Shown here: piece after piece, positions 1-13,064 of the stretch | How positions within the stretch are numbered: position 1 is the stretch's first letter | Layout of the letters: each line of letters opens with the position of its first letter | NCBI RefSeq assembly: GCF_037138995.1 | Contig: NZ_JBAXHI010000063.1 | Coordinates: forward strand, 1 to 13,064 | Reading direction: 5' to 3' | Source of the DNA: Candidatus Chlorohelix sp. | Lineage (GTDB): Bacteria; Chloroflexota; Chloroflexia; Chloroheliales; Chloroheliaceae | Length of the DNA: 13,064 bases | Notes under the pieces: generated by a model | The model's input: only the letters and a program-made list of their open reading frames with translations | Told to the model about the DNA's origin: nothing | Database searches by the model: none | Translations under genes and position numbers: made by a program

Positions 1-4
1 GGGA

Positions 5-32
5 CAAAAAAAGGGCTAGGGGGATTAGCCCT
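5..32 (-). terminator. Rho-independent terminator on the minus strand: 7-bp stem AGGGCTA/TAGCCCT (plus 12-18 with 26-32), 7-nt loop, then a T6-7 tract (plus A-run 6-12).
   Basis: Seen directly. Minus-strand reading is AGGGCTAATCCCCCTAGCCCTTTTTTTT. It lies 19 nt downstream of a minus-strand TAA at 51-53. Confidence 0.45.
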
Positions 33-50
33 AACCTTTTGGGATTGCCT

Positions 51-185
51 TTAGCTGGCGCTGGCTTGTTCGCTCAGCGCCTTGCTCAAATAAGCGGCAT
101 ATTGCTCATTTGTGATAGCGCCATAGCGGATAATTTGCCTGTTCTTTGCGGGGAAGTGGGAGGTTTTTGTTTGGGGTGGCGCATC
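51..185 (-). pseudogene. Possible 3' gene remnant: 44 in-frame codons (…NRQIIRYGAITNEQYAAYLSKALSEQASAS*) with no start codon, ending just upstream of the terminator.
   Basis: Open frame on the minus strand bounded upstream by an in-frame TAA. No ATG or RBS. The only support is the well-formed terminator immediately 3'. Function unrecognisable. Confidence 0.2.
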
Positions 186-360
186 TTATCGCAACCCAGA
201 GGTTGCTCCTACAAAGCCCGAACCCTGTACGAGCGACATCTGGGTCGCGATTTCTCGCCCTTTTATTTATTTGTTTACTTGATATTTACCATAATTTAAT
301 TAGATAATTTAATCAATTCGCTCTATAATATTTAAGGATTGTAAAATGTATGTGCTATAA

Positions 361-933
361 AGAGATTATAAAGGTTACAGTGGGCTAGAGTCTGAAAAGC
401 ATCAGTGGTGCTGGGCGCATTTAATTCGGGATTTCAGGCGAATGAGTGAGCGAGCAGGAGGAATATGGGGCGAAGAGGCTTTGGAGTTAAGTGGGTAGGT
501 ATTTGAGGAATGGCGGGAGTATCGCGAAAGTGAAGGGGAAATGAGCCTGGCGGAGTTGAAAGCAGCCTTGGGGTCAATTAGAGCTGACTTCAAACAACTC
601 TTAAAAGAAGGAGAAACGCACCCTGATAGGGCGGTAAAGAGTTTGAGCAAAGAGCTAAACAAAGCCGAGGCTAGTTTGTGGGTATTTAGTGAGGTGGTTG
701 GGGTGGAACCGACCAATAATGCCGCCGAGAGAGCTTTGCGACCTGCGGTAATTTGGCGAAAGACCTGTTTTGGGTCTCAGAGTGAAGGTGGGTTGCGGTT
801 TGTGGAGCGGATGTTGACGGTGGCAGCCTCCCTCAAGCAGCAAGGGCGAGATTTGATTGAATTTATAACTCAGGCTCTTCGGGCCAAATGGTTTGGTCTG
901 CCTGTTCCTAGTTTAGTCCAAGCTTGTGCCTAG
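361..933 (+). pseudogene. IS66-family transposase (TnpC-like), C-terminal ~190 aa only. 5'-truncated and interrupted by an in-frame TAG at 496-498.
   Basis: The translation contains …DYKGYSGLESEKHQWCWAHLIRDF… and …EPTNNAAERALRPAVIWRKTCFGSQSEGG…SLKQQGRDLIEFITQAL…, which match the conserved IS66 TnpC motifs GY.GY / CWAH.RR.F and DNN.AER.IRP..GRKN.LF.GS..GG…N..P..YL. The frame opens only at 361, directly after AT-rich non-coding DNA. The TAG at 496-498 splits the frame. The ORF track reports only the 541..933 piece. Confidence 0.6.
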
Positions 934-994
934 CAATAGCCCCGTGAACGGTTACTCCGAATATCTATCGGTTTATAAAACTTTACAAAATCAA

Positions 995-1822
995 TCAACC
1001 TTCATCTTCCTCAGTCGGGATAGTGGTGTCGTTGTCAATAACATTATCATTCGTAGTAGCAACTAGATTATCAGAGTCAGAAGTATCAGTAACGTGATTA
1101 ACTCCAGCTATAATCCAGCCTACACCCTTATTGGGAAAGTGATCCAACTGATTCTGCACTTGGCTGCCCACACTGGCATTGACCGAAGCGTCTAAGGGTC
1201 CTAAGTTCTCTAAATCATCAGTTCCCCCGAACTGTCTATCTATCTTATGGTCAAGTTGCTGATTTTTTTCTAGGGTTTCGTTTGTTTCTTTTTCGTACAA
1301 GGCTCTTAAATTGTTGTTACGTGGCAATTGCTCATTTATAGTCAGATTTTGACCATTTTCTATACTTTCATTATAGTAACCCACCTTTTTTTGAGCTTCG
1401 GCTTTTTGATAGTCCGTCCATGCCTGTTTGTCCTTTACGTTCAAAACAAAAGCGGCAAAGCTCTCTTCATTTTTTCTTAGGTTAGCTTTTTCTTTTTCTT
1501 CCTCTGTTGGTTCATCCATACTGAACACTACTTCGTCTCTATCGGCATCAGTTATTATGGTAGGGTTTGCTTTGTCCTGCTCTTCGGCTTGCCAAATTTG
1601 AAAGTTTGCCCGGATTTTATCCGGGTCTTCAAAAGTATTATTAATATTGTCCAAAATACGTTTCTGAAAAGCGGGATGAACACCTGCTTCTTCTAGGGAG
1701 GCAATAAATTTTTGCTTTAGTTGTGTACCTGTATTAGCATCTCCAGGGATTTGCAACTTTTCTTCTTCACTGAAGCAAGAATCATCTTTATCCTCATCCG
1801 ACTGTTCATAACGTTTCTTCAT
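995..1822 (-). CDS. Highly acidic hypothetical protein (~275 aa, D/E/N/Q-rich, no recognisable domain); last gene of the operon.
   Basis: Long ORF. The preferred start is the internal ATG at 1822 (MKKRYEQ…), which sits 3 nt after the TAA stop of the upstream gene (1825-1827) with GAGGA 5 nt upstream. The track's longer start at 1897 would overlap the upstream gene by 73 nt. Composition is strongly acidic. Function unknown. Confidence 0.6.
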   Translation of the reverse strand: MKKRYEQSDEDKDDSCFSEEEKLQIPGDANTGTQLKQKFIASLEEAGVHPAFQKRILDNINNTFEDPDKIRANFQIWQAEEQDKANPTIITDADRDEVVFSMDEPTEEEKEKANLRKNEESFAAFVLNVKDKQAWTDYQKAEAQKKVGYYNESIENGQNLTINEQLPRNNNLRALYEKETNETLEKNQQLDHKIDRQFGGTDDLENLGPLDASVNASVGSQVQNQLDHFPNKGVGWIIAGVNHVTDTSDSDNLVATTNDNVIDNDTTIPTEEDEG

Positions 1823-1824
1823 TT

Positions 1825-4800
1825 TTATCCTCTGAGTATGGCTGCTATTAACATAAATATACCAAGTACCAGATCCAGTGGTAGGGTAATACACCAAAGC
1901 AAAAGTATCCCTATACCCAAGAAAAACGAAGCCAGGATTGAACGTGGTATAACTTCAAATGCGATTGGTACTGTCATAGGTGGCTGTCCACTGAGTTGTA
2001 TCTGTATCGGAATAATCTGATGACCAGGCGGGCGCAGTGATCTTACATACCCGCTAGTGATAAAAACTCTTTCCCAGATAGTGGTTTGTAGTGAAAAAGA
2101 ATAATTTAAAGTTTGACCACCAAAAGAGGCAGTTGGAGCTAAGATGGTGCTAAAAGAAAAGCCTTCCTGCCCAGGATTTTGTACCGTAACAGTGGTGTAA
2201 CCACCCTGCCCATTACCGTCGCGGCCCATATTTAAAAGTGTTAAAGTTCCGGTGATTATATCGCCTGTGCGTATTGTTGACTGATAATTCAACTTTGCCT
2301 GAATAGACGAAGTTGGTAAATTCGTGTCGCAGTTGCGCAGAAATATCTCTACCACTTCATTTTGATAAAGCTTATTCATATGGGCATCACTACCAATATA
2401 CTGATTCTGCTGCAAGGATTTTGAGGACATTATAGCTTGCTGTTTCAGACGTTCGTTGCGTAATCCGTACTCAAACCATCGAGCAAGTTCACCAGAGGAA
2501 AGATGATGGGGAATCTCGTTCCAATGGCAACGATCTACCGCTGCGATAAAATCTCCCAGTGTCGAGGCTTGTTCGGGTGGGGCAGTAAACTCAAATGGCG
2601 CTCTGGCTTTGATGTTGTATTGCTGTGGTAAACTGGCGACCTCCGGCAGTGGTGTGGCAGGTGGCGGAGTGCTGGTAGGTAATTGCTTATTATAATCGGC
2701 ACGTAGCGCAGGATCCAGCAAAATTCTTTCGGCTTCCTGTAAATACGCCAGCTTACGATTTGCATCATCCTGATCCTCTGGAAAGGGGGAGGTTTGTTGC
2801 TCTTGAAGCTGTTGGCGGGTATGTGCAATGCGTTGGCGAATGAAGTGTTCGCTGGCATCACGTTCTGCCTCGATAAGTTCATAGTAGTTACAAGCCGGAT
2901 TAGATGTAGCTGAGAGTGGCTGCGCTATTGCTTCTGGTGGTGTTTCTACACCAACTATAGAGGCGCGGATAGAGTCTCCATTCTTTCTGATTTTATCTTG
3001 CAGCTCTGTGCGAACATTCGCCAAATTTTTGCTACAATATTCTTCTATCATCTTTTGCGCTTCTTGTGTTTCAGGATCTATATAACTAAAATTGGTTATT
3101 GACCTCCATTCGTCAGGGGGGTTGTTTTTATATAACTTATCCCTAAGCTTATTGGAAGCTGCCAACCCGATTCCCTTGATTATTCCCAATGTTAAATAGC
3201 AAACTATGACCGCCACTAACGAGAAAGCACCTGGAGAATAAGTATAATAAGAATAATGGGGGTGTACAGCTGTATTAAGAGATGCGGTTGCTACCCCAAC
3301 CACTATCATAGGAAACAAAAAGCCTAGCCATGTTGGAATTGCCAGAGTAGCCATGTTTCCTATGCTGAAAAGCGTATATGCAAGCAATCCAAAGAGTAAA
3401 CTACCGGGTATTTCGAGCCATTTATAATTTACCATGTCAAAAATCGCAGCGCTTACACCAACAATGACTGCTAAGACCATGCCTATTACCAAGTTAGCCC
3501 AGCCAAAAGTTAATCCCCAGCGTTTTATGGCGTAGTTAGGGCTATATTTTTCCGGTACTATTTGAACCGAAATTGAAAAGGGATAATTACCAGAAGGTGT
3601 TTCCAACAAAAGTTTGAAATCATTGTAGCGGCTGTTATAGCTCAACTTTGAGCTATCTATTTCAATCATCAAAACAGTATCGCCCTCAATAGCAATACTA
3701 TCCAAACCTCGTACCGAACCGTCTGCATAGCCTAAACGAACTGGACGTTGCGTATTGGTACTCCGAAGAGTACCGTAGAAATAACCACGTCCCTGCCGAG
3801 CAATTTTCAGCAAGCGGTAAAATGGTTGGCGTGTGCGATCTAATGGGCCTAAATTCAGCGCTCCAGTCGGTTGAAACTCTCCTTCTAATCCCATAGCCAA
3901 TAATGGTTGGGGATGAGGTAACATTGGATTAAGCACATGAATAACTTGCTCCAATAATATCCGGCTACTGGAACGGGAATTTCGAATGAGGTCAGCCACG
4001 TTGCGGGCTATGATTCCATCTACCTGTTGCAGCCACTCTACTAGGATACTACCTCCTGGGCTTCGCAAGAGATAAACGGCTTCTTGTGCAGTGCTATCTG
4101 CCAAAACCGAAATTTCTTGAGCGGATGAAGCATAGCGACCTGATCCTAGAACTAGAAGAGGCTTACAATTGAGAGTACGGAGTGGTGCATGCTCCATTAC
4201 TAGCCACCAATAAAAACGGTGAAGGGTAAAACTCCAGTCATTATTGCACTGCCCGACGATTTCTAGGAAACGCTTGCGTGCTATTGCATCTGCTACCCCA
4301 TAACGTAGCCACCCATCCATGTTACCATTACTGCACGCCTGTAAAGCATCTTCCCAACTTTCGGGAGCCATTTGCACCAAATCTACTAGGTCAGCGGCAC
4401 TGTGTATGCCAAGTTGCAAATTACCTATACTGGCTTTAGCCAACGTTTGATTGTATTGTTCGCGTTGTTTAGGGTCTAACAGTTTTGGCAACAACTGATC
4501 CAAAAAACGAATCTTTTCCCTAGCACGTTGCGCAGTCAGGGCATCCACACTTTCGGCAGTTTGGTTTAGAGTTGCGTAAATGCGGCTGTAAGCAGTTTTT
4601 ATTTCTTCTGCACTGGCAGAAGGATTCACACTTAGAATCTCGTAGTAATTACGGGCATGCTCCATCTGGTCGAGTAGCTTGCGCCCGTCTATGTGCTGGA
4701 AGTTATCACCATAACGATGCACGGCTTGCCCGACCCCGGTTTCATGTAAACCGCCTAAGCCGGACTGGTTAAGACCGCCCAAATAACCTTGCCCATTGGA

Positions 4801-4833
4801 AGGTTCCTCAGGTAGCGGATAGGTTGTATTCAT
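1825..4833 (-). CDS. Large polytopic membrane protein (1002 aa) with two J-domain-like modules lacking HPD, a central ~4-helix TM bundle and a C-terminal TM hairpin.
   Basis: J-like module 1 is aa ~60-131 (nt ~4441-4656): NYYEILSVNPSASAEEIKTAYSRIYATL…AREKIRFLDQLLPKLLDPKQREQYNQTL. J-like module 2 is aa ~648-718 (nt ~2680-2892): NYYELIEAERDASEHFIRQRIAHT…ANRKLAYLQEAERILLDPALRADYNKQL. Both follow the J-domain helix I-II and helix III patterns (YYEILGV…EIKKAY… / …AYEVLSDP.KRA.YD), but neither has HPD. Hydrophobic segments lie at aa ~438-558 (nt ~3160-3522) and aa ~966-1000 (nt ~1833-1936). A P/T-rich linker is at aa ~719-735. SD GGAGAGGAAG ~10 nt upstream of the ATG. Confidence 0.8.
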   Translation of the reverse strand: MNTTYPLPEEPSNGQGYLGGLNQSGLGGLHETGVGQAVHRYGDNFQHIDGRKLLDQMEHARNYYEILSVNPSASAEEIKTAYSRIYATLNQTAESVDALTAQRAREKIRFLDQLLPKLLDPKQREQYNQTLAKASIGNLQLGIHSAADLVDLVQMAPESWEDALQACSNGNMDGWLRYGVADAIARKRFLEIVGQCNNDWSFTLHRFYWWLVMEHAPLRTLNCKPLLVLGSGRYASSAQEISVLADSTAQEAVYLLRSPGGSILVEWLQQVDGIIARNVADLIRNSRSSSRILLEQVIHVLNPMLPHPQPLLAMGLEGEFQPTGALNLGPLDRTRQPFYRLLKIARQGRGYFYGTLRSTNTQRPVRLGYADGSVRGLDSIAIEGDTVLMIEIDSSKLSYNSRYNDFKLLLETPSGNYPFSISVQIVPEKYSPNYAIKRWGLTFGWANLVIGMVLAVIVGVSAAIFDMVNYKWLEIPGSLLFGLLAYTLFSIGNMATLAIPTWLGFLFPMIVVGVATASLNTAVHPHYSYYTYSPGAFSLVAVIVCYLTLGIIKGIGLAASNKLRDKLYKNNPPDEWRSITNFSYIDPETQEAQKMIEEYCSKNLANVRTELQDKIRKNGDSIRASIVGVETPPEAIAQPLSATSNPACNYYELIEAERDASEHFIRQRIAHTRQQLQEQQTSPFPEDQDDANRKLAYLQEAERILLDPALRADYNKQLPTSTPPPATPLPEVASLPQQYNIKARAPFEFTAPPEQASTLGDFIAAVDRCHWNEIPHHLSSGELARWFEYGLRNERLKQQAIMSSKSLQQNQYIGSDAHMNKLYQNEVVEIFLRNCDTNLPTSSIQAKLNYQSTIRTGDIITGTLTLLNMGRDGNGQGGYTTVTVQNPGQEGFSFSTILAPTASFGGQTLNYSFSLQTTIWERVFITSGYVRSLRPPGHQIIPIQIQLSGQPPMTVPIAFEVIPRSILASFFLGIGILLLWCITLPLDLVLGIFMLIAAILRG

Positions 4834-4861
4834 TTATGAAAGGCTTCCTCTCCAAAAATAA

Positions 4862-5173
4862 CTATGAATCCCAGCCCATTTGTTTTCTGATATGCTGGTG
4901 ATACGCTTCCAAAGAACCATACTCCTTGTTTATACGGCGCGTATTTTCCTCTATCGCGTCTAATTCTTTATTCCAGGCTGAACCCCAGCCCTCATCAAAG
5001 CGGGGTATAGGGTGTTCTGATGGGTCGAAGCCAGAGTCGTCCCAATCTCCCTTCGGTGACACACCATAATCGTTCGAGGGTTCAGGATCCGTTTCCAACT
5101 TCTCGTCTTCTGTTATTTCCTGCTCTAACGGTTGGTCTGAAATCTGGTCGTCTTGATCTTCCTGCAAATCCAT
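4862..5173 (-). CDS. Small, highly acidic hypothetical protein (103 aa).
   Basis: ORF with a strong SD (AAGGAGAG, plus 5178-5185) 4 nt upstream of the ATG. It sits 18 nt after the upstream ATPase gene and 28 nt before the next gene. Strongly D/E-rich. No recognisable domain. Confidence 0.6.
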   Translation of the reverse strand: MDLQEDQDDQISDQPLEQEITEDEKLETDPEPSNDYGVSPKGDWDDSGFDPSEHPIPRFDEGWGSAWNKELDAIEENTRRINKEYGSLEAYHQHIRKQMGWDS

Positions 5174-5191
5174 AGAACTCTCCTTTTACAA

Positions 5192-8100
5192 TTATTTGGG
5201 AGCTGAAGACTCTTTCTGAGTACTAAATTCCACCATCAAGATTTCGAAAGCACGCGCGTGATAGTCTGACAATAACGTTTTTACTTTTAAAGCATCTTGC
5301 GGGTTGTCTTCCAAGTAAAGCGCACCCATATAAGCTTGAGCGCAATAGCTACTATTCAATTGGAGCATACTAGATGGTTCGGTCAAGTTATAACCCATCT
5401 GTGCAGTTACTCGTTTGATAGCTTTCCCATACTCAGGCCAAACTGAGCTAGGCAAACCGTCCGGTTGGGTGCTTTTAACAGCTTTTGCAAAAGCGATCAT
5501 AAACTCCTGACGGGCAAATTTTGGCAAAGATTTGATCAAAGCCTGAAAAAGACAGTGTCTGGAAGCATTCCAAACGGAACAATGCGTGCAGGTTGGATAA
5601 GGCGCAACCCCCGATTTACCGGGTGTGGTTTTGGGTTGGGGTGCTGCTGGAACAAAAGGTAGGTAACTGCCAAAACTGTGGTCGGGTAGCTTCGTGGCTG
5701 TCAAGCTACGAATACCTGAGTCATCAATAATTGCCAATTTGTTCAAATCATCTATAAGATTGGGCACACCTAGATGAACCGGTCCGAAGGCGCTACCCAC
5801 CAGCAAATGTCCGGTTTGAAGGTTACGAGCATAATCAGTTTGACGTTCATCCAGATTGAGCAACTGACTGTACAATTGGAAACTGTCGGGGTCCTCCAAC
5901 CGATGCATCAATTTCAAATTGCTATTGCCAATAGCTCCTTGAATAAGATTTACCGGCATCTGTTCGGCTATGATAATGCCTTCGCCAAAGCCCCGTACTT
6001 CTGCCAATAGGTTACTGAAGTCTTCACCCGCTGCTCCTTGGGGACTAGCATGGTCCTGGTTAGCCTGGTTATGCCGAGCCATTACCCGGTGCGCTTCTTC
6101 AACTAACGTTACATGCAACTGTTCAGGACGATGGTGTTCAATATACTCGCTGACCAGAACTAGCAGCATACCCATAATCAAGGCTGTATCCTGAGGGGAA
6201 CCAACCCGTCCTATTTCCATTATCACCGGACGTTTCATCATATCTCCGATCTCTATCGAAGACCGTTCCACATTAACCACGCTCCCGGCAGTAGCTATCA
6301 GATCGCGTATGCGAATTTCCGTGGCTTGCTCAATACTGCTCTGGGTTTCTTTGCCGTATTGAAGAGAAGCAGTTTCATTTTGTAAAGCAGCGTAAAACTC
6401 CGTAAAGTTCGGGGCAGGTGGGCTGTCCGGACCTCCCTTGCCTGTTTCAATATTCCAGCCCTTGTTCTCGTAACACTTGCGTAGCGCTGCCCGGTAAATG
6501 GCAGGAAGTGGGTCCCACATTGTAAAAGCGGCATTAAAGCAGCGCATCAGACGACTAATATGCTGTTTCAATAAGACCTTGTCTCCTACTGCAAAGGGAT
6601 TGAAGCGGAATGGTGCAGTAGTTTCATCTCCCAAGGTAAAAACCAATAGATCGAGACAAATAGGTCGACGTTGCACCTCATTCCCAAAATAAAATGCAAA
6701 CTGCTCATTACTCAAGCCATCCAGATTAGCTAGGCTGCGGTAATCCGGTTTGTCAATTGGATAAATCACCAAGAAGGGAATACGATATTTAAGCCAGAGT
6801 TGGGATAGCAGATAAAGACAGGTATTGGTTTTGCCGCTGCCGGTTGTGCCAGAAATCAGAGTGTGGCGAGCAAACTGACTCCAGGGCAGTCCAAAATCTT
6901 CGCCTGTGGACTGACCACGGTGAATAATGTTGCCCAATTTTACACTGTTTTCAATGAGAGAAGACCCCTCTTGCTTTGTCTGTTCATAGCGTGGGGCTAC
7001 AAACGGCTCATCTTTCACTACTACACCAGCCATAAACCCGCTGGCAGGTGGAACAGGTAGCCGAAAAGCGCCGCAGGCTTCTGTGGCAGTAACAATGTAG
7101 CGCAACCGCTCCAGACCAGGCGCTGAAAGGGTAGCCCCCCAAGGGTACTGTTCAAGATAGCGCAAGTTATTGAGTGCAATAGCATGATCGTTGGTTTTTA
7201 CCGGGTCGAACAACTGCCACTGGGTGGGGTAGTCATTTACAGTATTGTTCATACACTCGGAACCGAGTGCTTCCGCTACCGCAGCAGGTGCGCTTTTTTC
7301 ACCGGCAATTTGGATTTTCAGCAAGAAAGTATGGTTTTGTTCTTTTACTAGTTGCGTGTAAACCCAACGTCCTACCCTAGAGCGAAAGACCAGATAAGCG
7401 TTATCGGTGGTAGCTCTTATTCTGTCTTCTCGCTCTAGCACCCTTGTCATGTCATCAAAACGCTGGGCTGCGCCGTTGAGATAAAGGATTTCATCGGCGT
7501 AGAGTGAGGTAGGACGCAAACAAATACTTACCACAGTTCGCTCTTTTTGAGTCGCAAGAGCTTCAAAAAATCGGCTCATCGCACTGAAATCCAGCGATGG
7601 AACCAAAGGATGAACAATGTAATCACCCACCTCCTCCCGCCGTCCTAACCCCATAGCGCTGGTGCGAATCGGTAAGTCCTCAAACTTGCGAATTTCCAAC
7701 AATGTTCCTGGCTCTTTGAGGGCTGCGTACCAGTTAGCGTCCCCAAAAATTTCAAGAAAAGAAGCTTTGTCTGTCAGGGGTTTGAGAGGATAATTAAAAG
7801 GATCCTCAAGAGGGAAATTAGCAGAAAATTTAGCCCACAAGCGCAAAGAGACATCTCTAGCAGTCTTATAATCCGGGTCAAAAACTTTACAAACAAAGGC
7901 TATCCGTATTTTCCCCAGTTTGCCGGGAATAGTACTCGGTTGTTGGATAAAACGTAACTCGTAAGTAGCTTGTTTCTCGCGAAAGGTGGAAATATCATAG
8001 ATGAAACGAATTTGCCGTTTTACAACTTTTCCAATTCTGGAGTCGGCAAAGTCGTTACCACGAAAGCTAGGAATAAAAGGAACTTCGGCTGCCCAAAAAA

Positions 8101-8206
8101 TATGCCAGCCATCAAAGGGTTGGTGTTGTACTCCTTTTTTATCGGCATAACCTGTTTCTATATAGGCAGCTTGTTTTACTTCGTATAGGTAAGGTGTGCT
8201 GAGCAT
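5192..8206 (-). CDS. HerA/FtsK-superfamily P-loop ATPase (1004 aa) with a ~450-aa N-terminal domain of unknown function and a C-terminal Cys/His cluster.
   Basis: Walker A TLISGTTGSGKTNT at aa 450-462 (nt 6827-6850 encode SGTTGSGK). Walker B HVTLVEEAHRV at aa 698-708 is the hhhhEEAH form typical of HerA/DUF87-type ATPases. A sensor-like IIIAEQMPVNL…NSNLKLMHRL follows. A single P-loop domain spans aa ~430-830. No N-terminal TM segments. C-terminal CTHC-x7-HC at aa 873-885 could bind zinc. Confidence 0.8.
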   Translation of the reverse strand: MLSTPYLYEVKQAAYIETGYADKKGVQHQPFDGWHIFWAAEVPFIPSFRGNDFADSRIGKVVKRQIRFIYDISTFREKQATYELRFIQQPSTIPGKLGKIRIAFVCKVFDPDYKTARDVSLRLWAKFSANFPLEDPFNYPLKPLTDKASFLEIFGDANWYAALKEPGTLLEIRKFEDLPIRTSAMGLGRREEVGDYIVHPLVPSLDFSAMSRFFEALATQKERTVVSICLRPTSLYADEILYLNGAAQRFDDMTRVLEREDRIRATTDNAYLVFRSRVGRWVYTQLVKEQNHTFLLKIQIAGEKSAPAAVAEALGSECMNNTVNDYPTQWQLFDPVKTNDHAIALNNLRYLEQYPWGATLSAPGLERLRYIVTATEACGAFRLPVPPASGFMAGVVVKDEPFVAPRYEQTKQEGSSLIENSVKLGNIIHRGQSTGEDFGLPWSQFARHTLISGTTGSGKTNTCLYLLSQLWLKYRIPFLVIYPIDKPDYRSLANLDGLSNEQFAFYFGNEVQRRPICLDLLVFTLGDETTAPFRFNPFAVGDKVLLKQHISRLMRCFNAAFTMWDPLPAIYRAALRKCYENKGWNIETGKGGPDSPPAPNFTEFYAALQNETASLQYGKETQSSIEQATEIRIRDLIATAGSVVNVERSSIEIGDMMKRPVIMEIGRVGSPQDTALIMGMLLVLVSEYIEHHRPEQLHVTLVEEAHRVMARHNQANQDHASPQGAAGEDFSNLLAEVRGFGEGIIIAEQMPVNLIQGAIGNSNLKLMHRLEDPDSFQLYSQLLNLDERQTDYARNLQTGHLLVGSAFGPVHLGVPNLIDDLNKLAIIDDSGIRSLTATKLPDHSFGSYLPFVPAAPQPKTTPGKSGVAPYPTCTHCSVWNASRHCLFQALIKSLPKFARQEFMIAFAKAVKSTQPDGLPSSVWPEYGKAIKRVTAQMGYNLTEPSSMLQLNSSYCAQAYMGALYLEDNPQDALKVKTLLSDYHARAFEILMVEFSTQKESSAPK

Positions 8207-8255
8207 CTCTTTTATTCCGCCTACTATGTAATAGTTTTGATTAGCCGCATTTGTA

Positions 8256-9626
8256 TCAAGACAGGCGTGCCTCTAGATATTCGATTACTTCCCGTATTTC
8301 ACTTTCAATTGTCCACTCTTCCGGGTCTAGCAAGGTACACTCGATATTTGCCGACTGATTTTGTCCCTCTACCAGCACTTTTTGTAGAATAGGTGGAACT
8401 GCCGGGTAATCGGAGCCACATAACAAGCATACATAAGCTTGTCGCCCAGAAGAACGTAATTTGAAGTTTACTTCCACCAACCTTTTACCGGTGAGCATGC
8501 CGTTTGGACTGCGTTCCGGGGCATCGTTCGCATCAAGCACATAACTTAATTTTTTCAGCCGGGTTATTGCTTGCACAAAAGAAATACCCTCAGATTTTTC
8601 AGTCGGTGTACTGTTGAAAGCATTTGCACTGAAAGGCACTTGACCAGAGTCCTGTTGGTTTGTCTCAGCGCCAGTAGGCTGGCTAAAACCTCCAGGCGAC
8701 TGGGCATACCCGGTACCCTGTGCCGGTTCAGTTGGCAGATAGTGATTTGGCGCGGGTTGGAAAGCGTTAGGGGCATATTGGTTAGGCATAAAACGGTTTA
8801 CTGGAGCATTAAGATAATCCATACCGCCTCCGCCCATTTGCTGAATAATCTGGGGAGCAATTGCTTGGACATTTTGTTGACCATAGATAAGACTACCGTA
8901 AGTTATTGGAGCGTCGTAGGTAAGATCAATATGCTCACGAGTACCGGCAGCTTGCTCGGTAGCGGTACTAATGGTATTGGGTTGCTTGATCTCAGCTATA
9001 GTAATGTGTTCAACCAGTAAGCCAATGGAATATAAACGAGAGTCTTCGGTCAATGTGCTACGAATGAGGTGGTCTACGTCCACACGGCTAAATAACAGGT
9101 CATGATAATCACAGCGCCCAAAAGCTCGGCGGGTAGCCTGAGTAACACAATCCCGCAACGTTTTAGGAGCCGAAAAAGGGTTACTGCGGATGAAGCGATC
9201 TACCCCAGAATCGCCCCGTACACTCAGCACTTTGTTATCTACCCGAAAATTAACATTAAGGGTTATGGATAACTCGATAGGTTTACCGGAACGTGGCTCT
9301 TGACCATAATGGTTGGTTCTGCCAGTAAATTCATTGTGTACCGCATTAAATTTATCAGCAATCTGAATGCTTTCCTGCCGAGTATTCACAAGGACGAAGC
9401 GAATCTTGGAGTGAAAACCTGGTTTGGCTACACGATGACAGCCTGGCGGTAGAATAGCCCACAATTGATGATTTACATAAACCACCCCTGCCGTATTAGG
9501 TTCGATTTCAACCCCAGCGTTATTAAACAACCAAGACCAAAACCCAACTTCGTTAGTCTCGTCCCGTAAAATTAATACCGGTTCGGAGTTGTATGAGGGT
9601 GAAGGAATATTAGGATAGTTGCTCAT
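8256..9626 (-). CDS. Fusion protein (456 aa): N-terminal SPFH/band-7 (stomatin/prohibitin-like) domain, low-complexity G/Q/P/N/A-rich linker, C-terminal UBC/RWD-like (E2-fold) domain.
   Basis: SPFH-like, aa ~35-216 (nt ~8979-9524): VEIEPNTAGVVYVNHQLWAILPPGCHRVAKPGFH…IELSITLNVNFRVDNKV…TLRDCVTQATRRAFGRCDYHDLLFSRVDVDHLIRSTLTEDSRLYSIGLLVEHITIAEIKQP. This aligns with the HflK/stomatin pattern V.EGE.GVV.RFGK…L.PGLH…V.VD.VV.YRV.DP…TLR.V.G….ELL..R..I…L…WGI.V..V.I.DI.PP. Linker aa ~255-345. E2-fold, aa ~346-456 (nt ~8259-8591): FVQAITRLKKLSYVLDANDA…GRQAYVCLLCGSDYPAVPPILQKVLVEGQNQSANIECTLLDPEEW. Compare UBC …GG.F.L.I.FPEDYPFKPPKV.F.T.I.HPNI…G.ICLDIL…W. The HPN triad is degenerate (QNQ). A Cys is present in the ECTLL position. 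Strong SD AAGGAGA (plus 9636-9642). Confidence 0.75.
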   Translation of the reverse strand: MSNYPNIPSPSYNSEPVLILRDETNEVGFWSWLFNNAGVEIEPNTAGVVYVNHQLWAILPPGCHRVAKPGFHSKIRFVLVNTRQESIQIADKFNAVHNEFTGRTNHYGQEPRSGKPIELSITLNVNFRVDNKVLSVRGDSGVDRFIRSNPFSAPKTLRDCVTQATRRAFGRCDYHDLLFSRVDVDHLIRSTLTEDSRLYSIGLLVEHITIAEIKQPNTISTATEQAAGTREHIDLTYDAPITYGSLIYGQQNVQAIAPQIIQQMGGGGMDYLNAPVNRFMPNQYAPNAFQPAPNHYLPTEPAQGTGYAQSPGGFSQPTGAETNQQDSGQVPFSANAFNSTPTEKSEGISFVQAITRLKKLSYVLDANDAPERSPNGMLTGKRLVEVNFKLRSSGRQAYVCLLCGSDYPAVPPILQKVLVEGQNQSANIECTLLDPEEWTIESEIREVIEYLEARLS

Positions 9627-9657
9627 TAACCTGAATCTCCTTTTTCTTTAGCCAAAG

Positions 9658-11211
9658 TTAAACACGCAATCGAATTTCACCTTGTACACTGCGCTCATAT
9701 TTAGGCGCTTCCGCTACTGCTTCCAACAACCCATCAGCCCGACAGCGAATAAAGACATTGACCTCGGTCTGGGCTGGTAAATTAGGTAAATCGAACTGAA
9801 GCTCCCCTATAGTAATACACTGGGACAGTTCCGGTGTGTCACCTTGTACCAGAGAAATAACTGCCCCACCAGGGGTATTAGTGTGGTATTGGCGACTAGA
9901 CCAGTTTTGCATGGGCAGTGGGGTGCCCCTTGATAAAATTATGCTGTTAAAGTCCGGCCCATTCGGTCTGGAGGCTACTACCCCGATTGAATAAGGCAAA
10001 ATATCACTCACCTCTAGTCCGCCCAATTCATTACGTACAGCCTCACTTACTCCACCGAGGCGACCTTGGCGACCCTGACTATCCTGTTTGCTTTCTTCTT
10101 CAACTTTGATTTTGCCTGCCATCAATGCGGCACCATGCGCCACTGCTTTATCCGGATTTAGAGCGCTGTTAACTTTCTCTTTGCCAAACTTTCCGCATAG
10201 TCGTTCCCTTACTAAGGGAATACGGCTACTTCCTCCTACCAATAAAACTAGGTCGATTTGCGAAGTCGAAAGTTGCGCCTTTCCGATAGCTTGATCCATC
10301 TTTGTTTCTGCTCGAATAAGCGCCCCCTCAATCAGGCTGTTAAAAGTATCTCGGTTGAGATTTATCTGGTAAGATCTTCCCAACAAATTCAGTCGTAGCG
10401 TTGTTTCATGCCGATTGTGACCGCTCAGCTCTACTTTAGCCTGCTCTGCCCGGCGGCGCAGCTCAAAAAATTCCTGAGGGCCAAAACTGCGACGATCTAC
10501 CTGATGTTGAGAAGCCAGTTGTTGGGCGATATAGCCGATAATAGCTTCATCAAAATCTTTCCCCCCCAGTCGGTTATCGCCATCAGTTGCGAGTACCCGT
10601 ACTCTCCACCCACCGCTTGTTCCGGGTTCCATTCTTAAAATAGTCGCATCGAAAGTGCCTCCTCCTAGGTCATAAACTGCTACATTTTGAGCTACAGGCT
10701 TACGTCGCGCGGTATAATCCAGCGCGGCAGCCGTTGGTTCCGAAACCAACATTATAGAGTTGAACCCAGCTTTTTCCCCTGCTTTACGTGTACGCTCTTT
10801 CCCGCATGCGGTCATATTGGCGGGTACTGTAATAACCACCTGCTCTACAGGTTCATTTACTTCAAACTCTGCTGCTATTTTCAAACCTTTAAGGATTTCG
10901 GCGCTAATGTCTTCCGGTCTATATTGCTGATTGCGAAACTGTCGGACATATTGATCATTTTGATCACCTATCCTGCGTTTTATAAATTCTTCTACTCCTT
11001 TGGGATTAAAAAAACCAAGCTCAACAGCTTCCTGTCCAACCAGAATACGATTTTGGGCTTCATCGAAAAAAACCACGCTTGGCGTTGTATCCTGTCCATT
11101 GACAGATATAATCTCAGGCTTGCCCAGATCGTCTAGGCGTGCGATAGCTGAGAAAGTTGTGCCTAAATCAATACCTACGATCAAAGTTCTACCTCCTAAG
11201 ATTAAGTTCAT
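9658..11211 (-). CDS. Hsp70-family ATPase (517 aa): full actin-like nucleotide-binding domain plus beta-sandwich substrate-binding domain, with the helical lid essentially absent.
   Basis: Hsp70 signatures are present: IVGIDLGTTFSAIA (phosphate-1), VYDLGGGTFDATIL (phosphate-2), LVGGSSRIPLVRERL (adenosine), LVSEPTAAALDY. The C-terminal aa ~400-510 (VSDILPYSIGVVASRPNGPDFNSIILSRGTPLP…AVISLVQGDTPELSQCITIGELQFDLPNLPAQTEVNVFIRCRADGLLEAVAEA) aligns with DnaK SBD-beta (DV.PLSLGIE…IPTK…V.I.V.QGER…N..LG.F.L.GI.PAPRG.PQIEVTFDID.DGIL.V.A). The protein ends ~10 aa after this, so there is no SBD-alpha lid. Confidence 0.88.
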   Translation of the reverse strand: MNLILGGRTLIVGIDLGTTFSAIARLDDLGKPEIISVNGQDTTPSVVFFDEAQNRILVGQEAVELGFFNPKGVEEFIKRRIGDQNDQYVRQFRNQQYRPEDISAEILKGLKIAAEFEVNEPVEQVVITVPANMTACGKERTRKAGEKAGFNSIMLVSEPTAAALDYTARRKPVAQNVAVYDLGGGTFDATILRMEPGTSGGWRVRVLATDGDNRLGGKDFDEAIIGYIAQQLASQHQVDRRSFGPQEFFELRRRAEQAKVELSGHNRHETTLRLNLLGRSYQINLNRDTFNSLIEGALIRAETKMDQAIGKAQLSTSQIDLVLLVGGSSRIPLVRERLCGKFGKEKVNSALNPDKAVAHGAALMAGKIKVEEESKQDSQGRQGRLGGVSEAVRNELGGLEVSDILPYSIGVVASRPNGPDFNSIILSRGTPLPMQNWSSRQYHTNTPGGAVISLVQGDTPELSQCITIGELQFDLPNLPAQTEVNVFIRCRADGLLEAVAEAPKYERSVQGEIRLRV

Positions 11212-11574
11212 TTATTCAGGAACTTACTTCAACCATTCCATCGGCGTGATTTCCTTATCCGTCAGTACGTAGGGTTTCGTACACAATAAGGTCTATTTCC
11301 ATTATGATACAGCTAAACGTTACTGAAAGCTTATTTCCAGTTGAATTGGGAAAAAACGACTCGTACTAACTTGAAGTTACTTGATAAATATTACACCAGA
11401 ATTGCAACTAAAGTTTGTAGCATTTTAAACATTAGTTTGAGCAATTTTCGGCACATATTTGAGATTTGGTCAATCTGCAATACGTTGCATGTTCACCTGT
11501 TTGGTGGCTTAACCCAGATAGGATTATTAACAAACTGACCTTGACCGAAATAAGCTTAAATTACCCGTAACCGC

Positions 11575-12882
11575 TCAAACCATTTGGATAAGTTGCTCCC
11601 AAAATGGGGTTATATCACGATTTATCAAATCCTGAGCTTTTGGTAAACACGCTGGGTTCAAGGTAATTTCTGAGATAGAATTCTGCCCAGTAAAAACCTT
11701 TAGAATCTGAGCTTGCGCTAATATCCCCACTATTTTTTCAAAATCGGCGTTACGAACCTTCTCCTGTAAAATCCCTACTGATATTGTTTTACTACCTACC
11801 AAACCATAACCTAGCAGGTAAATTAGAAATTTACGGATGAATTCCGCTTTTGGATGAAGAGTAACGGGTACAACCAGCGGGTTTTCTGTTAGAATAATCT
11901 CCTCTACTACTTTTTTTGTTTCTTCGCTTTCTTCTGCAAGAACTACTTCAGTTTCTGAGGATGAGTCATTTATTAAAGTGGTATACACCACGATGTTAAT
12001 AACTGGTTTTAAGCAAGTAACCTGTGTTATGGAACAAGTTAGAGTAACCCCCTCTGTAGTAGCAGTAGAGCTAAACCGATTTGCCAGAACCTCTTGCACA
12101 ACATTTGCTACCTCACGTGACCCTGTGTATTCTCCTACCAATTCAATGATGCTCAGGTTATTCCAAATTGAGGGGCGCAAGTCAGAAATAGACCAGTATT
12201 CCTGACCAATAAGACTAAAAATCCCGTCATACACTAGGTTTCTCAGGTTTTCTAGAAAGTTCTTTACAACAGGTATAATGTCCTGAAGTTCATCTGGAAC
12301 CGGGAGCAAAAAAGCATAGCCTGTTGGATTTTCGGTAGGAGCAATCACTAACTCAAGATGCACTTCATCATTTGTTATCAAATCTTGTTGTTGGGCAAGT
12401 ATCTCCATATAAGACTGTAACTGAGCTCCACGGTTCTCTTGTGCCACTAGCAAGATAGAGTGATAAGATGCAGGTAGAGATTGTAATATTGTGTCACGGT
12501 TCTGTGCAAACTGTTGGTAATCATGTAATTTCCTCTCAAGTTCCGGGTCTAAATGCAACAGTTGCTGTCTCTCCGTTTCCAGAATTGACTTCCTAAGAAA
12601 TCGTTGACCAGTGACAATAAGATTATCAAGGCAGTCCTGCATAGCTAATTTTAATTTTTCCTGCTCTTCCTGGTTAAGAGTTACGGTTTGTATAGCAAGT
12701 TCCTGCTGCAAACGAACTATATGTGCTTCTTTTATCCTCATGTCACGCTGTAATATTTCAAACTGTGCAACCAAAGAACTCATTTTTGACTGCTCTGTTT
12801 GCAGTTCAATTTCGAGCGATTCCATACGTTCGTGCGCATTATTTCTCAGTAAAGTAAGATTTTCACGTAAAGAGTTAGACAT
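11575..12882 (-). CDS. Coiled-coil protein (435 aa): N-terminal ~130 aa Q/E/L-rich predicted coiled coil, C-terminal domain unrecognised.
   Basis: Long ORF. The ATG abuts the TAG stop of the upstream partial ORF (TAGATG junction). Heptad-like L/I/Q/E periodicity in aa 1-130 (nt ~12493-12882). No catalytic motifs recognised. Confidence 0.7.
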   Translation of the reverse strand: MSNSLRENLTLLRNNAHERMESLEIELQTEQSKMSSLVAQFEILQRDMRIKEAHIVRLQQELAIQTVTLNQEEQEKLKLAMQDCLDNLIVTGQRFLRKSILETERQQLLHLDPELERKLHDYQQFAQNRDTILQSLPASYHSILLVAQENRGAQLQSYMEILAQQQDLITNDEVHLELVIAPTENPTGYAFLLPVPDELQDIIPVVKNFLENLRNLVYDGIFSLIGQEYWSISDLRPSIWNNLSIIELVGEYTGSREVANVVQEVLANRFSSTATTEGVTLTCSITQVTCLKPVINIVVYTTLINDSSSETEVVLAEESEETKKVVEEIILTENPLVVPVTLHPKAEFIRKFLIYLLGYGLVGSKTISVGILQEKVRNADFEKIVGILAQAQILKVFTGQNSISEITLNPACLPKAQDLINRDITPFWEQLIQMV

Positions 12883-12885
12883 CTA

Positions 12886-13064
12886 TACCTTCAATTCTAC
12901 TGGAATATCACCCATTAAAGTGGTTATCGGTTCCGCAGTTGGTATTCTAAATGAACCAAGTTGACGCACTACTGTTGCAATCAAACTTTTCAGAGAATCA
13001 TAGGCTAGTCTTAGAGTAATTCTGAAAACTAGGTCAAGGCGAAAGTTTACAAAGCCTTTTGAAA
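12886..13064 (-). CDS. 3' end (>=59 codons) of a further upstream operon gene that runs off the window.
   Basis: The minus-strand frame is open from the window edge to the TAG at 12883-12885 (…FRIPTAEPITTLMGDIPVELKV*). The stop is immediately followed by the ATG of the 435-aa gene, consistent with translational coupling. No start in window, so function unknown. Confidence 0.4.

Follow-up and report, generated by a model that had tools for sequence, protein, structure and literature searches.

A candidate membrane-associated conflict-system family, almost confined to Chloroflexota, built around an SPFH-RWD protein and a VirB4/DptH/HerA-type translocase

The stretch of Candidatus Chlorohelix (Chloroflexota) DNA analysed here (13,064 nt in all, referred to below as the window) contains six genes, C to H. 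We propose with moderate confidence that they make up a single unit, belonging to a family of membrane-associated conflict systems that has not been described before and is nearly restricted to Chloroflexota. The family core comprises an ATPase of about 1000 residues, in which a conserved N-terminal domain and a hexameric translocase domain of VirB4/DptH/HerA type are followed by a C-terminal domain with cysteines; a soluble SPFH protein with a non-catalytic RWD/E2 fold at its C-terminus; and a strongly charged disordered protein. Most likely the cluster acts in defence or bacterial warfare, as a membrane-associated system in which two ATPases control a toxin.

ORF listing and translation confirm the eight minus-strand genes, A' to H, of the preliminary description. 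They are spaced by 0–49 nt apart from one gap of 363 nt; in gene order the successive gaps are 0, 363, 31, 49, 18, 28 and 2 nt, and AGGAG-type Shine-Dalgarno sites lie 5' of D, F, G and H. That description had named an Hsp70-like ATPase, an HPD-less J-like membrane protein, an SPFH–E2-fold protein and a HerA-like ATPase among them, and all four calls hold; the Pfam matches of the Hsp70, SPFH and J-like proteins reach the curated thresholds. It had also treated the eight genes as a single unit; the tight packing agrees with this, but the conserved unit consists of six genes, from the Hsp70 gene (C) to the toxin gene (H). The IS66 debris that it placed beside the cluster is a transposase remnant of the IS66 family, truncated and with an in-frame stop, at approximately 360–933 on the plus strand (PF03050, 1.5e-8 on the ORF at 541–933; frame translation; L050 gene call), which flanks the cluster and lies outside the system.

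Gene A' (12883–13064, minus strand) is known from frame translation as a 3' end of 59 codons plus stop, cut by the window edge. Its stop directly abuts the start of B (11575–12882, minus strand), which encodes 435 residues. The N-terminus of B is heptad-rich by eye and its C-terminal half has no assignment; searches of Pfam, NCBIfam, PADLOC, PHROG and PDB gave no match, and B forms a singleton cluster. No sister locus has a counterpart of A' or B ahead of its Hsp70 gene, and whether the two are members of the system is uncertain; the operon start that had been considered missing may therefore not belong to it. The upstream end of the cluster is irrecoverable because the contig ends some 270 nt upstream of B in each of the three independent assemblies examined. 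The AT-rich 363-nt gap (11212–11574, read directly from the sequence) probably holds the promoter from which the six conserved genes are transcribed. It contains one promoter-like match (11473–11444, minus strand), no terminator-like site was found within it, and the sister operons start with the Hsp70 gene.

Gene C (9658–11211, minus strand) encodes an Hsp70 paralogue consisting of a nucleotide-binding domain, a linker and a β-sandwich substrate-binding domain, without the helical lid (PF00012, E 8.6e-84, profile positions 1–484 of 599). A strong AGGAGG precedes an internal TTG at 11184, which is the likely start; C is therefore probably 508 residues long, which would make the gap between B and C 390 nt. 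C is 36–38% identical to the Hsp70s of sister operons. Alignment to DnaK shows the catalytic residues to be intact and places a Met at the position of R167, which in DnaK is a contact for the HPD motif of the J-domain. R167 is missing from all nine full-length operon Hsp70s that were read.

The J-like membrane protein G (1825–4833, minus strand; 1002 aa) is built from two units, each of a J-like domain, a soluble region and a transmembrane block. The J-like domains lie at residues 62–128 (J1, nt 4450–4650, minus strand) and 649–718 (J2, nt 2680–2889, minus strand), and the transmembrane scan gave blocks at residues 439–560 (nt 3154–3519, minus strand) and 959–1002 (nt 1828–1959, minus strand). 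G matches PF00226 (DnaJ) with 30.7 bits (cutoff 27.8); both copies match J-domain PDB entries, align to each other (E 2e-4), and also match J-like domains at the N-termini of the zinc-ribbon membrane proteins encoded in sister operons. Both lack the HPD motif, which is replaced by LNQ in the alignment to DnaJ. Across the family no J-like domain keeps an unaltered HPD and no operon Hsp70 keeps R167, while the residues for ATPase catalysis are retained; the operon Hsp70s and their J-like partners therefore look co-adapted.

Gene D (8256–9626, minus strand) encodes the SPFH protein. Its SPFH/Band_7 domain occupies residues 40–227 (nt 8946–9509, minus strand; PF01145, 2.2e-7, 31.5 bits, cutoff 23.6), and a hydropathy scan predicted no transmembrane anchor. 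A P/Q/G-rich linker leads to a C-terminal RWD/UBC(E2)-fold domain at residues ~345–456 (nt 8259–8594, minus strand), which lacks the HPN motif and has a window-specific Cys eight residues before an invariant Trp. The structure model is unusable (pLDDT 35). The family profile of this domain matches the E2s 3we5 and 4bwf (E ~0.005) and also FANCL and GCN2 RWD; Pfam RWD matches four of six family members, and hhalign of the D-type domain against the RWD-like proteins of the E1/E2-type operons gives a probability of 97.3% (E 2.4e-11). D is only about 22% identical to the SPFH-RWD proteins of sister loci.

Gene E (5192–8206, minus strand) encodes the translocase ATPase, for which the structure model is confident (pLDDT 85). 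Its N-terminal domain of about 420 residues (6947–8206, minus strand) is also confidently modelled and is strongly conserved, with many invariant R, K, E and P residues in a 120-sequence alignment; it has no Pfam or PDB sequence match. The P-loop domain (residues ~421–820, nt 5747–6946, minus strand) has the Walker A motif GTTGSGKT (nt 6827–6850) and the Walker B motif VEEAH, and is followed by a C-terminal extension (5195–5746, minus strand), helical in the model, with conserved cysteines (CxxC...C), of which C885 and C955 show conservation of 90% or more. E scores 23.1 bits against DUF87/HerA, just under the 23.2 threshold, and matches the PDB sequence profile of HerA (4d2i) at 6.5e-7. The confident model also backs the call, and E is an FtsK/HerA-superfamily translocase. 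Its nearest folds are those of VirB4 and DptH, and Foldseek aligns it over about 900 columns with full-length TrwK/VirB4 at a low TM-score. The E-type ATPase family has at least 441 members, with identities of about 40–46%.

Gene F (4862–5173, minus strand) encodes 103 residues of highly acidic composition (28% D+E), and by position and composition corresponds to the acidic disordered protein encoded 3' of the ATPase genes of sister operons. The first gene after the ATPase is acidic (19–31% D+E) in 22 of 26 readable loci; it is basic (19–24% K+R) in the E1/E2-type loci L005, L021 and L024, and L029 is the sole other exception. Gene H (995–1822, minus strand) encodes a predicted effector of 275 residues with an acidic N-terminal region. 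Its start is the ATG at 1822, in agreement with the NCBI annotation, and not the overlapping TTG at 1897. Residues ~127–226 (nt 1145–1444, minus strand) form a predicted HNH-type (ββα-metal) toxin domain, a call that combines sub-threshold profile matches (Endonuclea_NS_2 0.004–0.016, HNH 0.05–0.15), the motif DH-x6-GG-x5-NL-x-PL-x3-VN, and one homologue: H is 37% identical (E 6e-8) to the C-terminal tip of ARZXY2_4893, a 2076-residue plasmid protein, with which it shares DHxID.Q.GG.D.L.NL.PLD.SVN.S.GSQ. The gene after ARZXY2_4893 matches Tdi1_C (8e-9) and SUKH, as expected of a Tdi1/SUKH-type immunity gene; no immunity-like gene was found 3' of H in the window. With its acidic tail and predicted toxin domain the last gene is not featureless, and the window had been said to contain no nuclease, which is probably wrong given the motif, the profile matches and the ARZXY2_4893 homology of H.

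The cluster is not an orphan. The combination of ATPase, SPFH-RWD protein and charged disordered protein is a recurring core, present in at least 27 genomes, nearly all from Chloroflexota, and we examined 27 unique genome or metagenome loci. A same-strand SPFH-RWD gene lies within 10 kb of the ATPase gene in 18 of these 27. Loci L025–L027 have SPFH-RWD paralogues after the ATPase gene (by Pfam in L025, by homology in L026 and L027), and in five further loci the contig end cuts in or J-like genes fill the space up to the edge; no SPFH-RWD gene was recognised in L029. Around the core, modules are exchanged: 12 loci encode Hsp70 with one to nine membrane-anchored J-like/double-zinc-ribbon paralogues, five have E1, E2, JAB and RWD in place of Hsp70/J, and one Hsp70-type operon continues directly into E1, RING, Ubl-E2, Ubl, JAB, FHA and vWA genes. 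The reported absence of E1, Ubl and DUB genes therefore describes only part of the picture: the window does indeed have no E1, E2 or DUB, but sister operons swap Hsp70/J for E1/E2/JAB or adjoin the full set, so the ubiquitin link is real at the level of the family. Terminal effectors also differ. In 13 operons the effector is an SprT-like peptidase (HExxH) that carries an acidic tail, typically with a small conserved protein encoded 3' of it (both 35–40% identical across operons); E1/E2-type operons carry a UPF0102/PD-(D/E)xK nuclease and a CDI-toxin-like domain; and the window has the HNH-type effector. Modules are likewise exchanged in known conflict systems.

The window copy is a divergent outlier, without the zinc-ribbon J proteins, SprT-like peptidase and small partner protein of typical operons; among about 15 billion proteins no close relative of B, D, F, G or H was found, save three 90%-identity relatives in G's cluster. 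We found no description of the cluster in a full-text literature search or among the PADLOC models, in line with the earlier failure to recognise a described system: PADLOC gave only generic HerA/mad8/DndH matches for E and none for the Hsp70, SPFH or J-like proteins. The suggestion of accessory-genome status is also borne out, as sister loci are patchy and their flanks non-syntenic; one abuts BREX and McrBC, and others lie near transposases or plasmid-type genes. Enrichment of defence genes in the flanks is weak: of 142 flanking ORFs about 7 have a link to defence, and most of these come from one locus.

In the favoured reading as a conflict system, the features established by computation (the order of the genes, the identity of their domains, the intactness of the ATPase motifs, the joint loss of HPD and R167, core recurrence, and exchange of modules and effectors) would fit together as follows. 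Polytopic G, with its two HPD-less J-like domains, would act in the membrane as sensor or anchor and recruit the lidless Hsp70 C through a non-canonical J–Hsp70 interface, while SPFH-RWD protein D would serve as a scaffold that keeps translocase E close to the membrane. A trigger such as phage infection, or foreign DNA or protein entering the cell, would set both ATPases to work. By remodelling or threading the acidic segments, namely F and the tail at the N-terminus of H, they might release the nuclease domain of H; alternatively, they might feed DNA to it. The outcome would be DNA degradation and abortive infection. That the genes act jointly, what triggers them, in which direction the system works, that H is a nuclease and that the role is one of defence are inferences. 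Tight co-directional packing, the recurring core, exchanged modules, varied effectors, the co-adapted look of Hsp70s and J-like partners, the BREX/McrBC and mobile context, and the precedents of HerA–effector anti-phage systems and of Hsp70 with DnaJ in other predicted conflict systems favour this reading; against it count the weak defence enrichment of the flanks, the sub-threshold HNH call, the outlier status of the copy and the ~22% SPFH-RWD identity.

Several of the same features would fit an export system equally well, namely the homology to a polymorphic-toxin tip, the VirB4-like motor and the small gene after the peptidase. The cluster would then be an apparatus of interbacterial antagonism, with a VirB4-like secretion motor on an SPFH scaffold at the membrane, Hsp70 and J-like membrane proteins holding substrates unfolded and delivering them, acidic N-terminal tails as export signals, and toxin (plus immunity) cargo encoded by the terminal genes. 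The fold of E, the immunity gene that follows the giant homologue of H, the long acidic tails of effectors (sometimes fused to the effector) and the polytopic nature of some J-like partners are all consistent with this, and the small conserved protein could be an immunity factor. We nevertheless regard it as unlikely: most operons show neither other T4SS/T7SS components nor an obvious channel protein, H is not followed by an immunity gene, modules of E1/E2/JAB type usually belong to regulation inside the cell, the peptidase and its partner are conserved rather than polymorphic, and the family is absent from viral contigs and was not found by the scan on conjugative elements.

The preliminary description had offered a conflict system and a quality-control or remodelling module as its two readings, and is partly supported, with the former favoured. 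A module without a conflict role would remove damaged or mislocalised membrane proteins by means of an SPFH scaffold, an ATPase for extraction or unfolding, an Hsp70 served by J-like adaptors in the membrane, and either a metallopeptidase or a ubiquitin-like tagging module, on the model of HflK/C–FtsH or erlin–ERAD scaffolds. SPFH proteins do scaffold membrane proteases and ERAD ligases (erlin/RNF170, gp78), the SprT peptidase is Wss1-like, E1/E2/RING/JAB modules are linked to the core, the Hsp70 retains catalytic residues and substrate-binding domain, and most genes flanking sister loci are housekeeping genes. This ranks below export and is distinctly improbable in our view, as the cluster is patchy and non-syntenic (the scan located it in no more than some 30 of 185,579 species representatives, a figure that depends on the search patterns and is limited by them), effectors of nuclease type, present in the window and the E1/E2-type operons, are unsuited to proteostasis, arrays of up to nine diversified J-like paralogues look like recognition diversity, and mobile elements and BREX/McrBC are among the neighbours. 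Least probable of all is that the eight genes are no system, being a chance or recent mosaic beside an IS element, or a decaying Hsp70-type operon with G and H as unrelated insertions. The lack of counterparts of A' and B, the singleton status of F, G and H (G apart from its three relatives), the missing peptidase, partner and zinc-ribbon genes, the adjacent IS66 remnant and the contig break upstream would fit such an origin. The ORFs, however, are all long and intact (two exceed 1000 aa), with 2–49 nt spacing and Shine-Dalgarno sites; G retains two copies of a family-specific J-like domain, F and H retain the family pattern of an acidic protein and an acidic tail plus effector, and the order Hsp70, SPFH-RWD, ATPase is the one usual in the family.

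Among known systems, a conflict role for Hsp70 has been predicted by comparative genomics for GAP1-N2 GTPase systems with Hsp70–GrpE–DnaJ (Kaur et al., 2020, PMC7159879) and for CnuD of the type III CoCoNuT systems (Bell et al., 2024, PMC11090510). As in the window, an Hsp70 paralogue, in some cases accompanied by a J-domain partner, lies in an NTPase-centred multi-gene operon, and some of these Hsp70s likewise lack parts of the canonical chaperone. However, those systems centre on a GTPase (GAP1-N2, McrB) accompanied by GrpE, tubulin or HEPN, whereas the window has SPFH-RWD and a VirB4/HerA-type ATPase and no GrpE, and the catalytic residues are degenerate in CnuD but intact in C. E. coli HscC is a specialised, non-housekeeping Hsp70 paralogue with membrane-anchored J-proteins, DjlB and DjlC (N-terminal J-domain, C-terminal anchor), so that here too a special Hsp70 is encoded beside J-proteins; DjlB and DjlC retain the HPD motif, no window protein reached HscC-type models, and we know of no SPFH protein, translocase or effector genes linked to HscC/DjlB/DjlC. 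Zhang et al. are said to have described, in 2011, C-terminal HNH-fold nuclease domains of polymorphic toxins with SUKH/Tdi1 immunity. It is such a tip that H residues 127–226 resemble, including the DH...GG...NL...VN motif; H differs in being small and stand-alone with an acidic N-terminal region, rather than the tip of a giant secreted protein, and in having no immunity gene after it.

SPFH scaffold–protease pairs (HflK/C–FtsH, stomatin–NfeD) and the SPFH–PspA link (YdjI/SamI) likewise combine an SPFH protein with an ATPase, and a zinc metallopeptidase is also present in typical sister operons. D, by contrast, has no membrane anchor, long coiled-coil or cage-forming region and ends in an RWD/E2-fold domain, E is a P-loop translocase and not AAA+, and there is no NfeD or PspA. 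Bacterial E1/E2/JAB conjugation modules are known from CBASS type II (Cap2/Cap3), Bil and Bub (Iyer et al., 2006, PMC1779556). Sister operons have a ThiF-type E1, a CBASS-like E2 (PF26395) and Prok-JAB, or in one case E1, RING, Ubl-E2, Ubl and JAB, and the RWD-like domain of D belongs to the E2 superfamily; the window, however, lacks E1, active E2, Ubl and DUB, there is no sign of a cyclase, Ubl-target or phage-tail logic, and the SPFH-RWD plus translocase core is not part of CBASS type II, Bil or Bub. Identity of E to VirB4 of type IV secretion and to the DptH/DndH C-terminal ATPase of phosphorothioate-dependent restriction is only 15–16%, and neither the window nor the sister loci contain VirB3/6/8/10/D4, relaxase, DptF/G or dnd genes. 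HerA-family ATPases with effectors are established anti-phage systems, and solved structures of such systems are among the PDB-profile and structure matches of E. HerA–effector systems (Sir2–HerA/Nezha, DUF4297–HerA) and the HerA–NurA resection machine likewise place an FtsK/HerA-superfamily hexameric ATPase beside a toxic or nucleolytic effector, and the ATPase domain of E matches HerA both by sequence profile and by fold.

The genes of the window were defined by ORF listing and translation, which agree with the preliminary description of eight co-directional ORFs on the minus strand, of the gaps between them and of an IS66 remnant. In order of transcription, these are A′ (partial, 12883–13064), B (11575–12882), the Hsp70 gene C (9658–11211), the SPFH-RWD gene D (8256–9626), the translocase ATPase gene E (5192–8206), F, which encodes an acidic protein (4862–5173), the J-like membrane protein gene G (1825–4833) and the predicted toxin gene H (995–1822), separated by 0, 363, 31, 49, 18, 28 and 2 nt respectively. 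The proteins are MEI7557024–MEI7557030 from Candidatus Chlorohelix sp. (phylum Chloroflexota). Ribosome-binding sites of AGGAG type stand ahead of D, F, G and H. The probable start of C is a TTG inside the ORF, at 11184, which has AGGAGG 7 nt upstream and is called as the start in a sister assembly, giving a protein of 508 residues instead of 517, while H starts at the ATG at 1822 (275 residues), as in the NCBI annotation.

Downstream of the cluster, a truncated IS66-family transposase remnant occupies approximately 360–933 on the plus strand, with an in-frame stop near position 540, and a PAS/response-regulator kinase gene lies beyond it. On the upstream side, three independent assemblies, retrieved by look-ups with B, C and D, all end approximately 270 nt before B, and the start of A′ was not recovered; the shared break suggests that there is a repeat on this side as well. 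Neither A′ nor B matched anything in any library searched, and no counterpart of either was found upstream of the Hsp70 gene in any sister locus (loci in other genomes that surround homologues of E). This argues for a conserved unit of six genes, C–H, in place of the eight-gene unit originally proposed, and makes the 363-nt gap the probable site of its promoter. The promoter and terminator scan of the window performed no better than on shuffled sequence, and nothing relevant emerged from scanning it for Rfam families, tRNAs and repeats.

We examined 27 unique loci around homologues of E. The ATPase has two constant partners in these loci: an SPFH protein that, like D, ends in the RWD-like domain, and a strongly charged disordered protein whose gene comes directly after that of the ATPase. 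Three types of operon were found. The Hsp70 type (12 loci) has the order lidless Hsp70, SPFH-RWD, J-like proteins, ATPase, acidic protein, metallopeptidase and small protein, where the J-like proteins comprise one to nine paralogues, each consisting of a J-like domain, a double zinc ribbon, a coiled coil and a C-terminal TM helix. The metallopeptidase is an HExxH protein of the SprT-like/DUF6782 kind with an acidic tail (13 loci), and is followed by a small conserved helical protein. The E1/E2 type (5 loci, including Oscillochloris trichoides and Chloroploca) begins with TM-anchored RWD-like proteins, a CBASS-like E2, Prok-JAB and a ThiF E1, and continues with SPFH-RWD, the ATPase, a basic protein and a UPF0102/PD-(D/E)xK nuclease-fold protein. 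In the third type, the ATPase is followed by the acidic protein and then by two SPFH-RWD paralogues. Furthermore, one operon of the Hsp70 type is directly adjoined downstream by genes for E1, Prok-RING, Ubl-E2, Ubl, JAB, FHA and vWA proteins. The original statement that E1, Ubl and DUB are missing from the window holds; the family is linked to ubiquitin-like conjugation through its sister operons.

The peptidase (for example L006, 13102–13707, and L008, 13464–14042, with 11 other loci) is approximately 195 residues long, gives weak Pfam matches to SprT-like and DUF6782, and carries the invariant motif (T/S)(I/V)(I/V)HE(G/D)RHA(Y/F/L)Q. Its gene is usually followed by that for the helical protein, which is approximately 100–120 residues long and has an LDW..REP motif; the two could be an effector with its partner or immunity protein. 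In the operons with E1, E2 and JAB (L005 from O. trichoides DG-6, L018, L021, L024 and L030) no recognisable ubiquitin-like protein was found, and in L005, L021 and L024 the protein after the ATPase is strongly basic, not acidic.

On the basis of its gene content, we assign the window to the Hsp70 type as a derived member. It retains the order Hsp70, SPFH-RWD, ATPase and acidic protein; however, its J-like modules are fused in one large polytopic protein, the gene for which is placed after that of the ATPase, zinc ribbons are absent, and the effector is of HNH type where the typical operon has a peptidase. The window holds an atypical, singleton variant of the family, and the function of the architecture is a predicted one.

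The identification of C as an Hsp70-like ATPase is borne out: it matches PF00012 at 8.6e-84, and the sequence is that of a genuine Hsp70. The actin-fold nucleotide-binding domain keeps the catalytic residues (DnaK D8, K70, E171, D194 and T199), and the motifs GIDLGTT, IKRRIG, SEPTAAAL and YDLGGGTFD align to DnaK. The substrate-binding β-sandwich is present, the Pfam match reaching profile position 484 of 599; the helical lid is absent, since the protein ends at residue 517, after the sandwich. The Hsp70s of the sister operons are similarly approximately 514 residues long. As the preliminary description stated, the window lacks GrpE, the dedicated nucleotide-exchange factor, and none of the sister operons was found to encode GrpE either.

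G is the only membrane protein of the cluster, with TM blocks at residues 439–560 and 959–1002, and is indeed a J-like protein that lacks HPD. It contains two J-like domains, J1 (residues 62–128) and J2 (residues 649–718), which match each other at E 2e-4. J1 matches PF00226 at 30.7 bits (cutoff 27.8), and PDB J-domains match both copies (residues 61–129 and 644–716). At the position of the HPD motif, between helices II and III of the four-helix J-domain, J1 reads LNQ, and J2 has no H-x-D. The J-like domains of the sister operons mostly carry H-x-(D/N)-P variants (HHDP, HRNP, HQNP and one HPDP), such that HPD is lost or altered in every J-like domain of the family. In DnaK, R167 contacts the Asp of the HPD motif of the J-domain. 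The corresponding residue is Met in C and Q, T, K, E, C or N in the others, covering every operon Hsp70 that was read. The replacement of R167 in all of these Hsp70s, together with the loss or alteration of HPD in all J-like domains, points to a co-adapted, non-canonical Hsp70–J interface.

Arrays of up to seven to nine tandem paralogues with the J-like domain, double zinc ribbon, coiled coil and TM anchor occur in L009, L010, L052 and L006. In L006 three adjacent copies (7124–8068, 8052–8996 and 8980–9861) are identical over their first 85 or so residues, indicating recent duplication or gene conversion.

D was originally called an SPFH–E2-fold fusion. The SPFH part of this call stands, with PF01145 matching residues 40–227 at 31.5 bits (cutoff 23.6). 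Neither D nor any of five sister proteins has a hydrophobic segment that could serve as a membrane anchor. What follows the SPFH domain is a P/Q/G-rich linker in place of a long helix, and a coiled-coil oligomerisation region is probably missing too. The C-terminal domain of approximately 110 residues gives profile matches to the E2s 3we5 and 4bwf (E approximately 0.005) as well as to the RWD domains of FANCL and GCN2; Pfam RWD matches four of six SPFH-RWD family members (best E 6e-5), and hhalign relates the domain to the RWD-like proteins of the sister operons with a probability of 97%. The structure model of D, built from a 2-sequence alignment, has a pLDDT of 35 and is unusable, and the fold call is a probable one made from sequence. 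The HPN motif is absent. D has a Cys within NIEC-TLLDPEEW (residues approximately 425–438), 18 residues after YPAVPP and 8 before a Trp that is invariant in the family, a spacing like that between the catalytic Cys and the Trp of canonical E2 enzymes; none of five sister SPFH-RWD proteins has Cys at this position. In the absence of HPN and of a conserved catalytic Cys, the domain is best called RWD/UEV-like and not an active E2.

Homologues of D were sought by word seeding, by running phmmer exhaustively over 1.84 billion representatives and by profile, which yielded nothing beyond D itself and one Oscillochloris protein. The relationship to the sister SPFH-RWD proteins, to which D aligns over its full length at approximately 22% identity, emerged only when D was compared directly with the neighbours of ATPase homologues.

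The model of E is confident (pLDDT 85) and contains a P-loop translocase core. The ATPase domain covers residues 421–820 approximately, and Walker A and B are invariant in the alignment. Foldseek ranks full-length TrwK/VirB4 first, while sequence profiles also reach HerA; the label HerA-like in the preliminary description is therefore right at the level of the superfamily, and does not extend to HerA proper. The N-terminal 420 residues form a highly conserved domain, and GAFRLPVPPESGYMPG is a conserved segment of the protein. Between the two domains lies EA.GAFRLPVPPESGYMPGV (residues 376–397), which is nearly invariant in 120 homologues and is a candidate partner-docking motif. There are at least 441 full-length homologues of E, at 40–46% identity, and no relatives of the family were found in viral contigs. 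F has 103 residues and is acidic, with 28% D+E.

H had been taken as featureless, and the window as free of nucleases. The first view cannot be maintained, and the second is probably wrong. H has an acidic N-terminal half followed by the motif DHKIDRQFGGTDDLENLGPLDASVNASVG. A candidate for the catalytic DH/HH ... N ... N/H pattern of an HNH (ββα-metal) core, DHKIDRQFGGTDDLENLGPLDASVN, is conserved in an Arthrobacter homologue. Matches to Pfam Endonuclea_NS_2, HNH and HNH_5 (E 0.004–0.15) all fall below the cutoffs, and no PDB sequence match was found. H shares 37% identity (E 6e-8) with the very C-terminal end of a 2076-residue protein of the Arthrobacter plasmid pZXY24, where the next gene encodes a Tdi1_C/SUKH-type immunity protein. 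Homology to the tip of a giant protein, a conserved motif and an adjacent immunity gene are features that mark the tip of a polymorphic nuclease toxin, and we predict with moderate confidence that H is an HNH-fold toxin, so that a nuclease effector is probably present. The Arthrobacter locus (Arthrobacter sp. ZXY-2, CP017425.1, 8786–15629) itself looks like an unannotated polymorphic toxin–immunity pair, in which the large hypothetical protein has a glycine-rich hydrophobic segment ahead of its terminal H-like domain.

The genes flanking the operons vary between sister loci. Pooled over 26 sister loci, about 7 of 142 flanking ORFs match defence models, which is a weak enrichment; the flanks also include several transposases and integrases and many housekeeping genes. 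The family is accessory, as had been proposed, and patchy, and strong enrichment in defence islands is not supported. The surroundings of one operon include ParM-like, DnaA_N and FtsK genes and so suggest a plasmid or integrative element. Another sits between two paralogous URO-D genes. On one sister contig there are, approximately 8 kb away, ALP_N and a separate FtsK_SpoIIIE gene. In an Anaerolineae MAG (L004, JAHDWA010000030.1, 14412–22997), the sister operon is followed, immediately downstream, by a BREX-like set (PglZ, a PD-(D/E)xK protein, BrxL and an HSDR_N protein) and McrBC.

The original interpretation survives in part, sharpened by the nuclease effector, the six-gene core and the ubiquitin-like link. 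We put at about an even chance the reading of C–H as a conflict system that controls a toxin and acts intracellularly in defence. The computed basis comprises the domain identities, two ATPases with intact motifs, a core that recurs, an Hsp70/J module that gives way to E1/E2/JAB in other operons, and terminal effectors that differ between operons and carry charged tails. Membrane-anchored J-like proteins (G in the window), as sensors or anchors, would recruit the Hsp70, and the hexameric translocase would be scaffolded by the SPFH-RWD protein. On a trigger, the ATPases would either remodel or thread the acidic segments of F and H and thereby unmask the effector, or supply it with nucleic acid, and the outcome would be abortive infection. 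An apparatus for toxin export, which we consider unlikely, is favoured by the VirB4-like motor, by the relationship between H and a polymorphic-toxin tip, and by what may be a toxin–immunity pair that ends the typical operons. A module for quality control of membrane proteins, to which SPFH scaffolds, peptidases, ubiquitin tagging and Hsp70 offer parallels, is slightly less probable again, and we give the lowest probability to a non-functional mosaic.

If the cluster does work as one unit, it would represent a new architecture among prokaryotic conflict systems, from a phylum whose defence repertoire is, to our knowledge, almost unexplored. The Hsp70/J pair and the E1/E2/JAB module would then be natural interchangeable regulators of one core, which bears on the evolution of chaperone-based and ubiquitin-based control of membrane-associated machines. 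The joint loss of HPD and R167 with catalytic residues intact offers a testable case of an alternative interface between Hsp70 and co-chaperone, and acidic effector tails beside a DNA-pump-like ATPase suggest an unusual route of activation or export. We raise only tentatively the wider proposal that the SPFH-RWD scaffold, the VirB4/HerA-type translocase and the charged disordered protein constitute a new class of membrane-proximal prokaryotic machine, with a peptidase or nuclease toxin output gated interchangeably by an Hsp70/J-like or an E1/E2/JAB module, and with a non-canonical Hsp70–J pairing that dispenses with the HPD–R167 contact. In bacteria, such a class would parallel the way in which eukaryotes couple SPFH scaffolds with ubiquitin tagging, an extraction ATPase, Hsp70 and SprT/Wss1-type proteases.

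Several known systems were compared with the window and rejected. A housekeeping DnaK/DnaJ(/GrpE) operon does not fit, given the lack of GrpE, lid, HPD and R167 and the patchy distribution. T4SS and T7SS were rejected because no other components are present: Pfam found no VirB3/6/8/10, coupling protein or relaxase in the window or sister loci. E does not belong to HerA proper, and membership of HerA–NurA, Sir2–HerA or DUF4297–HerA was rejected because the partner and effector proteins are absent and the fold of E is nearer to VirB4 and DptH. CBASS-II, Bil and Bub were discarded since E1, active E2 and Ubl are all missing from the window, as was an SPFH–protease pair, since D lacks an anchor and neither NfeD nor FtsH is present. 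In PADLOC-DB v2, E is matched only by generic ATPase models (mad8, HerA, DndH and PbeA), and no model matches C, D, F or G. Predicted conflict systems that contain Hsp70 centre on GTPases, namely GAP1-N2 (PMC7159879) and CoCoNuT (PMC11090510). A search of the openly available full-text literature returned no description of the SPFH-RWD and translocase core. The architecture appears to be undescribed, a new kind of system assembled from known domains.

Follow-up and report, generated by a model that had tools for sequence, protein, structure and literature searches.

The 1002-aa protein encoded on the minus strand at 1825..4833 of the window (the whole 13,064-nt stretch that was analysed, from Candidatus Chlorohelix sp.) is a fusion protein with two homologous modules. 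Each of them is built from a J-like domain, a helical unit, an Ig-like sandwich (in the second module a probable one), and a transmembrane (TM) anchor, and neither of the J-like domains carries the HPD tripeptide. On balance, the protein probably acts as a polytopic inner-membrane adaptor or regulator for the lidless Hsp70 of the same operon, although both the physical binding to this chaperone and its functional effect are what we infer. The combination of Hsp70, J-like, SPFH, and HerA-like proteins to which it belongs is apparently undescribed.

The target gene and its occurrence

The sequence-only reading of this DNA proposed a 1002-aa membrane protein at 1825-4833; the size and the span were borne out, while the strand had to be corrected to minus. 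The ORF begins with ATG, preceded at a distance of about 10-20 nt by a GGAG/AGGA-type stretch. In NCBI, the protein is present as MEI7557025.1 / WP_342398644.1 and is annotated as "hypothetical protein [Candidatus Chlorohelix sp.]". A JGI copy, from an independent assembly, has a single noted difference (E686Q), and the protein was also found on ENA and Logan contigs. Since these independent assemblies (JGI, ENA, Logan) carry the same protein, it is no assembly artefact. Among the 1.84 billion representatives scanned in full with HMMER, only three proteins of related loci share the non-J parts of the target, namely P0122, P0129, and the product of the gene downstream of P0122 in locus L005; by this count, the target appears to be a rare, near-orphan protein. 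Because so few sequences are available, conservation arguments for the non-J parts have a weak basis. The full-length AF2 model is poor (pLDDT 45.6). The N-terminal ~57 aa (4663..4833, minus strand) are Gly/Gln/Asn-rich and probably disordered, as aa 1-45 are modelled without regular structure at pLDDT 25-41.

Two J-like modules without the HPD loop

A J-domain normally turns on Hsp70 chaperones. The first J-like module, J1 (aa 61-133, nt 4435..4653, minus strand), matches the Pfam DnaJ profile PF00226 with 30.7 bits, over the gathering score of 27.8, and covers profile positions 1-63 of 63; the PDB entries found over J1 by phmmer are J-domains (top 2dmx, E=0.003). The second, J2 (aa 648-722, nt 2668..2892, minus strand), covers the full Pfam profile but stays under the gathering score (18 bits, E=0.0032). 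When J2 alone was compared with the PDB, 11 matches were obtained, J-domains throughout (top 2ej7, E=0.003), and in the scan of 1.84 billion representatives ~20 proteins match J2 and no other part of the target at a library-wide E<1e-3; in both searches J2 matches J-domains only. BLASTP aligns J1 with J2 at E=3e-4. In the AF2 model, helical hairpins are seen in both modules at pLDDT 62-81, with helices 63-67, 75-93, 98-119, and 121-137 in J1 (pLDDT 65-81) and a pLDDT of 62-79 in J2. The core of the J fold and its "LLDPxxRxxYN" end are well conserved in the two copies.

No HPD was found in J1 or J2 under any alignment, whether pairwise to PDB J-domains, to a profile of the J-like subfamily described below, or by the position of loops in the AF2 model. 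The pairwise PDB alignment puts N90-Q91-T92 of J1 and Q-T-S of J2 at the HPD position, and the subfamily profile puts S95-V96-D97 and S682-P683-F684 there. The AF2 loops between helices II and III, at 94-97 and 681-684, agree with the latter placement, so that the loops read E94-S95-V96-D97 (nt 4543-4554) and T681-S682-P683-F684 (nt 2782-2793). The proposal of two J-like stretches lacking HPD thus held: J1 lies above the Pfam threshold, J2 finds J-domains only, both fit the subfamily profile, and PDB alignments, family-aware alignment, and the AF2 model give the same outcome for the loop. The two observations that the sequence-only reading had named as fatal to it, a lack of J-domain hits in profile searches and an HPD revealed by careful alignment, were looked for, and neither was made.

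Module architecture and membrane topology

The helical region of the N-module (aa ~139-305, nt 3919..4419, minus strand) consists of two repeats, each with a beta-hairpin and about five helices, marked by the motif W-x(8-10)-G-x-h-x-x-W-h-R-Y. It is conserved in P0122 and P0129; it has no Pfam match and belongs to no known family. An AF2 model of aa 133-438 reached pLDDT 65.4, and fold comparison of this segment gave no match apart from the beta-sandwich that follows (aa ~308-428, nt 3550..3912, minus strand). This Ig-like sandwich of the ASH/PapD-like/MSP type begins at "GRGYFYG" and, as modelled, conforms to the seven- to nine-stranded sandwich that can be superposed on ASH, MSP, and PapD domains; the likeness to Hydin, CEP192, and VAP is one of fold only, at 6-15% identity and a model pLDDT around 70. 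In the C-module, the helical unit (aa ~755-835, nt 2329..2571, minus strand) carries "W...SSGELARWFEYGL" and is homologous to that of the N-module. The evidence for this is the hhalign comparison of segments A2 and A5 (probability 94%, E=1.2e-7, 41 columns), which links only the helical units of the modules. The beta-rich region behind it (aa ~845-961, nt 1951..2301, minus strand) contains "TLTLLNMGRDGNGQGGYTTVTVQ" and shares an N-x-G-R-x-G motif with its L005 homologue ("SVTVTNAGRPG"); its strands are modelled at pLDDT <40, and it is probably a second Ig-like sandwich. In L005, the two modules are encoded as separate neighbouring genes, with P0122 matching the N-module (E=3e-20) and the gene after it matching the C-module (E=4e-13), whose helical unit it also conserves. 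This arrangement argues that the modules of the target work as a pair.

Between J1 and J2 lies a four-helix TM bundle (aa ~439-570, nt 3124..3519, minus strand), with hydrophobic helices at ~441-465, 476-497, 500-522, and 534-558. Both of its ends have Lys/Arg-rich flanks: three Lys+Arg precede TM1 and five follow TM4, compared with 0-1 in the loops. By the positive-inside rule, these flanks and the even number of helices place J1 and J2 both in the cytoplasm; the earlier proviso that the J-like modules share one side only if the helix count is even is satisfied by the four helices that separate them. The predicted topology of the bundle is N-in/C-in, with all soluble parts of the target cytoplasmic. 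The bundle is followed by a cytoplasmic linker (aa 571-647, nt 2893..3123, minus strand), with one long helix predicted at 590-625 at low confidence. The C-terminal hydrophobic anchor (aa 963-1002, nt 1828..1947, minus strand) comprises 40 residues with P984-L985-D986 mid-way and may form either a hairpin of two short helices or a single long helix. In P0122, an equivalent hydrophobic C-terminal region was taken by eye for a TM bundle.

The sequence-only reading described the C-terminal region as beta-rich and possibly extracytoplasmic. The strands reappear in the AF2 model, albeit at the low confidence given above; the location does not stand, as no TM helix lies between J2 and this region, which puts it on the cytoplasmic side. 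An extracytoplasmic sensor role for this domain is thus unlikely under the predicted topology.

The operon and related loci

The target belongs to an operon that runs on a single strand from 12882 to 995 with intergenic gaps of 2-49 nt, except that the first gene and the Hsp70 gene stand ~360 nt apart. All of its genes lie on the minus strand. The first one (11575..12882, 435 aa) has an N-terminal part that looks coiled-coil-like by eye and gave no family match and no PDB match. It is followed by the lidless Hsp70 (9658..11211; 517 aa, or 508 aa in the NCBI call), the presumed partner of the target. The match of this Hsp70 to Pfam HSP70 spans positions 1-484 of 599, and the protein stops close to DnaK residue 505, with no alpha-lid. 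Next come an SPFH/Band 7 protein (8256..9626, 456 aa, Pfam Band_7 2.2e-7), a large pumping-type ATPase of the HerA/FtsK P-loop kind (5192..8206, 1004 aa), which is the conserved marker of the cluster family, and a small acidic protein (4862..5173, 103 aa). In related operons, too, the HerA-like gene is followed by a small acidic ORF. As had been read from the sequence, the target lies three genes from the Hsp70, with these three in between. The last gene (995..1822), which starts 2 nt past the target stop, encodes an acidic protein of 275-300 aa with only faint HNH/Endonuclease_NS_2 similarity. In PADLOC-DB 2.0, the target, the Hsp70, the SPFH protein, and the small proteins have no match, and the HerA-like ATPase gives generic HerA/mad8 matches only; no known defence genes flank the cluster on the 21-kb contig of the target. 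The earlier reading was silent on the two-module fusion, on a J-like subfamily with a usual HHD loop, and on the SPFH protein and the HerA-like ATPase.

Related loci were gathered through the HerA-like ATPase, giving 39 genome loci, with J-like ORFs in 20, Hsp70 in 11, and SPFH in 19; over the 20 loci, 72 J-like proteins were counted, the window, L004, and L005 included. The J-like subfamily occurs beside the ~1000-aa HerA-like ATPase, mainly in Chloroflexota, and usually together with a ~515-aa Hsp70 and SPFH, in the usual order Hsp70, J, SPFH, several J, HerA-like. Operons of Chloroflexota encode 1-8 membrane-anchored J-like proteins alongside the ~515-aa Hsp70, and in L004 P0129, with two HPD-less J-likes and the middle domain of the target, comes directly after a 508-aa Hsp70 (36% identical to that of the window). 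The pairing of this kind of J-like protein with this kind of Hsp70 is thus recurrent.

From 44 J-like domains of the related operons, with the target left out, a subfamily profile was made. Its matches to J1 (55.4 bits) and J2 (42.3 bits) are both gapless and compare with 30.7 and 18.0 bits for Pfam DnaJ. Both modules also show the subfamily trait of a helix II ~5 residues longer than that of DnaJ. Judged by these scores and this trait, J1 and J2 are members of the operon-linked subfamily. They are its most degenerate ones. The loops of the relatives read H-x-D in 29 of 49 cases (HHD in 27 of these), compared with SVD and SPF in the target. At least one H-x-D copy is kept in most related operons, which often combine H-x-D and degenerate J-likes, and none is kept in the target operon; L004 and L005, which belong to the clade of the target, have no H-x-D copy either.

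The closest comparison within the subfamily is provided by J-like/double-zinc-ribbon/TM proteins of Chloroflexota (e.g., L010:6384-7250 and L001:8058-8972). They share with the target the J-like subfamily, the membrane anchoring with the J-like part in the cytoplasm, and the operon partners, i.e., ~515-aa Hsp70, SPFH, HerA-like ATPase, and small acidic protein. They differ in being 210-500 aa long, with one J-like domain followed by a DZR zinc ribbon and a C-terminus that contains one or two TM helices, and they occur as 1-8 paralogues upstream of the ATPase. The target, in contrast, is one protein of 1002 aa downstream of the ATPase, with two modules, helical and Ig-like domains, and a basic rather than acidic helix II; the DZR that follows the J-like domain in the relatives has no match in it.

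The Hsp70 docking interface

In DnaK, D35 of the HPD is received by R167 and Q378 (Mayer, 2021, PMC8215388). In the operon Hsp70, R167 is replaced by M, Q378 by M, and N170 by S, while the catalytic residues are kept; the linker VLLL reads L-E-V-S and follows a 24-aa insertion. The comparison of the Hsp70 clade covered 11 sequences, of which 10 are full-length and the eleventh is N-terminally truncated. D8, K70, E171, D194, T199, D201, and P143 are kept in all 10 full-length proteins, and K414 (K or R) and P419 are retained; Arg is found at position 167 in none of the 11, and position 378 is hydrophobic in all 11. On the J side, the positions of DnaJ R22, K26, and K51 are occupied in the relatives by E (36/44), D/E (36/44), and E/D (41/44), and their Hsp70s have Arg at E206 and E217. 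This charge swap at the known steering interface argues for docking between the J-like subfamily and this Hsp70 clade, and the whole J/Hsp70 interface appears, by comparison of the sequences, to be rewired. The equivalents of R22, K26, and K51 in the target are K, S, and D in J1 and R, A, and Q in J2; its helix II is without the acidic signature of the relatives (K79/S83/R84 in J1, R666/A670/H671 in J2), and its Hsp70 has R206 and R217. Docking in the classical geometry is thus less well supported for the target than for its relatives.

Proposed role and alternative explanations

It is proposed that the J-like domains would retain the Hsp70 at the membrane or position it there, next to the SPFH scaffold and the ATPase, and that the helical and Ig-like domains may choose the targets of the chaperone or report to it. 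Since the H-x-D loop and the charge signature of the subfamily are lost, tethering or regulating is likelier than the classical firing of ATP hydrolysis.

The description of the J-like modules as catalytically silent is, nevertheless, no safe assumption, because R167 and Q378 have been lost in the partner clade, which may be activated in another way. J1 and/or J2 could still trigger the ATPase of the operon Hsp70 through contacts that replace HPD-R167/Q378, the pair being insulated from DnaK/DnaJ. The Hsp70 clade, which lacks these two residues and yet keeps the catalytic ones, K414 (K or R), and P419, would fit such an arrangement, the reciprocal charge swap of the relatives is the expected look of an orthogonal functional pair, and D97 of J1 aligns with the Asp of the subfamily HHD loop. 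However, His is missing from J1 and J2 and Asp from J2, the target is without the acidic steering residues, and its operon has no H-x-D copy where most related operons have at least one. In all systems tested, replacement of H or D in HPD ended ATPase stimulation (Mayer, 2021, PMC8215388). Retained activation by the target is therefore rather unlikely.

The same loss of both interface signatures, the H-x-D loop and the acidic helix II, could also mean that the J-likes are interaction or oligomerisation modules with no Hsp70 dealings, the Hsp70 acting on something else and the target being a membrane effector or scaffold, e.g., one that forms a pore or works with the SPFH ring and the HerA-like ATPase. 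J-like domains can be dimerisation surfaces, as in Pam16-Pam18, the short J-zinc-ribbon-TM proteins encoded in related operons have nothing like the polytopic TM bundle of the target, and the SPFH and HerA-like core is also found elsewhere without any Hsp70 or J protein. This explanation is nonetheless improbable, as a lidless Hsp70 is present in both middle-domain contexts with visible neighbours (the window and L004), and the conservation of the J core and the C-terminal motif in both copies argues for their continued selection as J-type domains.

Pam16/Tim16 is a mitochondrial protein whose effect on an Hsp70 motor is regulation and not activation; it works by heterodimerising with the HPD-bearing Pam18. 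A Pam16-type role, with the HPD-less J-likes pairing with and restraining an HPD-bearing true activator, has this precedent, and the mixture of H-x-D and degenerate J-likes would permit such pairs in related operons, but for the target it is very improbable: when all six frames of the window were searched with a J-like HMM (E<=10), J1 and J2 were the only matches, no other DnaJ match occurs among the genes of the 21-kb contig, and L005 and L004 of the same clade are also without an H-x-D copy. The analogy to Pam16 drawn in the sequence-only reading, which requires such a partner, is accordingly not supported; the target resembles Pam16/Tim16 in having an HPD-less J fold at a membrane and differs in the lack of a Pam18-like partner in the window, in architecture, and in a sequence kinship limited to the J fold.

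The cluster as a whole is probably a membrane-associated conflict or stress system. The core genes are also found with an E1/E2/JAB module replacing the chaperone pair, and some clusters adjoin BREX, McrBC, or TIR-STAND genes. A more specific and tentative proposal is that of a new membrane-associated conflict (anti-phage/anti-invader) system of filamentous Chloroflexota with an SPFH and HerA-like ATPase core. Its control module would be the lidless Hsp70 with polarity-inverted, HPD-less J-like membrane proteins, forming an orthogonal pair, interchangeable with the ubiquitin-like E1/E2/JAB; the diversified J-like membrane proteins, including the target, might serve as sensors or effectors, checked or fired by the private Hsp70.

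Comparison with known bacterial systems

DjlC of E. coli carries an HPD. Together with DjlB, it serves HscC, a specialised Hsp70 with a shortened lid, probably at the membrane; DjlC stimulates the HscC ATPase, and neither DnaJ nor GrpE serves this Hsp70 (Mayer, 2021, PMC8215388). The target system is similar in comprising a specialised Hsp70 with its own J-type proteins, here by gene arrangement. However, HscC has 550-580 aa and keeps the shortened lid, whereas the operon Hsp70 has ~515 aa and no alpha-lid, and its J-likes are without HPD. In GAP1-N2 GTPase conflict systems, components fused to HSP70, GrpE, or DnaJ were described, and extra Hsp70 paralogues, some without the peptide-binding domain, occur in operons of the conflict type in bacteria that are multicellular or filamentous, paired with fusions of a DnaJ domain and beta-rich repeats (Kaur et al., 2020, PMC7159879). 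Those systems are centred on the GTPase and include GrpE, neither of which is present in the target operon, while the SPFH protein and the HerA-like ATPase of the latter are absent from GAP1-N2 systems as described.

Significance

Most known J-like proteins without HPD come from eukaryotic organelles, and to our knowledge those of bacteria have been little studied. The operons considered here present a coherent bacterial system, in which a lidless Hsp70 that lacks the HPD-receiving residues is accompanied by a J-like family of its own, anchored in the membrane. The reciprocal charge swap in the relatives amounts to a natural experiment on insulating Hsp70/J pairs from housekeeping chaperones. 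The replacement of the chaperone pair by E1/E2/JAB and the BREX, McrBC, and TIR-STAND neighbours lead to the testable idea that a chaperone cycle may serve as a regulatory switch in a membrane conflict system. The target, with both modules on one chain, offers a compact start for work on binding, ATPase activity, and topology.

Two J-like modules without the HPD motif

The gene under study lies at 1825-4833 and encodes 1002 aa from an ATG preceded, ~10-20 nt upstream, by a GGAG/AGGA-type stretch. The sequence-only reading was right about the ORF and its two HPD-less J-like modules; it had to be corrected on the strand, which is minus, and on where the C-terminal domain is predicted to lie. The protein is NCBI WP_342398644.1, annotated as 'hypothetical protein [Candidatus Chlorohelix sp.]' (Chloroflexota), and is also present in independent JGI, ENA, and Logan assemblies. 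A nested 115-aa ATG ORF in another frame (2535-2882, minus strand) is mechanical only, with no sign of a real gene.

Both degenerate J-domains proved real in searches of Pfam and the PDB, in an HMMER scan of an entire library of 1.84 billion representative proteins, and with a subfamily profile. The first module (J1, aa 61-133) covers the full Pfam DnaJ profile at 30.7 bits (gathering score 27.8), and its PDB matches are solved J-domains (top 2dmx, E=0.003). The second (J2, aa 648-722) also covers the full profile, more weakly (E=0.0032, 18 bits); alone against the PDB it gave 11 matches, all of them J-domains, and in the exhaustive scan about 20 proteins matched only this module at library-wide E<1e-3. 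The two modules match each other with E=3e-4. They are the only parts of the full-length AF2 model with usable confidence (pLDDT 62-81); this model is poor overall (pLDDT 45.6) and was used for the two modules and for helix counts only.

The HPD motif is absent from both modules, as had been proposed. In pairwise alignment with canonical J-domains, it falls on NQT in J1 and QTS in J2. The relatives, operon-linked J-like proteins from comparable gene clusters, have a helix II about 5 residues longer than that of DnaJ. A profile built from 44 J-like domains of relatives, with the target left out, aligns gap-free with J1 (55.4 bits) and J2 (42.3 bits) and places its consensus T-H-H-D-P-E over E-S-V-D-A-L (S95-V96-D97) in the first and T-S-P-F-P-E (S682-P683-F684) in the second. 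The AF2 model agrees with this profile, with helix II/III loops at residues 94-97 and 681-684. The loops thus read SVD and SPF in the target; among the relatives, HHD occurs in 27 of 49 and HPD in 2 of 49, and H-x-D is also missing from the J-like domains of loci L005 and L004. Codon 686 (2776-2778), 2 residues past the J2 loop, encodes E in the window and Q in the JGI copy (P0001); this E686Q difference is a population variant.

Membrane topology and modular architecture

Hydropathy and the AF2 model place four TM helices between the J-like modules (~441-558) and show a 40-residue hydrophobic C-terminus. There are 3 Lys+Arg before TM1, 5 after TM4, and 0-1 in the connecting loops, a distribution which points to an N-in/C-in bundle with both modules in the cytoplasm, where Hsp70 would be expected. 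It had been argued that the modules share one side only if the number of helices between them is even; with four, both are predicted to be cytoplasmic. Since aa 570-963 contain no TM helix, the C-terminal beta-rich region (pLDDT below 40) should lie on the cytoplasmic side together with J2, and its proposed role as an extracytoplasmic sensor is unlikely. The PDB search also paired the TM region with V-ATPase subunit c'' (E=0.08), a match set aside as noise from hydrophobic composition.

In the 1.84-billion library, only two proteins share more than a J-like domain with the target. One of them, P0122 (585 aa, E=3e-20, locus L005), consists of an HPD-less J-like domain, the middle domain that follows J1 in the target, and a hydrophobic C-terminal region reading as a TM bundle. 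The other, P0129 (438 aa, locus L004), has two HPD-less J-like domains and the middle domain without TM helices. The gene next to P0122, truncated at 302 aa by the end of the contig, matches the C-terminal half of the target (E=4e-13) and contains, in this order, a J-like domain with S-P-N, 'SGELAHWLRY', and 'TVTNAGRPG'. The single gene in the window is therefore two adjacent genes on the contig of P0122. The helical units that follow J1 and J2 are also linked to each other by profile-profile comparison (probability 94%, E=1.2e-7), and on these comparisons the target is a fusion of two homologous modules. In fold searches, the helical units were without match and the beta-sandwich alone was matched. 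The word-indexed homologue search with the whole target returned only itself, the one with the middle-domain alignment found only P0129, and tblastn against plasmids gave no match to the target, which is nearly an orphan in sequence.

Operon organization

The target is the sixth of seven genes on the minus strand. The first (11575-12882) encodes a 435-aa protein of no family, whose N-terminal part looks coiled-coil-like by eye; the idea that it is a GrpE-like exchange factor found nothing in its favor, as Pfam, NCBIfam, and PDB searches gave no match. It is followed by an Hsp70 (9658-11211), an SPFH/Band 7 protein (8256-9626), a 1004-aa HerA/FtsK-type ATPase (5192-8206), an acidic 103-aa protein (4862-5173), the target, and an acidic protein of 275-300 aa (995-1822/1897). 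Intergenic spacing is 2-49 nt, except that ~360 nt separate the Hsp70 from the first gene. The Hsp70 start is ambiguous, with 517 aa in the longest ORF and 508 aa called by NCBI and JGI. The last gene (995-1897) also has two possible starts, a TTG at 1897, overlapping the target, or a start 2 nt past the target stop; its very acidic product resembles HNH/Endonuclease_NS_2 only faintly (E 0.02-0.19) and has a weak PtuA-like match in PADLOC.

Past the last gene, a 130-aa ORF on the plus strand (541-933) aligns only with the C-terminal part of the IS66 transposase profile (positions 208-282 of 284) and is a transposase remnant at the operon end. Beyond it, on the extended contig and on the opposite strand (L045:13188-20304), a large PAS/response-regulator protein, a HisKA_2 kinase, two KaiB genes, and a KaiC-like ATPase are encoded, and there are no recognizable defense genes on this side.

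Hsp70 residues at the presumed J-domain interface

Eleven members of the clade to which the operon's Hsp70 belongs, one of them (L008) N-terminally truncated, were aligned to E. coli DnaK, whose sequence was checked against an alignment. D8, K70, P143, E171, D194, T199, and D201 are kept in 10/10 full-length members. All 11 stop around DnaK 505-551 and thus lack an alpha-lid, and all carry a 13-24-residue insertion ahead of a degenerate linker. In the classical complex, D35 of HPD bonds with R167 and Q378, and DnaJ R22, K26, R27, K48, and K51 steer onto DnaK E206, D211, E217, and D477 (Mayer, 2021; PMC8215388). In the clade, Arg is found at the R167 position in 0/11 (M, N, E, T, K, K, C, K, K, A, and D instead), and the Q378 position is hydrophobic in 11/11. 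The J-like domains of the relatives (loci L006-L029, e.g., L010:1213-9976) are acidic at the positions of DnaJ R22, K26, and K51 in 36/44, 36/44, and 41/44, respectively, and their Hsp70s have Arg at DnaK E206 in 6/10 and at E217 in 8/10. This reciprocal charge swap speaks well, though indirectly, for docking of the J-like subfamily on this Hsp70 clade at approximately the classical place, and it suggests a polarity-inverted, private J/Hsp70 pair in the related operons.

The target is an exception. Its Hsp70 has R206 and R217, and both J1 (K79, S83, R84) and J2 (R666, A670, H671) are basic at the helix II positions, unlike the relatives; the charge-swap argument does not extend to the target itself.

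The wider gene-cluster family

The HerA-like ATPase has 441 homologues with 40-47% identity, mostly in Chloroflexota, and distant members in Streptomyces, Lentisphaerae, Verrucomicrobia, and one Nitrososphaerales MAG. Its P-loop core alone matches families (DUF87/HerA, mad8, CedD-like); no family is matched by the N-terminal ~400 aa or by the final ~170 aa, which contain Cys. In the encoding contigs and 39 genome loci, ORFs were mapped, clustered, and checked against Pfam. The recurrent order is a ~515-aa Hsp70, a J-like protein, SPFH, several J-like proteins (all with their J-like domain at the N-terminus, a double zinc ribbon, and, at the C-terminus, a TM anchor), the HerA-like ATPase, and a small acidic and two further small proteins. 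Clustering put 72 J-like proteins from 20 loci into a single group, with the window, L004, and L005 counted in; Hsp70 was found in 11 and SPFH in 19 of the loci surveyed. The window is a variant in which one two-module protein after the ATPase stands instead of several short J-like proteins. The C-terminal ~110 aa of the window SPFH protein (8256-8600, minus strand; '...QAYVCLLCGSDYPAVPPILQKV...'), for which Pfam gave no match, resemble, on visual inspection, the 'YP..P' strand-loop typical of RWD/E2-like domains, and so do the SPFH proteins of L001 and L010. In 10 loci (L009:13710-14291, L029:13467-14057, and eight others), the ATPase is followed by a ~195-aa protein that has a HEGRH (HExxH-like) motif and an acidic N-terminus; next, in 11 loci, comes a ~120-aa protein. 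Both are without Pfam or PADLOC match and absent from the window.

The operon of P0129 (L004:479-5290), which differs from the above, encodes a 1603-aa TIR-NB-ARC STAND protein, a 508-aa Hsp70 with 36% identity to that of the window, P0129, and a J-like-PQQ propeller protein. In a second type of cluster, SPFH and the ATPase are retained and Hsp70/J give way to RWD, E2 (E2-CBASS type), a Prok-JAB-fused protein, and a ThiF-type E1; it occurs in L003/L016 (Oscillochloris trichoides DG6), L015, L018 (Chloroploca), L021, and L027. The two sets look like interchangeable regulatory modules. One related cluster (L001/L002: 14412-22997) directly adjoins BREX genes (PglZ, BrxL) and McrBC; this cluster and the TIR-STAND operon are conflict-type neighborhoods. 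Besides the last gene's PtuA-like match, PADLOC models matched the operon proteins only as generic HerA/mad8. An HPD-less J-like protein is a known kind, but the surrounding Hsp70/J-like/SPFH/HerA-like cluster was not found described in the literature. The nearest described systems, HSP70/GrpE/DnaJ-fusion systems (Kaur et al., 2020; PMC7159879), are GTPase-centered and thus different.

Possible role of the two-module protein

A functional link of the target with Hsp70 is supported by gene linkage in two unrelated operon types, by membership in the J-like subfamily, and by the rewired Hsp70 site; this part of the sequence-only interpretation stood, and the extracytoplasmic sensor did not. On balance, we favor the target as the operon's dedicated membrane-embedded J-like partner, a putative tether or regulator of the lidless Hsp70 and not its classical trigger. 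Two degenerate J-like domains and two helical-plus-Ig-like modules would be presented on the cytoplasmic face, beside the SPFH scaffold and the ATPase. The loop and charge signatures missing from the target call for caution on classical docking. It is less likely that the target is a still-active private co-chaperone. Slightly less likely again, the J-like domains have come to serve interaction only, within a membrane effector or scaffold. A Pam16-like role, in which the target would hold back an HPD-bearing J-protein, is improbable; a second J-like protein is absent from the window and from the 21-kb contig. For the family as a whole, it is tentatively possible that the clusters are a membrane-associated conflict system, which would be under the control either of an orthogonal chaperone pair or, as its interchangeable counterpart, of an E1/E2/JAB module.

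Follow-up and report, generated by a model that had tools for sequence, protein, structure and literature searches.

A candidate SPFH scaffold protein with an RWD/UEV-like C-terminal domain in a HerA-like gene cluster of Chloroflexota

An open reading frame of Candidatus Chlorohelix sp. encodes a 456-residue protein in which an N-terminal SPFH domain is joined, through a low-complexity linker, to a C-terminal domain with a UBC fold of the RWD/UEV-like type. The SPFH-RWD fusion is a core part of a multi-gene system that is conserved chiefly among Chloroflexota and has as its other constant member a HerA/FtsK-like ATPase of about 1000 residues, encoded just downstream. Judged from sequence, the protein is probably an SPFH scaffold carrying a non-catalytic RWD/UEV-type docking module within this HerA-like system, a reading that we hold with moderate confidence. 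Taken singly, SPFH scaffolds, RWD/UEV adaptors, Hsp70/J chaperones and E1/E2/JAB modules are familiar. The gene cluster around the large HerA-type ATPase is apparently undescribed, and a literature search found no account of an SPFH/E2-fold fusion, of its pairing with HerA or of an alternation between chaperone and ubiquitin-like partners.

The gene, its neighbours and the SPFH domain

The stretch of DNA analysed (the window) is 13,064 nucleotides long. A first-pass annotation had taken positions 8256-9626 as coding. These bounds proved exact and enclose 456 codons plus a stop; the strand, which had been omitted, is minus, and the plus-strand translation of the same interval has stop codons throughout. 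The NCBI entry identical to the protein is named 'SPFH domain-containing protein [Candidatus Chlorohelix sp.]'. The genes of the locus are as follows.

1825..4833, minus strand: membrane protein of 1002 aa with J-like domain(s) lacking the HPD motif (Pfam DnaJ at aa 62-128, E=3.4e-7)
4862..5173, minus strand: acidic 103-aa protein between the ATPase and J-like genes; no domain-search matches
5192..8206, minus strand: HerA/FtsK-like ATPase of 1004 aa, downstream neighbour, 49 nt from the SPFH gene (Pfam DUF87/HerA; PADLOC HerA/mad8)
8256..9626, minus strand: SPFH-linker-RWD-like open reading frame, 456 aa plus stop, ATG start (open reading frame list and translation)
9637..9642, minus strand: putative Shine-Dalgarno AAGGAG, located 10 nt before the ATG (sequence inspection only)
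9658..11211, minus strand: Hsp70-family protein of 517 aa, upstream neighbour, 31 nt from the SPFH gene (Pfam HSP70, E=8.6e-84)
11575..12882, minus strand: 435-aa protein whose gene opens the apparent operon; nothing matched in Pfam, PADLOC or the PDB

The gaps of 31 and 49 nt between genes on the same strand fit an operon, which is adjoined by an IS66 fragment. In 17 related loci an ortholog of the Hsp70 protein stands in the corresponding place. The 435-aa and 103-aa proteins have no homolog in the related loci, and a 300-aa neighbour protein gave no useful sequence match in the PDB. The HerA-like ATPase has 441 homologs, with 39-47% identity among the 120 matches listed. Its profile matched a DUF87 protein (5.9e-11) and HerA in the PDB, where the single sequence gave no useful match. 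This protein has a Cys-rich C-terminus and an N-terminal region of about 400 residues without an assigned domain. The SPFH, Hsp70 and J-like genes are not represented among the PADLOC models.

The N-terminal half had been assigned to the SPFH family, and the assignment holds. Pfam Band_7 (PF01145) matched aa 40-227 with E=2.2e-7 and 31.5 bits, above the curated gathering cut-off of 23.6. When the ortholog profile was searched against the PDB, it found HflK (1.9e-13), stomatin (about 1e-6) and QmcA (2e-5). An N-terminal transmembrane helix or hairpin anchor is typical of HflK/C, stomatin and flotillin, without being strictly defining for SPFH proteins. No transmembrane helix was found anywhere in the 456 residues; the highest Kyte-Doolittle mean over 19 residues is 0.97 and falls in the C-terminal domain. 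The protein is predicted to be cytosolic or peripheral, without a membrane anchor.

The interdomain segment described earlier as rich in G, Q, P, N and A is of that composition, with 60% of such residues and 5% charged residues over its core (aa 250-340). This tether of about 115 residues between the SPFH and RWD-like domains is predicted to be disordered.

The C-terminal UBC fold

The positions of the two domains, the linker and the residues discussed below are given here.

8946..9509, minus strand: SPFH/Band-7 domain, aa 40-227 (Pfam PF01145)
8598..8945, minus strand: low-complexity linker, aa 228-343 (composition; no Pfam match)
8259..8597, minus strand: RWD/UEV-like UBC-fold domain, aa 344-456 (one helix, then four strands, a loop and a second helix)
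8418..8420, minus strand: Cys403, preceding the motif Tyr by four residues (26 of the 28 sequences have Cys here)
8391..8408, minus strand: YPAVPP motif, aa 407-412, the YPxxxP or 'PP flap' between strands 3 and 4 (family alignment)
8337..8339, minus strand: Cys430 in ECTLL, aa 429-433 (aligned to the UBE2S catalytic Cys)
8313..8315, minus strand: Trp438, which opens the C-terminal helix (invariant in 28 of 28 sequences)

Searches with the sequence of the window protein itself did not reach the relatives of its C-terminal domain. Single-sequence searches with the last 113 residues detected no sequence homolog. An exhaustive phmmer search of the C-terminal 117 residues against 1.84 billion representatives returned the protein itself and three repeat proteins, which were judged spurious from their sequences. 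The isolated C-terminus matched nothing in Pfam at E<=10. A word-indexed search with the whole protein and a profile search with five sequences recovered only the protein itself and an Oscillochloris ortholog, since the relatives are too divergent for that index. As the domain is undetectable by single-sequence search of billions of proteins, synteny was needed, and it brought in about 20 orthologs.

The C-terminal profile built from the orthologs matched FANCL, UEV, E2 and RWD chains. With Pfam RWD (PF05773), 20 of the 28 family members match at E<=1 (best E 2.9e-6), and a standalone paralog scores 26.1 bits over a cut-off of 22.8. The window's own domain has no match to Pfam RWD at E<=1. It has diverged furthest of all the members, sharing 14-26% identity with its relatives within the domain. 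When an HMM was made from 27 related domains, with the window sequence left out, it matched aa 375-450 of the window protein (23.2 bits, E=8.8e-8 among 30 window ORFs). Membership of the window domain in the family is based on this leave-one-out match together with synteny.

A structure was modelled with AlphaFold2 from a 12-sequence alignment (pLDDT 82.1, pTM 0.72); the single-sequence model (pLDDT 39) was unusable. The best profile and structure matches were the FANCL DRWD, the RWD domains of GCN2, RWDD1/3 and Knl1, and the UEV domains of TSG101/Vps23. The modelled domain has one C-terminal helix and then ends, and the loop around Cys430 is poorly modelled (mean pLDDT 58, model residues 81-90). 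The C-terminal domain thus has a UBC fold of the RWD/UEV-like type, as profile and structure matches to RWD, UEV and E2 proteins and the leave-one-out HMM show, and the UBC-type fold claimed for it earlier is borne out. The SPFH/E2-fold fusion, which the first-pass annotation did not recognise from any known protein, is not an isolated case but recurs as the conserved domain layout of a protein family.

The E2 motifs quoted for this region are all present, as YPAVPP, ECTLL and a Trp eight residues past the Cys. In the 28-sequence alignment, the second Pro of the YP..PP column is found in 28/28, the first Pro in 27/28, and Tyr or Phe in 28/28. The hhalign comparison placed the YPxxPP block of the family on 'YPxxFPNEPP' of genuine E2s from sister loci. 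Next to YP..PP in conservation comes the block P-F-[QE]-S-x-x-L-R-x-W, which surrounds the place of the E2 active site. The alignment to E2 enzymes proposed earlier was recovered in register, but only weakly: in a phmmer search against the PDB, UBE2S came first with E=0.14, with Cys430 on its catalytic Cys and the YP..PP motif aligned.

Related loci and the role of the RWD-like domain

Conservation was counted over those close HerA-like loci, about 26 in number, for which 5 kb or more of sequence upstream was available. An SPFH gene lies upstream of the HerA-like gene on the same strand in 22 of these, and the RWD-like C-terminus is present in every one of the 22 SPFH genes. The accompanying genes are of two kinds. 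Hsp70 and J-like partners occur in 17 loci, the window's included, and an E1/E2/JAB cassette in 4. In these four sister loci the cassette consists of genes for a ThiF-type E1 (E=4.5e-37), an E2 of CBASS type that has the GHLCL motif, and a protein resembling Prok-JAB; the SPFH-RWD and HerA-like genes follow directly downstream of it. Neither a Ubl nor a CD-NTase gene was seen in the E1/E2/JAB loci. Arrays of diversified J-like/zinc-ribbon paralogs, with a J-like HHD motif, occur within the related loci, and PglZ/BrxL/McrBC genes adjoin one locus. A GTDB genome scan with the HerA-like protein gave no more than two loci, both distant and from Lachnospiraceae, which have dynamin as a neighbour and lack SPFH. 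A phage-borne origin of the system was considered and rejected; the scan of viral contigs gave only distant relatives of the ATPase domain.

The RWD-like domain is found in four to six different proteins per E1/E2/JAB-type locus. There it occurs, among others, in a TM-anchored 236-aa protein (Pfam RWD, E=1e-5), N-terminally in TPR proteins and C-terminally in a JAB protein. A shared assembly module would be expected to show such a distribution. This argument rests on the sister loci, since the window locus has a single RWD-like domain. RWD and UEV domains are protein-binding modules, as in GCN2-GCN1, FANCL-substrate, the kinetochore RWDs and TSG101 with Ub or PTAP.

From these observations the following course of events is proposed. 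SPFH domains would build an oligomeric ring or cage, as assumed from other SPFH families, whose members oligomerise into rings or cages. The tethered RWD-like domains may then dock a variable protein-handling module onto this scaffold. At the window locus the recruited module would be Hsp70 with the J-like membrane protein, and in the sister group the E1/E2/JAB cassette with several further RWD-like proteins. Docking could couple the recruited module to the HerA-like motor. The system is probably a conflict/defence device or a stress-response device. A conflict system is suggested by the exchange of partner modules from locus to locus (17 with Hsp70/J-like, 4 with E1/E2/JAB), by the J-like/zinc-ribbon arrays, the one locus beside PglZ/BrxL/McrBC genes, the IS66 fragment and the PADLOC HerA/mad8 match; this defence context is drawn from few loci.

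The first-pass annotation had left it open whether the C-terminal domain is an inactive adaptor or an enzyme, and the evidence leans to the adaptor. An inactive adaptor is favoured because no HPN motif is present, Cys430 is unconserved, the domain has one C-terminal helix, and the operon and the 14.9 kb read of the contig showed no E1, Ubl or JAB gene. The Cys noted at the active-site position is there, and so is the degeneracy of the HPN motif: His-Pro-Asn is absent from all 28 family sequences. The region before the active-site position reads ...EGQNQSANIEC... in the window protein and ...DGE..PFQS... in the orthologs. The Cys430 column contains Ser in 21 sequences, Pro in 4, and Cys, Ala and Thr in one each, so that among the 28 sequences the Cys is found only in the window protein. 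An active conjugating enzyme, with a thioester at Cys430 or an oxyester at the Ser of the orthologs and its E1 and Ubl encoded elsewhere in the genome, would agree with the position of Cys430 on the UBE2S catalytic Cys and with its distance of eight residues from the Trp, as in canonical E2s. Alternation of Ser and Cys in one column can also mark a nucleophile position, and orthologs adjoin E1, E2 and JAB genes in four loci. Moreover, the Bub E2-like proteins, once called inactive and lacking the Cys, are catalytic through Ser333 and His335 (PMC11601596). The high conservation of the P-F-[QE]-S-x-x-L-R-x-W block also speaks against an inactive domain. In the SPFH-RWD family, however, no His stands two residues past the Ser/Cys column (S-A-V-L, C-T-L-L), and neither HPN nor a BubB-like Ser-x-His is available. 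In the four E1/E2/JAB loci, the SPFH ortholog has Pro in this column in three cases and Ser in one, and each locus owns a separate E2 with the GHLCL catalytic Cys. No E1 was within reach at any of the 17 loci of the Hsp70 type. As to E1, Ubl or JAB genes, which the first-pass annotation had proposed to look for beyond the window, none turned up in the operon or over the 14.9 kb read from the contig; it is beside orthologs in the sister loci that E1, E2 and JAB genes occur. The catalytic loop is unalignable to real E2s, the hhalign match to the sister-locus enzymes covering the beta2-beta3-YPxxPP core only, and the E2 C-terminal helices are missing. Conjugating activity is accordingly quite improbable, and the RWD-like domain of the window protein is itself probably no conjugating enzyme. 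A bolder suggestion, by analogy, would be that the conserved F-[QE]-S site (Cys in the window protein) is a Bub-like nucleophile. A C-terminal Gly was also considered as the mark of an E1 substrate, as in the CD-NTase of CBASS, 16 of 24 orthologs ending in Gly. The idea was dropped because the window protein, and most orthologs of the E1 loci, have no terminal Gly.

Two further readings leave the domain without catalysis. Bacterial RWD-like inactive E2 domains have been proposed to bind Ubl moieties (Iyer et al. 2006, PMC1779556), and the domain might be a UEV-like reader of a Ubl or a modified protein from a pathway elsewhere, bringing tagged proteins to the SPFH/HerA machine. The cassettes of the sister loci would suit such a reader. 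It is nevertheless unlikely, as most loci (17, with the window's) pair with Hsp70/J-like genes and have no conjugation genes, and no Ubl gene was recognised even where E1, E2 and JAB are encoded. Still more remote is an ordinary housekeeping SPFH protein, a protease regulator like HflK/C or stomatin with a tail of no specific role and unrelated neighbours. HflK is the best PDB match of the SPFH profile and there is a weak NCBIfam hflK match, but this match to the HflK equivalog (TIGR01933) scores 18.1 bits, far under the cut-off of 159.4. The protein has no membrane anchor, no protease or NfeD gene is adjacent to the SPFH gene in the window, the tail is a conserved folded domain, and the HerA-like linkage holds in 22 of about 26 loci; this reading is hardly credible.

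Alongside the favoured reading, a scaffold with a docking module, a wider proposal is put forward tentatively: that SPFH-RWD and the HerA-like ATPase might form the core of an undescribed conflict/protein-surveillance class, with Hsp70 (including the diversified J-like arrays) and E1/E2/JAB as functionally interchangeable protein-targeting front ends, each of which would dock on the SPFH cage by way of RWD-type domains. If the docking model is right, the system would be a tractable bacterial one for studying how SPFH cages recruit client-handling machinery. It would add weight to the view that ubiquitin-system folds served as adaptors of prokaryotic conflict systems before eukaryotes, and a large divergent family, now called 'SPFH domain-containing', hypothetical or left unnamed, would be open to re-annotation.

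Comparison with known systems

The window protein has the SPFH domain in common with HflK/C, stomatin and QmcA (Pfam and profile), but lacks their N-terminal TM or hairpin anchor. In place of their usual long C-terminal coiled coil it has the Q/P/G/N-rich linker and the RWD-like domain, and its partners are the HerA-like ATPase and Hsp70 rather than a protease or NfeD. With eukaryotic RWD/UEV domains the family shares the alpha-beta4-alpha UBC-type fold, the YPxxxP motif and the lack of a conserved catalytic Cys. It differs in being bacterial, SPFH-fused and shorter, with a single C-terminal helix. The near-invariant Cys before the motif Tyr and the P-F-[QE]-S-x-x-L-R-x-W block are family-specific.

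The inactive E2/RWD-like domains of the 6E and Bub systems (PMC1779556, PMC11601596) are likewise prokaryotic UBC folds without the E2 Cys, and their operons contain E1 and JAB genes, as do the sister loci. The window locus, in contrast, is without genes for E1, Ubl, JAB or DUF6527. The Bub E2-like proteins are fused to Ubl or E1 and have a Ser-x-His pair (PMC11601596), whereas in the SPFH-RWD family that His is missing and the Ser column varies. A cassette comparable with Cap2/Cap3 of CBASS type II and with the E1-E2-JAB of Bil is present in the four sister loci and absent from the window locus. These sister loci have no CD-NTase or Ubl, and the SPFH-attached domain is distinct from the E2 of the cassette. 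The Hsp70/GTPase systems of Kaur et al. 2020 and the ESCRT-linked SPFH systems also differ from the window system. HerA-SIR2, HerA-DUF4297 and PADLOC mad8 have a HerA/FtsK-type ATPase in common with it, the PDB profile matches being HerA chains. The window ATPase, about 1000 residues long, is accompanied by SPFH-RWD and Hsp70/J-like proteins instead of SIR2 or a nuclease.

In eukaryotes, the SPFH proteins called erlins work at the ER in complexes that also contain transmembrane J-proteins, Hsc70 and ubiquitin ligases. They are reportedly tied to the B12 J-protein, going by the title of PMC5484543. By analogy, the bacterial system would resemble the erlin complexes in uniting SPFH, a membrane J-protein, Hsp70 and ubiquitin-system parts, with homology seen in the shared domains. 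If the reading of interchangeable front ends is true, the bacterial system would be a precedent for the eukaryotic coupling of SPFH proteins to J-protein-Hsp70 and ubiquitination.

Target gene and its operon

The region 8256-9626, where an SPFH domain fused to a UBC/RWD-like domain had been proposed, is filled by one 456-aa ORF with an ATG start, but the coding strand is minus. The plus-strand frame across 8256-9626 is full of stops. AAGGAG is located 10 nt 5' of the ATG. The translated protein is an exact match to the database entry "SPFH domain-containing protein [Candidatus Chlorohelix sp.]" (Chloroflexota, order Chloroheliales). All the motifs quoted earlier were found in it: YPAVPP (aa 407-412), ECTLL (aa 429-433) and Trp438, 8 residues past Cys430, the ECTLL residue at the E2 active-site position.

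The seven large ORFs that span 995-12882 are all encoded by the minus strand, and the target gene is flanked by intergenic gaps of 31 and 49 nt.

Large ORFs of the window, in transcription order
11575-12882, minus: 435-aa protein, no recognisable domain (first)
9658-11211, minus: Hsp70 (second)
8256-9626, minus: SPFH-RWD, the target (third)
5192-8206, minus: HerA-like ATPase (fourth)
4862-5173, minus: 103-aa acidic protein (fifth)
1825-4833, minus: 1002-aa membrane protein with J-like domains (sixth)
995-1897, minus: 300-aa protein (seventh)

No family or structure match was obtained for the 435-, 103- and 300-aa proteins, and their search in the related loci returned no homologs except one marginal match (300-aa protein, E=9e-4); these genes therefore appear to be specific to this lineage's version. 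In the ATPase (1004 aa), the N-terminal ~400 aa contain many invariant residues but could be assigned to no family, and the C-terminus has a Cys-rich stretch. The 1002-aa protein has membrane segments, and its two J-like segments (near aa 62-128 and 648-720) contain neither HPD nor HHD. An IS66-family transposase fragment, whose match is confined to the C-terminal portion of the Pfam model, lies beside the operon end (541-933, plus).

Domain architecture of the SPFH-RWD protein

The SPFH core assigned to the N-terminal half was borne out by Pfam Band_7 on aa 40-227 (E=2.2e-7; 31.5 bits against a gathering score of 23.6) and by a profile of aa 1-235 with eleven full-length orthologs, which matched HflK (E 1.9e-13), stomatin (E about 1e-6) and QmcA (E 2e-5) in the PDB. 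Assignment as an HflK ortholog was ruled out (18 bits, where the equivalog cut-off is 159). No transmembrane helix was detected in the protein (top 19-residue hydropathy mean 0.97), so the anchor usual in SPFH proteins is missing. The linker (aa 228-343) had no family match, and the composition of aa 250-340, 60% G/Q/P/N/A and 5% charged, agrees with the disorder suggested for it.

In single-sequence searches the C-terminal domain by itself is an orphan. Pfam returned nothing even at E<=10, and HMMER against 1.84 billion representative proteins recovered nothing beyond the protein itself and three artefactual matches to repeat proteins. The best PDB sequence match was UBE2S (E=0.14, not significant), aligning CLLCGSDYPAVPP on KLLLGKDFPASPP with Cys430 on the catalytic Cys, which is exactly the E2 motif register proposed in the first-pass annotation.

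Relatives were obtained through the downstream ATPase, for which 441 homologs were recovered, one of them annotated as coming from a Methanofastidiosa archaeon MAG. Identity was 39-47% for the 120 listed, and in almost every case the match spanned 78-100% of the query. Genes near some of these homologs encode SPFH proteins whose C-termini could be aligned by eye with that of the window protein. Scanning metagenomes with a profile of the ATPase added 57 loci, and a local HMM search yielded about 20 more SPFH proteins that share this C-terminal domain, as well as standalone proteins bearing it. In the resulting 28-sequence alignment one Pro and one Trp are invariant, Cys-x3-[YF]-P-x2-[PA]-P is near-invariant and the block P-F-[QE]-S-x-x-L-R-x-W is conserved. 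The Cys of this motif, Cys403 in the window (8418-8420, minus), lies four residues ahead of the motif Tyr and is Cys in 26 of the 28 members. E2s have a buried Phe at the equivalent position.

A family HMM built without the window sequence recovered the window domain from the 30 window ORFs (23.2 bits, E=8.8e-8). Against PDB sequences the family profile matched FANCL (double-RWD) best, at 6.6e-4, followed by VPS37A, MMS2/UEV1, UBE2Z, UBE2L3, GCN2 RWD, RWDD1 and BRE; among the 60 matches listed, nearly all are UBC-fold proteins. Pfam RWD was detected in 20 of the 28 single members (best E 2.9e-6), UEV in 6, UQ_con in 4 and Prok-E2_B in 2. A standalone Oscillochloris paralog scored 26.1 bits for RWD (cut-off 22.8).

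A single-sequence structure model was useless (pLDDT 39). The model from a 12-row alignment (pLDDT 82.1, pTM 0.72) starts with a helix, continues through four strands and a loop, and closes with a second helix; strands 3 and 4 flank YPAVPP. Its structure matches included TSG101 UEV (listed value 9.8), Knl1 RWD (9.2), FANCL (9.0), Ubc12 (8.7), UBE2D3 (8.6), RWDD3 (8.5), UBE2S (8.2), Citrobacter BubB (8.1) and Cap2 (7.4), and nearly all of the best 60 belong to this one superfamily. Foldseek also ranked these families highest, although its E-values were weak (best 0.13). A fold other than UBC would have counted against the first-pass annotation; none was obtained, and its structural reading is supported.

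Related loci and alternating partner modules

An SPFH gene is present in 22 of the ~26 close HerA-like loci having enough upstream DNA, in every case with the RWD-like tail. It is preceded by Hsp70 (511-524 aa, one truncated at a contig end) in 17 loci and by a ThiF E1/CBASS-type E2/JAB-like cassette in 4: L007 (Oscillochloris trichoides DG-6, the cultured member; GL501402.1, 1-12811), L034, L035 and L039. The two sets were not seen together in any sampled locus. In this sister version Hsp70 and the J-like proteins are replaced by the ThiF E1, an E2 with a GHLCL active site and a Prok-JAB-like protein. Several extra RWD-like proteins, one TM-anchored, are also encoded. Each of these loci has the RWD-like domain in four to six distinct proteins. 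Neither a Ubl nor a CD-NTase gene was recognised in any of the four.

J-like domains were surveyed in the window (1825-4833), L005, L006, L010, L016-L018 and other loci. Canonical HPD occurs in 1 of 79 and LVTHHDP in most; most are fused to double zinc ribbons, in arrays of up to ~eight paralogs per locus. The Anaerolineae locus L005 (14412-22997), with PglZ, PDDEXK nuclease, BrxL and McrBC genes directly after the system, is a defence-island setting.

The SPFH-RWD gene is absent beside distant ATPase relatives (26-31% identity). Adjoining one of these, in a Lachnospiraceae MAG (L004, 8603-14443; 30% identity in the ATPase core), is a dynamin-family GTPase in place of SPFH and Hsp70, possibly a different system on the same motor.

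A C-terminal Gly, typically in ...KQYFG, ends 16 of 24 SPFH-RWD orthologs (e.g. L013:3525-4799, L016:3223-4446); the window protein ends in ...ARLS. The terminal Gly, which might signal docking or activation, is not enriched in E1-bearing loci.

Probable adaptor function and comparison with known systems

Two functions had been offered for the RWD-like domain, a conjugating enzyme or a non-catalytic adaptor. Good conservation of the F-[QE]-S block and a model that is least confident in the Cys430 loop itself leave some room for an active enzyme. Cys-less bacterial E2-likes of the Bub pathway, moreover, function via a Ser within a Ser-x-His pair (PMC11601596), but this pair is missing in the RWD-like family. 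The HPN motif, upstream of the active site in E2s, is found in none of the 28 aligned members, and the Cys430 column holds Ser in 21, Pro in 4 and Ala, Thr and Cys in one each, the sole Cys being that of the window. Even beside an E1, the orthologs have Pro in three of four cases (Ser in L034), and all four loci encode their separate GHLCL E2. Profile-profile alignment to those E2s is limited to the beta2-beta3-YPxxPP core (P=2.5e-4) and ends before the catalytic loop; unlike E2s, the modelled domain is without the last two helices. The window and the 14.9 kb of contig read contain no E1, Ubl or JAB gene. Catalytic activity is thus very improbable, and the non-catalytic adaptor is the better of the two options.

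What the data establish directly is the domain architecture, the fold, the conserved fusion, its linkage to the HerA-like gene and the switching of partner modules between loci; the functional model built on these is an inference. RWD and UEV domains elsewhere act as docking modules. By analogy, the RWD-like domain is probably a tethered docking module on a scaffold that the SPFH part would form by oligomerisation, as in HflK/C, stomatin and QmcA. It would bring in the Hsp70/J-like or the E1/E2/JAB module and link that module with the ATPase, and the whole system is probably a conflict or stress device. The best support for the adaptor role is that several proteins of one locus carry the domain, a feature of the sister loci and not of the window.

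Iyer et al. 2006 (PMC1779556) had already brought inactive E2/RWD-like domains of bacteria to light, and the SPFH, HerA, Hsp70 and E1/E2/JAB modules are each already familiar. Searches of the accessible full-text literature gave no description of the SPFH-RWD fusion or its gene cluster, and PADLOC models cover the ATPase alone in the window cluster. The finding is of more interest than one odd fusion, and points to a conserved and apparently uncharacterised system whose SPFH/HerA core is paired alternately with chaperone and with ubiquitin-like modules.

What the first reader, a model, noticed from the sequence alone, without database searches (positions are those of the whole stretch)
9658..11211. 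Lidless Hsp70 paralog; catalytic Lys70-equivalent possibly substituted
The NBD motifs and SBD-beta are clearly Hsp70, but the protein stops right after SBD-beta, so there is no alpha-helical lid. By-eye alignment of …RILVGQEAVELGFFNPKG… to DnaK …VLVGQPAKRQAVTNPQN… puts a Val where the catalytic Lys70 sits. D8, E171, D194 and T199 equivalents look conserved. A lidless Hsp70 would hold substrates only transiently, and one lacking Lys70 would hydrolyse ATP poorly. It is co-encoded with HPD-less J-like modules, so the whole chaperone cycle looks rewired.
Basis: partly seen in the sequence, partly recalled or inferred. Interest (0 to 1): 0.6.

Follow-up and report, generated by a model that had tools for sequence, protein, structure and literature searches.

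The report
Lidless Hsp70 with HPD-less J partners
This gene encodes a naturally lid-less Hsp70 chaperone whose catalytic residues, including the lysine, are all conserved. It belongs to a large, unstudied clade that sits beside odd J-like membrane proteins and a big HerA/VirB4-type ATPase, probably as part of a membrane-associated defence-type machine.

Summary
The ORF at 9658-11211 (minus strand) is a real Hsp70 with a nucleotide-binding domain, linker and beta substrate-binding domain. It has no alpha-helical lid: it ends at the DnaK-505 equivalent, and a TAA is followed by the next gene's ribosome-binding site. The claimed loss of catalytic Lys70 is an alignment error. Query K78 aligns with DnaK K70 and is Lys in 119 of 119 homologues.

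The protein belongs to a large clade of ~500-525-aa lidless Hsp70s. These recur next to J-like proteins whose HPD is replaced (HHD, or absent), a ~1000-aa HerA/VirB4-like ATPase and, in Chloroflexota, an SPFH protein with an RWD-like tail. A sister locus in Oscillochloris keeps SPFH and the ATPase but carries E1/E2 genes instead of Hsp70/J. Flanks often carry defence genes.

The window's copy (Candidatus Chlorohelix) is also an outlier at coupling residues: Y145N, F146M, D148A, R151K, N170S and Q433P.

Best reading: a catalytically competent Hsp70 arm dedicated to an undescribed, membrane-associated, probably conflict-type system. Its function is inferred, not shown.

The parts
9658..11211 (-). 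Lidless Hsp70 CDS. 517 aa from the ATG at 11211; more likely 508 aa from the TTG at 11184, which has AGGAGG 7 nt upstream. TAA stop at 9658-9660.
10078..11184 (-). Nucleotide-binding domain (aa 10-378). D15, K78, E158, D181, T186 and D188 correspond to DnaK D8, K70, E171, D194, T199 and D201.
10978..10980 (-). Codon for K78, the true equivalent of DnaK catalytic K70. Lys in 119/119 homologues.
11023..11025 (-). It aligns with DnaK K55 of the K55-E267 cleft salt bridge. This position is K or R in 102/119 homologues.
10798..10821 (-). ANMTACGK (aa 131-138), replacing the family and DnaK motif AYF(D/N)DxxR. These are window-specific losses of Y145, F146, D148 and R151. The change is not a frameshift artefact.
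10000..10077 (-). Clade-specific insertion plus interdomain linker (aa 379-404; linker LEVSD corresponds to DnaK VLLLD).
9661..9999 (-). SBD-beta (aa 405-517). It ends at the DnaK-505 equivalent. There is no helix A/B lid and not even the ~20-aa tail that the rest of the clade keeps.
8256..9626 (-). SPFH/Band-7 protein with a Q/P/G-rich linker and a C-terminal RWD-like domain (CGSDYPAVPP). It begins 31 nt after the Hsp70 stop.
5192..8206 (-). 1004-aa HerA/VirB4-like P-loop ATPase. Walker A GTTGSGKT lies at 6827-6850 and Walker B-like LVEEAH at aa 698-706. It has a ~420-aa N-terminal domain and a C-terminal helical/Cys-containing region.
4862..5173 (-). 103-aa acidic protein with no detectable homologues. 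Operon member by position only.
1825..4833 (-). 1002-aa polytopic membrane protein with two HPD-less J-like domains. Hydrophobic clusters lie at aa 439-560 and 959-1002.
4441..4650 (-). J-like domain 1 (aa 62-131). Pfam DnaJ scores 30.7 bits against a cut-off of 27.8. SVD replaces HPD.
2680..2889 (-). J-like domain 2 (aa 649-718). It scores 43 bits against an HMM built only from relatives. SPF replaces HPD.
995..1822 (-). 275-aa acidic, low-complexity protein, the last gene of the cluster. The longer TTG ORF reaching 1897 overlaps the previous gene.

Best explanation
The gene encodes a catalytically intact, natively lid-less Hsp70 (NBD, linker and SBD-beta). It is not DnaK, HscA or HscC. It belongs to a large, uncharacterised clade of ~500-525-aa 'DnaK derivates'.

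Proposed mechanism:
1. The Hsp70 is the ATP-driven arm of a dedicated multi-gene system, not a general folding chaperone.
2. J-like domains that have lost the HPD trigger sit on a polytopic membrane protein. They tether the Hsp70 at the membrane through a re-wired interface.
3. The open, lid-less SBD-beta engages a partner segment with fast on/off kinetics.
4. Loss of the K55-E267 cleft bridge, together with the absence of GrpE, makes nucleotide exchange intrinsic.
5. Together with an SPFH-RWD scaffold and a HerA/VirB4-like hexameric ATPase, the module most likely controls assembly or activation of a membrane-associated conflict (anti-phage type) system.

Shown here by computation: gene structure, fold, residue conservation, conserved neighbourhood, and the swap with an E1/E2 module.
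Inferred: ATPase competence, fast kinetics, tethering by J-like domains, and the defence role.
For: Identity and fold:
- Pfam HSP70, E=8.6e-84.
- AF2 pLDDT 90.8. Best PDB fold matches are ATP-state docked DnaK/BiP, TM 0.84-0.86.
- NCBIfam DnaK and HscA scores are far below their cut-offs: 277 vs 648 and 238 vs 709.

Catalytic set:
- D8, K70, P143, D194, T199 and D201 are conserved in the window protein and in 119/119 homologues; E171 is conserved in the window protein and in 118/119.

Lidlessness is clade-wide:
- 94 of the 119 listed homologues are under 550 aa, and the remaining 25 are longer (650-870 aa), most of them carrying vWA-type Pfam domains.

Re-wiring:
- K55 is V in the window. K55-E267 slows ADP release in DnaK (PMC8215388).
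- Y145N, F146M, R151K, N170S and Q433P each occur in 0/119 homologues, and D148A in 1/119.
- D148A in DnaK abolishes substrate stimulation of the ATPase (PMC8215388).
- The J-like census in related loci gives HHD 32, HPD 4, HHK 3, and the rest varied.
- R167 and Q378, the partners of J-domain D35, are canonical only in the GrpE-containing variants and in the two 689-aa Hsp70s of loci L049 and L067.

Neighbourhood:
- Hsp70, SPFH-RWD, J-like arrays and the HerA-like ATPase co-occur in every Anaerolineae-type locus with enough flank: L001+L007, L005/L009, L008, L010-L013, L016, L017 and L086.
- Hsp70, an HPD-less J-like-TPR protein and the HerA-like ATPase co-occur in Oscillatoriales: L003, L059, L060, L064 and L080.
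- A variant has GrpE, two lidless Hsp70s, J-like proteins and the HerA-like ATPase (L088).
- At least 12 longest-contig lengths coincide between the two top-120 hit lists, which points to shared contigs.

Module swap and context:
- Oscillochloris trichoides has SPFH-RWD and the HerA-like ATPase together with ThiF/E1, E2-CBASS and RWD genes, and no Hsp70.
- Defence genes lie in the flanks: PglZ/BrxL/McrBC (L092), caspase (L001), NACHT (L003) and TIR (L005). PADLOC also hits flanking ORFs.
- The window's own upstream neighbour belongs to a family paired with UvrD-like helicases beside GmrSD and caspase genes.

ATPase:
- The fold matches VirB4, HerA and the HerA subunits of SIR2-HerA and DUF4297-HerA defence complexes.
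Against: - There is no experimental datum.
- The defence-island evidence is anecdotal and has no background control.
- No recognisable effector (nuclease, NADase, pore-former) was found in the window's cluster.
- None of the Hsp70, SPFH or J-like proteins hits PADLOC.
- About 60 more distant HerA-like loci have no Hsp70 within 10 kb. One Bacillota variant has Hsp70s, GrpE and a J-like protein but no HerA. The partnership is therefore frequent but not obligatory.
- The window copy's unique substitutions at coupling residues could instead reflect relaxed selection.
- A direct J-like/Hsp70 interaction was not modelled.
- The nearest Hsp70 relative is only 41% identical, so this exact architecture (a single 1002-aa double-J membrane protein) is so far a singleton.
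Confidence: 0.55

Rival explanations
1. One reading: an ATPase-crippled Hsp70 that lacks catalytic Lys70 and acts as a passive, slowly hydrolysing holder.
For: Only the by-eye alignment of GQEAVEL to GQPAKRQ. CoCoNuT CnuD Hsp70-like domains with degenerate ATPase motifs show that such proteins exist elsewhere (PMC11090510).
Against: K78 aligns with K70 in HMMER and MAFFT alignments and is invariant in 119/119 homologues. The other catalytic residues are also kept in the window protein. The Val is at K55.
Confidence: 0.03
2. A housekeeping, specialised membrane-protein chaperone analogous to E. coli HscC with its membrane-anchored J-proteins DjlB and DjlC. It would serve assembly or quality control of a membrane complex (SPFH cage, ATPase) in filamentous bacteria, with no role in conflict.
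For: - HscC is also GrpE-independent, has an L1,2 insertion and a reduced lid, and works with co-encoded membrane J-proteins that carry a non-canonical HPE (PMC8215388; PMC10410713).
- SPFH proteins classically scaffold membrane quality control.
- The window cluster has no identifiable toxic effector.
Against: - The distribution is sporadic and patchy, and the architectures are highly variable.
- J-like paralogues occur in tandem arrays of up to ~10.
- The Hsp70/J module is replaced by an E1/E2 module in a sister locus.
- Defence genes lie in the flanks.
Confidence: 0.2
3. A dedicated secretion or translocation apparatus. The VirB4/HerA-like hexamer would be the translocase and the membrane-tethered lidless Hsp70 a pulling or ratchet motor, in analogy to mtHsp70 with Pam18 and the J-like Pam16.
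For: - The best fold match of the ATPase over its full length is the VirB4 (TrwK) subunit of a type IV secretion system.
- The J-like domains sit on a polytopic membrane protein.
- HPD-less J-like partners are known from the mitochondrial import motor (own knowledge).
Against: - No other secretion-system components, pilins or substrates were recognised.
- The ATPase has no predicted TM segment.
- Matches to HerA of defence complexes are equally good over the ATPase core.
Confidence: 0.12
4. A decaying gene or an assembly artefact: a DnaK truncated by a premature stop or contig error, with coupling residues drifting.
For: The window copy is the unique outlier at six otherwise near-invariant positions, and it lacks the ~20-aa C-terminal tail kept by the clade.
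Against: - The ORF is intact at 517 codons, and the identical protein is encoded on two independently assembled contigs, L089 and L090.
- All catalytic residues are intact.
- Lidlessness is shared by the listed homologues of the clade.
- There is no frameshift signature at ANMTACGK.
- The downstream gene is tightly coupled, with its own ribosome-binding site.
Confidence: 0.04

Closest known systems
DnaK (canonical bacterial Hsp70)
   Same: It shares the NBD fold, all catalytic residues, the proline switch P143, a hydrophobic linker ending in Asp, and the SBD-beta sandwich with P419. The model superposes on ATP-state DnaK 4B9Q (TM 0.86, rmsd 2.5 A).
   Different: It has no SBD-alpha lid or C-terminal tail. 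A 20-30-aa insertion precedes the linker, and DnaK residues ~76-101 are deleted. The J-contact residues R167 and Q378 are not kept. The K55-E267 bridge is lost in this copy. No GrpE or DnaJ lies in the cluster. NCBIfam DnaK scores 277 bits against a cut-off of 648.
HscC with DjlB/DjlC (E. coli)
   Same: HscC is also a specialised Hsp70 encoded beside membrane-anchored J-proteins that have a non-canonical HPD (HPE). It is GrpE-independent, lacks the cleft salt bridges, has an insertion in loop L1,2 and a reduced lid (PMC8215388; PMC10410713).
   Different: HscC keeps a shortened lid and is 550-580 aa. Its J-proteins keep His and Pro. It has no SPFH or HerA-like partner. No HscC model was available for a direct score.
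Ssz1-Zuo1 (eukaryotic ribosome-associated complex)
   Same: Ssz1 is an atypical Hsp70 that forms a stable, dedicated complex with a J-protein. 6SR6 appears among the fold hits. That Ssz1 naturally lacks the lid is from my own knowledge.
   Different: Ssz1 is eukaryotic and ribosome-bound. Ssz1 does not need ATP hydrolysis (own knowledge). Zuo1 keeps HPD, which it uses for a different Hsp70 (Ssb).
'DnaK derivates' of Myxococcus and Anaeromyxobacter (FEBS J 2026, PMC13580251)
   Same: The review explicitly describes bacterial DnaK paralogues with shortened or deleted lids and altered linkers. [quoted passage not shown]
   Different: The review gives no gene-neighbourhood or partner analysis. The HerA-like, SPFH-RWD and HPD-less J-like context reported here is not mentioned.
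Hsp70 NBD/SBD modules in prokaryotic conflict systems (GTPase-centric systems, Kaur et al. 2020; CoCoNuT CnuD, Bell et al. 2024)
   Same: These are Hsp70-family proteins, some with GrpE and DnaJ-fused partners, embedded in NTP-dependent conflict systems of mostly multicellular or filamentous bacteria. A VirB4/HerA-like ATPase accompanies some CoCoNuT operons (PMC7159879; PMC11090510).
   Different: Their core partners differ (DO/GAP1-N2 GTPases with tubulin, or McrBC with HEPN). CnuD has degenerate ATPase motifs, whereas here the motifs are intact. Those systems have no SPFH-RWD protein and no HPD-less J-like membrane proteins.
HerA-scaffolded anti-phage systems (SIR2-HerA, DUF4297-HerA)
   Same: The window's 1004-aa ATPase matches their HerA subunits in sequence and in fold.
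   Different: The window protein is about twice as long, with a VirB4-like N-terminal domain. Its partners are Hsp70, J-like and SPFH proteins rather than a SIR2 or nuclease effector.

Membership tests
Hsp70 superfamily | Actin-like NBD with the catalytic set D8/K70/E171/D194/T199/D201 (DnaK numbering) | tested here: met
   Pfam HSP70 E=8.6e-84. All six residues are conserved.
Hsp70 superfamily | Interdomain linker plus a beta-sandwich substrate-binding domain | tested here: met
   AF2 model. HMMER aligns aa 402-501 to DnaK 392-489.
Canonical DnaK | Alpha-helical lid (SBD-alpha) and C-terminal tail | tested here: not met
   The protein ends at the DnaK-505 equivalent. The Pfam match stops at profile position 484 of 599.
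Canonical DnaK | Reaches the NCBIfam DnaK equivalog cut-off | tested here: not met
   276.6 bits vs 648, and 271.6 vs 822.55.
Canonical DnaK | Works with GrpE; cleft salt bridges K55-E267 and R56-E264 | tested here: not met
   K55 is V63, R56 is E64 and E264 is R253. No GrpE was detected among the eight ORFs of at least 100 aa that were scanned against Pfam and NCBIfam.
HscA | Reaches the NCBIfam HscA cut-off | tested here: not met
   237.8 bits vs 708.55.
HscC | 550-580 aa with a shortened lid, an L1,2 insertion and a DjlB/C-type partner | tested here: inconclusive
   The L1,2 insertion and the membrane J-like partner are present. The lid is wholly absent and the length is 508-517 aa. No HscC profile was available.
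J-domain proteins | Four-helix J-domain sequence profile | tested here: met
   J1 scores 30.7 bits on Pfam DnaJ against a cut-off of 27.8. J1 and J2 score 51.6 and 43.0 bits against an HMM built from relatives only.
J-domain proteins | HPD tripeptide between helices II and III | tested here: not met
   SVD in J1 and SPF in J2. In related loci: HHD 32, HPD 4, others about 25.
HerA/FtsK/VirB4 P-loop ATPases | Walker A and B motifs and the HerA-type core fold | tested here: met
   GTTGSGKT and LVEEAH. PDB HerA hits at about E=2e-8. Foldseek matches VirB4 and HerA at E down to 1e-13. Pfam DUF87 scores 23.1 bits, just under the 23.2 cut-off.
SPFH/Band 7 | Pfam Band_7 above the gathering score | tested here: met
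   31.5 bits vs 23.6.
Known anti-phage systems (PADLOC-DB v2) | System proteins match models of a described or candidate system | tested here: not met
   There are no hits for the Hsp70, SPFH or J-like proteins. The ATPase gives only weak generic HerA and mad8 hits.
Anti-phage / conflict system (functional class) | Confers protection against phage or other mobile elements | not testable with these tools
   Only context is available: defence genes in the flanks and the swap with an E1/E2 module.

The most novel reading that the evidence does not exclude
The lidless-Hsp70 clade, its HPD-less (HHD or degenerate) J-like membrane proteins, the SPFH-RWD scaffold and the VirB4/HerA-like ATPase together form a previously undescribed family of membrane-associated immune systems. 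These occur mainly in filamentous bacteria (Chloroflexota, Oscillatoriales). In them an Hsp70 cycle, uncoupled from the canonical HPD trigger and from GrpE, has been repurposed as the sensing or activation switch. That switch is evolutionarily interchangeable with a ubiquitin-like E1/E2 module.
Probability: 0.35. Interest if true: 0.8.

Novelty: new variant of a known kind. Interest (0 to 1): 0.55.

Why it matters
Reviews of bacterial Hsp70s recognise DnaK, HscA and HscC, and call the many truncated 'DnaK derivates' functional dark matter (PMC8215388, PMC13580251).

This locus and its relatives give that dark matter a concrete, testable context. There is a defined partner set: J-like domains that have replaced HPD by HHD or lost it, an SPFH-RWD protein, and a VirB4/HerA-like ATPase. 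There is also a natural module swap with E1/E2 enzymes.

If the system is an immune or membrane-remodelling machine, it would show how the Hsp70 engine can run without a lid, without the HPD trigger and without an exchange factor. It would also add a chaperone-based logic to prokaryotic defence.

Practical lesson: Lys55 and Lys70 of DnaK are easy to confuse by eye.

Tried and rejected
- A search for close relatives of the Hsp70 in GTDB genomes found none. A look-up of the identical protein P0001 was not on record.
- A frameshift as the cause of ANMTACGK was rejected, because the other frames contain stops.
- A lid in another frame or downstream was rejected, because the next gene starts 31 nt later.
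- PADLOC and PHROGs scans of the cluster gave only generic hits.
- Eight literature searches for the Hsp70, SPFH, HerA and J-like combination, or for Hsp70-based defence, found no description of this cluster.
- I tested whether the 435-aa upstream coiled-coil protein is a GrpE-like exchange factor or a system member. It has no Pfam hit and no similarity to the proteins that sit next to Hsp70 in other loci. Its homologues sit after UvrD-like helicases without any Hsp70, so I treat it as a separate neighbouring module.
- The first index-based search wrongly suggested that this protein is an orphan. The exhaustive HMMER search corrected that.
- BLAST found no similarity between the small acidic proteins (103 aa, 275 aa) and accessory genes of related loci.
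- Strict covariation between J-motif type and the Hsp70 YF(D/N)D motif does not hold. Cyanobacterial loci have HPD-less J-like domains but keep YFDD.
Full report
OBSERVATION. The window carries a run of minus-strand genes:
- a 435-aa coiled-coil protein (11575-12882);
- the Hsp70 ORF (9658-11211, 517 aa);
- an SPFH protein (8256-9626);
- a 1004-aa P-loop ATPase (5192-8206);
- a 103-aa acidic protein (4862-5173);
- a 1002-aa membrane protein with a DnaJ-type domain (1825-4833);
- an acidic 275-300-aa protein (995-1897).

The Hsp70 assignment is secure. Pfam HSP70 matches with E=8.6e-84 over profile positions 1-484 of 599. An AlphaFold2 model built on 48 homologues has pLDDT 90.8. It shows an NBD (aa 10-378), a short insertion, a linker strand (400-404) and an SBD-beta sandwich (409-501), and nothing further. 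Its best PDB matches are ATP-state, domain-docked DnaK and BiP (TM 0.84-0.86). The last residue aligns with DnaK 505. A TAA at 9658-9660 is followed by AAGGAG and then the next gene's ATG at 9626. The protein is therefore genuinely lid-less. The likely true start is the TTG at 11184, with AGGAGG 7 nt upstream, giving 508 aa. Two gene calls on record use it, and a third calls the 517-aa form.

THE LYS70 CLAIM IS WRONG. HMMER against PDB DnaK chains aligns query ...FIKRRIGDQ with DnaK ...AIKRLIGRR. MAFFT alignments with E. coli DnaK agree. Query K78 is DnaK K70, and that position is Lys in all 119 listed homologues. The Lys there is K55, so V63 corresponds to K55. K55-E267 and R56-E264 are the two salt bridges across the nucleotide cleft, and their absence gives HscA a 700-fold higher ADP off-rate (Mayer 2021, PMC8215388). 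In the clade, K55 is K or R in 102/119 and E267 is E in 91/119. The window copy has V63, E64 and R253 at K55, R56 and E264. D8, K70, P143, E171, D194, T199 and D201 are all conserved in the window protein; among the 119 homologues all are invariant except E171, which is E in 118.

WHAT IS UNUSUAL ABOUT THIS COPY. Within its own clade the window protein is the lone outlier at positions that couple the NBD to SBD-beta and to the J-domain:
- Y145N, F146M, R151K, N170S and Q433P each occur in 0/119 homologues;
- D148A occurs in 1/119.

The stretch ANMTACGK replaces AYF(D/N)DxxR. It is not a frameshift artefact. In DnaK, D148A abolishes substrate stimulation of the ATPase but not stimulation by DnaJ. 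The copy also lacks the ~20-residue tail that the rest of the clade retains after SBD-beta.

THE CLADE AND ITS PARTNERS. The database search returned thousands of Hsp70-family hits. Ninety-four of the best 119 non-identical hits are under 550 aa, and the remaining 25 are longer (650-870 aa), most with vWA-type Pfam domains. The nearest non-identical relative is 41% identical. NCBIfam scores are far below the DnaK and HscA cut-offs. Neighbourhoods of relatives are strikingly similar:
- In Anaerolineae-type loci, Hsp70 (512-531 aa) is followed by an SPFH protein, by several (up to about ten) tandem paralogues that combine a J-like domain, a double zinc ribbon and TM helices, and by a ~1000-aa DUF87/HerA-like ATPase 41-45% identical to the window's.
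- In Oscillatoriales (for example Oscillatoria nigro-viridis PCC 7112), a J-like-TPR-TM protein, the ATPase, small proteins, a coiled-coil protein and a 503-518-aa Hsp70 co-occur.
- A further variant has GrpE, two lidless Hsp70s, J-like proteins and the ATPase. A Bacillota variant has GrpE, two Hsp70s and a J-like protein only.
- At least twelve longest-contig lengths coincide between the top-120 Hsp70 and top-120 ATPase hit lists, which points to shared contigs.
- About 60 more distant HerA-like loci lack an Hsp70 within 10 kb. The ATPase family is therefore broader than the partnership.

THE J-LIKE DOMAINS. The window's 1002-aa protein has two. J1 (aa 62-131) scores above the Pfam DnaJ gathering threshold. 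J2 (aa 649-718) scores 43 bits against an HMM built only from relatives. At the HPD position J1 has SVD and J2 has SPF. Across related loci the non-redundant census is HHD 32, HPD 4, HHK 3, and about 20 other forms. Replacement of HPD is therefore a system-level trait. In DnaK-DnaJ, H33 bonds the L391 backbone, P34 packs on P419, and D35 bonds R167 and Q378. In this clade P419 is kept, but R167 and Q378 are canonical only in the GrpE-containing variants and in the two 689-aa Hsp70s of loci L049 and L067. The interface has co-diverged. Covariation is not strict: cyanobacterial copies keep YFDD alongside HPD-less J-like partners.

THE OTHER COMPONENTS. The ATPase has Walker A GTTGSGKT and Walker B LVEEAH. 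It matches HerA chains in sequence. Its AF2 model (pLDDT 82.6) matches VirB4/TrwK over most of its length, and matches HerA, DndH-C and the HerA subunits of the SIR2-HerA and DUF4297-HerA defence complexes over the core.

The SPFH protein ends in a domain with a YPxxPP-type motif. That domain gives a weak Pfam RWD hit in a homologue. It also aligns with a stand-alone protein that has a weak Pfam RWD hit in Oscillochloris trichoides DG-6. In that organism, SPFH-RWD and the ATPase (43% identity) sit with ThiF/E1, E2-CBASS and RWD genes and no Hsp70 or J-like gene. This is a module swap.

Flanks of related loci carry PglZ/BrxL/McrBC, caspase, NACHT and TIR genes. A PADLOC scan of 113 flanking ORFs gave further hits, but there was no control.

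The window's upstream 435-aa gene belongs to a family of ~450-aa proteins (63 clusters). Members of that family follow UvrD-like helicases beside GmrSD, caspase and MZB-helicase genes, without any Hsp70. I therefore treat it as a separate neighbouring defence-island module.

Source names on the 435-aa and ATPase proteins give Candidatus Chlorohelix sp., Chloroflexota.

MECHANISM (INFERRED). The intact catalytic set implies a working ATPase. Without a lid, peptide release should be fast, because the lid substantially lowers dissociation rates in DnaK. Without K55-E267 and without GrpE, exchange should be intrinsic. HPD-less J-like domains on a polytopic membrane protein most plausibly tether the Hsp70 rather than trigger it. 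Together with the SPFH-RWD scaffold and the hexameric ATPase, this suggests a membrane-associated, NTP-gated assembly. The patchy distribution, the paralogue arrays, the E1/E2 swap and the defence-gene neighbours favour a conflict-type role. A housekeeping membrane-chaperone role of the HscC/DjlBC kind, or a translocation motor, cannot be excluded.

COMPARISON WITH KNOWN SYSTEMS AND NOVELTY. Lidless bacterial 'DnaK derivates' are acknowledged but uncharacterised (PMC13580251). Hsp70-like modules occur in other predicted conflict systems with different partners (PMC7159879, PMC11090510). Eight full-text searches found no description of the Hsp70, HPD-less J-like, SPFH-RWD and HerA/VirB4-like combination. 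I rate it a new variant of a known kind, with moderate interest. The headline claim (lost Lys70) is false. The locus nevertheless anchors a conserved, testable partner set for an unexplored Hsp70 clade.

Noticed in passing
window 11575-12882 (-); L093 5937-7241; L094 10001-11377: The 435-aa coiled-coil protein upstream of the Hsp70 looked like an orphan in the indexed search. Exhaustive HMMER found 63 homologous clusters of ~435-470 aa. The two relatives examined each follow a ~950-aa UvrD-like helicase, beside GmrSD_N and caspase genes (L093) or beside an MZB/Helicase_C gene pair (L094). This is probably a separate two-gene defence module, and its helicase would lie beyond the window and contig end.
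   Followed up: partly
L091 (Oscillochloris trichoides DG-6, GL501402.1 134229-157039): SPFH-RWD and the HerA/VirB4-like ATPase (43% identical to the window's) sit with ThiF/E1, E2-CBASS and a stand-alone RWD protein instead of Hsp70 and J-like genes. This suggests interchangeable Hsp70 and ubiquitin-like modules on a common SPFH-ATPase core.
   Followed up: partly
window 8256-8600 approx. (C-terminus of the SPFH protein): The C-terminal ~100 aa carry a CxxxYPxxPP motif that is conserved in relatives. A homologue gives a weak Pfam RWD hit (E=0.006). An RWD/UBC-like domain fused to SPFH appears unusual.
   Followed up: partly
L001, L005/L009, L006, L007, L086, L092: These loci carry tandem arrays of several (up to about ten) paralogous proteins, each with an N-terminal J-like domain (mostly LVTHHDP, that is HPD changed to HHD), a double zinc ribbon, a coiled coil and variable C-terminal TM helices. 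Some arrays (L001/L007, L006) also have one large paralogue with HPN or true HPD.
   Followed up: partly
window 11184-11211: The annotated ATG start has no Shine-Dalgarno sequence. An in-frame TTG at 11184 has AGGAGG 7 nt upstream and is used by two of the three gene calls on record. The protein is probably 508 aa.
   Followed up: yes
window 541-933 (+): This is a fragment of an IS66-family transposase: NCBIfam profile positions 280-386 of 387. It lies just downstream of the cluster. Independent assemblies also break ~270 bp upstream of the 435-aa gene. Both hints point to a mobile or variable region.
   Followed up: no
window 995-1897 (-): The 300-aa TTG ORF overlaps the end of the 1002-aa gene by 73 nt. 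The ATG at 1822 (275 aa) is the start used by the gene call on L089. The protein is acidic and of low complexity, with no homologues detected.
   Followed up: partly
L087 and L088: These variants of the system have GrpE and two adjacent lidless Hsp70 paralogues. In both loci one of the two paralogues keeps R167 and Q378; in L088 the other keeps them as well. The L087 J-like domain keeps NHPD, whereas both L088 J-like domains lack HPD.
   Followed up: no
window 5192-5700 approx. (C-terminal ~170 aa of the ATPase): Nearly invariant Cys residues (C873, C876, C885, C955 in the 43-sequence alignment) lie in the segment PYPTCTHCSVWNASRHC. They suggest a metal-binding module at the ATPase C-terminus.
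   Followed up: no
L086 7872-9959: The 695-aa protein between the ATPase and the Hsp70 has a C-terminal PDFVV...EIVDAKGY stretch. By eye this resembles a PD-(D/E)xK nuclease motif and could be an effector. It was not tested.
   Followed up: no
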